Below, piece by piece: positions 1 to 64,000 of a stretch of 64,000 bases of DNA; position 1 is the stretch's first letter, and each line of letters starts with the position of its first letter. The stretch spans positions 74-64,073 of the forward strand of contig CAWCMA010000008.1 in assembly GCA_963796565.1 (NCBI GenBank), given 5' to 3'. The translations under genes and the position numbers were made by a program. Source of the DNA: an uncultured delta proteobacterium. Its GTDB lineage: Bacteria > Desulfobacterota > Binatia > Binatales > Binataceae. Below the pieces are notes generated by a model, which worked only from the letters and a program-made list of their open reading frames with translations, had not been told where the DNA came from and did not search any database.

Positions 1-134
1 GAAGGCGCAAGATGACGCGAAATCCTACAGTTCGTCGGATTTTCTGTCTGGCATCCAGACTTGCGGTAATGCTTTCCGCCAAGTTCAGAAACTCTTCGAC
101 GGTAAAACATAACCGAGCAACCGAGCAGGCGATC

Positions 135-437
135 ATGAGCAGGCAAGCAGCAGAAGTTGGACCGCCAGAGAGCGAATATCTGACTGTCCCTGAGATCGCG
201 AAAATTCTTCGACGCAACCGAAAGACCGTCTATGGCTGGATCGAATCCGGTGGGATCGGGGAAGTGGACGGTCTTTTCGTCGTGCAAGGACGTTACTTGA
301 TCCATTGGCCGACGTTCCGAACAAGGCAGTTCAAACCCCGCGTGAAACTACGAGGTCAACTGCCGGAATACTCGGAGGAATCGCAAAATGGCATGGCTGG
401 AAACGGACAGACACGGCCGCCTGAGAATCGGCTTTAA
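135..437 (+). CDS. Excisionase-like helix-turn-helix protein (HTH_17/MerR-like)
   Basis: YLTVPEIAKILRRNRKTVYGWIESG is a typical Xis HTH; overlaps the integrase start; ATG at 135 chosen over the ORF-track start at 12. Confidence 0.75.
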   Translation: MSRQAAEVGPPESEYLTVPEIAKILRRNRKTVYGWIESGGIGEVDGLFVVQGRYLIHWPTFRTRQFKPRVKLRGQLPEYSEESQNGMAGNGQTRPPENRL

Positions 438-1656
438 GTATTACGACGGCCTCAAATGTCGCGAGCCGCTCGGGGTGTCGGCAAACAAGCAGACCATCGC
501 CGAGGCCAGGAGGCTTTGCGCGACGATACAGCTCGAACTCAAGGCGAGAACTTTCGACTATGCCAAGCGATTTCCGGACAGCGACCGGATAAAGCAGCGC
601 GGGATCGAGACGCCAGAGAAAATCCAACCGATCAGCGTCACTGAGCTCGCCGACAGTTGGCTGCTCAGCAAGCAAGGCGAGGTCAAGAAATCGACCCACG
701 GCTACTACAAAGAAGTCGCGGGGATCTTCATTCAGCGCGACGCAATCGGGACGAAAACGGTCTCGGAATTACGTCAGGAAGACATTGACCGCTGGCGCGT
801 ACGGGTTGACGAGAAGCAAACCAAGGCCAACGAACCGCTGAGCACGCGACGGAAGAACATGGCGTGGGATGTCCTGAATCAAATCCTGGAGTTCGCTCGC
901 GTCAGGAAACTGCTCAACGAAGACCTCCTGCTCGGGATGAAGCCATTCAAGGATTCCGGCCAAGCGAACGACGACGATTCCGAACTCTCGGACGAGCCCG
1001 AAGATGCCGAAGTGATGCCGTATAACGCGGATCAGATTGAAGCGATCATCGCGGCGGCCGAGGGCTGGGAACGCGCTCTTGTCACGCTCTATTTCTTTAC
1101 CGGAATTCGACGCGGCGAAGCGCTCGCTCTGACTTGGGACAGGGTCTACCTCGATCGTGACCGGGCACTGATCAACCGCAGCCTCAGTGTCCGCTATGGC
1201 ATCACGACGCCGAAGACAAAGAGCAGCCGGCGCATGATCCAGTACGGTCCAAGGGTTCGCGCGGAGCTGTCGAAGCAACGGGAAAGAGTCCAGCTACGCA
1301 GCAAGTACGTCTTCCCCAATGAGAGCGGCGCTGCGCCCAATGTGCGCTGGGCGACTGACGTGGTGTGGCGCCGGATTCTCACGCGAGCTGAAGTTCCGCA
1401 CAGACCAATCGGGCAGTGCCGTCACAGCTTCGCGGTCTTGGCGCTGAAGCAGCACAAGCCGCTCAACTGGATTCAGCGGCAGATGGGTCATCGCACGCTG
1501 CAAATGTTGTTGAAACATTACTGGCGCTGGATACCGACCGACGATCTTTCTGCAGAAGAAATGTCTTCGCTGGAGAGCGCAGCGGCGCCGTTGGCCTCAA
1601 ATCATGCCCACCCTATGCCCACCCGGCCCGAAACCGGCACCGAAGCGGGCTCGTAA
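388..1656 (+). CDS. Tyrosine recombinase / phage-type integrase with N-terminal arm-binding domain
   Basis: Catalytic motifs TGIRRGE, TPKT, QCRHSFA, QMGH...KHY; N-terminal RLRIGFKY...CREPLG arm-binding-like region; ends 36 bp from the tRNA 3' end. Confidence 0.93.
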   Translation: MAWLETDRHGRLRIGFKYYDGLKCREPLGVSANKQTIAEARRLCATIQLELKARTFDYAKRFPDSDRIKQRGIETPEKIQPISVTELADSWLLSKQGEVKKSTHGYYKEVAGIFIQRDAIGTKTVSELRQEDIDRWRVRVDEKQTKANEPLSTRRKNMAWDVLNQILEFARVRKLLNEDLLLGMKPFKDSGQANDDDSELSDEPEDAEVMPYNADQIEAIIAAAEGWERALVTLYFFTGIRRGEALALTWDRVYLDRDRALINRSLSVRYGITTPKTKSSRRMIQYGPRVRAELSKQRERVQLRSKYVFPNESGAAPNVRWATDVVWRRILTRAEVPHRPIGQCRHSFAVLALKQHKPLNWIQRQMGHRTLQMLLKHYWRWIPTDDLSAEEMSSLESAAAPLASNHAHPMPTRPETGTEAGS

Positions 1657-1691
1657 AACAATGATTCAGATCGGAAAAAACCCAATAAAAC

Positions 1692-1783
<92 letters not shown>

Positions 1784-1907
1784 GCACCTCGAAAAAGGCC
1801 CGGCGAGCTAGATATTTACGCGCTCCTCGTGTGACTGGCAACCTCGCCCTCCGAACCGGCGGTCCCGGGTCGTGCGGTCGATTTGCAGGCTGGCTCCGGC
1901 GTAGCGC

Positions 1908-2146
1908 TTATTGTGGTTGACCGATCCGCGGATAGCTGCGCACATCGCGCTCGAGGCGATCGAGCCCGAGACGTTGCGAGCCGTCGATCAACGGCGTTTG
2001 AGAATTGACGATTCGCAATCCCATGGAGCGAGAACCGCGGCCGTCGCCCACTTTGATGTTCAGCGTTCCGCGACCATCCACGCGACGACCATCATCGCGA
2101 ACACCAGCACGATCGTCAGGCCGTTGGCTTTCAGCCAATTGCGCAC
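1908..2146 (-). pseudogene. Small single-TM protein (~79 aa) broken by a 1-nt frameshift near 2068 (pseudogene or assembly indel)
   Basis: GTG at 2146 after GGAGG gives MRNWLKANGLTIVLVFAMMVVAWMVA; adding one G (gcgga->gcggga) joins it to GTLNIKVGDG...YPRIGQPQ* ending at 1908. Confidence 0.45.
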
Positions 2147-2559
2147 CTGCCGGCGCGCCCTCCGGGCGTTTGGAGGCAAAAAAAAGTAAGACGGGAGGCG
2201 TTTCTGGCTGGAACTCATATGAAAACCGATGCAACTGCTTGGATTGAAAATACCGCGTAACGGCTGCCTATCAAACTACCATGCCCCATTTCGCAAGCCA
2301 ACAAAGCTATTATTAGCGGAATATAGAAAATGTGTCCGAAGCTTCCCAGCACCGTGCCAGATCGGCTCACCTGTCTCTTGCCCGAAGCACCTACCTGCTC
2401 GACTCGGCCGCGGTTTCAGTTGATTCATTAGCCGCGAACAGCCATACGTTCGCCTCCCGTAGCGCCGCACGATGTCACGCTCCGAGGCATCGCTTTTGCT
2501 CTGAATCGAGGCGAGGGCGGATGCGTGCGCCTTTCATAAGCGGCCGCGGCAATTTCCGG

Positions 2560-5500
2560 ATGACGCTACAGATGTCTCAACAGACGAACGGGAACTCGCA
2601 GCGGAGCGAGCGGCCGCAATCCGTCGGTGCGCCGCGCGTTCGCGCGGAGAGTTGGTACGAGCGGATTATGGCAGCGCTGGCACGCGGATCGGAATCAGAC
2701 CTGCGGCAACTCAACGCGTTGCTCCGGACCGGCCTCGGCCTGGTGTTCTTTTTTGAAGTCGCCACCTGGTTGGAGGTCGCACGATTCGAGCCCACCATCC
2801 TCCATTTGGAGCGGCCCTTCTTCATCTTCGATATCGCGCTGGTGGGCGCCACTCTCGGTGTGACCTATTGCAAGTGGTTCAAGCGGAATTGGCGCACGGT
2901 GGCGATGGCGTTCTGTCTCATCCTGATTGCCAGCCGCACCCTGTCGACACTCGCCATCAATCAGGACGTGCCATTGATGCGGGCGCTTTTTGTGCTCATC
3001 TTGAGCACCGCCGTGCTGGTGCCGTGGAACGCACGATGGCAGAGCGTACTCACGCTGGCAGGGGTGATTGCCTTTGTGATCGCGGCGGGTGACGGGGTGG
3101 TCGGGCCGCTAACCACCAATCGATGGCTGGTGCTGGGAGTAATCGCGGCGTTCGCGCTGAGCTTCACGGCGCTGAAGGATCACTATCGAGCCCAGAGCAT
3201 CCTGATCGAAACCCTGTTGGATAAGGAAAAGCGCCTGGCCAAGAGCGAGGCGATGCTGCGCACGCTCTTCGATGCGGTGCCGGACATCGTGACCTTGACC
3301 CGGTTCAGCGACGGCAAAGTAATCGAAACGAATGACGAGCTTCTGAGACGGACCGGGTTGACCCGAGAGCAGGCGTTGTCGACTTCGGTAACCCGAGCCG
3401 GCGCCTGGGTGCGTCCGGAGGAGCGCGACGAGTACATCCGGCAACTGAAGCAGACGGGTCGGGTGCGCAACCTGGAAGTGGATTTTCGGCTCAATGGGGT
3501 GGTCGCGCCGTATCTCATGTCATCGGTCGTGGTCGAGATCGAGGGCGAGCTTTATGCCCTCAACGTCGCGCGCGATGCCGCCAGCGTAAAGGAAAATGAA
3601 CGCGCGCTGCGCGAGGCGCAGGAGCGTCTCAGTGCGCAGGTCGAGGAGTTGACCGCGACCCAGAAGCGCCTGCGGGCCGAAGTCGCCGAGCGCGAAGCCG
3701 CCCAGCGCGTCGCCGACGAACGCGAGACCACCGTGCGCAAGGTTTTCGAAGCCAGCCCCGACAGCATCACGGTCTCCAGCCGGAACGATTTCCGGCTGAT
3801 CCAGGCCAACAGCGCATTTTTTCACGAGACGGGGTACTCGCCGCAGGAGGTTCTCGGCCGGCAGGTCTACACGAAGTTCTGGGCCAACCCTGCCCAGCGC
3901 GAGCAACTCAAACAGGCGCTGGATCGCGACGGCTTCGCGCACAATGTGCAGGCCGACCTCACAATGAAGGACGGATCCATCAATTCCTATCTGCTATCCG
4001 CGGTGGCGGCTGAGGTGAACGGTGAGCCGTGCAGGGTGTCCTTCTGGCGCAACGTTACGGAGGCCAAACGTGCGGCGCAGCGGGTCGCCGACAGCGAAGC
4101 GATACTGCGCAGGACGTTCGACGCCATCCCCGACATCGTGCTCACGCGCTGTGGGGACACGGTGACCGACGTGAACGAGGAATACGTAAAGCGCGCCGGC
4201 GTGACTCGCGCCCAGGTGCTGGGACGCCCGGTCAAGGAGGCCACCCTTTTTTTTCGCGCCGAGGACCGCGAGGAGTTTCTTCGCCGAATACGCGCCGACG
4301 GCACCGTCCGCAATTTCCAGGCCGACTTCAAGATCAAAGGTGCCGCAGTGCCGTATCTCGTCTCCGGGGCGATGGTCGAAACCGAGGGCGGACCGATGAT
4401 CTTCAGCATCGCGCGCGACATTTCCTCCCGTATCGAGATGGAACGCGAGCTGGTCGCCGCCCGCGAGACGGCGCTCGACGCGTCACGGGCCAAATCCGAG
4501 TTTCTCTCCAGTATGTCGCACGAGATTCGCACCCCGATGAACGCGATCCTCGGAATGGCGGACCTGCTGAGCGACGGCGCGCTCGACCCCGAACAGCGCC
4601 GCTACGTCGACACCATGCGCTCCAACGGCAACGCCCTGCTGCGCCTGATCAACGACATCCTCGACGTCGCCAAGATCGAAAGCGGCCACCTGAGCCTGGA
4701 GTCGGTGAGCTTCGACCTCGAAGACACGGTCGGCAAGGCGATCGAAACGATGAGTCTGCGCGCGCACGCCAAGGGCCTCGAGCTCACTGCGCGCATCCTG
4801 CCCCACGTGCCGCCGAATCTGATCGGCGATCCGTTGAGACTGCGCCAAATTCTAATCAACCTGGCCGCCAACGCGGTCAAATTCACCGACCAGGGCGAGG
4901 TGGCGCTCAGGGTCGAGAGCCTCTCGCCGGCCGAGGCCCTGCGTCTCGGCTTTGCGGCCAACGCGGCCGAAGACGGCGGTGCGGCCGCTCCCGTCGCATG
5001 GCTGCGCTTCTCGGTGGCCGACAGTGGCATCGGAATCGCCGCGGATAAGCTCGGCGCGATCTTCTCCAGCTTTACCCAGGCCGACGCCTCGGTTTCGCGC
5101 CGCTTCGGCGGCTCCGGATTAGGGCTTACGATCGTGCGGCGTCTGAGCGAGATGATGGGCGGCCGGGTCGAGGTCGAGAGCGAAGTTGGCCACGGTTCGA
5201 TTTTTCGCGTCACCGTCGCCTTGCGGGTCGACACCCGGCCGCGGTCGGCTCAGCGCGGCGCAGCCCTCAACCTGGACGGCGTCCGCATACTCGTCGTCGA
5301 CGACAACGAGACCAATCGGCTTATTCTGCGCGAGATGCTGGTGCGCAACCGCGCCCTGGTAACCGAGGCCGCCGACGGTGCGGCGGCGCTCGCGGAACTC
5401 GCGCGCGCCCGCGCGGAGGGTCGTCCGTACAGGCTGATGCTGCTCGACTATCGGATGCCGGGCATGGACGGAGTGGAGGTCGCGCGCAAAGCGATCGACG

Positions 5501-6201
5501 GCGGCTTGGCACAGGCGTCCGAAGGCGGCCACGACACCACAATCCTGATGCTGACCTCTGACGACCTGAACTTCAGGCTCGCCCGGATGCGTGAGGCGGG
5601 CCTGCGCACTTATCTGATCAAGCCGATCAAGCGCGCCGAGTTGCTTGAGAAGATCGGCAACCTGCTGAACGGTACCGGCGTCCGACAATCGCTCCCGGAG
5701 CCGACCGAACCGGCGGCGGCGCCTGGCGACGCGCTTGCGCTCCGGATCCTGCTCGCCGAGGATGCGCCCGACAATCGGTTTCTCATTCAGGCCTACCTGA
5801 AGCCGCTTCCCTATCAGATCGACGTCGCCGAAAACGGCCGCGTCGCGATCGAGAAATTCAAGGCCTCGCGCCCCGACCTGGTGCTGATGGACGTACAGAT
5901 GCCCGAGGTCGACGGGCTGGCCGCCACGCGCGCGATCCGGCAGTGGGAGAGCGAGCACGGCCTCTCACCGACGCCGATTATCGCGATCACCGCTTCAGCG
6001 CTCGAAGACGATGTCGTCCGCAGCCTTTCCGCCGGCTGCGACGAGCACGTCAGCAAGCCGGTCAAGAAGCCGGTGCTGCTGGCCGCGATTCGCAAGGCGC
6101 TAGAGATGCGCTCGGCCGCAGTAGCTGAACGGGAGCAGCCGGCCGCCGCGAGTCCGCAAGCGCCCCGCGAGTCGGCCGTGGAGGATACGCCGCTTGCCTA
6201 G
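2560..6201 (+). CDS. Membrane-bound hybrid sensor histidine kinase (TM region, three PAS, HisKA, HATPase, two receiver domains)
   Basis: [17 protein letters not shown]-box, [15 protein letters not shown]-box, DSGIGI, GGSGLGL, two REC domains (LVVDDN...LLD; LLAED...LMD); start uncertain (2521/2560/2572). Confidence 0.95.
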
Positions 6202-6530
6202 AGGCTGCGGCCGTCGAACGGCTCGACCTTCAGCGTCGTCAGGTCAACGCCCTCGAGGCAGCGGGCGTTGACGTATACGCCGTCGGGAGAAGAGATAAAC
6301 GGCGCGCATCCGCAGATGGGGCAGAAATGATGCTTCACCGTGCCGCTCTTGAAGGTGTAGGTGGCAAGGTTGGACTCCGGCGTAATCAGCCGCAGTTTCT
6401 CGCGCGGTACGCCCCAGTGCAAATAGCCGCGCATGGTGCAGATCGAGCAGTTGCAGTCCATCACTTTTTTCAGGTCGCCTTCGACCTCGAACTTGTTTCG
6501 TCCGCAATGGCATCCGCCGCTGTATGTCAT
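6198..6530 (-). CDS. GFA/CENP-V family zinc protein
   Basis: [10 protein letters not shown]...CNCSIC...HHFCPICG...VNARCL. Confidence 0.92.
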
Positions 6531-6620
6531 GGCCGAACCTCCCAAATGCCGGTGGCTTTTTGCCTCGTACCATCCCGTCCCGGCGCTGACAAGTGCGCCG
6601 CCGCGCGCGCGGCGATCGAT

Positions 6621-6656
6621 CCTGCTCGCTTGCCTGCTCGCTTGCCTGCTCGCCTG
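6621..6656. repeat. 12-bp tandem repeat CCTGCTCGC(T/C)TG x3
   Basis: Read directly; lies in the divergent intergenic region between the GFA and M20 genes. Confidence 0.85.
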
Positions 6657-6699
6657 CGCTACACAGCCGCGCCGGTGATCGGATAGACTCGTCGCACCG

Positions 6700-8004
6700 G
6701 TGAGTTCTATCGCGCAAGACCGATCGCTGCGGACGCCGTGGGACAGCTTCGAGACCGAGGTGCTGGAGTACCTGCGCGCGCTCATCCGCCTCGACACCAC
6801 CAATCCGCCCGGCCACGAACGCCTCGCAACCGATTTTTTGGCCGCCACCTTGGGCGCCGAGGGCATCGCGTCCGTGGTGCTCGAGAAAGAGCCGGTCCGC
6901 GCCAATCTGGTGGCGCGTCTTAAGGGCGGCGGCGACGGCGCGCCGCTGATGCTGTCCTCGCACACGGACGTCGTGCCCGTCGAGGCCGCGCGATGGAGCC
7001 GCGCGCCGTTCGGTGCCGAGGTGGCCGAGGGTTGCGTGTGGGGCCGCGGCGCGATCGACATGAAGTCCAAGGGTGCGATGGACCTGGGCCTGATGCTTGC
7101 GCTCGGTCGGGCCGGCGTGGCGCTCAACCGCGACCTGGTGCTGGCGGCGGTGGCCGACGAGGAGGCCGGCTCGGAACTCGGGGCCCGCTTCCTGGTCGAG
7201 CATCATCCGGATCTGGTGCGCGCGGGATGGGTGCTGAACGAGGCCGGCGGGTTCACTTTGCATCTTGGCGCGCGCCGCTATTATCCGATCCAGGTCGCCG
7301 AGAAGGGCTACGTGACGGTGCGGATGACGGTCAGCGGGCCGCCCGGTCACGGCTCGATCCCGCGCTCCGACAGCGCGATCGCCGCCCTGGCGGAGCTCGT
7401 GGTACGGATCCATCGGACCCCGATGCGGCTGCGGGTGACGCCGCTGATGCGGCGCACGCTCGACGAGCTTGGGCTCGAGCCGCAAAGCGCACCGCCGCTG
7501 TTTCGCGCGATGATGGCCAACACCGTCTCGCCCACCATCCTGCGCGCCGGCTACAAGGACAACGTCATCCCGGGCGAAGCCTCGGTGGTGCTTGACGGCC
7601 GCACGCTGCCGGGCGAGACGGCCGAGAGCCTGCTCGGCGAGTTGCGCGAGATCGTGGGACCGGGGCCCGCGTTCGAGGTGCTCAGGTGCGCGCCGCCGGC
7701 CGAGGGCAGCGCGGACACGCCGCTCTTTCGGCTAATCGCGCATCATGTCGAGCTGGCCGATCCGGGTGCGCGGGCGATCGCCTGGATGCTGCCGGGGGCG
7801 ACTGACAGCAAGTTCTACGCGCAGCTCGGCGCGACCTGCTATGGGTTTGCGCCGGTCCGCATCGGTCCGCGGATGCCGTACGGGGCGCTCTACCACGGCA
7901 ACGACGAGCGCATCCCGGTCGACGGCTTTCTATGGGGGCTGCGGCTCTACGCGGAGGTGGTGCTGAATTTTCTGGGCCTGCGCTTCGATCAGGTTTTCAA
8001 TTAG
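6700..8004 (+). CDS. M20/M25/M40 family metallo-hydrolase (peptidase/deacylase)
   Basis: [30 protein letters not shown] motifs. Confidence 0.93.
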
Positions 8005-8026
8005 TGCCGTACTACGAGAAGCCGCA

Positions 8027-8470
8027 TTACAACAACCTCGCCGCCGCGCTATTTTTGGTCGCTTTCTTCGAAGGTTTCGATTTGCCAGAACTGTTGAGGG
8101 CGACCGCTTGGCGAACGAGCGCCTTGAAGGCGGACTCGTCAACTTTTTCCCCTTCGTGGATGTCGATCGCGCGGCGTACGTTGCCGTCGAGACTCGAATT
8201 GAAGAGACCGGCCGGGTCCTTCAGAGACGCGCCCTTGGCGAAGGTAAGCTTCACGACCTTCTTGTAGGATTCGCCAGTGCAGATGATGCCGTCGCGCGAC
8301 CAAACCGGAGTGCCCATCCACTTCCACTCCTCGACGACATCCGGGTCGGCTTGCTTGATGAGCTTGCGCATTCTGCCGAGGGTTTCCCCGCGCCAGTCCC
8401 CGAGTTCGGCGATTCTTTTCGAGATGAGCTCCGATGCCGACTGGCCCTGGCTCGCGCCCGACTTTTTCAT
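8027..8470 (-). CDS. DUF1801 domain protein
   Basis: LGDWRGETL...[13 protein letters not shown]...[13 protein letters not shown]...[15 protein letters not shown]. Confidence 0.88.
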
Positions 8471-8664
8471 GATCTCATCCTGGAAATTCCGGATCTTTCG
8501 TCTGCAAGACAATGGAGGATAGTCATGAAAGTTAATACGAGGAAACGCAGAAGAGAAGCGACGTTCGGCACTTACTCAGTCGATGCCCACCCAACTTTTC
8601 CTAAAAACACCGGGGAAAGGTCAGAAAGCCTTGAGCGCAGACAAGTGATTAACTACTCGGAATC

Positions 8665-10167
8665 CTAGTCGATCGAATTGGGGTTGTCGCCGTTCGGCTC
8701 GCTCGCGCCCGACGGCTGTTGTTGCTCGGGCGTAAACGTGACCAGCAGACGCGCCGGAGCGATGAGCGGCACCACCGCGAAACGCGACACCGGTGACGTG
8801 TTCACGGTCACCGTGGTCCCGCCGGCGTCGGTCTGGATATCGCAATCGTGGAAGATCGAGCGGTCGAACACCATGTGAGTCGCAAGGCCGCTGGCGAGCT
8901 TGGTCTCCTTCAGCCGAATCGTCAGGGTGGATGAGTTGGAGCCGCCCTGGAGCTGATTTTCGAAAGCCACCGGGCCCGTCAGATCGAAGATTACCGACAG
9001 TGGCGGGTTGGCCGAGGAGAGCCTGATTTTGTTGAGCGTGGCGGGACCGGTCCGCGCCGTGGTGTTCATCGCGCCGGCTGCCGCGGCGCTGACAGGAGCC
9101 GCAGCCCCCGCGGCGGGTGCGCCCTCGGCGGCCGCACCTGATGAAACGGAGCCGGGCGCGGCATCAGCAGGCCCGCCATCGGTGGACGCTACCGAACCTG
9201 CTGAACCTGCCGAATCTACCGAACCTGCCGAGCCTGGGGAGGCGTCGGCATCAGGCGACGCCGGTTGCGATGGCGGCGCCTTGAGGATTGGGATCGGAGC
9301 ATACGCGCCTGGGTCCGAAGCGGACGCCAGCGTCGTATCGTCGCTCTGGCGCACCTTCACCTGATCGGTGTCGCCGAATCCGCTCTCGGTCAGCACCAGA
9401 TGCAGTGGATCCTCTTCAGTGTCGACCGGCTGGTGCAGTTTCTTGAGTTCGTACTTGGCCTTGTTGGCGTAAATCGTGCCGGGGTAGTGCAGCACGACCG
9501 CGGTGAAGGCCTGCGCGGCAGAATACTTTTTGCCTTCCTTCTCCAGTGTGGTGCCGAGCTGGTAGAGCGCGGCGTCGCCCACCGGAGTGTCGGGCCATTT
9601 CTGCATCAACTCGGCCAGGCGCGATTCGGCGGCGCGAAAGTTCGCCCGCTTGTAGTAGAAATTTCCGATCAAGAGCTGATGGCGCGCGAGCATCTCGCGG
9701 CAGACGGAAATCTGTTGATGGGCCAGTGCGGCGAAGCCCGTCTCAGGATAGCGCCGTTCGATTATCTCGAACTGCTGCAGCGCCTGCTCAGTGTTGGTCT
9801 GATCCTGATCGGGGCGGCCGATCTGGTCGTAGTGCGCCATCGCCAGGTAGTACGACGCGATCTCGCTCTGCTTGCTGGTCGGATGCATCTTCTCGAAGTC
9901 GCCCAGCGAAGCGATCGCCTCGGCGTAGTGCCCGAGCTGATACTGGGAGAGCCCGATCTTGAGTTCGGCGTCTTCGGCGTAGGGGCTGAAGGGGTATTGG
10001 TCGATCAGCTTCTGAAAATAAATGGCCGAGCCCCTGTAATCGTGGGTGGCAAAGGCCTGCTGTCCCAGCGCGTAATAGTTCTCGCCGGTTGGGGTCTGCT
10101 GATGCGCGGCACAGGCCGACATGCAGAGCGCAAGACAAGCCGCCAGTACGAAGGTCCAACGTCGCAT
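8665..10167 (-). CDS. bamD: Outer membrane protein assembly factor BamD with low-complexity linker and extra C-terminal beta-domain
   Basis: Lipobox-like MSAC; TPR segments YPFSPYA...[11 protein letters not shown]...RYP...[12 protein letters not shown]. Confidence 0.85.
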
Positions 10168-10258
10168 AGTAGGAAACACTGGTCAGGTTAAACGGTGGGT
10201 GATCTCAAGGCAAGCTCGATCCGAGACAGATGCCAACAGTGGGAGAGGGAGAAACACG

Positions 10259-10894
10259 CTACGTTATCGCAAAGGATGCGGAGAATACCGCCTTGCCCTG
10301 GGCTAGGTATTTCAGCCCGAAGCCCGAGGCTCGCGCGCCCGGCGCCGCGACTTCGATCCGGCGAAAGCCCGCGCCCGCGAGCATCGCGAACATTTCCATC
10401 GCGTAGGGCTCGACGTCGGTTGCCACGTGGACGATCGCTCCGGGCGCGAGCACGCGCTTCAGGCGCTGGGCAAAGCCGATGGAGAACATCCTATGCTTCT
10501 GTTGCGAGAGCGTCAGCCAAGGGTCGGGAAAATAAACGTGGCACGCGCTCAGGCTCTCCGCCGGCAGCATCAGGTTGACCAGCGTGCGCGCGTCCATCCG
10601 GGCCACGCGCAGATTGCCGAGTCCGCGGCGCGCCGCGCGCAGCGCCAGCACTCGCGCGACCGAGGCCGCCAGTTCGACGGCGAGGAAGTCGCGCTCGGGA
10701 CGCTGGGCCGCGTACTCGATGATGAAGTCGCCGCGCCCGGCGCCCAGCTCGATTTCCAGCGGCGCGCGCCGTCCGAAGAGATGCTCGGGATCGATCGCAT
10801 AGAGAGGTCCGTCTTCGTCGACCAGCACGCGCATCGCGAGCGCGCGCTTTTCCGGATCGCGCCACATGCGCGCCGCTTTGCGCAACCGTGCCAT
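10259..10894 (-). CDS. trmB: tRNA (guanine-N7)-methyltransferase
   Basis: LEIELGAGRG, YFPDPW...KHR, HVATD motifs. Confidence 0.9.
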   Translation of the reverse strand: MARLRKAARMWRDPEKRALAMRVLVDEDGPLYAIDPEHLFGRRAPLEIELGAGRGDFIIEYAAQRPERDFLAVELAASVARVLALRAARRGLGNLRVARMDARTLVNLMLPAESLSACHVYFPDPWLTLSQQKHRMFSIGFAQRLKRVLAPGAIVHVATDVEPYAMEMFAMLAGAGFRRIEVAAPGARASGFGLKYLAQGKAVFSASFAIT

Positions 10895-10963
10895 CAGCGT
10901 GCGGTTAGAGTGACGCCCGAGTTGTGCAAGTTGTGCAAGTTGTGTCGGTCCGGGCCACGGCTC

Positions 10964-11043
10964 AGTCGGTGCGCGCCATGAAATCCTTCACCCGCTGCAC
11001 CAGCGGCGCCAGGTCGGTGTTGTCGACCAGCGCACTGGCCATC
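10964..11043. repeat. 80-bp direct repeat copy 1 (displaced 3' end of hpaB; att-like)
   Basis: Identical to 13700-13779 except one synonymous base; has its own TGA stop at 10962-10964 (minus strand). Confidence 0.95.
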
Positions 11044-11280
11044 GTGTTGCGGACTCGTGTGTGCATTCGTTTCGGCGGAGTTGCCGGCAATTCGGCATTG
11101 TCTTTGCCTTATCGCTGGTAATATACGTCATCGGCGCACGTCTTCAAGGGAAGGAATGCGGCAAACGCTGGTCCCTCCCGTGCCCTTTCCGCCGGCAAAA
11201 CGGGAAAATGCCGCGAGCGTCCTGGCACGAGCCTTCGACGACCGTCGGGACGGAAAAATAAGTGAACAAGTTCAACAAAC

Positions 11281-11420
11281 ATTACGGATCACCTGACGAA
11301 CCGCGGGCATATCAAGGTTGCGCAGCGCATGGCCGGACACTCGAACGCTAGGACTACTGGACTTTACGACCGGCGCAACGATGACATCAGCGTGGGGGAA
11401 TGCGAGAGGATCGGGATTAG
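11281..11420 (+). pseudogene. C-terminal remnant of a tyrosine recombinase
   Basis: ITDHLTNRGHIKVAQRMAGHSNARTTGLYDRRNDDISVGECERIGI contains the GH...TT..Y catalytic end; no N-terminal part. Confidence 0.8.
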
Positions 11421-11422
11421 AA

Positions 11423-12127
11423 ATGATGGCGGATTCACAAAAGCCATGTATCGAATGCGGCTCCGGGATACCGGAGAGCGCCCGAGTTTGTCCGATATGC
11501 AAGAGCTTTTAGCAAAGATGGAAGTTGCAGCTTTGGTTTGTCTCGTCAAATCTGGCGCTGATCGTCGCCGTAGTTTCGGTTCTGTTATGGACAACGGCTC
11601 AACTTCCGAAATGGTGGGTGGAATACTTCCCGAGAACGGAAGTGATCGCAACCGCCTGCAACAGTGCAGACGGCGCTGTTCTGTATAACTCAGGTAATGT
11701 TCCGGTCTTCATCTCTCATGTAATGCTTTTCAGCAAAGGAAGCGAGTGGGCAGGGCAGGTGATACCGGTTAATAATACGCTTGAGCCCGGCAAGTTTTTG
11801 ACAACGCCTTCTCCCGCAAAGCCGTTCGATGGGTACTGGGTAAGACACGCTTCCGCAGATAGACTAGCGAAACTTGTTAGGTTGGCAACTACATCACCCC
11901 CTCCCGAACAGCAGCGCTGCGCGCACATTGTAATCTTTGCGAAGAACGATCCTCTGTTGCATGAGGTCTCCGAGGCAGGCGGTGCTACGCTTAATACGCT
12001 GGATGGCGGGGGCTACATAGGATACATTGCGCCGCGCACGTCACCGACGAGGTCAATACGTGTTCCGATTGCCGCTGTCGCCGTGATTCTGGCTAGCTCT
12101 CGAACTGGCTGCCCTACTGATGAGTAG
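11423..12127 (+). pseudogene. Zinc-ribbon + TM + extracytoplasmic domain protein with in-frame TAG at 11510-11512
   Basis: MMADSQKPCIECGSGIPESARVCPICKSF*QRWKLQLWFVSSNLALIVAVVSVLLW...; both halves are in the same frame. Confidence 0.65.
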
Positions 12128-12395
12128 TCTACCCGTCCTACCGGAGGCCGGTCCTCGGTGCCGGTACGGCGGGGGCGTTTTCATGCCCTCAATTTCGCAC
12201 TAGACATTTGCAACACGCCAAGCCCTTTGTTTATCGGCCTTTCCGGGATGATGCATATCTTACCCTTTGTGAAACATTCGGCGACGCCGTCTTGCAACCG
12301 CGCCGTCACGTAGTTCGAGGCGCGGTCTTTTTGCCTTCGCTTCGATGCTTGAGTGGGAGTGCTGGATGCTTAAATGATCGGAAAGGGATCGGTAA

Positions 12396-13406
12396 ATGAC
12401 CACTGACACGATAAATCTGGACATCGGCACTTTTAGCAAGCGAACCATCCTGACCGGGGCGGGATGGACACGGAATTGGGGTGGACGGCTTGCGGCGGAG
12501 CTCTGGGAAGACTTGATAGGCCACAAGGCTATTCAGAGTAATTCCCGCCTGCGCGAACTTCTGCTGGATGAGCTGTCGTTCGAGGCCGCGCTTGGAATTG
12601 TTCAGGCCGAACCGTTTACAGCGGACGACCGTCAGGTTTTTGAGAGCGCGTTGCTCGACGCCTTCATCGCAATGGATCGCGAGGTGGCTCAAATTCCTGA
12701 CCCTTGGATCAATATTTATAAAGTGCAGGAGCTGCTGTTCCGGTTTTGCGGCCGGCGCGCCCAGGGGATCAATGCCGGGTACATGTTCACGCTTAACCAG
12801 GATCTTTGGCCGGAGAGATACCTATACAACGAATACGTGTCGGGTGCACTGAACCCGGCACTGCCCGCAATGCGCGGGCGGCCGAATCAACGGCTTTTCA
12901 CAACGGATATTGGATATTATTCAGGCGAGTTTCTCATGCAGCCGATCGCGGAACCGGCGGCGCAAGGACAACTCCATGGTCATTTCAACGTCATCAAACT
13001 GCATGGTTCTTTCAACTGGCGGACGGCGGATGCGCGACACGCTTTGGTCGTGGGAACGGAAAAGAGCGGCCAAATTGCGGCGTCGCCGTTGCTGGCCTGG
13101 TATTTCGATATTTTCAGGAAAGTGCTGTCAGTCGGGGGCGCGCGGTTGATGGTGATGGGGTACGGTTTCGGCGATGAGCACGTGAACGCTGTGATTTCCG
13201 ACGCAATCGATCGTCATGGTCTGAAGCTCTTTATCTGGGACACCGGCGCGAACCTGAAGGATCGCGTGCTGGCGGCGCCCTGCGGCCCTCGTCTGTGGAG
13301 AGGATTGCTGAGCATCATGTCGCGCCCGATGATCGAAGTTTTCCCTAGCAGCCAAGCGGAGACGCAGGAATATCGGCGAATCCAAGAGAGTTTCTTTGGC
13401 AATTAA
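12396..13406 (+). CDS. SIR2-like (SIR2_2) domain protein, possible NADase defence effector
   Basis: ILTGAGW, FTLNQD, IKLHGSFNW, VMGYGFGDEHVN motifs. Confidence 0.85.
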   Translation: MTTDTINLDIGTFSKRTILTGAGWTRNWGGRLAAELWEDLIGHKAIQSNSRLRELLLDELSFEAALGIVQAEPFTADDRQVFESALLDAFIAMDREVAQIPDPWINIYKVQELLFRFCGRRAQGINAGYMFTLNQDLWPERYLYNEYVSGALNPALPAMRGRPNQRLFTTDIGYYSGEFLMQPIAEPAAQGQLHGHFNVIKLHGSFNWRTADARHALVVGTEKSGQIAASPLLAWYFDIFRKVLSVGGARLMVMGYGFGDEHVNAVISDAIDRHGLKLFIWDTGANLKDRVLAAPCGPRLWRGLLSIMSRPMIEVFPSSQAETQEYRRIQESFFGN

Positions 13407-13697
13407 TCTATGGGCGCTTTTGTCTGGCTAAGACAGAATCGGCTCGGCCTCTCCCTTTCTGCGTTGTTTTTCTAACACGATAAAACACATTAACTGGTTA
13501 GAAGAACGGGGCGAGGTGGACGGCCAACCTGGTAATGCCCGCAACTCTGCGAGCATTTGGTGCTCCAGGCGAACGTGCCGTGGAAGTTTCACAAAGTTCG
13601 CGAGGCGCGGTAAATAGCGGCCTGCCTTGCGCAGTCGTAACATCCGAGTGTTATCTCAGAAAACGCCCGACTTGTGTCAGCCCACCGCGCGGCGCGC

Positions 13698-15140
13698 CTA
13701 GTCGGTGCGCGCCATGAAATCCTTCACCCGCTGCACCAGCGGCGCCAGGTCGGTGTTGTCGACCAGCGCGCTGGCCATCCTGACCGGATCGCCGAAGAAG
13801 AAGCGCTCGTAAAGCACCTGGCGGCCGGCGAACGAGCTGCCCGCGGCGTCCCAGGCCAGCCGGTAGAGCGCCACGCGCTCGCGCGCGCCGGCGTCGGCCT
13901 GGCCGAAGTAGCGTTCGATCTCGGGCGCGAGGGGACTTTTGAAGTCACGCTCCGACGGCGTCGCCATCAGGCTCGAGGAGCTGTTGAGCTGAATGATCTC
14001 GGCGAGGCGCGGATACAGCTTGGGAAAAAGATTGCGCGCGGCGTCGAGCGGCGGGCGCGCCGGCAGGTACTCGCCCCACTTGTCGGGCGTGGCATCAGCC
14101 TCGGCGGCGCGCAGGCACGAGCGCATCAACTCGGTGGTGACGATCATCTCGGCCAGGCGCTCGCGCACGTGCGGCAGGCTCATCGCGTCGCTGACCTGGG
14201 CGATCCGCGTGGCCAGGCCGAGCATGAATTCGCTCTTGACCGCGTTTTTGACCACCACCTGATGCATCATGTTGACCACGGCGCCGGTCTCGGCATAGAG
14301 CGCGTTGCATCGCGCCATATCGCCGCATACGAACACGCGCTCCCACGGCACCAGCACGTTGTTGAAGATGACGACGCAATCCATCTCTTCGAAGCGCGAG
14401 GCGAGCGGATGGTCGAAGTGCGATCGCTCGGCTTCGAACGGATCGCGACACAGGAACTTCATCCCCGGCGCGTTGCATTGCACCGCAAACGCCAGCGCGA
14501 AAGGCTTCTGGCTCGGGTCCTCCTTGAGCACGGTGGAAGGGAAGACCAGCAATTCCTCGGAAGCCGGACCGAGCGTGGCGAGCATGCGCGCGCCGTTGAC
14601 GACGATTCCGTCGCTGGTCTCCTCGACCAGGCGCAAGGCGAGGTCGGCGTCGGTCTGCCCGGCCCATCCGGCGGTGCGGCTGGCGCGCGGGTTGAGCAGG
14701 GTATGGGTGGCGCACCAGTCGTTGCGGCGCGCGGCGCGGTAGTATTCCACGATATTGTCGCCGAAGCGCTTGTCGCCGGCGGCGAAGAACTCGTGCGCGG
14801 CCGCCATCGCCGCGATGCTGGCGTTGAGGTAGTCGGGCGTGCGCCCGAGCATCCCGCCGCTGAACTCGGCCCATCGCCGCATCATGGCGCCGCGCTTGCG
14901 CACCTCGTCCGCGCTTTGCGGCTGGATGAAGGAGAGGCCGGCGCGCTCGCCGCCCTCGACGCGATAGGTCATCGCCTCGGGATGCTCGATCTGCATGTCG
15001 TAGAGCGAGGCGAGCGAGCGCGTGACGCCCTTGAACGCCGGATGCGTGGTCGGGTCGGCGACGCGCTCGCCGCCCAGCCAGACCTCGCTCTTGAGCTTGC
15101 GCATCGCGCTCAAATAATTGTTGCCCGAGCGCGCGCCCAT
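13698..15140 (-). CDS. hpaB: 4-hydroxyphenylacetate 3-monooxygenase oxygenase component
   Basis: GMLGRTPDYLN, DHPLASRFEEMD, RQVLYERFFFGDP; hpaD/hpaE neighbours. Confidence 0.9.
   Translation of the reverse strand: MGARSGNNYLSAMRKLKSEVWLGGERVADPTTHPAFKGVTRSLASLYDMQIEHPEAMTYRVEGGERAGLSFIQPQSADEVRKRGAMMRRWAEFSGGMLGRTPDYLNASIAAMAAAHEFFAAGDKRFGDNIVEYYRAARRNDWCATHTLLNPRASRTAGWAGQTDADLALRLVEETSDGIVVNGARMLATLGPASEELLVFPSTVLKEDPSQKPFALAFAVQCNAPGMKFLCRDPFEAERSHFDHPLASRFEEMDCVVIFNNVLVPWERVFVCGDMARCNALYAETGAVVNMMHQVVVKNAVKSEFMLGLATRIAQVSDAMSLPHVRERLAEMIVTTELMRSCLRAAEADATPDKWGEYLPARPPLDAARNLFPKLYPRLAEIIQLNSSSSLMATPSERDFKSPLAPEIERYFGQADAGARERVALYRLAWDAAGSSFAGRQVLYERFFFGDPVRMASALVDNTDLAPLVQRVKDFMARTD
13700..13779. 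repeat. 80-bp direct repeat copy 2 (current 3' end of hpaB)
   Basis: Matches 10964-11043. Confidence 0.95.
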
Positions 15141-16027
15141 CAGAGGATCTCCTGCAGTTGCGGCAGCCGCTTGCGCAGCCGCTCGGCCGCGTCCTCGGGC
15201 GCCATGTACGGCGGTCGCGCGGGCCCCATGTCGATCCCGGTCGCGACCGAGGCGGTGACCTTGGTGACGCCGAGATGGCCGAGCGATTCCTCGCCCCCGC
15301 GCGGAAAGCAGCGGTTGAGCCGGCGCTGGATTTCCTGGGCGCGCATGATGTCGCCAGCGCGGTAGGCCTTGAGCAACGCCGCGGAGGCGGGCACGGCGAA
15401 GATGTTGATGAAGCCGCCGGCCGCGCCGAGCATCAAGCCGCTCAGCAGCGCACGGAAAGTGTTGAAGATCTCGATGCGCGTGCCGATCTGGTCGTAAAGC
15501 TCCTCGAGATGCTGAAGGTCGGTCAGCACTTCTTTCATCGCGACCACGCCGGGGATCGTTGCCAGGCGCGCCGCGAACTTCGGCGAGATATTGAACTTGC
15601 TCAGCGCCGGATTGTGATAGACCACCAGCGGCAGGTCGCCGGCCTCGGCAATCATCCGGTAGTGGCGCTCGACCTCGGCCTCGCCGCAGCGCCAGTAGTA
15701 GGGCGGGATCACCTGCTGCGCGTCGTAACCCATCCTGGCCGCGACCTTGGCGAAGTGCAGCGCCTCCAGTGTGGTCGCGCCCGAGGTCATCGCGGTGGCG
15801 GGTACGCCGGGACGCTTGCGGGTTTCTTCAAGTGTCACTTCAAACGCGCACGTGCGCTCGGCTTCGCTCAGATGCAGGAACTCGCCGATGCTGGGCGTGG
15901 CGACGATACCGTCGGCACCGTTGTCGAGCGCCCATCGCACCTCTTTGCGCAACGCCTCTTCGTTGATCTTGTAGTCCGCGGTGAACGGCGTCACCAGCAT
16001 CGCATGGATTCCGTGCACGAGCTTCAT
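15140..16027 (-). CDS. DHDPS/NAL-family (class I) aldolase, probably the pathway aldolase
   Basis: LVTPF, SIGE, YHNP, AMKE (Schiff-base Lys); RBS AAGGAG upstream. Confidence 0.85.
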   Translation of the reverse strand: MKLVHGIHAMLVTPFTADYKINEEALRKEVRWALDNGADGIVATPSIGEFLHLSEAERTCAFEVTLEETRKRPGVPATAMTSGATTLEALHFAKVAARMGYDAQQVIPPYYWRCGEAEVERHYRMIAEAGDLPLVVYHNPALSKFNISPKFAARLATIPGVVAMKEVLTDLQHLEELYDQIGTRIEIFNTFRALLSGLMLGAAGGFINIFAVPASAALLKAYRAGDIMRAQEIQRRLNRCFPRGGEESLGHLGVTKVTASVATGIDMGPARPPYMAPEDAAERLRKRLPQLQEIL

Positions 16028-16054
16028 TTCAGTTGGCTCCTTCCGCCGGTCAGT

Positions 16055-16100
16055 ACAAAAATCGCTCCGCGACAAATCGCGCGACAAAAATCGCTCCGCG
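16055..16100. repeat. Imperfect tandem repeat: ACAAAAATCGCTCCGCG x2 with a shorter copy between
   Basis: Read directly. Confidence 0.7.
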
Positions 16101-16101
16101 T

Positions 16102-16184
16102 AGATCCCTCACTTCGGCGGCTTCGTTCAGGATGACGGCAAAGAAGGCTTCCATTCTGTCATCCTGAGCGTATGCGGAGGATCT
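16102..16184. repeat. REP-like inverted pair (AGATCC...CAGGATGAC / GTCATCCTGAGCG...GGATCT)
   Basis: Same GTCATCCTGAGCG motif recurs at 53269. Confidence 0.75.
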
Positions 16185-16230
16185 ATGCGAAGCGGTGGAT
16201 CTTCTTTCCCGCATTTGTCGATACCGTCTT

Positions 16231-16506
16231 TCATGACGGAGACGGTTGAACCGGTTGCCCCTCCTCGGGAGGCGCGCCGCCCCAGATCAAAACATCGGGG
16301 CAGAGATCCGCACCGTTTGGCCAGACTATGGTTCCGCCCTCGGCGCGCACCTTTGCAAAGAACGACGGATCCTTGCGAATGGAGTTGAAGACCGGACCGA
16401 CGAGAAGGCGTGACACGTCGCGTTCGATGACGGAGCCATCGCTCAGGGTCAGCTTAAGTTTGAAGTCTCCAAGCGCTTCGGCTTCACGAATACGCAAAAG
16501 GGCCAT
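16231..16506 (-). CDS. DUF2442 domain protein (antitoxin-like)
   Basis: LKLTLSDG...GPVF...GTIVWPNGADLCPDVL. Confidence 0.8.
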   Translation of the reverse strand: MALLRIREAEALGDFKLKLTLSDGSVIERDVSRLLVGPVFNSIRKDPSFFAKVRAEGGTIVWPNGADLCPDVLIWGGAPPEEGQPVQPSPS

Positions 16507-16512
16507 ATGGTA

Positions 16513-17424
16513 TCACCGTCCCGCTGGCGCCTGCGCGCCCTGATGCGCCGCGACGCTGGGCCGGGCGAAATGGAAAATGGCCTGTCCGGTTCCGAGCGCG
16601 GCTTCGTAGCGTCCGAACTGTTCGCCGCGCCAGTTCCATTGGGCGCCGCCCATCGCACCCGCCATCATAAGGTAGTGCGAGAAGCGTCCCTCGGGTGAAC
16701 ATTCGGAACGGTACTCTGGAGCGGCGCGTAGAATCTCGGCATGCCGCCCAGACTTGAACCATTCCATCAATTTTTCGTCGTACAGGCGATTGGCGAGTGA
16801 GCTGATGTCGTCGGGCGAGGCCGAGGCGTGTTGCAGCACGTGGTCGTAGTCCCAGAAGCGATGCGACATGCCGCCCGCCGCGACCAGCACGACCCGTCGG
16901 CCCGAAGCGCGAATCGCGGCGCCCATCGCGGCGCCGAACGCGACGTCGTTGGAGATCCCGGCCGTCTGGCAGACTCCGACCGAGAGCACGCGGCGGGTGG
17001 CGCCAGGATTAAAGTAATGCATTACATTCAATGTTGGATAGTGAAGCGGCAGGGTAGGGTAGCCGGCCGCGATCGCGCGCAGTTCGCTGGCGCGAGCCGC
17101 TTCCACGATCGCTGCGGCCAGTTCCGGATCGCCCGCATAGTCGTAGGCGTACTCGTGGATCATCTGCGGCAGTTCCTCGGAGGTATAGAGACCCCGCAGG
17201 CGTTCCTGCGCGTTGAGCACGTATTCGAGCGTGGTGAACCAGTGGGTGTCGATCAGTACGAAGGTGTCGAACTCGAGCGGGCGCAGCCGCTCGCGCTCGA
17301 GCTGTTCCATCGCGTCATAAAAGGTGGTGACGTTTTTGCCCATGTAGGCGCGGCGCGCCTCGAGGTCGTGAATCATCAGGCGCGGCACATGGGTGGTAAA
17401 GATTGCGGCTACGATCTCGCCCAT
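16513..17424 (-). CDS. hpaD: Homoprotocatechuate 2,3-dioxygenase-like LigB-family extradiol dioxygenase
   Basis: TTHVP, DTHW, SEELP, GDPELA, GGMSHRFW, PEGRFSHY, GTGQ. Confidence 0.82.
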   Translation of the reverse strand: MGEIVAAIFTTHVPRLMIHDLEARRAYMGKNVTTFYDAMEQLERERLRPLEFDTFVLIDTHWFTTLEYVLNAQERLRGLYTSEELPQMIHEYAYDYAGDPELAAAIVEAARASELRAIAAGYPTLPLHYPTLNVMHYFNPGATRRVLSVGVCQTAGISNDVAFGAAMGAAIRASGRRVVLVAAGGMSHRFWDYDHVLQHASASPDDISSLANRLYDEKLMEWFKSGRHAEILRAAPEYRSECSPEGRFSHYLMMAGAMGGAQWNWRGEQFGRYEAALGTGQAIFHFARPSVAAHQGAQAPAGR

Positions 17425-17455
17425 CGCGGGCCTCCTTTGGCGCGGCAATTCATCG

Positions 17456-18934
17456 CTAAGCCTGGCGTTCGGGATAGGCGGGATAGGTCAGACAGACCAG
17501 CTTGGGCTCGGTCCAGAACTCCAGGCTGAAGCGCCCGCCCTGACGTCCGACTCCACTTTGGCCCGAACCGCCGAATGGCGTGCGCAAATCGCGGAGGAAA
17601 AAACTGTTGACCCATACCATCCCGGTCTTGATCCGCGCGGCGACGCGCAGAGCGCGCTCGAGATCGCGGGTCCAGATGTAGGCCGCAAGGCCGTAGCGCG
17701 TCGCGTTGGCCATCGCCGCCGCCTGCTCCTCGTCTTCGAAGCGCTCGACGCTCAGCACCGGGCCGAAAATTTCCTCGCGCACCACGCGCGCGTCAGGCCG
17801 CAGGCGGTCGAGGACGGTTGGCAGGTAGTAATAGCCGGGACGGGGATGCTCGGGGATCGCGCCACCGGCGAGCAACTCGGCGCCGCCGGCAATCGCCTCC
17901 TTGACGAAGGAGTCGACGCGGCTCCGATGCGCGGCCGAGATCAGCGGGCCGTATTCGGTGTCGTCGGCAAGCGGGTCGCCGATCTTGAGCTTGCGCATGT
18001 CGTCGAGGACCATCGCGATAAACTCGTCGGCGATTTTCCGTTCGACCAGCAAGCGCGAGCCCGCGACACACGACTGTCCCTGACTGCGGAAGATCGAGCG
18101 CGCGACGCCAGCCGCCGCGCGCTTCAGATCCGCGTCGGCGAAGACCAGGTTGGGCGACTTGCCGCCGAGTTCCAGCGTCACGCGCTTGAGCGACTCGGCC
18201 GCCGCCGCCATCACGCGCTTGCCGGTCGCGACGCCGCCGGTAAACGCAATCCCGTCGACGCCCGGATGCGCCACCAGCGCGGCGCCGGCCGCGCCCTGAC
18301 CGGGCAGGACGTTGAGCACGCCCGGCGGCAGCCCGGCCTCGAGCGCGATTTCGCCCAGCGCGATCGCCGTCAGCGGCGCCAGTTCCGAAGGCTTGTAGAT
18401 GCACGCGTTGCCGGCGGCGAGACACGGTCCGAGGTTCCACGTACCCAGCATCAGCGGCGAGTTCCACGGGATGATGATCGCGCCGACGCCGAGCGGCGCG
18501 CGCTCGGTCAGGCTGACGAGCTTGAGGTCGGCGCCGAGAAACTTGGCGTCGCCGTGGCTTGCCTCCTGGGTCCACGCCTCGGCCGCGTTGGCGAAGAAGC
18601 GCAGGTTGCGCGCGGCGCGTGCGATATCGTGGTTGACGCATTCGCTGACCGGCTTGCCGACGTCGCGCGCCTCGAGCCGCCCCAGCTCGCGGGCGCGCTT
18701 TTCGATCCCGTCCGCCATCCGCCCGATGATGCGGCCGCGCGCCTCGGCGCTCATCTTCGGCCAGGGTCCATGGTCGGCCGCCTCGCGCGCGGCGGCCACC
18801 GCGCGCTCGATATCCTCGGCGTCGGCGTCGGCCACCTGGGCGAGTTCGCGTTCGGTGGCGGGCTCGATATCGGCAAAGCGCGCGCCGCCGGCCGGCTCGA
18901 CGTACTTGCCTCCGATGAACAGGTTGGTTTCCAT
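17456..18934 (-). CDS. hpaE: Aldehyde dehydrogenase, 5-carboxymethyl-2-hydroxymuconate semialdehyde dehydrogenase-like
   Basis: PWNSP, ELGGKSP, GQSCVAGSR, EEIFGP, WVNSFFLRDLRTPFGG; operon context. Confidence 0.8.
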   Translation of the reverse strand: METNLFIGGKYVEPAGGARFADIEPATERELAQVADADAEDIERAVAAAREAADHGPWPKMSAEARGRIIGRMADGIEKRARELGRLEARDVGKPVSECVNHDIARAARNLRFFANAAEAWTQEASHGDAKFLGADLKLVSLTERAPLGVGAIIIPWNSPLMLGTWNLGPCLAAGNACIYKPSELAPLTAIALGEIALEAGLPPGVLNVLPGQGAAGAALVAHPGVDGIAFTGGVATGKRVMAAAAESLKRVTLELGGKSPNLVFADADLKRAAAGVARSIFRSQGQSCVAGSRLLVERKIADEFIAMVLDDMRKLKIGDPLADDTEYGPLISAAHRSRVDSFVKEAIAGGAELLAGGAIPEHPRPGYYYLPTVLDRLRPDARVVREEIFGPVLSVERFEDEEQAAAMANATRYGLAAYIWTRDLERALRVAARIKTGMVWVNSFFLRDLRTPFGGSGQSGVGRQGGRFSLEFWTEPKLVCLTYPAYPERQA

Positions 18935-18952
18935 CTATGCCGGCCGGACTAC

Positions 18953-18968
18953 TCGCACAATATGCGGA
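18953..18968. promoter_or_regulatory. Imperfect palindrome TCGCACAATATGCGGA, possible operator for the hpa operon
   Basis: CGCA-N5-TGCG dyad about 20 bp upstream of the hpaE start; cognate regulator not in the window. Confidence 0.3.
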
Positions 18969-19081
18969 ACGATACGCCGCGATACGTCAGATAGAATTGA
19001 ATTTCCTCGAATTCCATTGGCAAGACAACTGAGGTATAGCCCGAATAGGGCCGCCTTGTCTGTCCCCAAAACGGGGGCTCC

Positions 19082-19110
19082 TTGACCGGCCTTCCGCGCG
19101 GCCATAACGT
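19082..19110 (+). promoter_or_regulatory. sigma70-type promoter TTGACC-N17-TAACGT
   Basis: Consensus-like boxes, -10 ends 10 nt before the ATG at 19121. Confidence 0.5.
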
Positions 19111-19120
19111 TAGGGCCACG

Positions 19121-19771
19121 ATGGCCGAGTTGCCGGACATCATTCCGATCTTCCCGTTGCCTAACTTCGTGCTCTTTCCCGGAGTGACGGTGCCGCTGCA
19201 CATTTTCGAGCCGCGCTATCGCGAGATGGTGGCCGACGTCGCGCAGAGCCACGGCACCATCGGAATGATAATGCTCAAGGGCGACTGGGAACCCGAGTAC
19301 TACGCTTATCCCGACATCTTCACCATAGGATGCGCCGGCCGCATCAGCTCGCTGGAGAAGCTTCCCGACGGCCGCTACAACCTCCAGCTTGAAGGCATCA
19401 GCGAATTTCAGGTCGGGCGGGAAATCCGCTCGCACTCCTACCGGCAGGCCGAAGTCCAATGGTGCCCGTCGGGCCGCAGACTGCTCGGGCTTGAGCCGTC
19501 CGAGATGGACTCGCTGCGCGATCTGCTGGTCGGATTTCTCGGCGAGAATGCCGACGCGGCCTGGCGCGGATTGGTCGAAGAGCAGGGATTGCGCGACGCC
19601 GACCTGATCAATTTCCTGTGCTTTCATCTCGACGTCACACCGCTGGAGAAGCAGACCCTGCTGGAGTCGCTGGACGATCGCATCGCTTGCCTGTTCGATG
19701 TGCTGACCTTCAAGATCGAAGAACGTAAGCTCGGCCCGCCCGGTCCGCGCGGCGGCAGCCCCGTCAATTAG
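19121..19771 (+). CDS. LON peptidase substrate-binding domain protein
   Basis: IPIFPLPNFVLFPG...PLHIFEPRYREMV...IGCAGRI...LPDGRY. Confidence 0.9.
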   Translation: MAELPDIIPIFPLPNFVLFPGVTVPLHIFEPRYREMVADVAQSHGTIGMIMLKGDWEPEYYAYPDIFTIGCAGRISSLEKLPDGRYNLQLEGISEFQVGREIRSHSYRQAEVQWCPSGRRLLGLEPSEMDSLRDLLVGFLGENADAAWRGLVEEQGLRDADLINFLCFHLDVTPLEKQTLLESLDDRIACLFDVLTFKIEERKLGPPGPRGGSPVN

Positions 19772-20092
19772 GTCGAAACTCGAATAGGTCGAAAGTCGGA
19801 GTCGGGCGAGATCAGTCGGGCCCGAGCTGAGTTGGTCTTAGGTTATCCGTCGAAAGCGTAGGGGCGGTGCCTAGAACAAGATTTTTGGCACTCGGGTGCA
19901 CAGATTTGTAGCGCTTGTCCTTTTTTTCCCTCGCACCGGTCCCAAAATCCCCCAGTTGACTCGCTAACGAACGCTGGTAAAAGGCGTCCGTCCGGCCTTG
20001 AGTCACCCAAATTCCGGGTCAAACCGCCACGAGTTCAGGAAGTGGCGTGCTTCTGCCCGATCTTGTGCTGGCGACAGCGTCACGCCGTACTT

Positions 20093-20108
20093 CGGCACAA
20101 CCGTTGCT
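20093..20108 (+). promoter_or_regulatory. sigma54 -24/-12 promoter (CGGCACAACCGTTGCT)
   Basis: GG-N10-GC spacing with GGCAC and TTGCT matching the RpoN consensus. Confidence 0.6.
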
Positions 20109-20187
20109 CTGTCGAAAGATGATGGGCGGCCAGCCCAGAGCTTGAAACAGTTTGCGAGAGCAAACGACAGACCGGAGGACGGTTCAA

Positions 20188-20874
20188 TTGGAAAGCAGCG
20201 CGACAGCGGGGAACTTCTCTGACGCTCTGACCCCGGAGCAATACTACGACGGCATACGCGCCGACGATGCCTCTTCTCGTCCGATTAAGCGGCTGATGCT
20301 GGCGGTGCTAGAAGACGCGATGCGCTGTTATCAGACCTACGCCAGTTCTCGTAATCCCACGCAGCGCCGGTTGTTCGTCGATGCCGAGAGGTGGTTGATG
20401 GATCGCTCGGCCGGCGGCGTATTCGCCTTCGAAACCGTCTGCGAGACCCTCGGAATCGAGCCGAGTTGCCTACGTGCGGGCCTGCGCCGATGGCGCCTGC
20501 AGCAACTGAATGGGATGAATCCGCGCCGCCTGGCGCGTCGATCGCCAGTGACCAGCACGAGCCGGATAAGCGCTCCGCTTAAGCGCCGCCGGCGCAAGCT
20601 TTCCCAGACGACCGGCGACGACGACAGCGGCATCGCGGTCGCAGTCAATGGCGATGGCAACGGCGCTGGTCACTACGGCGGCGATATGCATCACGGCAGC
20701 GATGTATTGGACGCCCCCGTCGGCTACGACCAGGGCGGCGAAATCGAGGGCGTCAACGGGGCCGACGCCGCCGATACTGCCGAGGCGGATGTGTTAGCGC
20801 GGGAGGCGAGCATCTCACCGCGAGAGGCGAGCGTAACGCCGCGAATAGACATCCAGGAAGTCGCGTTGGCCTGA
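20188..20874 (+). CDS. Hypothetical protein (RLMLAVLEDA...FETVCETLGIE core, basic patch, acidic tail)
   Basis: TTG start with GGAGG at 20174; open frame; function unknown. Confidence 0.75.
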   Translation: MESSATAGNFSDALTPEQYYDGIRADDASSRPIKRLMLAVLEDAMRCYQTYASSRNPTQRRLFVDAERWLMDRSAGGVFAFETVCETLGIEPSCLRAGLRRWRLQQLNGMNPRRLARRSPVTSTSRISAPLKRRRRKLSQTTGDDDSGIAVAVNGDGNGAGHYGGDMHHGSDVLDAPVGYDQGGEIEGVNGADAADTAEADVLAREASISPREASVTPRIDIQEVALA

Positions 20875-20940
20875 ACGACCTTGCCAGGGGCGGCGCGGAG
20901 TGGTCCTTCCCTCCCACCACGCGTCGTCCCACCTGATTTT

Positions 20941-21933
20941 TTATCGCGCCTGCCACAGGATGCGGCCGCTCTGGTCGAGGCGGCGCGCCCGCCCTTCGAC
21001 GCGTGAGTACTCCAGATGCGCGAGGGTCTCGAACGTCGCCGCCATCACGTGGAAAATCGGGCGGTCCTCCTCGCCGAAGATCTCCTGCGCCACTTCGAAG
21101 GCGGTACGCGGCGTGCGCTTGATGAGATCGAGCATCTCGGCTTCGCGATAGCGATGATGCTCGATGAGCTGGTTGGCACGATGGCGATGGTCCTGGTAGA
21201 CGGCGCCATGCGCGGGCAGCACGAGTTCGACCTCGAAGTTCTGCACCTTGCGCTGCGAGTCGATGAAGTCACTCAGCGGATTGGTCGGTCCCGAGGGATA
21301 GATGCCGACGTGCGGGGTGATGCGCGGCAACAGATGGTCGCCGACGATCATCACCTTTTCCTTGCGCAGGTAGATAACGCTATGGCCGGGCGCGTGCCCC
21401 GGCGTCCAGATGACCTCGAAGCGCCGCTCGCCCACCGCGACCACATCGCCGTCATGCAGGAACTCGTCGGGCTGCGGCACCGGGTTGTACTGGTCGGTGC
21501 CCATCCACACCGGCCGCATCCCTTCGATCGGATAGCGGTCGATCGGAAAGCCGTGACCGGTGAAAAATGCGAGCACCTCGGGATTAGCCGACGGCGGCGG
21601 CAGGTTCAGCATCCGGTTGACCCGCTCGACTTCGAGGTCGTGCAGGTAGGTGCGGGCGTGGCTTAGCCCCTTGATCGTTGCCGAGGAGCCGAAATGGTCG
21701 ACGTGATGATGGGTGCCGAGCAAAACCGTGAGGTCTTCGAGCCTGGTCCCGGCCTGCGCAAAGGCGTCCTTGAGCGTGGCCACGCTGTCGGCCGTGTTCA
21801 TGCCGGTATCGACCAGCACCCACTGGCCGCCACCGCAGTCGACCAGGTAGACGTTGACGATCGTCGGCCGCATCGGTAGCGGCAGAAAAAGCTCGTAAAT
21901 CCCGCGCTGTACTTCTACGATCTTGGCTGGCAT
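20941..21933 (-). CDS. MBL-fold metallo-hydrolase with C-terminal winged helix
   Basis: THHHVDHFG, TPGHAPGH, GDH, LPAHG. Confidence 0.92.
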   Translation of the reverse strand: MPAKIVEVQRGIYELFLPLPMRPTIVNVYLVDCGGGQWVLVDTGMNTADSVATLKDAFAQAGTRLEDLTVLLGTHHHVDHFGSSATIKGLSHARTYLHDLEVERVNRMLNLPPPSANPEVLAFFTGHGFPIDRYPIEGMRPVWMGTDQYNPVPQPDEFLHDGDVVAVGERRFEVIWTPGHAPGHSVIYLRKEKVMIVGDHLLPRITPHVGIYPSGPTNPLSDFIDSQRKVQNFEVELVLPAHGAVYQDHRHRANQLIEHHRYREAEMLDLIKRTPRTAFEVAQEIFGEEDRPIFHVMAATFETLAHLEYSRVEGRARRLDQSGRILWQAR

Positions 21934-22084
21934 CGCTTCAGGCCTTCAGGCGGCCCCTGTGCGTGGCCGCGCGAAGCGTCGGTCCGCTGCCGCCCGGCCA
22001 GAGCCCGGCGCTGTAATCGATCCTCTTCCGAATCTTACGCGCCGGCAAAATCGCCGATCGCGGAACCGGATGCGCCCGGGCCAG

Positions 22085-22297
22085 TTACTCGTGGAGCTGC
22101 TCCTTGACCTGAAAGGTAAGCTTTACCGTCACCTTCCAGCGTGACACCTTGTTGTGCTCGACCTCGGCCGCGATGTTGGTCACCTGGGCCGTGTGTACGC
22201 CCGAGATCGTCACCGCGGCGCGCGCCACCGCCAGGTCCACCGCGTGCTCGATCGATTCGGTCGAACTGCCGGTCAGCTCGATTGTCTTTTCAACCAT
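22085..22297 (-). CDS. Dodecin family protein
   Basis: KTIELTGSSTESIEHAV...WKVTVKLTF. Confidence 0.85.
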   Translation of the reverse strand: MVEKTIELTGSSTESIEHAVDLAVARAAVTISGVHTAQVTNIAAEVEHNKVSRWKVTVKLTFQVKEQLHE

Positions 22298-22422
22298 GGG
22301 GGTTCCCGTTCCTTTGGCCGCCGCGGCACTGCGATTTGACGCGCGCGCACGCGCGGCGTTAGGGTTGAGCCCTGCGCGCTCATTACGTCACACGGGAAAC
22401 GCAAAGACAAGGCAGAATCCTC

Positions 22423-24558
22423 ATGAGCTACGATCGTTCGGCGGTGCGGGCAGTTATCGAGGCGGCAAGGGCTACCGGGCGGAATGCGCTTTCGCCGGAC
22501 GAATGCAGGGCGCTTTGCGCGGCTTGCGCCATCCCGCTACCCAAAGCGGCGACGGCGTCGTCCGCCGCCGAGGCCGGACGCGCGGCGAGCGCGCTCGGCT
22601 TTCCGGTGGTGATGAAAATTGTCTCCCCCGACATCCTGCACAAGACCGATGCGGGAGGCGTGATACTCAACGTGCGGAGCGCGGCCGAGGCCGAGCAGGC
22701 CTACGAAAAGATCGTCGCCGGCGCGCGCGCCTACAAGCGTGACGCCAAGGTCGCCGGAGTCGAAATCCAGCAGATGCTCTCCGGCGGCCAGGAGGTCATC
22801 GTCGGAGCCACTGCCGATCCGAGTTTCGGCAAGGTTGTCGCCTTCGGGCTGGGCGGCGTGCTGGTCGAAGTGCTCAAGGACATCACGTTTCGCCTGGCGC
22901 CGGCGAGCCGCGACGACGCGCTTTCGATGATCGACGGAATCGCGGCGGCCGAGATTCTCAACGGCGTGCGTGGGGCGGCCGCGGTGGACAAGGGCGCGCT
23001 TGCAGCGATCATCGAAACGGTCTCGGTCCTCGCCGCCGACTTCCCCGAAATCGCGGAGATCGACCTGAACCCGGTGCTGGCGCGGCCCGACGGCGCGGTG
23101 GCGCTGGACGTGCGGGTGCTGCTCGACTTCGTGCCGCCGGCCGAGCGTTACCGGCCCTCGCGCGAGGAAATCCTGCGCGCGATGAACCGCATCATGCGCC
23201 CCGAAGCGATCGCGGTCATCGGCGCTTCGGCCGAAGACGGCAAGATCGGCAACTCGGTGATGAAGAACCTCATCAACGGGGGCTTCGAGGGCAAAATTTA
23301 TCCGATCCATCCCAAGCTCGCCGAAGTGATGGGGCGCAAGGCCTATCGCAGCGTCAAGGATGTGGCGGGCGAGATCGACGTCGCGGTGTTCGCGATCCCG
23401 GCGCCACTGGTGGCCGGTGCGCTCAAGGAATGCGGCGAGAAAAAAATTCCCGGCGCGGTGCTGATTCCGTCGGGCTTCGCCGAGACCGGCAATGTCGAGC
23501 TGCAGAACGAGATTGTCAAAATCGGACGGCAATACAACGTGCGCCTGATGGGGCCGAACATCTACGGCTTCTACTACCTGCCGCGCAAGCTGTGCGCGAC
23601 CTTCTGCACGCCCTACGACGTGCTGGGCAAGGCGGCGCTATCGTCGCAAAGCGGCGGCGTCGGGATGGCGATCGTGGGATTCAGCCGCTCGACCCGGATG
23701 GGCGTCTCGGCGATCGTCGGCCTGGGCAACAAGTCCGACCTCGACGAGGACGACCTGCTGACTTTTTTCGAGCAGGACGACGACACCCAGGTGATCGCGA
23801 TGCACGTCGAGGACCTCAAGGACGGGCGCTCGTTCGCCGAGGTCGCCAAGCGCGTCTCGCGCAAAAAACCGGTGATCGTGCTCAAGGCCGGGCGCACCGC
23901 GCTCGGCGCGCGCGCCGCGCGCTCGCATACCGCGGCGCTGGCCGGCAACGACCGCATCTACGAGGACGTGCTGCGCCAGTCGGGCGTGGTGCGCGCCCGC
24001 GCGCTCAACGACATGCTCGAGTTCGCGCGTTGCCTGCCGATCATGGCGGCGCCCAAGGGCGAGAACGTGCTCATCATCACCGGGGCCGGCGGCTCGGGCG
24101 TGCTGCTCTCGGACGCCTGCGTCGATAACGGGCTTAAGCTGATGGAGATGCCGCCCGACCTCGATGCGGCCTTTCGCAAGTTCATCCCGCCCTTCGGCGC
24201 GGCCGGCAATCCGGTGGACATCACCGGCGGCGAGCCGCCCACTACTTATCGCAACACGATTCGCTTGGGGCTGGAGGAGCCGCGCATCCACGCGCTCATC
24301 CTGGGCTACTGGCACACCATCATCACGCCGCCGTTGGTGTTCGCGAAACTGGTGACCGAGGTGGTCGAGGAGATGCGCGCCAAGGGAATCGACAAACCGA
24401 TCGTGGCCTCGCTGGTCGGCGACGTCGAGGTCGAAGACGCCTGTCGCGTGCTGTTCGAGCACAATATCCCGGCCTATCCGTACACGACCGAGAAGCCGGT
24501 GATCGTGCTGGGGGCGAAGTATCAGTGGGCGCGCGCCGCGGGTCTGGTGCGGAGCTGA
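22423..24558 (+). CDS. ADP-forming acyl-CoA synthetase (acetate-CoA ligase family), ATP-grasp domain N-terminal
   Basis: KIVSPDILHKTDAGGV, EIDLNP, AVIGAS, GPN, SQSG, RSHTAAL (phospho-His), NPVD. Confidence 0.92.
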   Translation: MSYDRSAVRAVIEAARATGRNALSPDECRALCAACAIPLPKAATASSAAEAGRAASALGFPVVMKIVSPDILHKTDAGGVILNVRSAAEAEQAYEKIVAGARAYKRDAKVAGVEIQQMLSGGQEVIVGATADPSFGKVVAFGLGGVLVEVLKDITFRLAPASRDDALSMIDGIAAAEILNGVRGAAAVDKGALAAIIETVSVLAADFPEIAEIDLNPVLARPDGAVALDVRVLLDFVPPAERYRPSREEILRAMNRIMRPEAIAVIGASAEDGKIGNSVMKNLINGGFEGKIYPIHPKLAEVMGRKAYRSVKDVAGEIDVAVFAIPAPLVAGALKECGEKKIPGAVLIPSGFAETGNVELQNEIVKIGRQYNVRLMGPNIYGFYYLPRKLCATFCTPYDVLGKAALSSQSGGVGMAIVGFSRSTRMGVSAIVGLGNKSDLDEDDLLTFFEQDDDTQVIAMHVEDLKDGRSFAEVAKRVSRKKPVIVLKAGRTALGARAARSHTAALAGNDRIYEDVLRQSGVVRARALNDMLEFARCLPIMAAPKGENVLIITGAGGSGVLLSDACVDNGLKLMEMPPDLDAAFRKFIPPFGAAGNPVDITGGEPPTTYRNTIRLGLEEPRIHALILGYWHTIITPPLVFAKLVTEVVEEMRAKGIDKPIVASLVGDVEVEDACRVLFEHNIPAYPYTTEKPVIVLGAKYQWARAAGLVRS

Positions 24559-24583
24559 TCGCGGAGAGGCCGCTGGCGACCGT

Positions 24584-24985
24584 CTACTTTTCTTTCTTCT
24601 CGAATTTCAGCGAGGCCGAGTTCATGCAGTAGCGCAGGCCCGTCGGGTTCGGGCCGTCGTCGAAGACGTGCCCCAGATGCGAGCCGCAGCGGCTGCACGT
24701 TACCTCCGTCCGCACCATCCCGTAGCTCTTGTCCACCGCGTTCTCGACTTTGCTCTCGTCCTTGGGGGCGTAAAAGCTCGGCCATCCACAGCCAGAGTCG
24801 AACTTGGTCTCGGAGTTGAACAGCTCGTTGCCGCAGCAGACACAGAGATAAACGCCCTGGTCGTGGAAGTCCCAGTATTGGCCGGTAAATGCGCGCTCGG
24901 TGCCTTTTTTGCGCGTGACCTCGTATTGCTCGGGAGTCAGGAGCTTTTTCCACTCCTCGTCGGTCTTGACGATTTTCTCGGCCAT
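24584..24985 (-). CDS. msrB: Peptide-methionine (R)-S-oxide reductase
   Basis: [27 protein letters not shown]...RYCMNS. Confidence 0.97.
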
Positions 24986-25150
24986 GATTTTTTCCTCCGC
25001 AACGGTCAGTCACGCGGGTCAATTTCAGCACATCGCTGCGCCGCGCGTAAGAGTTAAGTAAAAAGTGAAAAGTGAAAAAAAGGACCGCCGCGGTTTCTCT
25101 CGACGACCGTTTGAAACCGTTGGCGAGCTCCCGAAAGCCCGGTCAAAAAA

Positions 25151-25594
25151 TCAGTGCAGCACGGGCTGCGCGGGAGGTGAGGTCAGCGGCGCAAGCGCCG
25201 GAGGCACTACGACCGGTCCGACCGGTGTACGTTGGATATAAGTCTGCGGTGCGGAGCTTTCGCTCGCCGAGGCCGTATTCGCAGGCGCCAGAGGCTCGAT
25301 CGGCTCGGCGGTCGGGCCGGGGTTATACATCTCGCTGTTTTCGGTGTCTCCGCTCATCATCGGCGCCAGCGCGGTTTGGGTCGCGAGGTAGTGCAGCGGG
25401 CGCGTCACGCCCCACTCCAACGCGTAACCGATTGGCGCAATGAAGTAGCTAACCACCTTGAGCAGTTGGCCGTCCTCGGCGTTGGTATACTCGGTCGGAT
25501 TCTGCTTGTCGTTGTACGGGCCCTGCTGCGCGAACGCCATCGCCGGCATCGCCATCGCCAAGGCTACAACCATGCAAAGCATCAAGCGCCGCAT
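25151..25594 (-). CDS. Secreted hypothetical protein with Pro-rich tail
   Basis: Signal peptide ending AMAFA; TTGACA at 25630-25625 upstream. Confidence 0.7.
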   Translation of the reverse strand: MRRLMLCMVVALAMAMPAMAFAQQGPYNDKQNPTEYTNAEDGQLLKVVSYFIAPIGYALEWGVTRPLHYLATQTALAPMMSGDTENSEMYNPGPTAEPIEPLAPANTASASESSAPQTYIQRTPVGPVVVPPALAPLTSPPAQPVLH

Positions 25595-25691
25595 GCCAAT
25601 AGTTTGTGCCCGACGGGCGGTTTATGTCAATGGTCGCAAAGCCCCGCCGCCCGTGAAGAATTTCGCCTAGCACCCGCGATACAAGGCCTAA

Positions 25692-26534
25692 ATGCGCAAC
25701 TACTCGGCCACGCCGGCGACCCGCGCGCTCACCCCTACCGGTGGTTTCCTGGGCGAGTTCAGCCACTCGCTCAACCCGTATGTCGGATGCGCCTTCGGCG
25801 ATGGCGGCGGATGCCCGTTCTGCTACGTGCGGGCGCTGCCGGTGGCGCGAGCCCAGGCGGGGCCGTGGGGCAGCTGGGTAGTCGCCAAATCCAACCTGCT
25901 CGAGTTGCTCGCGCGCGAGCTTCGCGCGATGGAGCAATCGGGCAGGCTCGAGCATGCGGCCGTCTTCATGTCGAGCGCGACCGATCCGTACCAGGGGATG
26001 GAGCGGCGGATGCGGCTGACGCGCGGGGCGCTGGAGCTGTTCGTGCGCCGGCCGCCGCGCCGCCTGCTGTTGCAGACGCGGAGCCCCATGATCGAGCGCG
26101 ACCTCGACCTGCTGGTGCGCCTGGGGCCGCGGCTTATCGCCTCGATAACCGTCGAGACCGACGACGAGCAGGTGCGCCGCGCCCTCACGCCGACCTCGCC
26201 GTCGATTACACGGCGGCTGGCGACGGCCCGCCAGCTACGCGCGGCGGGCGTGTTCGTCCAGCTCGCGATAGCGCCGATGATGCCGAATCATCACGAGCGC
26301 CTGGCCGAATTGGCCGACGGCGCGGCCGACCGCGTCGTGGTCGACACTTACTTCGACGGCGACGGCTCGAATGGCCGGCGCTCTCGCGCGCTCAAGATGG
26401 ACGAGCTGTACGCGCGGCTCGGCTACGAGGGATGGTTTCGGCCCGGTGCGGAGCGCGAGTTGATGGCGGCGATGCGCGCGCGGCTGGGTGAGGGGCGGGT
26501 GCTCTTCAGCCGCGCTGGCTTCAACGCGGTGTAG
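25692..26534 (+). CDS. Radical SAM protein, SplB/Rv2578c-like
   Basis: LNPYVGC...CPFCY, SSATDPYQ, QTRS; atypical CX7CX2C spacing. Confidence 0.85.
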   Translation: MRNYSATPATRALTPTGGFLGEFSHSLNPYVGCAFGDGGGCPFCYVRALPVARAQAGPWGSWVVAKSNLLELLARELRAMEQSGRLEHAAVFMSSATDPYQGMERRMRLTRGALELFVRRPPRRLLLQTRSPMIERDLDLLVRLGPRLIASITVETDDEQVRRALTPTSPSITRRLATARQLRAAGVFVQLAIAPMMPNHHERLAELADGAADRVVVDTYFDGDGSNGRRSRALKMDELYARLGYEGWFRPGAERELMAAMRARLGEGRVLFSRAGFNAV

Positions 26535-26638
26535 GACGCTTAGCCGCTGACATTACCGGCCGCGCATCCACTTGTGGCATAAGGGCGGAAGCAGCAGGAC
26601 AAACTCAACGCTTCATCTCGAGCAAGGAGACTCTGTCA

Positions 26639-27676
26639 ATGGACTTTGGAATTCTTTTGCCCTTTCGCAATCCCCCCCAATGGCAGCGGCCGATAACCGA
26701 GGTCTACGACGAGCATCTTCAGGAAGCCGTTCTCGCCGAAGAACTCGGCTACGATCATGTCTGGACCACCGAGCATCATTTTTACGACGACGCCTGGTCG
26801 CCATCGCTGTTGCCGATTCTTTCCGCCATCGCTCAGCGCACCAGCCGCATCCGTTTGGGCACCTTCATCATCATCCTGCCGCTGCACGATCCGGTGCGCG
26901 TCGCCGAGGACGCGGCGACGGTCGACATCCTCTCGAAAGGCCGGCTGGATCTGGGCGTAGGGCAGGGCTACGTAGTCAGCGAGTTCGAAAGTTTCGGCAT
27001 CCCGCGCAAGCAACGCGGTGGACGCGTCGAAGAGGGAGTCGAACTCATCAGGCGATGCTTCACCGAAGAAAACTTTTCCTTCGACGGCAAGTACTACAAG
27101 ATGAAGAACGTAAATCTGATGCCCAAGCCGGTGCAGAAACCCTATCCGCCGATCTGGATCGCCGCGATGGCGGAAAAGTCGGTGGCGCGCGTGGCACGGA
27201 TGGGATATCACCTTGCCGGCAGCGGCGGCGTCGATCTCCAGCAGATGTACGATTCGGGGCTGCGCCACGCCGGTCATGACGTCGCCAGTCACTACATCGC
27301 TCAACTGCGGGCGGTCTACGTGGCCGAGACCCGAGCGCAGGCGTGGGACGACGCCGAGCAGCATCTGTACTACATGATGACCGCGTACGATCGCCGCTTT
27401 AAGGAAGCCAACGATCTGCCCTGGAGCGAAGCGGTTTTCTCGCGGTCAGACGTTCCGCCTCCGGGCGAGATGCGCAACACGCCCGGCCTCAGTTTCTTTC
27501 AAGCCCCGCTGGCAGTGGGATCTCCCGATGATGTGGTTCGGGATTTGGAGCAATACCGTGACGCGGGCCGGGTGACGCATCTGGTGATGTGGATGCAGTT
27601 GCCAGGCATGCCGGCGCACAAGGCGCGCCGCTCGATGGAGCTGTTCGCGAAAGAAGTAATGCCACGCCTGCGCTGA
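26639..27676 (+). CDS. LLM-class flavin-dependent oxidoreductase
   Basis: AEELGYDHVWTTEHH, RIRLGT, HDPVRVAED, GRLDLGVG, PKPVQKP. Confidence 0.93.
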   Translation: MDFGILLPFRNPPQWQRPITEVYDEHLQEAVLAEELGYDHVWTTEHHFYDDAWSPSLLPILSAIAQRTSRIRLGTFIIILPLHDPVRVAEDAATVDILSKGRLDLGVGQGYVVSEFESFGIPRKQRGGRVEEGVELIRRCFTEENFSFDGKYYKMKNVNLMPKPVQKPYPPIWIAAMAEKSVARVARMGYHLAGSGGVDLQQMYDSGLRHAGHDVASHYIAQLRAVYVAETRAQAWDDAEQHLYYMMTAYDRRFKEANDLPWSEAVFSRSDVPPPGEMRNTPGLSFFQAPLAVGSPDDVVRDLEQYRDAGRVTHLVMWMQLPGMPAHKARRSMELFAKEVMPRLR

Positions 27677-27754
27677 CGTGGGCGAATATCCCTTCCATCT
27701 GCCCGTGCGCCGCCATTAAGGCATAGCTAGAAGCAAAGCTGACTACGCAGTACG

Positions 27755-27795
27755 AAGCCCGGCTGTCTCAGCGACAGCCGGGCTTTGCTATTTTT
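27755..27795 (+). terminator. Intrinsic terminator
   Basis: AAGCCCGGCTGTC-TCAGC-GACAGCCGGGCTT perfect stem followed by a T-rich tract. Confidence 0.75.
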
Positions 27796-28136
27796 AACCG
27801 CGGATCGTGCACCTGTCGTATGCATACGGTGTGCGGGGTGCTGCATGCTCGTTATCTTCGGCGCAAACGGCCTCAACTTGCTATAGGGCTGCGTTGCGGG
27901 GAGACGCATTTCTTTCCGAACTTTCGACGATCAAATTCAGGCGTAGTAAGTCGTAGAATTACCAATGTCCCACGCGCCCTGTTTGATTCCGCATTGCTGG
28001 TTTCCGGTTCGACGCGTTTAGTTCTCCGAGTAACCAAGTCGCGTCGCGGAACGATGGTTCCGAAACTCTTACGCGGTTAGTATGGAGTGATTCGAGTTTG
28101 AAGGATACTCATTCAACATTGAAAAGAGGTATACAG

Positions 28137-28724
28137 ATGAGGAAACGAACTGGCTATCTGGCGCGTTGGGCTCTGACGGCAGTCCCGGCCCTCGGGCTGC
28201 TGTTGCTGGCTGGCAGCGGAATGGCTTTTGCCGGGTTAAACCAACACACTTTCCACGGCCGCTATACTGCCTCGTATCACGCCTTTGACGCCTCGATTAC
28301 GTCTGATCCCGCGGAGCCAAACCCACCGGCGATTCCGTACGCGGTGTCAGGTGCGATGTACAGCGATGGCAGGGGGAATGTTTCGGGGTTCCTCAACGAA
28401 GATTACGGTTCTCCCGGCACCGGCGCTGCGTCCACCTGCTCGATCAGCGGGAGCTACACGGTGGGCGCGCCGCCCCTCGGTCCAGCGATGGGATTCGTCA
28501 CGATCAACTTGACCAGCAGCTGCCAGGCGGTGGTCTGCACTGGTACGACCGTGCCGAGTTGCGGTCCTTCCGGTGTAGCCAGCCCGGGATCGCCGGTCCA
28601 GTTGTACTGCGCGTTGTCGGGCCCGTCGGGCAAGGCACTGGACTGCACAGAGATGGGTGAGGCGGCGAGCGGCACCACCTTCCAGACGCCAATCTCGGCG
28701 CCGCACTGGGAGCGGGAGAACTAA
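28137..28724 (+). CDS. Secreted beta-rich hypothetical protein with six Cys
   Basis: GAGGT RBS; signal peptide ...GMAFA; no family recognised. Confidence 0.7.
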   Translation: MRKRTGYLARWALTAVPALGLLLLAGSGMAFAGLNQHTFHGRYTASYHAFDASITSDPAEPNPPAIPYAVSGAMYSDGRGNVSGFLNEDYGSPGTGAASTCSISGSYTVGAPPLGPAMGFVTINLTSSCQAVVCTGTTVPSCGPSGVASPGSPVQLYCALSGPSGKALDCTEMGEAASGTTFQTPISAPHWEREN

Positions 28725-28821
28725 CGGATTCGTTGTGCAACGCGGCGCGGCCGATCATTTGATCGGACGCGCCGCGCCGTGGCCGCATTCACGACCACAA
28801 TTCGACTCGGCCCCGCGTCGG

Positions 28822-29070
28822 TCAGTAATGCCGCGACGGACTCCTGACCAGGTGTACGATGCCGACCACAACGATCGCACCCACCAGCGCCATCGCCAGG
28901 AAGCCCAGTCTGCCGTACACGACGACTCCCAGTGCGTTGAAGATCCAGCTTCCGATGAGCGCTCCGACCAGGCCGAGCAGGATGTCGGCGAACATCCCGT
29001 AGCCCTCGCCGCGCATCAGCTTGCCGGTCAGCCATCCCGCGATCAGTCCGATAATGATTGCTCCGATCAT
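28822..29070 (-). CDS. GlsB/YeaQ/YmgE (transglycosylase-associated) membrane protein
   Basis: IIIGLIAGWL...DILLGLVGALIG...ALVGAIV. Confidence 0.9.
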   Translation of the reverse strand: MIGAIIIGLIAGWLTGKLMRGEGYGMFADILLGLVGALIGSWIFNALGVVVYGRLGFLAMALVGAIVVVGIVHLVRSPSRHY

Positions 29071-29173
29071 GCGATTTATTTCCCCCCGCGCCACGACGAA
29101 AGATTTGACGAAAGATTGCGGATGACGAAAACTTTCTGGCCCCTCTCAAAGCTGTGGGCGCCAGCAATCGCGC

Positions 29174-29815
29174 TTACGCGGTCATGTACTGGTCGACCGA
29201 AAACATCAGGCGGCCCCGCATGATCGGCACGCACGCTGGTGGAAAGTCCTGCACGATTTCGCCGCCGTCTTCGCGCAGGCGCTCGATGAAGCGTCCCAGG
29301 TTGAGCATCGCTCCGGTCGGCAGGTCGTGCAGCACGACTACGCTCCAGGGCACAGCGCGGCACTGCGCGAGCGCCCGCTCGACCCATCCGTCGGGGTCCT
29401 CCCAGTCGCGCGGCACGCAATTCCATAGCACGCAAGTGAAACCGCCAGCGCACAGGTAGTCGACTACCTTGCGATTGAGCAATCCCGAATCGAGCGCTCC
29501 GCCGCCGCCGAAAGGGCGAAAGAGGCGGTCGGGATGGGCGAGCGCGCCGAGCATCCGCTGCGCGCTGCCAATTTCGTCCTCGGCGCCGTCGCGGTCGTCG
29601 CGCCGGCCAAACGGCCTGCTATGGGTCAGGCTGTGATTGCCGATCCAGTGGCCCTCGGCGTGGGCGCGCTCGGCGCGGGCGCGGCGCTCGGGGTCGGCGA
29701 GCTTCTGTACGATTACGAAGAAGGTCGAGCGCACGCGCTGGGCATCGAGCACGTCGAGGACGTGGTCGGTCACCTCGGGCTCGGGCCCGTTGTCGAAGCT
29801 GAGCGTGATTCTCAC
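29174..29815 (-). CDS. Polysaccharide deacetylase (NodB homology)
   Basis: LSFDNGP, TFFV, GNHSLTH, FRPFG, DW, VLHD. Confidence 0.88.
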   Translation of the reverse strand: MRITLSFDNGPEPEVTDHVLDVLDAQRVRSTFFVIVQKLADPERRARAERAHAEGHWIGNHSLTHSRPFGRRDDRDGAEDEIGSAQRMLGALAHPDRLFRPFGGGGALDSGLLNRKVVDYLCAGGFTCVLWNCVPRDWEDPDGWVERALAQCRAVPWSVVVLHDLPTGAMLNLGRFIERLREDGGEIVQDFPPACVPIMRGRLMFSVDQYMTA

Positions 29816-29927
29816 TTTGCCTTCACTTCAGTTCGACCATCTTTGCGCCGGCACCCACGGGCTCGATGCCCCGTGCGACCCGGCCTCGCTCGACTCGCGT
29901 TCGCCGGTCCGGCGACGCCGCCCCGTC

Positions 29928-30047
29928 TTACTTTTTCTGTTCCATCGGGGCGCCACAGCACTTGATCGCGCCGGCGCCGCCCTTGGTGACGATTACCTGG
30001 GAACCGCACTTGCCGCAGATGTAAACTTTTCCGAGCTGATTAGCCAT
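29928..30047 (-). CDS. Desulforedoxin-like miniprotein A (39 aa), below the ORF-track length range
   Basis: Hand translation MANQLGKVYICGKCGSQVIVTKGGAGAIKCCGAPMEQKK*; CX2CX15CC; GGAG upstream; paralog at 34905. Confidence 0.85.
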   Translation of the reverse strand: MANQLGKVYICGKCGSQVIVTKGGAGAIKCCGAPMEQKK

Positions 30048-30088
30048 CGTTTTTGCTTGCTCCGTTGGATGTGATGCGCCGCGCGATT

Positions 30089-30883
30089 TCAGGCGCCGCG
30101 AAAGAGCGGCTTGCGTTTGTCCAGAAAGGCCCGGACGCCCTCGGCGCGGTCGGCTGTGGTTTGTAGCAGGGCGTACAGATCCTCTTCAAGTCTTATACCC
30201 TGATCCAGAGTCAGGTCGCATCCCTTGCGCACGGCCTCTTTGGCCAAGCGCGCGGCGATCGGGCCGCGACTGGTGACCGCGCGCACGACCTCGCCGGCTA
30301 CGCGCTCGAGCGCGGCGCGACCGGGTGCGACGTAGGTCACCAGGCCCAGGCGCATCGCCTCGCCGCCGTCGATCGCAGCGCCGGTCAGCAGCATCCTGAG
30401 CGCCTGGGCCGCACCGATAAGCCGCGGCAGGCGTTGAGTGCCGCCAAAGCGCGGCATCCGTCCGCGCCCGAGCTGACCCATCGTGAAGCGCGCCGCGCGC
30501 GCCGCGACGCGAAGGTCCGTGGCGAGCGCCAGTTCCATTCCTTCGTCGGCGGCGACGCCGCCGATAATCGCTAGCGTCGGCTTCGATAGCACGGCTATCG
30601 ATTCGACGATCATGGGCGCCATGGAAAAGACGTCGTCGTCGAAGCCGGCGCAAAAATTGCCGCCCGCGCCGCGAATCACGAGTATCAGCGCGTCCGCGTC
30701 GTCTTCGACCTCTTCGGCGAGTTCCACCAGCCGACCGGCCATCGCGGCGCTAAGCCGGTTGCGCGCATCCGGCCGCGTAAGCGTCGCAGTGACGCATCCG
30801 CCGGCGCGCGCGACCTCGATCTGCCCGGTCGCGGCGCGTGCCGGGCGCGGGCGCTCAGGGCTGCGGCGTGTCGCCCTTGTCAC
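30089..30883 (-). CDS. Enoyl-CoA hydratase/isomerase (crotonase) family, second catalytic Glu replaced by Gln
   Basis: LTRPDARN, FCAGFD, GMELALATDLR, GGTQRLPRLIG, EGVRAFLDKRKP. Confidence 0.9.
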   Translation of the reverse strand: MTRATRRSPERPRPARAATGQIEVARAGGCVTATLTRPDARNRLSAAMAGRLVELAEEVEDDADALILVIRGAGGNFCAGFDDDVFSMAPMIVESIAVLSKPTLAIIGGVAADEGMELALATDLRVAARAARFTMGQLGRGRMPRFGGTQRLPRLIGAAQALRMLLTGAAIDGGEAMRLGLVTYVAPGRAALERVAGEVVRAVTSRGPIAARLAKEAVRKGCDLTLDQGIRLEEDLYALLQTTADRAEGVRAFLDKRKPLFRGA

Positions 30884-32408
30884 GCAGTTCCTTGCGCAGG
30901 ATTTTGCCGAGCGGATTCTTGGGCAGCGCCTCGATGAACTCGATCGCCTCGGGCCGCTTGAAGCTCGCCAGACGCGTGCGGCAGAACTCCGCGATGTCGT
31001 GCGCGGTGACGTTTTGTCCCGGCCGCACCACTACGAAGGCCTTGACGGTCTGGCCCCATTCGACCGACGGCACGCCGATGACCGCCGCCTCGTCGATCGC
31101 CGGATGGCTCATCAGGACGGTTTCGATCTCGGCGGGTGCGATATTCTCGCCGCCGCGGATGATCATGTCGTCCTTGCGTCCGGCGAAGAACACGTAACCT
31201 TCTTCGTCGACCCATCCGAGGTCGCCGGTCGCGCGCCATCCCTCGGGCAGGCGGGAATCGTCCTCACGCCCGGCGTAGCCCTTCATGATGCGCGGGGTGC
31301 GGATGAGGATTTCGCCGACTTGGCCCGCCGCCATGAGCTTGCCCTCGTCGTCGCGCACTGCGATCTCGACGTCGGGCAGCGGGCGGCCGATCGAGTTGAG
31401 CCGCTTGAGCTTCAGCTCGACGGTCCTGGCATCGCCGTCGATACGATGGTCGTCGGGGCCGAGCACGGTCAGCGAGGAGGTGGTCTCGGTCTGGCCATAC
31501 GCGTTGACGAAGCCAACGGTTTTGGGGAACGCCTCGATCGCGCGGCGAATGGTCTGAATCGGCATCGCCGCACCGCCATAGGCGAGATTGGTGAGATTGG
31601 AGAAATCGGTGTTGGCAAACGACGGCTCGTCGAGCAACTGCTTCATCATGGTCGGTACGACGAAGGCGTGCGTGACCTTTTCGCGCGCGACCAGTTGCAG
31701 CCAGGCCTTGGGATCGAACTGCGGCATCACCACCACCCGTCGCCCGGTCCACAGGTTGGTCATCATCGCGGTGGTACCGGCGATGTGGTAAAACGGCACG
31801 CACACCAGCGCGACCCCGCGCTCGGTGCCGTCGGCCATCTCGACGTTGGCTGTCACGTAGGCAGCGAAATCGCGAAAGCGCAACATCACGCCCTTGGGCA
31901 GCGAGGTCGTGCCGCTGGTGTACATCAGGACCGACACATCCTCGTCCTCGACCTCGACTTCGCCCTCATCGACCTCGGCCGCCTTGATCAGGTCCGCGAG
32001 CCGCGGTAATCCGGCCTTGCCCTCTCCCCAGGCCACTACCTTGGCGGTTTTGAGCTTGGGCGCCACGCGCGTGACGAGGTCGAGGTAACGGTCGCCGGCC
32101 AACAGCACTTTGGCCCCGGCGGTGTTGATCATGTACTCGAGCTCGGCGTCCTTGGCGCGGTAGTTGAGCGGCAGCCAGGTCAGTCCGGCCTTGGCGGCGG
32201 CGTAGTAGCCGGCGATGTAGTTGTCGGAGTTGGTGTCGAGGCCGGCGACTACGTCGCGAGGTTTGAGCCCGAGCGTCTTGAAGGCCGAACTCAGGCGCCC
32301 GACCAATTCGTTGAGCGCTGCGTAAGTGAGTCTGCGATCGCCGAAGACCAGGATTTCCTGCTCTGGGGCAATCGACCCGGGGATGCTGATGAAACTGACG
32401 GTGTTCAC
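30855..32408 (-). CDS. Acyl-CoA synthetase / AMP-binding (ANL) enzyme
   Basis: YTSGTTSLPKG, YGQTE, TGD, GRKDDMIIRGGENI, LPKNPLGK. Confidence 0.95.
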   Translation of the reverse strand: MNTVSFISIPGSIAPEQEILVFGDRRLTYAALNELVGRLSSAFKTLGLKPRDVVAGLDTNSDNYIAGYYAAAKAGLTWLPLNYRAKDAELEYMINTAGAKVLLAGDRYLDLVTRVAPKLKTAKVVAWGEGKAGLPRLADLIKAAEVDEGEVEVEDEDVSVLMYTSGTTSLPKGVMLRFRDFAAYVTANVEMADGTERGVALVCVPFYHIAGTTAMMTNLWTGRRVVVMPQFDPKAWLQLVAREKVTHAFVVPTMMKQLLDEPSFANTDFSNLTNLAYGGAAMPIQTIRRAIEAFPKTVGFVNAYGQTETTSSLTVLGPDDHRIDGDARTVELKLKRLNSIGRPLPDVEIAVRDDEGKLMAAGQVGEILIRTPRIMKGYAGREDDSRLPEGWRATGDLGWVDEEGYVFFAGRKDDMIIRGGENIAPAEIETVLMSHPAIDEAAVIGVPSVEWGQTVKAFVVVRPGQNVTAHDIAEFCRTRLASFKRPEAIEFIEALPKNPLGKILRKELRDKGDTPQP

Positions 32409-33247
32409 GGTACTCCGTTTCCTCCAGGGCGGCGCGCCCTCTTTGGGGCATCTATGGCCGCCGTCGCTCGCTTTTCGAGCTTGAGATTTTCGAGCCTGCG
32501 GGCGAGCCGGCGTTCCATCGCCAGCCCTTCCTCCAGCGGCAAGTCCAGGCCGTCCCAGACCGCCAGCTTCGCCATCGCGACCCGCTCGCGCGGCAAGCGG
32601 CTCAGACCGCGAGCCAACGCCCCAGCCGCACGTGTCAGTGCCGCCCGAGGCACGACTTCGGCGACCAAACCTATTGCTAAAGCCTGCTTTGCGTCAATCC
32701 AACGGCCCGTGATGCAAAGGTCGAGCGCCCGTCCCGGACCCAAGCGCCGCGAGGCCGTTTGCGTACCGGCAACCCCGGGAATCATTCCAAGCCCCGTCTC
32801 GGGCAGGCAAAAGGACGCGTCTTCGGCCGCGATCGCGATATCGCACAACAACACCATTTCGAGGCCGCCGCCGACCGCGTAGCCGTGAACGGCGGCGACC
32901 GTCGGGATCGTCAGCGCGCGCAAGCGGCCCCATACGTCGCGCCGAAAGCGCGCCCATCGCGCGACGGTGGGCGAGGGCGCGGTGCCGAACTCGCTCACGT
33001 CGCCGCCGGTGGAGAACGCGGGACCCGCGCCAGAGAGCACCATCGCGCGCACCTCGGGATCGTCGTGGACGGCACTGAGCGCGCCGAACAGGTCGTCGCG
33101 CATCGCCACGTTGTAGGCGTTGAGTTGGCGCGGCCGGTTTAGCGTTATCCATGCGATCGCTGCGCGCTTTTCGAAACGGATCGCGCTGAAACCCGGCGAC
33201 GGCGGTGACGGGTCGATGCGGTGCGATGCCTGCGCCATGTGAGCCAC
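32405..33247 (-). CDS. Enoyl-CoA hydratase/isomerase (crotonase) family
   Basis: LNRPRQLNA, FSTGGD, GGGLEM...LPE (both Glu present). Confidence 0.92.
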   Translation of the reverse strand: MAHMAQASHRIDPSPPSPGFSAIRFEKRAAIAWITLNRPRQLNAYNVAMRDDLFGALSAVHDDPEVRAMVLSGAGPAFSTGGDVSEFGTAPSPTVARWARFRRDVWGRLRALTIPTVAAVHGYAVGGGLEMVLLCDIAIAAEDASFCLPETGLGMIPGVAGTQTASRRLGPGRALDLCITGRWIDAKQALAIGLVAEVVPRAALTRAAGALARGLSRLPRERVAMAKLAVWDGLDLPLEEGLAMERRLARRLENLKLEKRATAAIDAPKRARRPGGNGVP

Positions 33248-33281
33248 GAGAGGCGGTTGACGGACCGATGGTCCGAGATAT

Positions 33282-34886
33282 TCAGCCGGCGAGGTCGGCG
33301 CCGTGGCTGGCGGCGAACTCAGGCCGCCCGCGCTCGAAGACTACGCGTCCGCCGATGATCGTCAAATCGACCGGCAGATTCATCAGGTCGGCCGGCTTGA
33401 GCGCCATCGGATCGCGCGGCAGCACGATAAGGTCGGCCAGGCGCCCGAGCGCTATCTCGCCCGCCGCCAGACGCGCCAGGCGCGCCGCCTGCGTGGTGAA
33501 AAGCGCGAAGCCCTGTCCGATCGAAATTCGCTCGGCGAGGCCGATTTCATAGCCCTCGAGCGAAAAGCGCATCGCGGCGGCGGCGATCGCAGTCAGCGGC
33601 CGCGCCGGGGTGACCGGCGCGTCGGTGGCGCCGGCGAGCTCGATCCCGGCCTCGAGCAGGCTCCGCGCCCGATACAGATAGGGCAGCAGTCCCGGCTCGG
33701 TGACGTACTTGGCGCCGCGGTAGTAAGAGAAACCCGGATTGGTTACCACCCACACGCCCAGCGCCTTGAGGCGCTCGAGATGCTCGGGCGTAATCACGCC
33801 GCCATGCTCGATACGAAAAACCGGGCCGCCGTCGCGCGCCGGCGGCATCCCGCGCGCGGCGGTCTCGAGCGAGTTGAGCGCGAGTTCGAGGTCTTCGACC
33901 TCGGTGCAATGGAACGCCGAGTCGAGTCCGGCCTGACGCGCGCGCGCGACCCAGCGCGCGATCGGGCGGTAGTCGGTTTGCGGACTCTCGATGAACTTCA
34001 CCGCGACCAGGGTGATTCCGGCCGGCTGGGCGATCCGCGCCGCCTCGTCGACGGCGTTGAAGTAGGGCGCCCCGAGCATCATCGCGATCCGTTGCGTGAC
34101 GGCTCGCCCGCTCAGCAGCCCCGCCATCAGCGCGACTTCCTCGGGCCCGTTGCGGACGGTCGCGTCGGTAAACGCGGTCACCCCGGCAGCGGCCATCTCG
34201 CGGCTGAACAGGCGCGCGCGCGACTCCAATTCGGCCGGAGTCACGAGCGGCAGCCGTCGCGAAAGATAGCTTTCCATCCCCGCCACCAAACCGTTCAGAC
34301 GGCCCGTCGCATCGCGCATCAGGACCGCACCCTCTGGCGCCTTGAACTCGGGTGCCTCGAGACCGAGCGCGGCTATCGCACGCGAGTTGAGCCATGAGGC
34401 ATGGAGCGTCTGATGGCGCAGGCGCAGCGGATTCCTGGGCACCGCGGCGTCGAGTTCCGCCCGCGTGGGCCCGCGCCGCCCGGCCAGCAGCGCCTCATCG
34501 CATCCGAACGCGCGCATCCAGTTGCCCGGCGGCGTCTTGCCGGCGGCCACGCGCAACTGGGCCATCAGGTCGTCGAGCTGGCGGCATCGCCACAGGCTAA
34601 GGCCGCCCGCCGCCGACGCGCCTTCGAGGAAATGGAGATGCGAATCAATTAGCCCCGGCGCAACGACGCGACCGGCCAGCCGGATCAGATGCGTGCGTGG
34701 GCCGACCAGCGGCTTAAAATCGTCAAACAGTCCCAGTGCGAGGATTTTGCCGCCGGCGACCGCGATTGAATCGCTGGCGGGATGGCCCAGGATCACTCCT
34801 TCATGCAAAACCAGGTCAGCCTTATCGAGAGCCATCAGCTTATTGAGCGCCAGAGAACCGAGCGCGAGGGCAGTGCGCCGCGGCAT
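33282..34886 (-). CDS. Amidohydrolase_3 (YtcJ-like) metal-dependent hydrolase
   Basis: PGLIDSHLH, HASWLNS, FHC, RIEH, ATDAP, ADLIVL, TIIGG. Confidence 0.9.
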   Translation of the reverse strand: MPRRTALALGSLALNKLMALDKADLVLHEGVILGHPASDSIAVAGGKILALGLFDDFKPLVGPRTHLIRLAGRVVAPGLIDSHLHFLEGASAAGGLSLWRCRQLDDLMAQLRVAAGKTPPGNWMRAFGCDEALLAGRRGPTRAELDAAVPRNPLRLRHQTLHASWLNSRAIAALGLEAPEFKAPEGAVLMRDATGRLNGLVAGMESYLSRRLPLVTPAELESRARLFSREMAAAGVTAFTDATVRNGPEEVALMAGLLSGRAVTQRIAMMLGAPYFNAVDEAARIAQPAGITLVAVKFIESPQTDYRPIARWVARARQAGLDSAFHCTEVEDLELALNSLETAARGMPPARDGGPVFRIEHGGVITPEHLERLKALGVWVVTNPGFSYYRGAKYVTEPGLLPYLYRARSLLEAGIELAGATDAPVTPARPLTAIAAAAMRFSLEGYEIGLAERISIGQGFALFTTQAARLARLAAGEIALGRLADLIVLPRDPMALKPADLMNLPVDLTIIGGRVVFERGRPEFAASHGADLAG

Positions 34887-34904
34887 ATCCTCGCGCGCAG
34901 CATC

Positions 34905-35048
34905 TTAATCCGAGGAGGGAAGCGCCTTGGCTTCTTTGATTTTCATCTCGACCTCGCAACACTCGATCGCGCCGGTGCCCGGCTTGTTGCAGAGCACCTC
35001 AGTGCCACACTTTTCGCACAGGTAACGCTTGCCCAATTGGTTAGCCAT
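34905..35048 (-). CDS. Desulforedoxin-like miniprotein B (47 aa) with C-terminal ALPSSD tail, below the ORF-track length range
   Basis: Hand translation MANQLGKRYLCEKCGTEVLCNKPGTGAIECCEVEMKIKEAKALPSSD*; GGGAG RBS; CX2CX15CC. Confidence 0.87.
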   Translation of the reverse strand: MANQLGKRYLCEKCGTEVLCNKPGTGAIECCEVEMKIKEAKALPSSD

Positions 35049-35206
35049 CTTTTGATACTCCCGTTATCGTCGCCGGCCGTTTCAGGCCCGGTCGTGAAAT
35101 CTTCGCTTGAGGACCGCAATCGGTGAGATTCCCCGCGTTGTCCCCTGGCACTTTTTTAGAGCATCGCACGCATTTCTTCAATGAGTCATCTTGTCGATTG
35201 TACCCG

Positions 35207-36223
35207 CTATGCGTCGCTCGCAAACGGCAACTCGCTCACCGCCGCCGCTATCTCGCCGTCCGCGTCATCGATCGTGACCGCGGTGCCCGGCGCCCAGGCG
35301 CTGTGATGCAACACGGCGAGGGCGAGCACGCCCAGCCGGGGCGAGCGCAGCGGGCTGCTAAGATGGCCGACGTCCTTGCCCGCGAGCATCACGCGCGCAT
35401 CGGCGGCCGGAACGCGCGCGCCGTCAAGCTTAAGCCCCATCAGCCGCCGCTTCAGCGCGCCGCGCGCGGTCGCTCGCTCGATCGTCTCCTGCCCGATATA
35501 ACATCCCTTGCTGAACGAGATCGCCGGTTCCATCCGCGCCTCCAGCGCGATCGTTTTGTCGTTGGTGTCGACGCCGACCCGCGCCGCGCCGCTCTCCACC
35601 CGCACGATCTCGGCGGCGTCGATACTGACCTCCAAAAGCTCGCGTACGCCCGTGCTCAGCCGTGCGACGATCTCCGGCGCGTCGGCGCGCGCCATGAGAA
35701 TCGTGAAGGCCGGTGCGCCCCATCGCGTAACCTGCGCGACCAGCGCGCCGCCCTCGGCTTCGCCAAAGCGCCATGCGCCAGGCAGCGCCGCCGGCTCGCC
35801 GAAAACCGCCGCGACCGCCGCAGCCGCGTGCGGCCCATCGATTTGGATCACGCTGTCGTATTTGACGGCGTCGCCGCTTTCCTCCAACTCGACATCGTCT
35901 GCGACCAGGAAGCGTTCGAGGTGAGCACGCACGGCCGGCCACAGCGCGCGCTCCATCTCGAGCAGCAGCGCGTCGGCGGTTGCCCACACGGTAGCTTCGG
36001 CAATCAGGTGGGCGCGCTCGGTCAGGAACAGCACCGAGACGAGGCCGCCCGGATTGAGGCCCTTGATATCGTTGCTGCACATCCCGTGCAGGAATGACGC
36101 GCGGTCATCCCCGCTCATCCGGATAACGATGCGCTCGGCGCACAGCCGCACGCCGGCGCCGCTTGTGAGAGCGCGGTAGCCGGCCTCAACGCCGTCGCTG
36201 CCCGAGATGTCGCGGCTCGCCAT
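35207..36223 (-). CDS. ygfZ: Folate-binding YgfZ/GcvT-like Fe-S maturation factor
   Basis: Signature FSKGCYIGQE; G.DRASFLHG. Confidence 0.9.
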   Translation of the reverse strand: MASRDISGSDGVEAGYRALTSGAGVRLCAERIVIRMSGDDRASFLHGMCSNDIKGLNPGGLVSVLFLTERAHLIAEATVWATADALLLEMERALWPAVRAHLERFLVADDVELEESGDAVKYDSVIQIDGPHAAAAVAAVFGEPAALPGAWRFGEAEGGALVAQVTRWGAPAFTILMARADAPEIVARLSTGVRELLEVSIDAAEIVRVESGAARVGVDTNDKTIALEARMEPAISFSKGCYIGQETIERATARGALKRRLMGLKLDGARVPAADARVMLAGKDVGHLSSPLRSPRLGVLALAVLHHSAWAPGTAVTIDDADGEIAAAVSELPFASDA

Positions 36224-36326
36224 GGTCCAATTCTATCATCGCCGGCGATTACATATACTGATCCTGTACCGATTCTGGAGGCCTGAGACGTCGATGTTTC
36301 GGCGGACGAGAGAGCCGGCATCAAGC

Positions 36327-37865
36327 ATGGCGACGTGCTGGCGGCGCGCGCTCGAAGCCGCGCTGCTCGGCGCGCTGTTGTGCGCGAGTATCCCTGCGGC
36401 GCGCGCCGCTGACGACCCCAAGGGCGCCTCTTCCGAGCTAAGCAACCAGGCCTTCACGTTGCTTAATTCTCTGAACGCGCCTGACGCCGACGGTGCCGCG
36501 AACCCGGAAGCCAAGGCGCTGTTGGGACCGGTCGCGAGCTTCGCCGGCGACGCGCAGACGCTCAGCCAGGCGCTCGGCGCGGGCGACGACGCCGGCGCCC
36601 GGCGCGCCGCGGCCTCACTTGATTCCGACTTGGCTGCGATCGACGCCGCACTCAAGCTGCATCGCAGGGCGATTGAGGCGGGCAGATGGGACGCGCTCAA
36701 GCATCAGCTCGCCACGATCGAAAAAAGCTTGCCGCCCGCGCCGCCCGCGCCGCCCGTGCCACCCGCGCCCGCATCCGCCGCGCCGCCTTCGGCTCCGCTA
36801 CCCACTGAAGGAGAACCTGCGCCCGCGAGCGCGCCCGCGTCATCCTCCGCGGATAGCGGTGGCCCCACGCTCAAGATCGAGTCGCGCAGCCTTGAGGGCA
36901 ACGTTGTGCAGCTCAAGGGATACTTCGAAGGCTCGGCGCTACGTTCGGCGGGTATTTATGAGGGCGCGCAGCAGGTCAAGCCGATGAAGGTGGACCACGT
37001 GATCGGGCGCCAGAAGGTGGAATTCCAATTGGCGCTTCACGACGCCGATATCTCGACCAACCTCCGCGTCATCGACCAGGCCGGGCGGATGGCGACCGCC
37101 TCGGTCTTCGCCGACGACTCGACCGCGATGGCGACCACCAGCACGGAATCGGGAGTCGAGGTCGACCGTGGCGCCGGGTCGGCCTCCGGCAGCAACACTG
37201 AGGAGATTCCAAACGCGACCTCGCCGCCGGGGGGTCCGGAGGAACCGGCCGCGCGCGCGGATGAAGGTCTGGGCGGAACCGGTATAGGTGGCGGACTCGT
37301 CGGCGGAGGAATCGGCGCTCCGATGGGCAACATTCAGATCAACATCGAGGCGGTGAACCCGATAAACCCGGTTTCGCACCTCTACCAGGTGGTCGGACAG
37401 ATAATTGGGCATGGCGTGCGCCGGGCGGGGATCTATATCGACGGGCGGCTGGTCAAGCGATTGCCGGTCAGCCGCGGCAACCTCAGCAACTTCGCGACGA
37501 CCTTCAGGCTGAGCGGCGGCACGGCGACGATTCGGGCGTTCAGCGCGGGCAACCAGTATGTCGAGTCGTCGATCGCGATGCCGTCGGCGGGGGTTCCGTC
37601 GATGCCGCCGATGGTGGTCGCACCCTATGGTATGAGCCCATATAGCCCGTTCGGGATGAACCCGTACGCGATGGATCCGTACGGAACTGTCTATGGCGCG
37701 AGCCCCTCCTACGGCTACAACATCAGCCCTTACGGAATCACGCGCTACCCGATTAGCCCCTACGGCGCGAGCCCATACGGCGCGGCTCCGTCCGCGGTCA
37801 ATCCTTACGCGCCGCCGATCAATCCCTATGGCAACGTGCCGCCGATGGGCCCGGCGGGCCGCTAA
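36327..37865 (+). CDS. Secreted hypothetical protein with two similar beta-domains and a PYG-repeat tail
   Basis: Signal peptide ...PAARA; RSAGIYEG / RRAGIYIDG internal repeat; start uncertain. Confidence 0.75.
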   Translation: MATCWRRALEAALLGALLCASIPAARAADDPKGASSELSNQAFTLLNSLNAPDADGAANPEAKALLGPVASFAGDAQTLSQALGAGDDAGARRAAASLDSDLAAIDAALKLHRRAIEAGRWDALKHQLATIEKSLPPAPPAPPVPPAPASAAPPSAPLPTEGEPAPASAPASSSADSGGPTLKIESRSLEGNVVQLKGYFEGSALRSAGIYEGAQQVKPMKVDHVIGRQKVEFQLALHDADISTNLRVIDQAGRMATASVFADDSTAMATTSTESGVEVDRGAGSASGSNTEEIPNATSPPGGPEEPAARADEGLGGTGIGGGLVGGGIGAPMGNIQINIEAVNPINPVSHLYQVVGQIIGHGVRRAGIYIDGRLVKRLPVSRGNLSNFATTFRLSGGTATIRAFSAGNQYVESSIAMPSAGVPSMPPMVVAPYGMSPYSPFGMNPYAMDPYGTVYGASPSYGYNISPYGITRYPISPYGASPYGAAPSAVNPYAPPINPYGNVPPMGPAGR

Positions 37866-38162
37866 CCGCATCGCGCGGGAGTCGGTTGGGAAGCGGCAAA
37901 GCGTCCTTGATCTGACGAGGCAGTTTTACAGCAGCCCTACGATCTTTGGCGGGCCGAGCGCGAACTTGGTGCCGAACTTGAACGAATTCCCGTTCACCGA
38001 ACATCGTCTGCGGCCCCTGAGCGCCGGAGTATCAGCCGAAGTATCGATTGAAGGCGTGACGGTCGATGCGCCCTTACTTGCCGCGCCTGCGCCGATTCCG
38101 TTAAAGTTCAAGGTTCGACCGAGAATTTCCAAGCCAACCGATACTTCGCGAGTGCACCGACG

Positions 38163-38726
38163 ATGCTGATTCAGGCGACGCAACTACGCCCCGGGATGAT
38201 CCTGGAGTACAACAACGGTCTGTGGCGGGTGATGTCGATAAGCCATATCACGCCCGGTAACTGGCGCGGGATGGTCCAGACCAAACTGCGCAACGTCAAA
38301 ACCGGCACCCAGACCGAAAACCGCTTCCGCTCTGAAGATCGCGTCGAACGCATCATCCTGAGCCAGATCGAGATGGAATTTCTCTATCAGGAAGGCGACG
38401 ATTTTCATTTCATGAACACCGAGACCTACGACCAGATCACGATTCCCAAGGAATTGATCGAAGACGTGGTCGGCTTTCTTACACCTAATCTTAAAGTTGA
38501 AGTTGAATTTCACGAGACTACCCCGCTCAACGTCTCGCTGCCCAAGACGGTCAATCTCAAGGTCGCGCAGACGGACCCCGGAATGAGATCTGCCGCGGTA
38601 ACCAACACGCTGAAGCCGGCCACGATGGAAACCGGGTTGGTGGTGCAGGTGCCGCACTTCGTCGTGGAAGGCGAGACCATCACGATCAACACCGAGACGC
38701 GCGAGTACATGGCTCGCGCCAAATAG
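38163..38726 (+). CDS. efp: Elongation factor P (TPGNW loop variant)
   Basis: LRPGM, TKLRN, FLY...FHFMNTETYDQ, KPATMETG...VPHFV. Confidence 0.95.
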   Translation: MLIQATQLRPGMILEYNNGLWRVMSISHITPGNWRGMVQTKLRNVKTGTQTENRFRSEDRVERIILSQIEMEFLYQEGDDFHFMNTETYDQITIPKELIEDVVGFLTPNLKVEVEFHETTPLNVSLPKTVNLKVAQTDPGMRSAAVTNTLKPATMETGLVVQVPHFVVEGETITINTETREYMARAK

Positions 38727-40316
38727 GTGCGTCGTCCGCCCCGCCCCGGCCGGGGCCCCAACCCTCCGTCCGCCAACGATTCAAGAGCGGCAGGCGAGCG
38801 TCGAGTCCGGCGCGAGCGGCCCAAAGGCCCCGCCCGTGCGGCCAAGCCTTTCAAGGCGGTCGAGTCTTTCAAATCTGGCAAATCCGTCAGGTTCGAAAAG
38901 CCCACCAGGTCTGACGGGTCCGGGAAGTCTGCCAAATTCGTTAAGCCTGCCCGGTTCGACAGATCGACGAAGCCCTATAAGCCCGAAAAATTCGACACGT
39001 CCGCGAAGCCCGACAACAGATTCGACACATCAGCCAAGCCCGTCAAGACTCCACGATTCGAGCGGCGCGAGAAGCCCGCCAGATTCGACAGGCGAGCCGA
39101 GCCGGCCAAATTCGCAAAGCCCGCCAAATTCGCCGGGTTCGCCAAATTTGGCAAGCCCGCCGGCTTTGCCGAGCGTCCCGCGGTAACGCCAGCCGGCCCC
39201 GCGCTGCGCCTTGCCTCGAACATCTATATCGCCCACACGCAGCCCGGCTTCGAGGGCGTCGCGGCGGAAGAGATTGCCATGCGCTACGCTGCGTCCGAAG
39301 GACGCGGCCGCGGCGCTCCTGCGATGCGCCAGCTCGGCCGGCGCATGGTGCCCGAGCGCGCCGGGATGGCAATCTTCAGCGCGCCACGCCCCGACACACT
39401 CAGCGCCGCGCGCACCATCGAGGATCTGTTCGCGCTCGTCGGCTATCGCGACGGACTGGGCACGGCGCCCGCCACATTGGAGAAGATTCGAACGATCGCG
39501 CACGAGGCGCCCTACGTCGAAGAAGCGCTGGAGGCGCGAGTGCGGATGACTCCCGGCAGCCGCAGCGGACGGAAGCTGGGCTTTCGCGTGATCGCGCGCA
39601 TCGCGGGCGAGCACGAATTTCGCAGGCTCGATTTCCAGCGCGCGGTCGAGCGCGGTATCGCTGAGCGCGGCGACCATTCGTGGCGCGGGGCCGGTGACGA
39701 CGCCGACGTCGAGTTTTGGGCCACACTGCTCGGCGGCGAGATGTTCCTCGCTTTGCGGCTGGTCGACGAGCGGATGCGCCATCGCGAGTACAAGGTTGCG
39801 CATCGGCCGGGCTCGCTGCGCGCTTCGGTGGCGGCGGCGCTGGGATGGCTCAGCCAGCCCGGCATGGACGACTGCGTGGTCGATCCGATGTGCGGTGCCG
39901 GGACAATCCTGATCGAACGCGCGCACCTCGGGCGCTACGCGATGCTGGCCGGGTTCGACCGCGACCCGGAGGCGATTGCGGCGGCGCACGAGAATATCGG
40001 TCCGCGCTACCGGCCGCTGGGGCTCGCGCAGGGCGACGCGCTACGCCTGCCGCTCGCCGATGGCGCGGCGACTCATCTCGTCACCAATTTGCCGTGGGGA
40101 ACGAAATACGGTTCGCACGGCGAGAACCGCCGTCTCTATCCGCGCCTGGTCGAGGAGTTCGCGCGCGTGGTGCGGCCGGGCGGGCGGCTGGTGATGCTGA
40201 CGGCGGAGCGGATGCTGATGCGCGAGGTCGCCAGCCGCGGCTTCGTGCGGGTCGAGTCGGTCAAGCGGGTGATGATTCTCGGCGCCCCCGCCGTGATTTA
40301 TCTCTGCCGGGCATAG
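38727..40316 (+). CDS. THUMP-associated (RlmL/Trm14-like) methyltransferase with long basic repetitive N-terminus
   Basis: DPMCGAGT, VTNLPWG, HREYK...GSLR; start directly after the efp stop. Confidence 0.8.
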   Translation: MRRPPRPGRGPNPPSANDSRAAGERRVRRERPKGPARAAKPFKAVESFKSGKSVRFEKPTRSDGSGKSAKFVKPARFDRSTKPYKPEKFDTSAKPDNRFDTSAKPVKTPRFERREKPARFDRRAEPAKFAKPAKFAGFAKFGKPAGFAERPAVTPAGPALRLASNIYIAHTQPGFEGVAAEEIAMRYAASEGRGRGAPAMRQLGRRMVPERAGMAIFSAPRPDTLSAARTIEDLFALVGYRDGLGTAPATLEKIRTIAHEAPYVEEALEARVRMTPGSRSGRKLGFRVIARIAGEHEFRRLDFQRAVERGIAERGDHSWRGAGDDADVEFWATLLGGEMFLALRLVDERMRHREYKVAHRPGSLRASVAAALGWLSQPGMDDCVVDPMCGAGTILIERAHLGRYAMLAGFDRDPEAIAAAHENIGPRYRPLGLAQGDALRLPLADGAATHLVTNLPWGTKYGSHGENRRLYPRLVEEFARVVRPGGRLVMLTAERMLMREVASRGFVRVESVKRVMILGAPAVIYLCRA

Positions 40317-40350
40317 CTTTGCAGTCGCGCGGACTTTTTCAGCAGGATAG

Positions 40351-41136
40351 CTAACGCAGCGGCTTCGTCAGCGCGTAGGTCACTCCCGTGTGGCTGAACC
40401 AGATCTGCCCGTCCTGGCGGCGCACTTTGAGTCCCGAGCGATCGGTTGCAAGCGACGCTTCCATCATCTCGATGATTTGCGCGCGGCGCTCAGGCGGCGG
40501 CCCGCCATGCGCCATCCACGATTCCAGGTCGTAGCTGGTCTCGCGCCCGCCGCGATACGCAACTTCCAACTCCGCCTCGGCAATCATCCGCTCCCACTCG
40601 GAGACCGCAATCGCGCGCGCATGCGAAGGGTCGCACAGCCGCTCGACGCGATTGTGATAGTCCGACTTCGCGGGATCCTCGGAGGTCGTCATGTCGACGA
40701 TCACCATCCGCGCGCCCGGCTTGAGCACGCGCGTCATCTCAGCCAGGACCTCGCGCGGATGGGCGAAATGATGAAACGCGAAGCGGCAGGTGGCGAGGTC
40801 GAACTCGCCGGACCCAAACGGCATCCGCTCGACATCGCCGAGCATGAAGCTGACGTTGGAAATCCCGCCGCGCGAGGCCTCGGCGCGGGCGCGCGCGACG
40901 AGCTTGTCGGTAGCGTCTATTCCGAGCACGCTTTGGCACTTGGGCGCGAACGCCATCGCGACGAACCCCGGCCCGCTGGCGACGTCGAGTACCCGCGAGT
41001 CCGGCCGCACCTGCGAAATCTCCACCATGTGGTCGAGGATGCGCGGGTCGGTGACCACTTTCATGGTCGAGTAAGCCTCGGCCTGGCGGCGGAATTGTTG
41101 TTGCACCAAGGTCAGATTGTCGGGTTGATCTTTCAT
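40351..41136 (-). CDS. Class I SAM-dependent methyltransferase (UbiE-like)
   Basis: VLDVASGPG, GDVERMPF, CRFAFHHF, ERLCDPSH. Confidence 0.9.
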   Translation of the reverse strand: MKDQPDNLTLVQQQFRRQAEAYSTMKVVTDPRILDHMVEISQVRPDSRVLDVASGPGFVAMAFAPKCQSVLGIDATDKLVARARAEASRGGISNVSFMLGDVERMPFGSGEFDLATCRFAFHHFAHPREVLAEMTRVLKPGARMVIVDMTTSEDPAKSDYHNRVERLCDPSHARAIAVSEWERMIAEAELEVAYRGGRETSYDLESWMAHGGPPPERRAQIIEMMEASLATDRSGLKVRRQDGQIWFSHTGVTYALTKPLR

Positions 41137-41161
41137 CGGTGAATTCTCAACTTGTGCGATT

Positions 41162-42016
41162 TCACGCGGCGCGTTCGAGGACGAAGCTCACGCTGGTATG
41201 CATAAGGCGGATAGTGCCGCCGTCGCGCTGGAGCGCGAGCCCCGGCCGATCTTCGTCAACCGCGTCTTCGAGCGTCGCGCGGATGATCGGAATATTTTCC
41301 GGCGGCGCGCCACCGAAGCTCGTCCACTCCTCGACCGTGCTGACCGACTGGCGCGCGATCTTCATCGCTACGGTGAAGCCCTCGGCGGCGAAAATCCGCT
41401 CGAACTCCGAGGCCGCGAGCATTCGCACATGCGTCGGATCGCACAGCCGCTCCAGTTGGTTGTGGAGTGCGGCTTTGGCCGGCTCCTCCGAGGCCGTCAC
41501 GTCCACCACCACCATCCATCCTTGTGACCCGACCACCCGCGCCATCTCGGCGAACACGCGCGCCGGATCGGTGAAGTGATGGAACGAAAACCGGCACACG
41601 GCGGCGTCGAAGACGCCATTGCGAAACCCCATCCGCTCGACTTCTCCCACCGTGAACGCCGCGTTGCCGGCGCCGCGGCGCGCCGCCGCCTCCCGCGCCT
41701 GCGCGACAAGTTCAACCGAGGGGTCGAGCCCGACCGCGCGGCCGCATCGCTCCGCGAACGCTAGCGCGCACGCGCCAGGGCCGCAGGCGACGTCGAGCAC
41801 GCGCTCCTTGCGCGCGACGCCGGAGATCGAAACCATGTAGTGGAGAAATTTTGCGTCGGCGCTGGAAGACATCAGAGCGGACATCCGGGCGAATGTCTCG
41901 GGGTTGCGGCGGAACTGCTCGGACGCTGACCGCAACGCTCCACCCGGCTGCACGACGCCCCTCATCGGCGCCCCGTTTCGACCGATGCTTGTCGCAGGTT
42001 CATGATGCGCGTTCAT
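41162..42016 (-). CDS. Class I SAM-dependent methyltransferase, tandem paralog
   Basis: VLDVACGPG, CRFSFHHF, ERLCDPTH; start uncertain. Confidence 0.88.
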   Translation of the reverse strand: MNAHHEPATSIGRNGAPMRGVVQPGGALRSASEQFRRNPETFARMSALMSSSADAKFLHYMVSISGVARKERVLDVACGPGACALAFAERCGRAVGLDPSVELVAQAREAAARRGAGNAAFTVGEVERMGFRNGVFDAAVCRFSFHHFTDPARVFAEMARVVGSQGWMVVVDVTASEEPAKAALHNQLERLCDPTHVRMLAASEFERIFAAEGFTVAMKIARQSVSTVEEWTSFGGAPPENIPIIRATLEDAVDEDRPGLALQRDGGTIRLMHTSVSFVLERAA

Positions 42017-42184
42017 AAGGCGGATGCATGAGGCGGATGTTCCCGCCGCGAGCGTCCGATGACCAGCTGTGCTCGCGGCCTTGGCAAACCCTTGCAGGAT
42101 ACGCGCGGACGCCGCACAATCGGCGCGTGCCGGCGCGCTGAGCGCGTGACGAATTCGCGCCGCACGTCAAAGGAGCCGGCCCCA

Positions 42185-43012
42185 ATGGCAGAGATGACGC
42201 AGTGGAAGACTGAACTGGTCCCGCCGGCGCCCAGGATAGCCATCGACCACATGGGCGAGGGCAAGCTGGTGATTTGTATGCACGGGATCGGTGGCAATCG
42301 CACCAACTGGCACGACCAGCTTCCCGAGTTCGGCCGCCATTTCCACGCCGCGTCGTGGGACGCGCGCGGTTACGGGATGAGCGACGACTACGAAGGGCCG
42401 CTGGAGTTCCATGACTTCGCCCGCGACCTGCTGCGCGTGCTCGATCGCTTCGGCGCGCGCAAGGCGCATCTGGTCGGTTTGTCGATGGGCGGGCTTATCG
42501 CGATGGACTTCAATGCGTTATTTCCCGAGCGCGTCGCGACGCTGACACTGTGCGACTCGCTACCCGGCTTCGGCCATCTCAGCCCCGAGCAGAGCCGCGA
42601 GTTCATCCGGCTGCGCCTGGAACCGCTGCTCGCGGGCAAGGAGCTGAAAGAAATCGCACCCGGCGTCGCCCAATCGCTAATCGGCAAGTCCTCGCCGCCG
42701 GCGGCGTTCCAACGGATGATCGACAGCATGTGCGCGCTGCACAAGCACTCCTACATCAAGACCATCGAGGGCACCGCCAATTCGGGCCTGCAAATCGATC
42801 TCGAAAAGATTCGCGTTCCAACCCATGTGGTGGTGGGCGAGGACGATCTGCTTACGCCGCCCGCGCTGGCGCGCTCGATGGCCGAGCGGATTGCCGGTGC
42901 GCGGCTCACGACGATCAAGAGCGCAGGCCATCTGCCGAACATCGAACGGCCGCGCGAGTTCAACGCCGCGGTGCTGCCATTTTTACTGGAGCATCGCGAC
43001 GCCGCCGTCTGA
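42185..43012 (+). CDS. Alpha/beta fold hydrolase (PcaD-like)
   Basis: HGIGG, DARGYG, GLSMGG, GEDD, GHLPNIE. Confidence 0.9.
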   Translation: MAEMTQWKTELVPPAPRIAIDHMGEGKLVICMHGIGGNRTNWHDQLPEFGRHFHAASWDARGYGMSDDYEGPLEFHDFARDLLRVLDRFGARKAHLVGLSMGGLIAMDFNALFPERVATLTLCDSLPGFGHLSPEQSREFIRLRLEPLLAGKELKEIAPGVAQSLIGKSSPPAAFQRMIDSMCALHKHSYIKTIEGTANSGLQIDLEKIRVPTHVVVGEDDLLTPPALARSMAERIAGARLTTIKSAGHLPNIERPREFNAAVLPFLLEHRDAAV

Positions 43013-43144
43013 GCGGGCATAAAGCGGGCGAGGCGGTGGCTCCATGCCAGAGGCCCACCGGGCTGATTTCTCTTGCGGCGCGCGCCGCCCGCACCGCCAG
43101 AGTGCGGCGATGCCGCACCCTGGCGGCGCCCGATGCCTCCATCG

Positions 43145-44904
43145 TCACGGAGTCGCGGTTGGGCTTGGAACGGGACCGAAGGTAATAGTCATATTAACCT
43201 GGCCCGCGCTTGTGCAATCAAGTCCGCCTGAGTGGTCATCGTACTGAAATGCGTACTGATGAGGGCAGGCCGCGGAGAACGTCTCGTACCAAGGGGTGGT
43301 GCCGCCGCCTGCCTGGGTGGTCGCGGTAAGCCACGCCGGGTTAATTGGGCACGCCTCGCCGGTGTATAGAGGCGGGCTTCCGCTCTCCAGCGTGCCGAGG
43401 CCGGTTATCGGGGGATTGTACTGCGGCACGCACACATACTGAGTGCCGTTATATGTTGCAGTAGTACACACGTAACCGAGGGCATCCGTGGGGTATCCGG
43501 CGAGGTAATTGCCGCAGGGCATGCCGACATCGGCTGCGCCGGCGCAACCCGCCTGGGGCGCGAAATAAAGGCCCCCGATTGGCGGAGTCCAGGCGCATAT
43601 TCCCACCCACTGGGAAAGCTCGCAATCGCGCCCGTCACGCAAGTCTCCACGTTCGGCGCGCAATCGTCTGGACCCCAGCAGGTCGGCGTGCCCTGGCCGC
43701 AGGAGGACATGGCATTACCGTCAGGAGCCTTAGCCGTGTACATGTTTTGGTAAGTCGGGGTGGGCGTGGCGCTGGGGCCAGGAACGGGGCTGCCGCACAA
43801 GAGACCCGGGGGGTCGGTCTGCGCACACTGGTCGCCGGGATCGTTGCACCCGATTACGCAGGTGCCGCTGTCGCAGAATCCTCTCTGACAGTACGTGCCG
43901 CTGCCGCAGGGGATTGTGCTAACCGTAGCTGTGGGCGCGTCGGTGACCCGAAGATCGGCCGGACAAGTCGCGTTCAGATCGCTCACGCATGACGGCATAT
44001 AGCAGTTCGCTCCCGTTGGGGTTTCGATTGCCGAGGGCGCGACCTGTATCTGCGTGTTGTATCCCGACACCAGACTCACGTCGTAATTGACATTGGTGGT
44101 GCCGTTTGAGGTGGGCTCGAACAACGATGCGGGCGCGGACCCCGACTGCTGCGAAGTGATCGCATCCCACACACCCGTACACTGGTACAGTCCTGAACAA
44201 TCGCCGGTCTTGCAGACGGTGCCACCGGGAAAGCTGCAGACGTTCGCACCAGAGATGCCGTAACAACTCGCATTCACATTGTTGAGGCCGCTGCCCCCCT
44301 GGCAGAATGGCGTTCCGCCCGTGCTGCAATCCAGCAGGCATTTTCCGCCAACGCAAATAGTGCCCGAGCCCGAGTCGCAGTCGGCGCTGGCGGTGCAGTC
44401 CTTGAAATGCGACCCCTCATTGGAGAACAGGTTGAAGTCGCACTCGGTGCGCGGCCAGAAGCGTCCGCTCCAGCCTGCCGGCATGCACAAGACCACCGAG
44501 CTGTCAGGAGCCATCTGCCAATCGTTGCCCGGCGGCGCGATTGTGTTGGACGCGAGGTCGCCGCTTCCCTGGTATTCCTCGCCCAGCCAGACCGGGTACG
44601 GATTGTTGTTAACGAAGGTGTACTGATTACCCGAATTGCAGGCGATCGGCGTCGGGCTTGCCGTGGGACTGACGGTCGCGGTTGGAGTGGCAGTTGGATT
44701 TGGCGTGGGGCTGGCGGTCGAGGTCACAGTGACGGTCGGACTCGGCGTGATGCTGACGATCGCTGTCGGCGTAACCGCAGCCGCCGTGGCAATCGTGGCC
44801 GGGCGCGTCGAATGGCTATTGCTCGTGCAAGCCGCGAGAGCCGCAACCATGGTCATGAGGACGCTGGCTGATAAGCCGCGCAGACAAATCCTGGACTTGG
44901 TCAT
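43145..44904 (-). pseudogene. Thaumatin-like (PR-5) Cys-rich lipoprotein, 1-nt frameshift at ~43607 (pseudogene or assembly indel)
   Basis: FVNNNPYPVW, WSGRFWPRTEC, CKTGDC, YDVSLVSGYN, DLNATCP in one frame; ACPHQYAFQYDD...ITFGP in another; LAAC lipobox. Confidence 0.8.
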
Positions 44905-45212
44905 GAAGCCCCCCTGTTTGAGAGTACCGGGAAAGTCAGATCGTCATCCGGCCACTGTCGGAAAACTCGCTCCCCGTTGTTCCGGAATCGCTGGACGGCC
45001 ACGCGACGAGTCTTAAACAAGGTATAGGCATGTGGTCTCTTATGCAATTAGAGATTTACTCATAATATCTATCTTCAATAGATAGTCCGTATAATTATAG
45101 CTATGCTTTAGCAGTTCTAAGTTATTATATGGAGCCTATATGGTGCGGTCATGCACCCAGCGTCCTGACGGACGTAGCGGCGGCTGACGCGGCGTGAGCC
45201 GAGGGAAAGGTT

Positions 45213-45632
45213 TCAGGCGAGTGCGCGCAGGCGCAGGTCGCGCGCCTGGCTGCGATACGGCTCGGGCAGTGGAACTTCGGTCGCGTCGAGCCAGTTGCGC
45301 TCGAGGCGGTAGAACTCGCGCGTTTCCTCGAAGAAGACGTGCACCACGACATCGTTGAAATCGAGGACCGCCCAATGCCCGTGGCTCGTGCCCTCGATCG
45401 ACAGCGCACGCTCGCCCTCGAGGTCCATGCGTTCCTCGATACCACGGGCGATCGCGCGCACCTGCACGTCGGAGCGGCCGGTCGCGATCAGGAAGTAATC
45501 CGCGATCGAGCTTAGATGCCCGACCTGGAGCACGACCAGATCGTAGGCCTTCTTCTCGAGCGCCGCCTGCGCGGCAGCTATAGCCTTCTCTAGCGAATTC
45601 ACGCGGGGCGTGGCGACAGACGGGGCCGCCAC
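45213..45632 (-). CDS. rsfS: Ribosome silencing factor
   Basis: EKKA.D, ADYFLIATG, WAVLDF..VVVHVF...REFYRLE. Confidence 0.95.
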   Translation of the reverse strand: MAAPSVATPRVNSLEKAIAAAQAALEKKAYDLVVLQVGHLSSIADYFLIATGRSDVQVRAIARGIEERMDLEGERALSIEGTSHGHWAVLDFNDVVVHVFFEETREFYRLERNWLDATEVPLPEPYRSQARDLRLRALA

Positions 45633-45690
45633 TGGGCGGGAGAAACGGAATGAAACGTTTTGGGGGATACTGCTTGTAAAATCACGAACG

Positions 45691-46329
45691 TCAGTACAGC
45701 CCGAGCCGCTGGATATAGTCGATCACGTCGCCTGGCATCAGGTATCGCACGGACCGCCGGCTCTGAAGCTTTTCACGGATGAGCGTGGCTGAGACCGGGA
45801 AGATCGTGGTGGGTACGAATGAAAGCGTCTGGCCGTTGGGATGCACGTAATGATCGTCCCCCCTAATGTAACCAAAGCGTTTGAGCGCGGCAAGCGAGAT
45901 TCGCGGCGGCACAGTATCGCCGGCCGCCTCGCGCGTGTGCACCACCAGGGAACTCAGGCGCGCCAGTTCGTCGCAGTCCTTCCAGGTGTCCAATTCGGCA
46001 AAGGCGTCCGAGCCCATCATCAGGAACAGCGTCGAACGCCCGCGCTGCGCCGCAAGGAAGTGGCGCACCGTATCGATCGTGTAAGAGCGCCCGGCACGCC
46101 GAATCTCGACGTCCGAGACCATGAAGTAGCGGTTGCCCTTGGTCGCCAGCCGAACCATCTGGAGCCGATGCTCGGCCGGAGCGAGGCCTTCGGCGGACTT
46201 GTGCGGCGGCGTCGCCGCCGGGACGAAATAAACCAGGTCGAGGCGGAGCGCCTCGCGCACCTCTTCGGCCGAGCGCAGATGGCCAAAATGGATCGGATTG
46301 AAACTGCCGCCGAGGATTCCTACGCGCAT
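45691..46329 (-). CDS. nadD: Nicotinate-nucleotide adenylyltransferase
   Basis: GGSFNPIHFGH, PPHK, SYTIDT, SATLIR. Confidence 0.96.
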   Translation of the reverse strand: MRVGILGGSFNPIHFGHLRSAEEVREALRLDLVYFVPAATPPHKSAEGLAPAEHRLQMVRLATKGNRYFMVSDVEIRRAGRSYTIDTVRHFLAAQRGRSTLFLMMGSDAFAELDTWKDCDELARLSSLVVHTREAAGDTVPPRISLAALKRFGYIRGDDHYVHPNGQTLSFVPTTIFPVSATLIREKLQSRRSVRYLMPGDVIDYIQRLGLY

Positions 46330-46426
46330 GGTGTGGTGCTATCCGACTCCAACGCGCCGCGCCTGGGCGTGGCGGCTCCGGCGGCGGTGACGCCGCCGCC
46401 GCGTCGCATCGCGGTTCGCACGAGGT

Positions 46427-47680
46427 TCAATTCCGCACCTGTCCGCTACCGGCGATGAGGTATTTGTAGATGGTCAGCTCGCGCAGGCCCATCGGGCCGC
46501 GCGCATGCAGGCGATTGGTTGAGATTCCGGTCTCGGCCCCGAAGCCGAACTCGAAGCCGTCGGTGAAGCGGGTCGACGCGTTGACGTAGACGGTCGCCGA
46601 ATCGACCTCGTGCTGAAAGCGCGCCGCGGCCTCGCCGTCGCTGGTCACAATCGCGTCGGCGAGTCCAGAACCGTGGCGGGCGATATGCTCGAGCGCCGCG
46701 TCGAGCGAGTCGACGACCTTCACCGCCAGGATCAGGTCAAGGAACTCGGTGTCCCAATCGGCGTCGCTGGCCGGCTTCGCGCCCGGCACGATTGCGCGCG
46801 TCCGCTCGCAGCCGCGCAGTTCGACGCCCGCGCGCTCCATCAGGGCGGCCAGCGGCGGCAGGAAACGCGGCGCGATCTCGCGATGCACCAGCAGGGTTTC
46901 CATCGCGTTGCACACCGAGGGCCGGCTGCACTTGGCGTTGAAGCAGATTTCCTCGGCCATCTTCAGATCGGCGCCGCGGTCGACGTAGGTGTGGCAGATG
47001 CCGTCGAAGTGGGGCAGCAGCGGAACCGCCGATCCGGCCAGCGCCTGCTTCAACGTCTTGCCGCCGCGCGGAATGATCAGGTCGATGGCTTCGGGATGGC
47101 GCTTGAGAATCTGGATGACCTCGCGGTCGGGATTTCCGACGAAGGTCACGGCCTCGCGCGCGATCCCGGCTCCTTCGAGCGCCCGGACGATCAGCCCCGC
47201 CAGAAACGCATTCGAGGCGAGCGCTTCTTTACCGCCGCGCAGCACCACCGCGTTGCCGGCCTTCAGCGCCAGCACACCGGCGTCGACGGTGACGTTGGGC
47301 CGCGATTCGTAAATGACCGCGATGACGCCGATCGGCACCCGGACCTGCGAAATCTCGAGGCCGTTGGGCCGCCGCCACCTGGCGATCACTTCGCCGACCG
47401 GATCGGGGAGGGCGGCGACTTCTTCGACGCTGCGCGCCATCGCCTCGATCCGCGCGTCGTTGAGCGTGAGCCGCTCGACCAACGCCCCCGCCATCCCGGA
47501 ACCGCGCGCGCGCGCGAGGTCGGCGCCGTTCGCGGCCATGATCGCGCCGCGCTCCTTGCGCAGCATCGCGGCCAGCGCGCCGAGCGCCTGGTTTTTCCGC
47601 GCGCTGGTGCATAACGCCAGGGTGCGGGCGGCGTCACGCGCGCGCTTGAGTGCGTCGAGAGTTTCGGTTTCCAGGCTCAC
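46427..47680 (-). CDS. proA: Gamma-glutamyl phosphate reductase
   Basis: IYESRPNVT, RGGKEA, CNAMET, NASTRFTDG, HARGPMG. Confidence 0.97.
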   Translation of the reverse strand: MSLETETLDALKRARDAARTLALCTSARKNQALGALAAMLRKERGAIMAANGADLARARGSGMAGALVERLTLNDARIEAMARSVEEVAALPDPVGEVIARWRRPNGLEISQVRVPIGVIAVIYESRPNVTVDAGVLALKAGNAVVLRGGKEALASNAFLAGLIVRALEGAGIAREAVTFVGNPDREVIQILKRHPEAIDLIIPRGGKTLKQALAGSAVPLLPHFDGICHTYVDRGADLKMAEEICFNAKCSRPSVCNAMETLLVHREIAPRFLPPLAALMERAGVELRGCERTRAIVPGAKPASDADWDTEFLDLILAVKVVDSLDAALEHIARHGSGLADAIVTSDGEAAARFQHEVDSATVYVNASTRFTDGFEFGFGAETGISTNRLHARGPMGLRELTIYKYLIAGSGQVRN

Positions 47681-47704
47681 GTCAGCAAGTCGTCGTGCGG
47701 GGGC

Positions 47705-48850
47705 TCACGCCAGTTCTTCGATCAGCGCGAAGTTGTCGCGATGGATGATCTCGTCGGCGACTTTGTAGCCGAGCGTGCGCGAGATATCGTTGGAGCCCCT
47801 CCCCTTCACCTTAAGTATATCGGCGGCGGGGTAGTTGACCAGCCCGCGGCCGAATTCGACGCCCTCGTGATCGAGCAGGCTCACGCAATCGCCGCTTTTG
47901 AACTCGCCCGCGACCTCGCGGATGCCCGAGGGCAGGAGACTGCGGCCCTTTTTTCGCAGCGCGTCGGCGGCACCGCGGTCGACCGTCAACGCGCCGGCGG
48001 GGCGCAGCGCGAACGCGATCCAATGCTTGCGGCTCTTGAGCCTGGTCCGCGTGGGCAGCACCAGCGTGCCGCACTCGCGCCCCGGATCGAGCGCGTTGGC
48101 GAGCGCATGCTCGGCGCGGCCCGGCGCGATAATCACCGCAATTCCGGCGCGCGACGCCTGCTTGGCCGCCTTGAGCTTGGTCGCCATTCCGCCGCTCCCA
48201 AGCGGCCCCGCGCTGTCGGCCACCAGCCCGCGCATCCCGGCCTCCGGGTCGGTGATAAGCGGAATCAGTTGCGCGTCGGGCCGCTTGCGCGGGTCGCCGG
48301 TGAGCACGCCGGCCACGTCGCTCAGGATCACCAGGAGCTGCGCCTGCGCCATTCCGGCCACCAGCGAGGAGAGCACGTCGTTGTCGCCCATGCGGATCTC
48401 TTCGACCGCGACGGTGTCGTTCTCGTTGACGATCGGCACCACGCCGGCTTCGAGCAGGGTCTGGATCGTGTGAATTGCGTTGCTGCGCCGCACCCGTTCG
48501 GCGAGGTCCTGATGGGTCAGCAGGAGTTGCGCGACCGTGCGTCCGACGGCGCCGAAGGCGCGCGCCCATTCGCTCATCAGCTCGATCTGTCCGGTCGCCG
48601 CCGCCGCCTGGCGCGCCGCCACTCCGGCGCCGCCGAGCTTTTCCAGCCGCGCGCGCCCGGCCACGATCGCGCCCGACGTCACCACCACGATTTCGCGTCC
48701 CGCGCGCACCAGCGCGTCGATCTCAGCGGCCAGGCGCGCAATAACCTCCGGGCGCAAGCCGCCGGCGTCCGAGACCACGGCGCTCCCGATCTTGACCACG
48801 ACCCGGTGCGCGCGCGGGAGCAGCTCCTGCTTGTAGCTCACCTGGGACAT
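47705..48850 (-). CDS. proB: Glutamate 5-kinase with PUA domain
   Basis: VVKIGS, NENDTV, GDND, GSGGMATKL, SLLPSGI. Confidence 0.97.
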   Translation of the reverse strand: MSQVSYKQELLPRAHRVVVKIGSAVVSDAGGLRPEVIARLAAEIDALVRAGREIVVVTSGAIVAGRARLEKLGGAGVAARQAAAATGQIELMSEWARAFGAVGRTVAQLLLTHQDLAERVRRSNAIHTIQTLLEAGVVPIVNENDTVAVEEIRMGDNDVLSSLVAGMAQAQLLVILSDVAGVLTGDPRKRPDAQLIPLITDPEAGMRGLVADSAGPLGSGGMATKLKAAKQASRAGIAVIIAPGRAEHALANALDPGRECGTLVLPTRTRLKSRKHWIAFALRPAGALTVDRGAADALRKKGRSLLPSGIREVAGEFKSGDCVSLLDHEGVEFGRGLVNYPAADILKVKGRGSNDISRTLGYKVADEIIHRDNFALIEELA

Positions 48851-49863
48851 TGCGCTTCAGCTCCGCCGAGATTGAGCAGCCGCGCTATCTTCGCCACCAA
48901 TGGCTCGAGTCCCACGCGCTGCTCGGCCGAGACGACGAAGACCGATTCGATCCCATGTTCGGCTGCGAGCGACACCATCGCACTCGCGATCTCGGCCGCG
49001 CGCTCGGCGCCGACGAGGTCGAGCTTGTTGAGCGCGATCAGCGCCGGGCGCGCGGAGAGCATCGGGTCGAACGCCGCGAGTTCGCCGCGCACGGTCAGAA
49101 AATCACGTTCGGGGTCGGCGCTCAGGTCGAGCACGTAGATCAGCACCCACGTGCGCGCGAGATGGCGCAGGAAGCGGATACCCAGGCCGTGGCCGAGATG
49201 CGCGCCCTCGATCAGGCCCGGGATGTCCGCGACGCTGAAGCCGGCGCCGTCGGCAAGTTGAACGCGGCCCAGGTTGGGCGTGAGCGTGGTGAAGGGATAG
49301 GGCGCAATCTTCGGATGCGCCGCGCTGACGGCGGCGAGCAGCGTCGACTTGCCGGCGTTGGGCAGCCCTACGAGGCCGGCGTCGGCCACCAGCCTGAGCT
49401 CAATTCTGACCCAGCGCTGCTCGGCCGGGCCGCCCGGCGTCGCGATTCGCGGCGCGCGGCGGGTCGAGGTGGTGAAGTGCATGTTGCCCTTGCCGCCCAT
49501 CCCGCCATGAGCGACGATCGCGCGCGCCCCCGGCATCACCAGGTCGGCGAGCATCTCGCCGCTTTCCTCGTCGAAGACCAGCGTGCCGGGCGGCACCCGC
49601 ACCACGAGGTCGCCGCCGGCGTGGCCGTATTGCTGTTTGCCGCGGCCCGCCTCGCCGTCGCGCGCGACCAGGCGCGGGTTGTATTTGAAATCGAGCAGCG
49701 TCGCGAGCCCCTCGTTGACTTCGAAGATCACGTCGCCGCCGCGGCCGCCGTCGCCGCCGGCGGGTCCGCCGAAGGGACGGTACTTCTCGCGCAAAAACGC
49801 GATCGCGCCGTCGCCGCCTTTGCCGGCGGCCACGAAGACTCGCGCTTCATCGACAAACTTCAT
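48838..49863 (-). CDS. obgE: GTPase ObgE/CgtA
   Basis: MKFVDEA, GGDGGRGG, GLPNAGKST, YPFTTL, DIPG, NKLD. Confidence 0.98.
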   Translation of the reverse strand: MKFVDEARVFVAAGKGGDGAIAFLREKYRPFGGPAGGDGGRGGDVIFEVNEGLATLLDFKYNPRLVARDGEAGRGKQQYGHAGGDLVVRVPPGTLVFDEESGEMLADLVMPGARAIVAHGGMGGKGNMHFTTSTRRAPRIATPGGPAEQRWVRIELRLVADAGLVGLPNAGKSTLLAAVSAAHPKIAPYPFTTLTPNLGRVQLADGAGFSVADIPGLIEGAHLGHGLGIRFLRHLARTWVLIYVLDLSADPERDFLTVRGELAAFDPMLSARPALIALNKLDLVGAERAAEIASAMVSLAAEHGIESVFVVSAEQRVGLEPLVAKIARLLNLGGAEAQCPR

Positions 49864-49895
49864 CGCTCAGAGTTGCCCGCGATCTCGCGCGACCG

Positions 49896-50918
49896 CTACA
49901 GGAGCAGCTCGGCCAGCGCGCGCAGCGCTTCGACCTGGCGCGTCCCGATAAGCATCGTTTTGACCGGCGAGGCTTTCCAGGCGGCGACGCGCTCGGCGAT
50001 ACGCTCGCGCGGTCCAACCAGAGCGACTTCGTCGACCAGCTTGTCGGGCACGGCGGCGACGGCCGCGTCGCGCTGGCCCGAGAGAAACAGGTCCTGGATT
50101 TTTCGCGCCGCTTCCTCGTAGCCGGCGCGCCGCGCGTAGTCGTTGTAGAAGTTCTTGTCTCGCGCGCCCATCCCGCCGATGTAGAACGCCAGGTTTTGCT
50201 TCACCGGCTCGCGGCATTTCGCCACGTCGGGGCCCATCACGCAGGTCACGAACGGCGCGAGGTCGAATTTGTGCGGGTCGCGCGCGGCGCCAGCCTTGTT
50301 GAAACCGCGCTCGAGGCTCGGCTTGAACAGGTCCCAGCGCTCCGGGTTCATCCACACCGGGATCACGCCGTCGGCGATTTCGGCCGCGAGCGCCACCCCG
50401 CTCGGCGTGATCGACGCCATGTAGATTTCCATGTCGCGCCGGCCGTGCAGGATCGAGTGCAGCGGCTTGCCGAGGCCGGTCGAACCGGGGCCGCGGTACG
50501 GCACCTGGTACTCGGAGCCCTGGAACTCCAAGGGTGCCTCACGGGCGAAAATCTTGCGCAAGATCGCGATGTACTCGCGGTAGCGGACCAACGGCTTGCC
50601 GTACGGCACCCCGTGCCATCCCTCGACCACCTGCGGACCCGACGGCCCGACGCCGAGGATGAAGCGTCCGCCCGACATCGCATCCAGCGTCATCGCGGTC
50701 ATCGCCGTCATCGCGGGTGTGCGCGCCGGCATCTGCATGATCGCCGTGCCGAGGCGAATCTTTTTTGTCAGCGCGCCGACCCAGGCGAGCGGAACGATAG
50801 TGTCCGAGCCCCAGGCCTCGCCGGTCCACACCGAGTCGTAGCCGAGCCGTTCGGCCTCGAGCACCAGGTCGAGCGATTCATGGGAATGGGAAAAGCCGTA
50901 TAGCAATCCGAGTCGCAT
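49896..50918 (-). CDS. LLM-class putative F420-dependent oxidoreductase
   Basis: [33 protein letters not shown]. Confidence 0.9.
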
Positions 50919-50984
50919 CGTGAGTCCCTCTCAGAGTTCGTCAGTCGATTGCGCGAGTGGCCACATCCGTAGCCGTAAATAAGC

Positions 50985-51014
50985 AAAAAGCCCCGCGGCG
51001 AGGCCGCGGGGCTT
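50985..51014 (-). terminator. Intrinsic terminator after rpmA
   Basis: AAGCCCCGCGGC/GCCGCGGGGCTT stem with a T-run on the minus strand. Confidence 0.8.
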
Positions 51015-51043
51015 GGAATTCGAAACTCTAAGCCGTGCCGGCC

Positions 51044-51361
51044 CTAGGCTTGTGCTTCGGCCAGTGGTTCGGTTGCCGCTTCTTCACGATATGGGCTAGC
51101 CGGAGCGGCCGCCGGTTCGATTCGCACGCGCCGCTTGTCGGTGCGGTAGGTCTCGTATTTGACCACGCCGTCGATCAGCGCGTAAAGCGTGAAGTCGCGG
51201 CCCATCCCGACGTTGCGTCCCGGATGAACCCGCGTGCCGACCTGGCGGACCAGGATGTTGCCGGCGCGAACGGTCTCACCGGCGTAGATCTTGATCCCGC
51301 GACGCTGTCCCGGACTGTCGCGGCCGTTGCGCGTCGAGCCTTGTCCCTTCTTATGCGCCAC
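51044..51361 (-). CDS. rpmA: 50S ribosomal protein L27
   Basis: (GTG)[15 protein letters not shown]...GNILVRQ...DFTLYA. Confidence 0.97.
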
Positions 51362-51423
51362 GAGCCTGTCTCCCTCTGATCCAGCCGGCACCTTGGGCCG
51401 GCGAAAAAAACTTCATGCCGGCG

Positions 51424-51744
51424 TTACGCCGCGCCCCGCCTGATTTCTTCGATCTTGAGCACGGTCAGTTCCTGGCGATGGCCGCGCTTGCGCCGGTAAT
51501 TCTTGCGCTTTTTCTTTTTGAACACGATGACCTTGGTGCCGCGCGGCTGCTGAACGATTCGCGCGCGCACGGCCGCGTCTGGCACCACGGGCGTGCCGAT
51601 AACCGGGGCTTCATCGCCGCCGATCGCGAGCACGTCGCCCAATTCGATATGCGTCCCGACATCGCCCACGATGCGCTCGACGGTTATCTGGTCGCCGACG
51701 CCGACGCGGTACTGCTTTCCGCCTGTTCTTACGATTGCAAACAT
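51424..51744 (-). CDS. rplU: 50S ribosomal protein L21
   Basis: [12 protein letters not shown]...[11 protein letters not shown]. Confidence 0.98.
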
Positions 51745-51869
51745 GCTTTGGTCCGAACCCTCTTAGCTACCGGACGCGAGCCGCCGTGTCAAATATGTCC
51801 CATATCGACGAAACGCAGCCCTAACGGACTGCGTTCCATCACAAACGCCGTGGTGAAGCCGGCTTTGCT

Positions 51870-52406
51870 TCAGTCGAGGCCCAGGCGCTCGCGGCCTTCA
51901 GGCGAGATCATCTGCGGAGTCCACGGCGGATCCCACACCAAATCGACGTTGGCCTCCGCGACGCCGGGGAGCGCGAGCAGCTTCTGGCGCGCGTCGATCG
52001 CGATCGACGCCCCCATCCCGCAGCCCTGCGCAGTGAGCGTCATCTTGACGTCGACTCGTTTGGCGTCCCCGTCCATCGGCGCCACTTCCATCGCGTAGAC
52101 CAATCCGAGGTCGACGATGTTGACCGGAATCTCGGGGTCGTAGCACGTCTTGAGCTGCTCCCAGACCATCGCCTCGAGGTCGCCTGAGGCGGATGCTGGC
52201 GAAGCGGCGTCCTCGGAACTTTTGCCGAGCGCGTCGGCGTCCTTGCCGGTGATGCGATAGAGTCCGCCGTAGGCCGGCACCTGCACGGTGAAGCTGCCGC
52301 CGAGCGACTGGGTGATGAAGACCTCGAGGCCTTTTTCCAATGTGATCGGACTGCCGAGCGGCACCTGGACCGCCTCACACTCGCGGATGAGTTCAACTCG
52401 TTCCAT
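51870..52406 (-). CDS. sufT: Putative Fe-S assembly protein SufT (DUF59)
   Basis: ITQSLGGSFT, YDPEIPVNIVDLGL, MTLTAQGCGMG, WDPPW. Confidence 0.9.
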   Translation of the reverse strand: MERVELIRECEAVQVPLGSPITLEKGLEVFITQSLGGSFTVQVPAYGGLYRITGKDADALGKSSEDAASPASASGDLEAMVWEQLKTCYDPEIPVNIVDLGLVYAMEVAPMDGDAKRVDVKMTLTAQGCGMGASIAIDARQKLLALPGVAEANVDLVWDPPWTPQMISPEGRERLGLD

Positions 52407-52528
52407 CGATAGTTACCTTGTTCGTTTTCGTACTGGTTGTATCTAATTCTAGGCGCTCGGAGGCTCAAGCGCCAGTTGCTTGAAAATAGGGTTCGGCGCA
52501 CGCGCCGGCCGTGATAGAGAAAGGCATT

Positions 52529-53236
52529 ATGGGGAAGATTCAGCTTTATCAGTTTGCTCCGCTGGGCGATCAGGAATCGGCCTCGCCATTTTGCGTCAAA
52601 GTCCGCAATGCGATGCGCTACAAGCGCATCGCGTTCGAGACCATCAACGCTTCCTCCCCGATACAGGTGCGCAAGCTCAACCCGCGCGGCAAGCTGCCGG
52701 TGATGATCGACGGTGAGGTGAAGCTCGCCGATTCCAGCGACATGATCCGTCATCTCGAAACGCGTCATCCGGAGCCGCGGCTCTATCCGCAGGATCCGCG
52801 GACGTGCGCGATGGCCCTGATGCTGGAAGACTGGGCCGACGAATCGCTCTATTGGCACGTCGTGTATGAACGCTGGCAAATCTCCGAACAGTTCGCGAAG
52901 GTCGCCGAGATTTTCTTCGAACCGGTGCCAGCCCTGGTCAGGCCAATGATAAAGCTCGCCGTCGCGCGGCAAATCCGCAGGCAGTTGCGTGCGCAGGGGT
53001 TTGGACGGTTGGGAGTCGACGAGCAGCGCGAGAAATTCAGGGCCGCGCTCGATTGGCTGGAGTCGATGGTCGACGGACAATTTCTATGCGGCGCGGAATT
53101 GTCGATCGCCGACGTTGCGGTGGCGGCGCAAGTCGGGGCGCTGAATATTCCGTTTACGCCGGTGGCCGAGGCGGAAATTCACGCGCACGCCAAGGTAATG
53201 CACTGGCTCGAGCGGACCTTCGAGGCGGTCGGCTAG
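52529..53236 (+). CDS. Glutathione S-transferase family protein
   Basis: SPFCVKV, NPRGKLPV, DSS, EDWADE, SIAD. Confidence 0.9.
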   Translation: MGKIQLYQFAPLGDQESASPFCVKVRNAMRYKRIAFETINASSPIQVRKLNPRGKLPVMIDGEVKLADSSDMIRHLETRHPEPRLYPQDPRTCAMALMLEDWADESLYWHVVYERWQISEQFAKVAEIFFEPVPALVRPMIKLAVARQIRRQLRAQGFGRLGVDEQREKFRAALDWLESMVDGQFLCGAELSIADVAVAAQVGALNIPFTPVAEAEIHAHAKVMHWLERTFEAVG

Positions 53237-53268
53237 CGAGACGTTTCATCGAAAAGTCGCAGACAACA

Positions 53269-53387
53269 GTCATCCTGAGCGAGCGTTGCGCGAGTCGAAG
53301 GACCCCGGACCCTTCTGAGCTGCGTAGCGCAAGCTCGGCATGAGAGGACCCCGGGGTCCCTCGGCTCGCAGACTTGCTCGGGATGAC
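53269..53387. repeat. REP-like palindromic element GTCATCCTGAGC...GCTCGGGATGAC
   Basis: Terminal inverted repeats; same family as 16102-16184. Confidence 0.75.
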
Positions 53388-53465
53388 AGAAGTGCTTCGC
53401 GAAACCTGCGTGAAGTAGGCCGTGCCATCGGCGGCGCGGAGGAGGCGGCGGAAGATTCAGTCACC

Positions 53466-54012
53466 CTAAGATAGAGTCTTGATCAAGTCATCGATTTCGA
53501 GCTTGCCAAGTGTTATATGGAAGCACCGAGCGATGTCCCTATACTTGTCGAGGAAATATTCCCACGTATCTTGATTTGTCTTCTTTTGAAACCAGTTAGA
53601 CGGAGCGGCCAGCAACATCGCTCGACGAATATCCGGCATCCCGTCGGGTTTTTCTGCCGTAGCGCATAATAGGTGTAGAAAATAACGTATAATCTGCGAA
53701 TCGTATTTTCCGCGACGCAATGCTTGCTGGTCCCGCTTGACTTCAATGTAAATCCGGTTTTGGTGGGATTGCGACGAACGCAAAACGATGTCGATAGTAT
53801 TTTTCCCCATGAGGTCGATCATAAATTCCGGTTTAAGATTGAAATCGCTGGTGTCCACGAGAGTCTCGAACGATCGATCTCCTATCAGGATCATAAAGGG
53901 TTTTAGCGCCGCTTGTGCCCTGATCGATTTTGAAACCAGTTACAAATGCGGGATTGCCTTTGGCGGCATTCAGTCGAGCAACGAGAGCCTGTTGGATCTG
54001 AGCTTCATACAT
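53466..54012 (-). pseudogene. Low-GC PD-(D/E)XK nuclease-like gene, apparently frameshifted near 53940
   Basis: IDIVL...IYIEVK...SQIIRY motif in 53466-53894; the upstream MYEAQIQQAL... frame joins by a 1-nt shift. Confidence 0.5.
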
Positions 54013-54192
54013 GTGGTTCGCTCCCAAGGGCTTCCCACGCAGCAAGTTTGCCGCCACGTTAGAGCCTTTTTCCGAATTTTTGCAACTTCGACGGCTCGGG
54101 TGTAAAAGACAGAGACTCCGATATTCCCAGTCGCGCAAATTCGATCCTGTGCAGCGGCCAGCGCTGGTGGCAGATGGAGAGTTGCGACGCCT

Positions 54193-54477
54193 ATGAGCGA
54201 ACTGTTTAGGAATTCAGGAAAACTTCACCGGGTTTGCTGCGAGTGGTGCGGGCTCGCGATGACCTGCGACTGTTTCGATGGCAATGACCCCAAGCGTGAT
54301 GGGCATATCATAATCCTCTGCCCTAAATGTCAGGTCGCCGATCTTCTCAATTTGATCTTTGGAGAAGAGGACCTAAGGTCAATACTCCTTTCGAAAATAG
54401 ACAGGTCGGGAGTACCCGCTACGCGGGAAATCGCCCGAAACTTAACGTCGCGGCCCAAATTGCGAATTGTTCATTAA
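54193..54477 (+). CDS. Small Cys-rich hypothetical protein
   Basis: CEWC...CDC...CPKC; in a low-GC islet. Confidence 0.5.
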   Translation: MSELFRNSGKLHRVCCEWCGLAMTCDCFDGNDPKRDGHIIILCPKCQVADLLNLIFGEEDLRSILLSKIDRSGVPATREIARNLTSRPKLRIVH

Positions 54478-54642
54478 GGTGAGGGGTGAGTCCTTTGACA
54501 GGCCGAAGCACCATCAGAGGTCTTAAACCACGATGCAGGAGACTCGCCATGAAATAGATACACGTAATGCTGCAGGCGTTAGACGCATCCACAGCGGTGT
54601 TCAGGCCGTTCCGCGTGGTAGCAGGTCTGTCAGTGGGAGTTC

Positions 54643-55254
54643 CTATTTCGCAAAATCTTGCGTCACGTAGGCCGTGCCGTCGGCGGCGTGCGCTACCCCG
54701 ACGCCGGTCGTGGCGAAATCCCGCGAGAGCATGTTGGCGCGATGCTCGGGGCTGCCGAGCCATCCCTGGACCGTGTGCTCGGCCAGTTTCATGCGGTCGG
54801 TGTCGCGGTCCATGTAGAGATTTTCGCCCAGCGCCTTGGAGTCGACGCCGACGCCGCGCAGGCGCTCGGCGGGAGTGTCGCCGGCGGGGCCGTTGTGGCC
54901 GATATACTTGCGCAGCGCCATGTCGTAGCTGTGGCCCCGCGAAGCCAGTATCAGGCGCTGCGAGGATTTAAGCGGCGGCGCGCCTCCGCGCTTGCGCTCG
55001 TCGTTGACCAGCCGCAAAATTTCGGCCTCCTGCACGCTCATGCCCGCCGTCAGATCCGGCGCGAGCCCGATGAGCGGCAGGAAGTAGAGCCACACCAGCG
55101 CTGCGCCCGCCGCCGCCATTCCCAGCGACGCGATTCCTATTCCGACCGCGCGGCGATTTTTCCGGCGCCGCCGTCCGGCCGGGAGTGGGATCACTTTGGC
55201 CGGGCCTTTTGGAATTCGTACCGTTTTGCGTCCGCTTGCCGAATGGACACTCAT
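54643..55254 (-). CDS. CAP/SCP domain membrane-anchored protein
   Basis: LVNDER, HSYDM, GENL, WLGSPEHRANML, GVGV, YVTQDF. Confidence 0.92.
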   Translation of the reverse strand: MSVHSASGRKTVRIPKGPAKVIPLPAGRRRRKNRRAVGIGIASLGMAAAGAALVWLYFLPLIGLAPDLTAGMSVQEAEILRLVNDERKRGGAPPLKSSQRLILASRGHSYDMALRKYIGHNGPAGDTPAERLRGVGVDSKALGENLYMDRDTDRMKLAEHTVQGWLGSPEHRANMLSRDFATTGVGVAHAADGTAYVTQDFAK

Positions 55255-55297
55255 TGCGGTGGCTCACTAAAGTATCGACGCCGCGCTCGCGCGGGTT

Positions 55298-56029
55298 TTA
55301 GAATTTCTCCTTGAACGGGCGCACGTCCAACTCCTGGCTCCACGCGCTCGGGTCCTGGTTGGCGAGGTACCAGTAGGCTTCCGCGATCGCGTCAGGCTTG
55401 AGCAGGTCCTCGTCCTTTAGCGAGGACATCCGGGCCCGGATGTGCGGGATGTCGATGATGCCGTCGACGTTGACGTAGGCGACGTGGATTCCGCGCGGAC
55501 CGAGATCGCGCGCCAGCGACTGCGCGAGTCCCCGCACCGCGAACTTGGCCGGTCCAAACGCGGCCGACTTAGGTCCCGCCTTGATTCCCGCCGTCGCGCC
55601 GGTGAACAACATCACGCCGCGCCGCTTCGCGATCATGTCGGGCACGGCCTGTTTGGCGCACAGAAACGCGCCGTAGGCGTTGGTCCGCCATGAGTCCTCG
55701 TATTGCTGGGCTGTGATCTCGGTGATCGTTCCCCAGTTGCCGCTGCCCGCGTTGTACAGCAGCACCTCGGGCGCGCCGAGTTTCGCACGCACGGTGTCGA
55801 AAGCGCGGGCTATCTGCTCCGCGTCGCCGACGTCGGCGGTGACCGCCAGTGTACGGCCGCCGGCTGCATTGACCTCGGCGGAGAGCCCGTCCATGAACGC
55901 GCGCGAGCGCGCGATCATCGCTACGCCGTGCCCACCCTGGGCGAAGCGGCGCACCAGCGCGGCGCCGAGACCCGGGCCGACTCCGACCGCGATAGCGACT
56001 CCTGGCTGATTTGCTTGCGGGGCCATCAA
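55298..56029 (-). CDS. Short-chain dehydrogenase/reductase (atypical FxxxK)
   Basis: GVGPGLG, YNAG, FTGAT, FGPAK, WSQELDVRP. Confidence 0.92.
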   Translation of the reverse strand: MMAPQANQPGVAIAVGVGPGLGAALVRRFAQGGHGVAMIARSRAFMDGLSAEVNAAGGRTLAVTADVGDAEQIARAFDTVRAKLGAPEVLLYNAGSGNWGTITEITAQQYEDSWRTNAYGAFLCAKQAVPDMIAKRRGVMLFTGATAGIKAGPKSAAFGPAKFAVRGLAQSLARDLGPRGIHVAYVNVDGIIDIPHIRARMSSLKDEDLLKPDAIAEAYWYLANQDPSAWSQELDVRPFKEKF

Positions 56030-56069
56030 ATCTCCCCCAACGGCGGCCGAAGCAGCCGATACACGTTCG

Positions 56070-57038
56070 CTAAGGTACGAGTACCAATTTACCTACTGAT
56101 TGTCGCGATTGCAGCAGGCGATGCGCCTCGGCGGCCTCGGCAAGCGGAAAACTTTTGCCGATCACCAGCTTGAGCTTCTTCTCGCGCATGAGCGCGAAGG
56201 ATTTCTCGATTCCAGTGCGCATCACGTCGGGCATCCTGGACACCACCGGCAGCACGAAGCCGCTCACCTTGGCCGACTTCTCGAACAGCCGGAGCACGTT
56301 GAGCGGGTCGGGCGCTCCGCCGGCGCGCCCATACAGCAGCAGATGGCCAAACGGGGCGAGGCACTTGAGCCCCGCCTCGAAGGTCGGCTTGCCTACCGCG
56401 TCCAGGATCAGGTCGGCGCCGCGCCCCTCCGTCAGGCGCATCGTTTCGGCGGCGAAGTCTGAGCTTTCGTAGTTGATTACCTCGTCGGCGCCGTACCGCT
56501 TGACCAGTGCGATCTTGGAATCGCTCGACACGGTGCCGATTACGCGCGCGCCGGCCGCCTTGGCGATCTGCACCGCGACGATTCCGACGCCGCCGGCGGC
56601 GGAGTGCACCACCACGGTCTGGCCCGGGCCCGTGTTGTGCGAGGTATGCAGGATGTGCCAGGCGGTCAGCACCTGGATGGGGAAGGCGGCGCCCTCCTCG
56701 AAGCTGACGAAGTCGGGCAGTGGAATCGCCTGCGAGGCACGGATCAGACAGTATTCGGCGTAGGCTTTGAGCGTGATCGAGGTGACGCGCATCCCGACCT
56801 TGAGATCCTTCACGTCGGGCGCGACCGCCTCGATCACTCCGGCCGCTTCCATCCCCGGCGTGTCGGGCAGCCGCGGCTTGATCATGTACTCGCCGCGGAT
56901 AAAAAAGGTGTCGGCGAAGTTGATTCCGGCGGCATGCACCTTGACCAGCGCGGTGCCGGGCGTGACCTCGGGCTTGGGCGTCTCGACGTACTTGAGCACG
57001 CTGGGGTCGCCGGTCTGTTCAAAAACGATAGCCTTCAC
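56070..57038 (-). CDS. NADPH:quinone oxidoreductase (zeta-crystallin/MDR)
   Basis: GINFAD, PGMEAAG, AAGGVG, GKLVL. Confidence 0.93.
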   Translation of the reverse strand: MKAIVFEQTGDPSVLKYVETPKPEVTPGTALVKVHAAGINFADTFFIRGEYMIKPRLPDTPGMEAAGVIEAVAPDVKDLKVGMRVTSITLKAYAEYCLIRASQAIPLPDFVSFEEGAAFPIQVLTAWHILHTSHNTGPGQTVVVHSAAGGVGIVAVQIAKAAGARVIGTVSSDSKIALVKRYGADEVINYESSDFAAETMRLTEGRGADLILDAVGKPTFEAGLKCLAPFGHLLLYGRAGGAPDPLNVLRLFEKSAKVSGFVLPVVSRMPDVMRTGIEKSFALMREKKLKLVIGKSFPLAEAAEAHRLLQSRQSVGKLVLVP

Positions 57039-57203
57039 CTGATGCGCTCCCTTCGGATTCCTAACGCGGATCGATATTGGTTAATTCCCTTGGAGCAAAT
57101 CGGGTTCCATCTTGCAACCGCGATTCGGTCGCCTATGCGATTATGATTGCCCGCGTATGAGATATCATGGGGCATAACGCTATGGAGGACGACGGAACTG
57201 GCG

Positions 57204-57830
57204 ATGCTTGACCTGGTTATCTTCGACGCTGACGGCGTGCTGTTCGAGTCGGTCGAATCCAATATTGCCTACTACAACGCGATCTTCGCCGAAATCGGCG
57301 AACCACCGCTCAGCCCCAACGAGGAGCACGCGTGCATCTTCCTGGCCGCGATGTCGGTCTTCGAGCTGCGCGCGCGCGAGGACACGGCCAAGCTTGCGCG
57401 GATGCGGGAGGTCGCGCGGACGATGGACTTCACCCCGTTCTTCAAGCTCCTGCGCCCGCCCCTCGAGCTGCGGCCGTTCCTGCTTGACTTGAAGCGCCGC
57501 TATCGGGTGGCGCTCGCGACCAACCGCTCGGCCACGACTCACGGACTGATCGAGCATCTCGGCCTGGGCGGCGTGTTCGACGCGGTGGCGAGCGCGCACG
57601 ACAAGGTTCGCCCCAAGCCCGCACCCGACATCGTGCGCCTGTGCCTGGAGCGCGCGGGCGTCACCCCCGAACGCGCGGTGTACGTCGGCGACAGCCAAAT
57701 CGACGTCGAAGCGGCGAGCGGTGCGGGAGTGCACTTCCTCGGCGTCGGCGCGCGCGTCGTCCATGCGCATCTCGTGGCGACGCTGGACGAGGTGCCGGCC
57801 GCGCTGGAGCGGAGGTTCAAGCAGCCGTAA
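57204..57830 (+). CDS. HAD-family hydrolase
   Basis: FDADGVL, ATN, KPAP, YVGDS..D. Confidence 0.92.
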   Translation: MLDLVIFDADGVLFESVESNIAYYNAIFAEIGEPPLSPNEEHACIFLAAMSVFELRAREDTAKLARMREVARTMDFTPFFKLLRPPLELRPFLLDLKRRYRVALATNRSATTHGLIEHLGLGGVFDAVASAHDKVRPKPAPDIVRLCLERAGVTPERAVYVGDSQIDVEAASGAGVHFLGVGARVVHAHLVATLDEVPAALERRFKQP

Positions 57831-57842
57831 GTGTTCCATCCG

Positions 57843-57884
57843 CCCCCTCACCCTGGTTCTCTCCCCCTTGAAGGAGGGCGAGGG
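57843..57884. repeat. REP-like CCCCTCACCC...CTCTCCC...GGGCGAGGG element
   Basis: Imperfect GC-rich palindrome between convergent genes. Confidence 0.55.
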
Positions 57885-57949
57885 CATTGAGAAAGGGAGT
57901 GGAGCGGAGAAGCGGAACCGCCCTCCCTGGAAGAGGACGCTGGCCGCAA

Positions 57950-58687
57950 CTAGATCGGGCGTGGTGGCCGCGCCGCTTCGGCCTCCGGCGACTCGGACAT
58001 CAGCGATCGATAGAGTGCCCCGCCGATGATCGCGCCGACGATGGGAGCCACCCAAAACAGCCACAGTTGCTCGATCGCCCATCCGCCCACGAACAGCGCC
58101 GGTCCGGTGCTGCGCGCGGGATTCACCGACGTGTTGGTTACCGGGATGCTGATCAGATGGATCAGCGTCAGCACCAATCCGATCGGAATCGGCGCGAAGC
58201 CGGCCGGAACGCGCGGGTCGGTCGCTCCCATTATCACGAACAGGAACATCAGGGTCATCACGACCTCGCATACGGCCGCCGAGGCGAGGTTGTAGCCGCC
58301 GGGCGAGTGCGCGCCATAGCCGTTGGACGCGAAGCCGCCGGCCAGGCTGAAGCCGGGCGCGCCGCTGGCGATGACGTAGAGCACGGCGGCGGCGAAGATT
58401 CCTCCGAGCACTTGCGCGATTATATAGGGAGCGAGTTCCTTGCCCGGAAAGCGGCCGCCGGCCCACAAGCCGAAGCTCACCGCGGGATTGATGTGGCATC
58501 CGGAGATGTGCCCGATGGCGTATGCCATCGTCAGCAGCGTAAGCCCGAAGGCCAGCGCGACTCCGGCGAAGCCGATTCCGAGATGCGGAAAGCCGGCAGC
58601 CAGCACCGCGCTACCGCATCCGCCCAGCACCAGCCAAAACGTCCCGATGAACTCCGCACTCGCGCGCCGCGACAGGCTCATGGCCAT
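57950..58687 (-). CDS. aqpZ: Aquaporin Z
   Basis: [18 protein letters not shown], two NPA motifs, [14 protein letters not shown]. Confidence 0.97.
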
Positions 58688-58789
58688 AAATGGTTCCCCT
58701 GCGATCCGATTTTGGAAGAGCCTATTTGTTTGGCAGGGTTAAGTCTGCATTCATTTCTGATCGCGATGTGAACCTTACGTTGTCCGCGC

Positions 58790-60124
58790 TCATAGTCCGA
58801 GGTCGGCTCGCGAGCGGGTCAGCGTGTCGATCACCACGTACATGATCGCCCTCGCCGATTTGATGAAGTCATTGATACTGGCCACGCCCATCCCGCCCAG
58901 ACCTTCCTTGTATTCATCGGGGCAGTTGTCAGGCGGCCACGGATAACCGATCCGCGCGCAGGGGATGCCGAGGCGCCGGATGAGCGCGCCGTCAGTCTGA
59001 CCGCCCATCTTCGGGGCGTCGCCGTGCGGCCGGCCCTCGACCCGTTCCCAACCGCGATAGCTCGATTGCACGATCCAGTTTTGCGGGTCCGTGGCGCCGC
59101 CCGGGCAGGCACCGAACATCTCCCAATCGAATTCGATGTCCGGATGACGCCGATGAATCGCGCCCATCGCCTCGGCGAACTGCGCTTTCACTTCGGCGGG
59201 AGAAGTGCGCGGATTGCATCGCACGTCGAGATAGATTTCCGTTGTGGCCGACGGAAAGGCCGGTTTCTCAGGCCATCCCGCGCGCAGTGCCGCGATATGG
59301 CCCTCCGGCAGCACCGTGCCGGAGGTGTTACGCGCGGTGTATTGCGGCAGCCACGCTTCGATCTCCTCGATCACTCGAACGGCGGGAATGATGGAACTTC
59401 GGTAGCCGGGAGTGCCGCGCGTAATCCCCGCATAACCCATGGTGCCGCGCACCGAGACCTTGAACCAGCACATCCCGGGTTCCTCGGCGAAAACCGCCCA
59501 CCATGGTTTCATGATCACCGCGAAATCAGGGGCCACCCCGCGTGTGAGCATGTGATACACACCGTCGCTCATCCCGTAGTTGCGCCGATACGGCAGACTG
59601 ACCGGCATCCCGCCGCCGGCAAAACCCACTTGCAGGTCGCCCTTTATCGGCACGCGAGCTTCGCGCAGCGCGGTTGCGATCTCGGTGAGAGTCGCGACCA
59701 TCCCCTTGGGGTTGGCGGCGCCAAGGCCATAGACCAGGTCGCCCTGCGCGAAACCGCTGGGCAGCATGTCGGCGCGGAGCGTTTGGCCGGCCCACGGCAG
59801 ATCCCGCTTCGGGTCGGCCTCGAGATGGGTGTCGATCGGAGCGTAGAGCAGGAGCGCGGCGCCGCCTCCGCTGCCCCGGACTTCGCCCACCGCGTTGCCA
59901 GTGTCCTCGTTGATCGACTGATAGCGGGAATGCTCGCCCAGATGCTCGCGCATGTAGCCGGCGATAAATTCGCTGGCCTGGCGCTCGGCGCCGGTGGGGC
60001 TGTGGATGTCGATCAGACCCAGCAGGAGCTTTTGCAGGCGCGCGGGATTAAGCCGCTCGCAGGCCTGGGCGTACCATTTCTCCTGCTCCGCCGAGAGCGG
60101 AACGTTGCGCGTCTTGTCGGCCAT
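58790..60124 (-). CDS. M20-fold protein with non-canonical metal-site motifs
   Basis: Overall ArgE/DapE layout (IHSPTGAE, GNAVG, VYGLGA.N.KG, GGQTD) but the His/Asp/Glu ligands are substituted. Confidence 0.75.
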   Translation of the reverse strand: MADKTRNVPLSAEQEKWYAQACERLNPARLQKLLLGLIDIHSPTGAERQASEFIAGYMREHLGEHSRYQSINEDTGNAVGEVRGSGGGAALLLYAPIDTHLEADPKRDLPWAGQTLRADMLPSGFAQGDLVYGLGAANPKGMVATLTEIATALREARVPIKGDLQVGFAGGGMPVSLPYRRNYGMSDGVYHMLTRGVAPDFAVIMKPWWAVFAEEPGMCWFKVSVRGTMGYAGITRGTPGYRSSIIPAVRVIEEIEAWLPQYTARNTSGTVLPEGHIAALRAGWPEKPAFPSATTEIYLDVRCNPRTSPAEVKAQFAEAMGAIHRRHPDIEFDWEMFGACPGGATDPQNWIVQSSYRGWERVEGRPHGDAPKMGGQTDGALIRRLGIPCARIGYPWPPDNCPDEYKEGLGGMGVASINDFIKSARAIMYVVIDTLTRSRADLGL

Positions 60125-60165
60125 CGGAGTGCCCCCCCTGCGGTCGCTGCCCGCCGTGCGATCGC

Positions 60166-61407
60166 CTATCGATGACCGTTACCGCCGCCGCCGTTGCCCT
60201 GCTGGGCGGCCGGCCGCTCCTGGATACCGCGATTGTAACGCGACGCCACCTTGCGCCACGCGGTCAATGCATTATCCAGTTGGCACAGGACCTCCTTGTT
60301 CCAGCCGTCGCCGGTCTCGTAGAAGTCCTGCATCGCCTCGCGCGCGAAGAGATCGTTGTCGTTGAAATCGCGGAGCGCGAGCGGCTCGAACACGTTGTCG
60401 TACCGATACTCGGCATCTTTCAGATCCGCCTCGCTGCGGCAGTGGGCGACCAGAATTTCCCAGTACTCGTGATGCGTCTCGTCGGTGGGAACGTACCACT
60501 CGTACTGCGCCCAGCCGGGGATCGGCCAGTGCTCGACCAGCAGCACCCCCGGCAGATACATCGAGGTCCGCAAGTAGTATGGCTTGGTGCCGCGCGCCTT
60601 CAGCCCGAGGACCGCGTTTTCGAGGACCATGTTCCAGGCTTCGGGCTTGTTGTACATCATCATCACGCCCTTGGGGCCGTCCTCCTCCTCGACCACGCGG
60701 ACCGCCTCGTCCGAAACGGGCTGCGCGCCGAGCGGGAACAATACGTCGGCGCTGGCGATAATCGTGTTGCCCATATGCACCAGCCAATGGCCGGGGTCGT
60801 AGCCGTTTTCAACGGCCAGGCGCCAGTTGGAATTGCCGGTGCGATGGATCCCGCGAACGAAGACGTGCTCGTCCAGGATGTACGCTACGGCGTTGGGGTC
60901 TTCGTCGGCGCCAATACGCAGCGGCAGGTCGGATGAAAGCGGCGGCACCGGCTGATAGTCCTCGTCGCCGACAAACACGAAGATCATGCCGTTGCGCTCT
61001 TCCACCGGGTAGGTACGGATGCGTACCTTGCCGAGAATGGGATCGTCGGGCGACGCTACGATCGTCCGCAGCACGCCGTCTTCCAGGCCGTAGCTGTAGC
61101 CGTGGTACCAGCAACTCATCAGCTCGTCACTCAGGCAGAGGGGACGGCGCGACATCTTCACGCCCCGATGCAGACAGCGATCCTGTAGCGCGTAGGTCTT
61201 GCCCCTGGCCCTTCGGAGCGCAATCTCATGGCCCGCGATCAGCACGCCCTTGACGTCGTTGTCCTTGAGCTCGTGACTGAACAGCGCGGGGTACCAATGG
61301 TTTTTGAAACCGCACGCGGCCTCCAGGTACGGGGCCCATTGCCGGCTCGACGCCGCGCCCGCTCTGGCAGGGCTGCTTGCGTTCCTGATCGATTCGCCTG
61401 CACCCAT
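60166..61407 (-). CDS. Rieske non-heme iron oxygenase, CarAa/OxoO-like
   Basis: CLHRG...CWYHG, ENGYDPGHW.VH, DFNDND..ARE; GFKNHWYPALF N-terminus. Confidence 0.9.
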   Translation of the reverse strand: MGAGESIRNASSPARAGAASSRQWAPYLEAACGFKNHWYPALFSHELKDNDVKGVLIAGHEIALRRARGKTYALQDRCLHRGVKMSRRPLCLSDELMSCWYHGYSYGLEDGVLRTIVASPDDPILGKVRIRTYPVEERNGMIFVFVGDEDYQPVPPLSSDLPLRIGADEDPNAVAYILDEHVFVRGIHRTGNSNWRLAVENGYDPGHWLVHMGNTIIASADVLFPLGAQPVSDEAVRVVEEEDGPKGVMMMYNKPEAWNMVLENAVLGLKARGTKPYYLRTSMYLPGVLLVEHWPIPGWAQYEWYVPTDETHHEYWEILVAHCRSEADLKDAEYRYDNVFEPLALRDFNDNDLFAREAMQDFYETGDGWNKEVLCQLDNALTAWRKVASRYNRGIQERPAAQQGNGGGGNGHR

Positions 61408-61456
61408 CGAAGTTGCCTCCTGTCAAAAAGCGCGACGGGCTGTGCCACCGCCAATA

Positions 61457-63004
61457 TCAGATGATCATCTCGATCATTTTGGGGCCGGGCTCCTTGAGCG
61501 CGCGCTCCAACTCCTGGCAGAGCGCCTCGGCCGTTTCGACGCGAACTCCCGGCACGCCCATCCCCTTGGCCAGCGCAACCCAGTCGAGGTTCGGATTGCC
61601 CAGGCTGGTCAGCGAGCGCGCCGTGGGGCCGGGTTCGGTAATGCCTGCGCGCGCCAGTTCGACCTGCAAAATCCGGTAGCGGCGGTTGTTGCACAGGAGC
61701 GTGGTGACGTTCAGCCCCTCGCGCGCCTGCGTCCACAGCGACTGCACCGTGTACATCCCGCTGCCGTCGGCCTGGAACGAGATCACGCGGCGCTCCGGGC
61801 AGGCTATCGCGGCGCCGGTCGCGCAGGGCAAGCCCTGCCCGATCGCGCCTCCGGTGAGCGCGAGGTAGGTATGCGCCGGCGCGCTCAGCGAGGCGCCGAA
61901 AAACGGCAGCCCGGTGGTCGCCGCCTCGTCCATCACGATTGCATGCTCGGGCATCAGGCCTGCGATTGCCGCGCCGATCGTGGTCGCATCGAGGGCGCCC
62001 GTCGGCCGCGCCCCCGGCCCTTTGGCGGCGCGCGCCGGTGCGGCTTTTGGCGCGCCGATAAGGTCGGCCAGCGCCTCGAGCGCCAGCGCCACGTCCTGCT
62101 CGAGCGTTGCGAGCGTGGTCACGCTGCGGCCCTCGGGGATCAGCAAGCTCGGCATGTTGGGATAGCCGAAAAATGCGACCGGCGCGCGCTCGCCGGCCAG
62201 GATGACCGAGCTGGATTTCGCCAGGGCGTCGAGCGCCATTTCGGGAAAGTAGGGCAGCTTCTCGACCGGCGGCCTCGCGCCGCCGCGCTCGACCCGCGCG
62301 GGGAACGTCCCGCACATCAGGCGGCATCCGCTCGCCGCGGCGATTCGCGCGGCGGCGTTAAGTCCGCGCTCGCGCAGCGCCGGTCCGCCCATGAAGAGCA
62401 CGGTGTTCGCGCCCTCGCGCCGCAGCATCTCGGCCGCCGCGCGCACCGCGCTATCCGGCGCCGCCGGAGGCGACACTGACGGACGCGGCCCGGCCGCCGC
62501 GCCGGCCTCGCTCCACTGGCAATCGGAGGGAACGATAAGCGTCGACGTACGGCCCGGCACCCGCATGGATTCGGCGATCGCCTCAGCCGTGTCGGCCGCG
62601 ATCGCGCCCGCGCTCGCCGAGTGGCGAACCCATGCGGAGACCGGGCGGGCGAGCGATTCGATATCGGAAGTGAGCGGCGCGTCGGCTTTCAGATGCCAGG
62701 TCGCATGATCGCCGATCACGTTGACGATCGGCGAGTGCGCGCGCCGCGCGTTGTGCAGGTTGGCGATACCGTTGGCGAAGCCGGGTCCCAGATGCGTCAA
62801 CGTGAGGGCAGGCCGGTCGGCCATCCGCGCGTAGCCGTCGGCCGCGCCGGTGACGACGCCTTCGAAAAGCGCCAGCACCGCGCGCATTCGCGGGGCGGCG
62901 TCGAGCGCCGCGACCAACGGCATCTCGGTAGTGCCGGGGTTGGCGAAGCAGACGTCGACTCCGCAATTAAGCGCGGTCAGGATCAGGCTCTCGGCTCCAT
63001 TCAT
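61457..63004 (-). CDS. ThDP-dependent enzyme, acetolactate synthase large subunit-like
   Basis: [29 protein letters not shown]...NNRRY. Confidence 0.9.
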
Positions 63005-63061
63005 CTTCTATCAACTCCGCTTCGTTGGTCGTTTGGTTTCCGCGCTGAACGCAGGCCCCTG

Positions 63062-64000
63062 TTACGCGGCGGTGCCGGTGCGCAGCACCTTGCCGGGCAG
63101 GCCTCCCTGGTATTCGTCGTGCGCGAACAGCACCTCGCCGCCGACGATCGTGTATTCGATTCCTTCCGAGCGCTCGATTAGCCGCGGCTCGCCGCCCGGC
63201 AGATCGTTGACCCACTCGGGCTTAAGCGGCTTTATCGTGGCTGGATCGAAAATCACCAGGTCGGCGTCCATCCCCGGCACGAGCCGGCCCTTGGTGCGCA
63301 GTTCGAGGAAGTCGGCCGGCTCCGAGGTCAGCCGCCGCACGCCTTCCTCCAGCGTCAGCACGCCGCGCCGATGCACCCATTCGTGGAGCAGGTAGGAGGT
63401 CAGGCCGGCGTCGCAGTGTTGTGCGACGTGAGCGCCCGCGTCGCTGAGCCCGATGAGCGTATTGGGAAGCTTGAGGATGCGGCTTACGACGTCGGGATTG
63501 ACGTTGATCACCGAGAGCGTCACGCCCAGTTCCATCCGCTCGTCCAGCGCGAGGTCGAGCAGCGCGTCAACCGCGTCCTTGCCGGTGGCCGCGGCGAGGT
63601 CGGCGATGCTCAGGTTAAGCCAGCGGCGGTTGTGCGCGTTTTCCACGCGCGCGATATGCACGCGATCCCATCGTCCGCGGAAAATCGCCTTGCCCCCGCC
63701 ATCCTCGATTTCGCCGCGAAAGGCGGCGCGGAAATCCGCCGAGCGCACGAGCGCCATCTGCTCGTCGATGCCGCGGTTGAAGATTCCCTTCCATGAATCG
63801 AGCGCGGCGAAAATGAACGGCTCGCGCATCGTATAATACTGCTGGATCGGACGCGGGGTGACCTGCGGCAGGATCTTCAGCCCGCTTCGGAGCAGCGGGG
63901 CGAGGCGCTCGACCGTTTGCTGATGCGCATCTGGGGGCGTGCCGGGCAGGTCGAGAAGTGCGAGCCAGGTCACCGGCCGCGTGCTCTCGCGCGCCAGCAT
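63062..64000 (-). CDS. Amidohydrolase, N-acyl-D-amino-acid deacylase family (5' part outside the window)
   Basis: SDAGAHV..HCD, GRLVPG.DADLVIFDP, PG.VLR. Confidence 0.88.
   Translation of the reverse strand: MLARESTRPVTWLALLDLPGTPPDAHQQTVERLAPLLRSGLKILPQVTPRPIQQYYTMREPFIFAALDSWKGIFNRGIDEQMALVRSADFRAAFRGEIEDGGGKAIFRGRWDRVHIARVENAHNRRWLNLSIADLAAATGKDAVDALLDLALDERMELGVTLSVINVNPDVVSRILKLPNTLIGLSDAGAHVAQHCDAGLTSYLLHEWVHRRGVLTLEEGVRRLTSEPADFLELRTKGRLVPGMDADLVIFDPATIKPLKPEWVNDLPGGEPRLIERSEGIEYTIVGGEVLFAHDEYQGGLPGKVLRTGTAA

What the first reader, a model, noticed from the sequence alone, without database searches (positions are those of the whole stretch)
29928..35048. Two unannotated desulforedoxin-like miniproteins bracket an amidohydrolase-crotonase-CoA ligase-crotonase operon (candidate undescribed system)
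Seen: two minus-strand ORFs absent from the ORF track. A (29928-30047) is MANQLGKVYICGKCGSQVIVTKGGAGAIKCCGAPMEQKK. B (34905-35048) is MANQLGKRYLCEKCGTEVLCNKPGTGAIECCEVEMKIKEAKALPSSD. They are 22/39 identical by hand alignment, both have an SD-like GGAG, and both carry C-x2-C-x15-C-C. They are the first and last genes of a tightly packed co-directional unit: B, amidohydrolase, crotonase, ANL ligase, crotonase, A (gaps 18-41 nt or overlaps). Established: C-x2-C-x15-C-C is the Fe(Cys)4 motif of desulforedoxin, a small dimeric protein also found as the N-terminal domain of desulfoferrodoxin (superoxide reductase). No superoxide reductase domain is present here. Inference: the pair, possibly a heterodimer, is a dedicated partner of this acyl-CoA pathway, acting as an activator of the adenylating enzyme (MbtH-like role), an electron shuttle or a substrate carrier. 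ygfZ (Fe-S maturation) lies directly upstream on the same strand.
Basis: partly seen in the sequence, partly recalled or inferred. Interest (0 to 1): 0.85.

Follow-up and report, generated by a model that had tools for sequence, protein, structure and literature searches.

The report
Split desulforedoxin-like mini-protein pair
Two tiny, strongly conserved cysteine-rich genes that bracket this acyl-CoA operon are the two halves of a widespread but undescribed two-part metal-binding mini-protein that travels with enzymes that make acyl-CoA, and whose job nobody has yet tested.

Summary
Both mini-ORFs are real genes. A (39 aa) passes Pfam's desulforedoxin-domain cut-off. B (47 aa) falls below it but is 56% identical to A. 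Both are under purifying selection, and both lie 4.8-7.6 kb apart on one contig in 53 of 61 genomes of the family.

In other phyla A and B are adjacent genes in the order A then B (77 of 80 and 40 of 40 loci), or are fused into one chain. They are therefore two halves of one unit, probably a heterodimer; the complex prediction gave only weak support.

B-type proteins and fusions end in an invariant C-terminal ...S-[S/A]-D.

The pair is genetically tied to acyl-CoA-forming enzymes:
- An ECH2-ECH1-ligase-A-B block recurs in several phyla.
- One genome holds 7 ligase paralogs and 7 pairs.
- Pair and ligase clade co-occur: the same 6 of 81 genomes in the phylum sample; odds ratio 10.5 in 101 Dehalococcoidia.

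The tie is not obligate. In Dehalococcoidia the pair mostly stands alone, sometimes beside flavoproteins or cupredoxins.

My best reading is an accessory or adaptor subunit of the CoA-activating enzyme (about 0.4). An electron carrier is the main rival (about 0.3).

This scan has noted the same family before on other DNA. I found no paper describing it.

The parts
34905..35048 (-). B: 47-aa desulforedoxin-like mini-protein with an invariant C-terminal tail ...KALPSSD
   Evidence: ORF and SD. PF06397 17.7 bits, below the cut-off. 106 protein clusters at E<=1e-3, with D47 invariant in a 75-row alignment. pN/pS 0.15.
33282..34886 (-). Amidohydro_3 (YtcJ-like) metal-dependent hydrolase, 18 nt after B
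   Evidence: PF07969 234 bits. The only PDB relatives are uncharacterised hydrolases. Homologs at 29-38% identity recur near the pair in other phyla.
32405..33247 (-). ECH1: canonical crotonase with both catalytic Glu
   Evidence: PF00378 178 bits. Both Glu are invariant in 51 of 51 orthologs.
30855..32408 (-). ANL-family acyl-CoA ligase, the clade that co-occurs with the pair
   Evidence: PF00501 and PF13193. NF004837 467.6 bits against a cut-off of 476. Co-occurrence and co-duplication with the pair.
30089..30883 (-). ECH2: crotonase-fold protein that lacks the second catalytic Glu
   Evidence: PF00378 135 bits. At the position of the second Glu, 29 of 44 orthologs have Gln, 8 have His and none has Glu.
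29928..30047 (-). A: 39-aa desulforedoxin-domain mini-protein ending ...PMEQKK
   Evidence: ORF and SD. PF06397 32.9 bits, above the cut-off of 23. 289 representative proteins at E<=1e-3. pN/pS 0.10.
35207..36223 (-). YgfZ/GcvT-like folate-binding protein, the first gene of the co-directional block. It is a conserved neighbour of B only in this class.
   Evidence: PF01571 and PF08669. TIGR03317 72.6 bits. It lies next to B in all 19 family genomes examined and in G136. The same tblastn query found it in none of the other loci examined.

Best explanation
A and B are the two subunits of one small heterodimeric protein of the desulforedoxin fold. Each half holds a metal in a Cys4 site. The family is widespread and undescribed, and its halves are normally encoded side by side (A then B) or fused. 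In this bacterial class a rearrangement has placed them at the two ends of the operon.

Most likely the A-B unit is a non-catalytic accessory or adaptor subunit of the enzyme that forms the acyl-CoA thioester. Here that enzyme is the ANL ligase; in other lineages it is a CoA-transferase. On this reading the metal sites hold the tiny fold together, and the invariant C-terminal tail of B (...P-S-S-D with a free carboxylate) is the docking element.

Shown here: the genes are real, they form a pair, and they are genetically linked to, co-duplicated with and co-occurring with the ligase clade.

Inferred only: physical binding, which metal is bound, the role of the tail, and the effect on the enzyme.
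For: The genes are real and constrained.

The two types form a pair:
- A-then-B adjacency in 77 of 80 genome loci; the other 3 are cut by a contig end.
- A-then-B adjacency in 40 of 40 loci of a class-wide sample.
- Natural A-domain plus B-domain fusions of 80-110 aa.
- An AF2 model of the fusion P0107 has pLDDT 82 and pTM 0.71. One domain superposes on 1dxg_A at TM 0.94 and 0.4 A.
- The complex prediction for A+B gave weak support: score 0.32, best of 3 controls 0.02, the runs agree in at least 96% of contacts, and the partner's pLDDT is at least 66. That mark was reached by 58 of 80 solved complexes and 2 of 110 mismatches. At 0.60 or under it was reached by only 7 of those 80 and by both mismatches. 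The alignments were my own. The desulforedoxin homodimer is solved, so the pass may come from likeness.

The pair is linked to CoA-activating enzymes:
- ECH2-ECH1-ligase-A-B in 5 of 5 further pair-bearing genomes of the phylum sample.
- The ligase lies directly upstream in 21 of 38 metagenome loci, and 31 of 38 hold at least one module gene.
- 15 of 80 genome loci have the ECH pair with a ligase or a CoA-transferase.
- In the phylum sample the pair and the ligase ortholog (E<=1e-110) occur in the same 6 of 81 genomes.
- Genome G150 has 7 ligase-clade paralogs and 7 pairs. All 5 pairs with enough flank touch a ligase paralog, in three different gene orders.
- Among 101 Dehalococcoidia: both 59, pair only 14, ligase only 8, neither 20. 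The odds ratio is 10.5. The genomes are kin and not independent.

The neighbours here (ligase, hydratases, hydrolase) need no electrons. The C-terminal Asp is invariant in 75 of 75 B-type rows and in 14 of 14 fusions.
Against: - No single enzyme is always present. CoA-transferases replace the ligase in Acidobacteriota-type loci.
- In the class-wide Dehalococcoidia sample, 0 of 40 pairs have the ligase within 5.5 kb.
- 14 of 73 pair-bearing genomes there lack a ligase ortholog at E<=1e-100.
- One near-complete genome (G143) has the pair, yet its best ligase match is 32% identical and its best ECH1 match 39%, and it has no NMO match.
- The only chemistry known for this fold is a redox Fe(Cys)4 centre.
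- No natural fusion of A or B to a ligase, crotonase or transferase was found. P0258 and P0269 look like read-through gene calls.
- No binding test between the pair and an enzyme could be run.
Confidence: 0.4

Rival explanations
1. Electron carrier. The A-B heterodimer binds two Fe(Cys)4 centres, as desulforedoxin does. It shuttles single electrons to or from a flavoenzyme or other redox protein. The B tail docks on the redox partner.
For: - The ligand pattern and fold match desulforedoxin.
- Redox proteins recur as immediate co-directional neighbours in otherwise unrelated contexts:
  - an NMO-family flavoenzyme right after B in Acidobacteriota-type, Desulfobacterota and sediment loci;
  - a PyrK-like FAD/[2Fe-2S] protein (cluster seen in 45 of 80 loci) or a flavodoxin (12 of 80) upstream in Dehalococcoidales;
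  - cupredoxin or cytochrome c-cupredoxin genes upstream in 7 of 40 loci.
- The pair persists in genomes that lack the ligase clade. It is present in 73 of 101 Dehalococcoidia, a prevalence that suits a general carrier.
- Where a Cys ligand is replaced, the replacement is His or Asp, which can also bind metal.
Against: - No redox enzyme is in the block in this window or in the 19 family genomes examined.
- The best NMO homologs in this genome are only 40-41% identical and lie elsewhere.
- One-to-one co-duplication with a non-redox ligase in G150.
- Most PyrK neighbours sit in an ordinary pyr operon.
- NMO-family enoyl reductases are known to use NAD(P)H directly (recalled, not tested here).
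Confidence: 0.3
2. Carrier or scaffold protein. The invariant C-terminal Asp carboxylate of B is itself the acid that the ligase or CoA-transferase activates, or the site where a substrate is tethered. The crotonases then work on the tethered group, and the amidohydrolase releases the product. The logic resembles LysW or scaffold-peptide pathways.
For: - The one property shared by the three interchangeable neighbour enzymes (ANL ligase, class I CoA-transferase, family III CoA-transferase) is activation of a free carboxylate.
- B always ends in a free Asp.
- A YtcJ-like amidohydrolase recurs near the pair. It follows B directly here and in 5 of 40 Dehalococcoidia loci, and it ends the sediment clusters.
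Against: - I could not write a chemically plausible crotonase reaction on an Asp thioester (my own reasoning).
- There is no ATP-grasp or other known tethering enzyme in the loci, apart from CarB in the pyr operons.
- The ligase looks like an ordinary fatty-acyl-CoA ligase.
- Most Dehalococcoidia pairs stand alone.
- The high conservation of A has no role in this model.
Confidence: 0.08
3. General housekeeping metal-binding protein (a metal buffer or chaperone, a nucleic-acid or ribosome-associated zinc-ribbon-like factor, or a helper of Fe-S maintenance with YgfZ). On this view its linkage to acyl-CoA genes is inherited synteny without a direct functional tie.
For: - In the class-wide sample the contexts are diverse and housekeeping: convergent LexA in 13 of 40 loci, also NusA/IF-2, RecO, S20/RelA.
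- ygfZ is adjacent throughout this class.
- The profile also weakly hits ribosomal protein S27e.
Against: - Linkage with the ligase/ECH module recurs across at least four phylum-level groups with rearranged gene orders.
- The pair co-duplicates with the ligase.
- Unlinked co-occurrence has an odds ratio of 10.5.
- ygfZ adjacency is seen in one class only.
Confidence: 0.12

Closest known systems
Desulforedoxin of Desulfovibrio gigas (PDB 1DXG/1CFW; Pfam PF06397)
   Same: About 36-aa fold. The C-x2-C-x15-C-C ligand pattern and the GG.G..CCG..M motif match. The profile hits 1cfw at E 3.4e-6. One domain of the model superposes on 1dxg_A at 0.4 A. Desulforedoxin is a dimer of two such units.
   Different: Here there are two distinct, co-inherited subunit types (or one fused chain) instead of a homodimer. 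The family has its own N-terminus, (M)ANQxGKRY. B carries an invariant 10-residue C-terminal tail ending in Asp. The genes sit with acyl-CoA enzymes, in bacteria that include aerobes. Metal content is untested.
N-terminal domain of desulfoferrodoxin (2Fe superoxide reductase; PDB 1DFX, 1VZG, 2JI1)
   Same: This is the best sequence match among solved structures (E 1.5e-6), with the same Cys4 site.
   Different: There is no SOR domain in either protein, and none was found in the genome (PF01880: 0 matches, genome 95.9% complete).
MbtH-like proteins (small partners of NRPS adenylation domains). The comparison is by role; their properties are recalled, not tested here.
   Same: A small protein encoded beside an adenylate-forming (ANL superfamily) enzyme, which it co-occurs with and co-duplicates with.
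   Different: There is no sequence or fold relation: Pfam finds only PF06397. This protein binds metal and has two parts. It also accompanies CoA-transferases, which are not adenylating enzymes.
DUF35/BbsA-type zinc-ribbon scaffold subunits of thiolase-type acyl-CoA enzyme complexes. The comparison is by role; recalled, not tested here.
   Same: A small Cys4 metal-ribbon protein that serves as a structural subunit of CoA-thioester enzymes and is encoded in the same operon.
   Different: DUF35 has an OB fold plus a rubredoxin-type ribbon and partners with thiolases. No thiolase is in these loci, and there is no sequence match.
LysW amino-group carrier protein. The comparison is by role; recalled, not tested here.
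   Same: A tiny metal-ribbon globule with a conserved acidic C-terminal tail whose terminal carboxylate is the functional group.
   Different: LysW ends in EDWGE and works with an ATP-grasp ligase (LysX). No such enzyme or motif is present here, and the fold family differs.

Membership tests
Desulforedoxin domain (Pfam PF06397 / TIGR00319) | Score above the curated cut-off | tested here: inconclusive
   On PF06397 (cut-off 23), A scores 32.9 bits (met) and B 17.7 bits (not met). Both are below the TIGR00319 cut-off of 36.05 (27.7 and 12.4 bits). B is tied to A by 56% identity.
Desulforedoxin domain (Pfam PF06397 / TIGR00319) | Four Cys ligands spaced C-x2-C-x15-C-C | tested here: met
   C11, C14, C30 and C31 are present in both A and B. 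C11, C14 and C30 are invariant, and C31 is at least 90% conserved in alignment A1. In some relatives His or Asp replaces one Cys of the CC pair.
Desulforedoxin domain (Pfam PF06397 / TIGR00319) | Desulforedoxin fold | tested here: met
   The AF2 model is of a natural A-B fusion (P0107), a relative and not the window's own proteins. One domain aligns to 1dxg_A at TM 0.94 and rmsd 0.4 A over 35 columns. The Foldseek E-value of 1.2 is not significant at this size.
Desulforedoxin domain (Pfam PF06397 / TIGR00319) | Dimer of two domains | tested here: inconclusive
   The complex prediction gave weak support only: 0.32 against a best control of 0.02, and the pass may come from likeness to the solved homodimer. 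Gene adjacency and fusions argue for a hetero-pair.
Desulforedoxin domain (Pfam PF06397 / TIGR00319) | Binds Fe in a redox-active Fe(Cys)4 centre | not testable with these tools
   This needs metal analysis, UV-vis/EPR and electrochemistry of the recombinant protein.
Desulfoferrodoxin / 2Fe superoxide reductase | C-terminal SOR domain (PF01880) | tested here: not met
   A and B end after 39 and 47 residues. PF01880 has 0 matches in the 95.9%-complete genome.
MbtH-like protein | MbtH domain, with an NRPS adenylation domain as neighbour | tested here: not met
   The Pfam scan of A and B returns only PF06397 and a weak Zn-ribbon hit. The neighbouring ANL enzyme is of the fatty-acyl-CoA ligase type, not an NRPS.
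LysW-type amino-group carrier protein | C-terminal EDWGE-type tail and an adjacent ATP-grasp LysX-type ligase | tested here: not met
   The tail is ...LPSSD. The only ATP-grasp proteins among the annotated recurrent neighbours were CarB in the pyr operons. The motif of LysW itself is recalled.
Rubredoxin | Two C-x2-C knuckles (PF00301) | tested here: not met
   The second ligand pair is an adjacent CC. There is no PF00301 hit at E<=0.1.

The most novel reading that the evidence does not exclude
B is a new kind of protein-borne carboxylate substrate or carrier. On this reading its invariant C-terminal Asp is converted into a CoA thioester, or loaded with a substrate, by whichever CoA-activating enzyme lies next to it (ANL ligase, class I CoA-transferase or family III CoA-transferase). 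The A-B metal domain would be the handle that the pathway enzymes recognise, and the YtcJ-like amidohydrolase would recycle the carrier. That would make this a LysW-like or scaffold-peptide-like system built on a desulforedoxin fold.
Probability: 0.08. Interest if true: 0.9.

Novelty: new variant of a known kind. Interest (0 to 1): 0.62.

Why it matters
- A two-part desulforedoxin-fold mini-protein is present in 60 of 61 genomes sampled from this family. It is in 73 of 101 sampled Dehalococcoidia and in several other phyla, yet it has no name, no paper that I could find, and no tested function.
- Gene callers and annotation pipelines miss it or label it 'hypothetical'.
- If it is an obligatory partner of one clade of acyl-CoA ligases or transferases, heterologous expression and assays of those enzymes without it may fail or mislead, as happened for NRPS adenylation domains before MbtH-like proteins were recognised.
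- If it is instead a dedicated electron carrier, it marks an unrecognised redox step in a widespread acyl-CoA pathway of soil and sediment bacteria.
- Either answer can be reached with simple co-expression, pull-down and metal analysis.

Tried and rejected
Searches that could not run as first set up:
I used B there and sent A to the representative search.
- The search for related loci with the broad alignments A1, A3 and A6 failed for lack of a conserved stretch. I used the narrower alignment A2 and the single fusion protein P0259.
- That metagenome scan mostly returned unfused A-B pairs of one clade, picked up by the pattern KRYRCEAC. It is therefore not an independent sample of fusions.

Searches that gave little:
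- A search for longer proteins fused to B gave only A-B fusions and start-miscalled forms. It also gave two single sequences, P0269 (B plus amidohydrolase) and P0271. In both a Q replaces B's stop and the reading ends in frame-shifted text. I treat them as read-through gene calls, not Rosetta-stone fusions. P0258 (A-B fusion plus a ligase N-terminus) is treated likewise.
- The promoter and terminator scans of 28600-36500 were at shuffle level.
- Foldseek gave no hit at E<=0.001 for the 90-aa model. Only the per-domain match to 1dxg_A is used.
- The protein atlas returned only unnamed or PF06397 clusters.

Expression:
- Only contigs were available, not raw reads.
- One metatranscriptome run (X20) has contigs of relatives lying over A and most of B. 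Record 26 covers 29785-30116 with 24 other letters and 13 gaps. Record 31 covers 34924-35317 with 36 other letters and 4 gaps.
- The tool warns that presence in an RNA library does not show transcription. I do not count this as evidence of expression.

Readings considered and dropped:
- RiPP precursor: the peptides are far too conserved.
- Partner of superoxide reductase: no SOR domain was found.
- Functional tie to ygfZ: the adjacency is seen in one class only.
Full report
**Observation**

- A (window 29928-30047, minus strand, 39 aa) scores 32.9 bits on Pfam PF06397, the desulforedoxin-type N-terminal domain of desulfoferrodoxin (cut-off 23).
- B (34905-35048, minus strand, 47 aa) scores 17.7 bits, below the cut-off. 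It is 22/39 identical to A (E 2e-15).
- Both carry C-x2-C-x15-C-C.

Between them lie four genes:
- an Amidohydro_3 hydrolase (33282-34886);
- a crotonase (ECH1, 32405-33247);
- an AMP-binding acyl-CoA ligase (30855-32408);
- a second crotonase (ECH2, 30089-30883).

A YgfZ/GcvT-like gene precedes B. No superoxide reductase domain (PF01880) was found anywhere in the 95.9%-complete genome.

**Are they genes?**

- A search with B across 61 genomes of the same family (names point to Candidatus Binataceae) found matches in 60 genomes and in 30 of 30 genera.
- By my reading of that table, 53 of 61 genomes have a B-type and an A-type match 4.8-7.6 kb apart on one contig and strand.
- The other 8 break down as follows: in 4 the two types are on different contigs, in 1 they are 65 kb apart, 2 have a single match, and 1 (69% complete) has none.
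- Four of the 61 genomes (G017, G059, G042, G044) are flagged as unpublished. Only these tallies rest on them.
- In 19 family genomes fetched, 18 show the order ygfZ-B-amidohydrolase-ECH1-ligase-ECH2-A. Three of the 18 carry inserts between the amidohydrolase and ECH1 (about 0.8 kb in one, about 2.7 kb in two).
- In the remaining genome, G010, the block is split into [ygfZ-B-amidohydrolase] and [ECH1-ligase-ECH2-A].
- The mini-proteins are conserved at least as well as the enzymes. Against the window, A is 69-95% identical and B 72-94%. The values are 45-81% for YgfZ, 45-87% for the amidohydrolase and 55-86% for the crotonases.
- Across 18 orthologs, pN/pS is 0.10 (A) and 0.15 (B), with synonymous sites near saturation.

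**They are two halves of one unit**

- A phmmer search of 1.84 billion representative proteins with A gave 289 hits at E<=1e-3. These fall into three kinds:
  - A-type singles that end ...PME.KK;
  - B-type singles that end ...LPS[SA]D;
  - chains of 80-110 aa made of an A-like domain, a linker and a B-like domain with the same tail.
- The C-terminal Asp is invariant in 75 of 75 aligned B-type proteins and in 14 of 14 fusions.
- In 80 loci from species genomes, an A gene is followed directly by a B gene in 77; the other 3 are cut by a contig end. These loci are mostly Dehalococcoidia, with some labelled Acidobacteriota, Syntrophaceae/Syntrophorhabdaceae or 'delta proteobacterium'.
- In 40 further loci, taken in handle order from a class-wide sample, A is followed by B in 40 of 40.
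- An AF2 model of the natural fusion P0107 is confident (pLDDT 82, pTM 0.71). One of its domains superposes on desulforedoxin 1dxg_A at TM 0.94 and 0.4 A. The Foldseek E-value is not significant for so small a domain.
- The complex prediction for the window's A+B gave weak support:
  - score 0.32 against a best control of 0.02;
  - the runs agree in at least 96% of contacts, and the partner's pLDDT is at least 66;
  - the mark was reached by 58 of 80 solved complexes and 2 of 110 mismatches, but at 0.60 or under by only 7 of those 80 and by both mismatches;
  - the alignments were my own, and because the desulforedoxin homodimer is solved, the pass may reflect likeness only.
- The bracket layout seen here is therefore a rearrangement of an ancestral A-B pair. 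A genome of another family in the same class (G136) has ygfZ-B-ECH1-ligase-ECH2-A without the amidohydrolase.

**What the pair travels with**

*Same phylum.* In a sample of 81 genomes, clear A/B pairs occur in 6. Most other hits are the N-terminal domain of 125-140-aa desulfoferrodoxins.
- Orthologs of the window's ligase (E<=1e-110) occur in exactly the same 6 genomes. In some genomes only the best 18 candidates were scored.
- Four of the five additional genomes show ECH2-ECH1-ligase-A-B, often followed by an NMO-family flavoenzyme or by family III CoA-transferases. The fifth, G130, starts at a contig end with ligase-A and carries a second A-B-NMO beside CoA-transferase genes.

*Metagenome contigs.* Among 38 contigs found with a fusion query, 21 have the ligase directly upstream and 31 hold at least one module gene. 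The remaining 7 are contigs of 3.2 kb or less.
- The longest show CoAT3-ECH2-ECH1-ligase-A-B-NMO-CoAT3-CoAT3 followed by an amidohydrolase on the opposite strand.
- These loci are close kin and not independent.

*The 80 species-genome loci.* Fifteen have the ECH pair with a ligase or a CoA-transferase. Typically the order is ECH-ECH-CoA_trans(a)-CoA_trans(b)-A-B-NMO in loci labelled Acidobacteriota.

*Co-duplication.* One 5.6-Mb Dehalococcoidia genome (G150) has 7 ligase-clade paralogs and 7 pairs.
- All 5 pairs with enough flank touch a ligase paralog.
- The orders are ligase-A-B, A-B-ligase and B-A-ligase.
- The rest of the pairs and paralogs sit at contig ends.

**The link is not obligate**

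- The 80 loci were ranked by likeness to a Dehalococcoidia-type query. Most of them sit at the end of a pyrimidine operon (PyrR-PyrB-PyrC-CarB-PyrK).
  - A PyrK-like protein is in 45 of 80 loci.
  - A UPF0047 protein (21 loci) or a flavodoxin (12 loci) lies just upstream.
  - S20, GTP cyclohydrolase I or RelA converge from downstream.
- In the class-wide sample of 40 loci:
  - none has the ligase within 5.5 kb;
  - 1 has class I CoA-transferase genes;
  - 5 have a YtcJ-like amidohydrolase directly downstream on the same strand;
  - 13 have a convergent LexA;
  - 7 have a cupredoxin or a cytochrome c-cupredoxin gene upstream on the same strand.
- Even so, pair and ligase clade co-occur across the 101 genomes of that class: both 59, pair only 14, ligase only 8, neither 20. 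The odds ratio is 10.5 and Fisher p is 2e-6. The genomes are kin, so this overstates the case.
- Five Dehalococcoidia genomes were checked in detail:
  - 3 keep ECH-ECH1-ligase elsewhere in the genome;
  - 1 keeps ECH1 only;
  - 1 (G143) has none of ligase, ECH1 ortholog or NMO.

**The enzymes**

- ECH1 orthologs keep both catalytic Glu (51 of 51). ECH2 orthologs keep the first Glu (44 of 44) but never the second: Gln in 29, His in 8, others in 7. ECH2 is therefore not a standard hydratase.
- The ligase is closest to fatty-acyl-CoA ligases: NF004837 at 467.6 bits against a cut-off of 476, and FadD13 in the PDB.
- The only solved relatives of the amidohydrolase are uncharacterised.
- I could not identify the substrate of the pathway.

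**Mechanism**

Two readings compete.

*(i) Accessory or adaptor subunit of the CoA-activating enzyme.* On this reading the B tail is the docking element and the metal is structural.
- For: co-duplication with a non-redox ligase, co-occurrence with the ligase clade, linkage kept through changes of gene order, the absence of any redox enzyme in this operon, and the invariant free C-terminus.

*(ii) Desulforedoxin-type one-electron carrier.*
- For: the fold and its ligands; flavoprotein, cupredoxin or cytochrome neighbours in unrelated contexts; the pair's persistence without the ligase clade; and its high prevalence.

I put (i) at about 0.4 and (ii) at about 0.3.

A bolder reading is that B's terminal Asp carboxylate is itself the acid being activated, or a tethering site. 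It would explain why ligases and two classes of CoA-transferase are interchangeable neighbours, and why an amidohydrolase recurs. I could not write plausible chemistry for the crotonases in that scheme, so I give it about 0.08.

A general housekeeping role with inherited synteny gets about 0.12.

**Comparison with the known**

- By fold and ligands these are desulforedoxin-domain proteins. A meets the Pfam cut-off; B does not.
- They are not desulfoferrodoxins (no SOR domain), rubredoxins, MbtH-like proteins or LysW (membership table).
- They differ from D. gigas desulforedoxin in four ways: two co-inherited subunit types or a fused pseudo-dimer; the family-specific N-terminus ANQxGKRY; the invariant tail on B; and their genetic company.

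**Novelty**

- Four full-text searches found no description of such a pair. 'desulforedoxin' with 'enoyl-CoA hydratase' gave 0 papers and with 'acyl-CoA' gave 0. 'desulforedoxin-like' gave 2 papers, and 'desulforedoxin' since 2015 gave 12. I saw search listings and abstract starts only, and none concerns this. Subscription journals are largely outside that library, and supplements were not available.
- This scan has noted the same family before on other DNA: e1-720095, e1-1255188, e1-3612856 and e1-2395240. I saw those notes only after my own loci analysis.
- My results agree with them that the pair sits beside acyl-CoA-forming enzymes. They contradict the wording 'always', because most Dehalococcoidia pairs are unlinked.

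**Verdict**

This is a new variant of a known fold, and its function is unknown but readily testable.

Noticed in passing
G000:C1:770550-770681 (+), = L002:1435-1623: A third, degenerate B-like reading frame in the same genome (...GKRYRREKCGTEVLCTKGE...KPLPSSD). The first Cys of the C-x2-C motif is replaced by Arg. No ATG/GTG/TTG start in that frame gives an ORF of 35 aa or more. It lies just after a 393-aa membrane-protein ORF. It is probably a decaying paralog.
   Followed up: partly
window 30089-30883 (-), and orthologs in L034-L177: The ECH2 clade systematically lacks the second catalytic Glu of enoyl-CoA hydratases (Gln 29, His 8, others 7, of 44). The partner ECH1 keeps both Glu (51 of 51). 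The two genes nearly always travel together, which may point to a heteromeric crotonase or to a non-hydratase activity.
   Followed up: partly
G150 (Dehalococcoidia, 5.6 Mb): loci L181-L188: One genome carries 7 paralogs of the ligase clade and 7 A-B pairs. This is the clearest case of co-duplication.
   Followed up: yes
L194:7776-7895, L195:7623-7739, L196:8098-8220: Stand-alone A-like mini-proteins with only three Cys (...C-G-D-T-P-L-E.KK) and no B gene beside them, in some Dehalococcoidia genomes. They may be a third subtype.
   Followed up: no
proteins P0168, P0184, P0200 (195-196 aa); P0113 (1353 aa); P0226 (1622 aa): Proteins with four desulforedoxin-like repeats, and two very long proteins with 4-6 such stretches, turned up in the representative search with A.
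   Followed up: no
G000, whole genome: The genome holds at least 31 family III CoA-transferase (PF02515-type) paralogs at E<=1e-30. That is a large expansion.
   Followed up: no
L197-L236 (class-wide Dehalococcoidia loci): A LexA-like repressor gene converges on the A-B pair in 13 of 40 loci. Cupredoxin or cytochrome c-cupredoxin genes lie just upstream on the same strand in 7 of 40.
   Followed up: partly
window 29174-29815 (-): The polysaccharide-deacetylase-family gene downstream of A is kept only in the same-genus genome (L034). It is not in the other 18 family genomes examined, so it is not part of the conserved block.
   Followed up: yes
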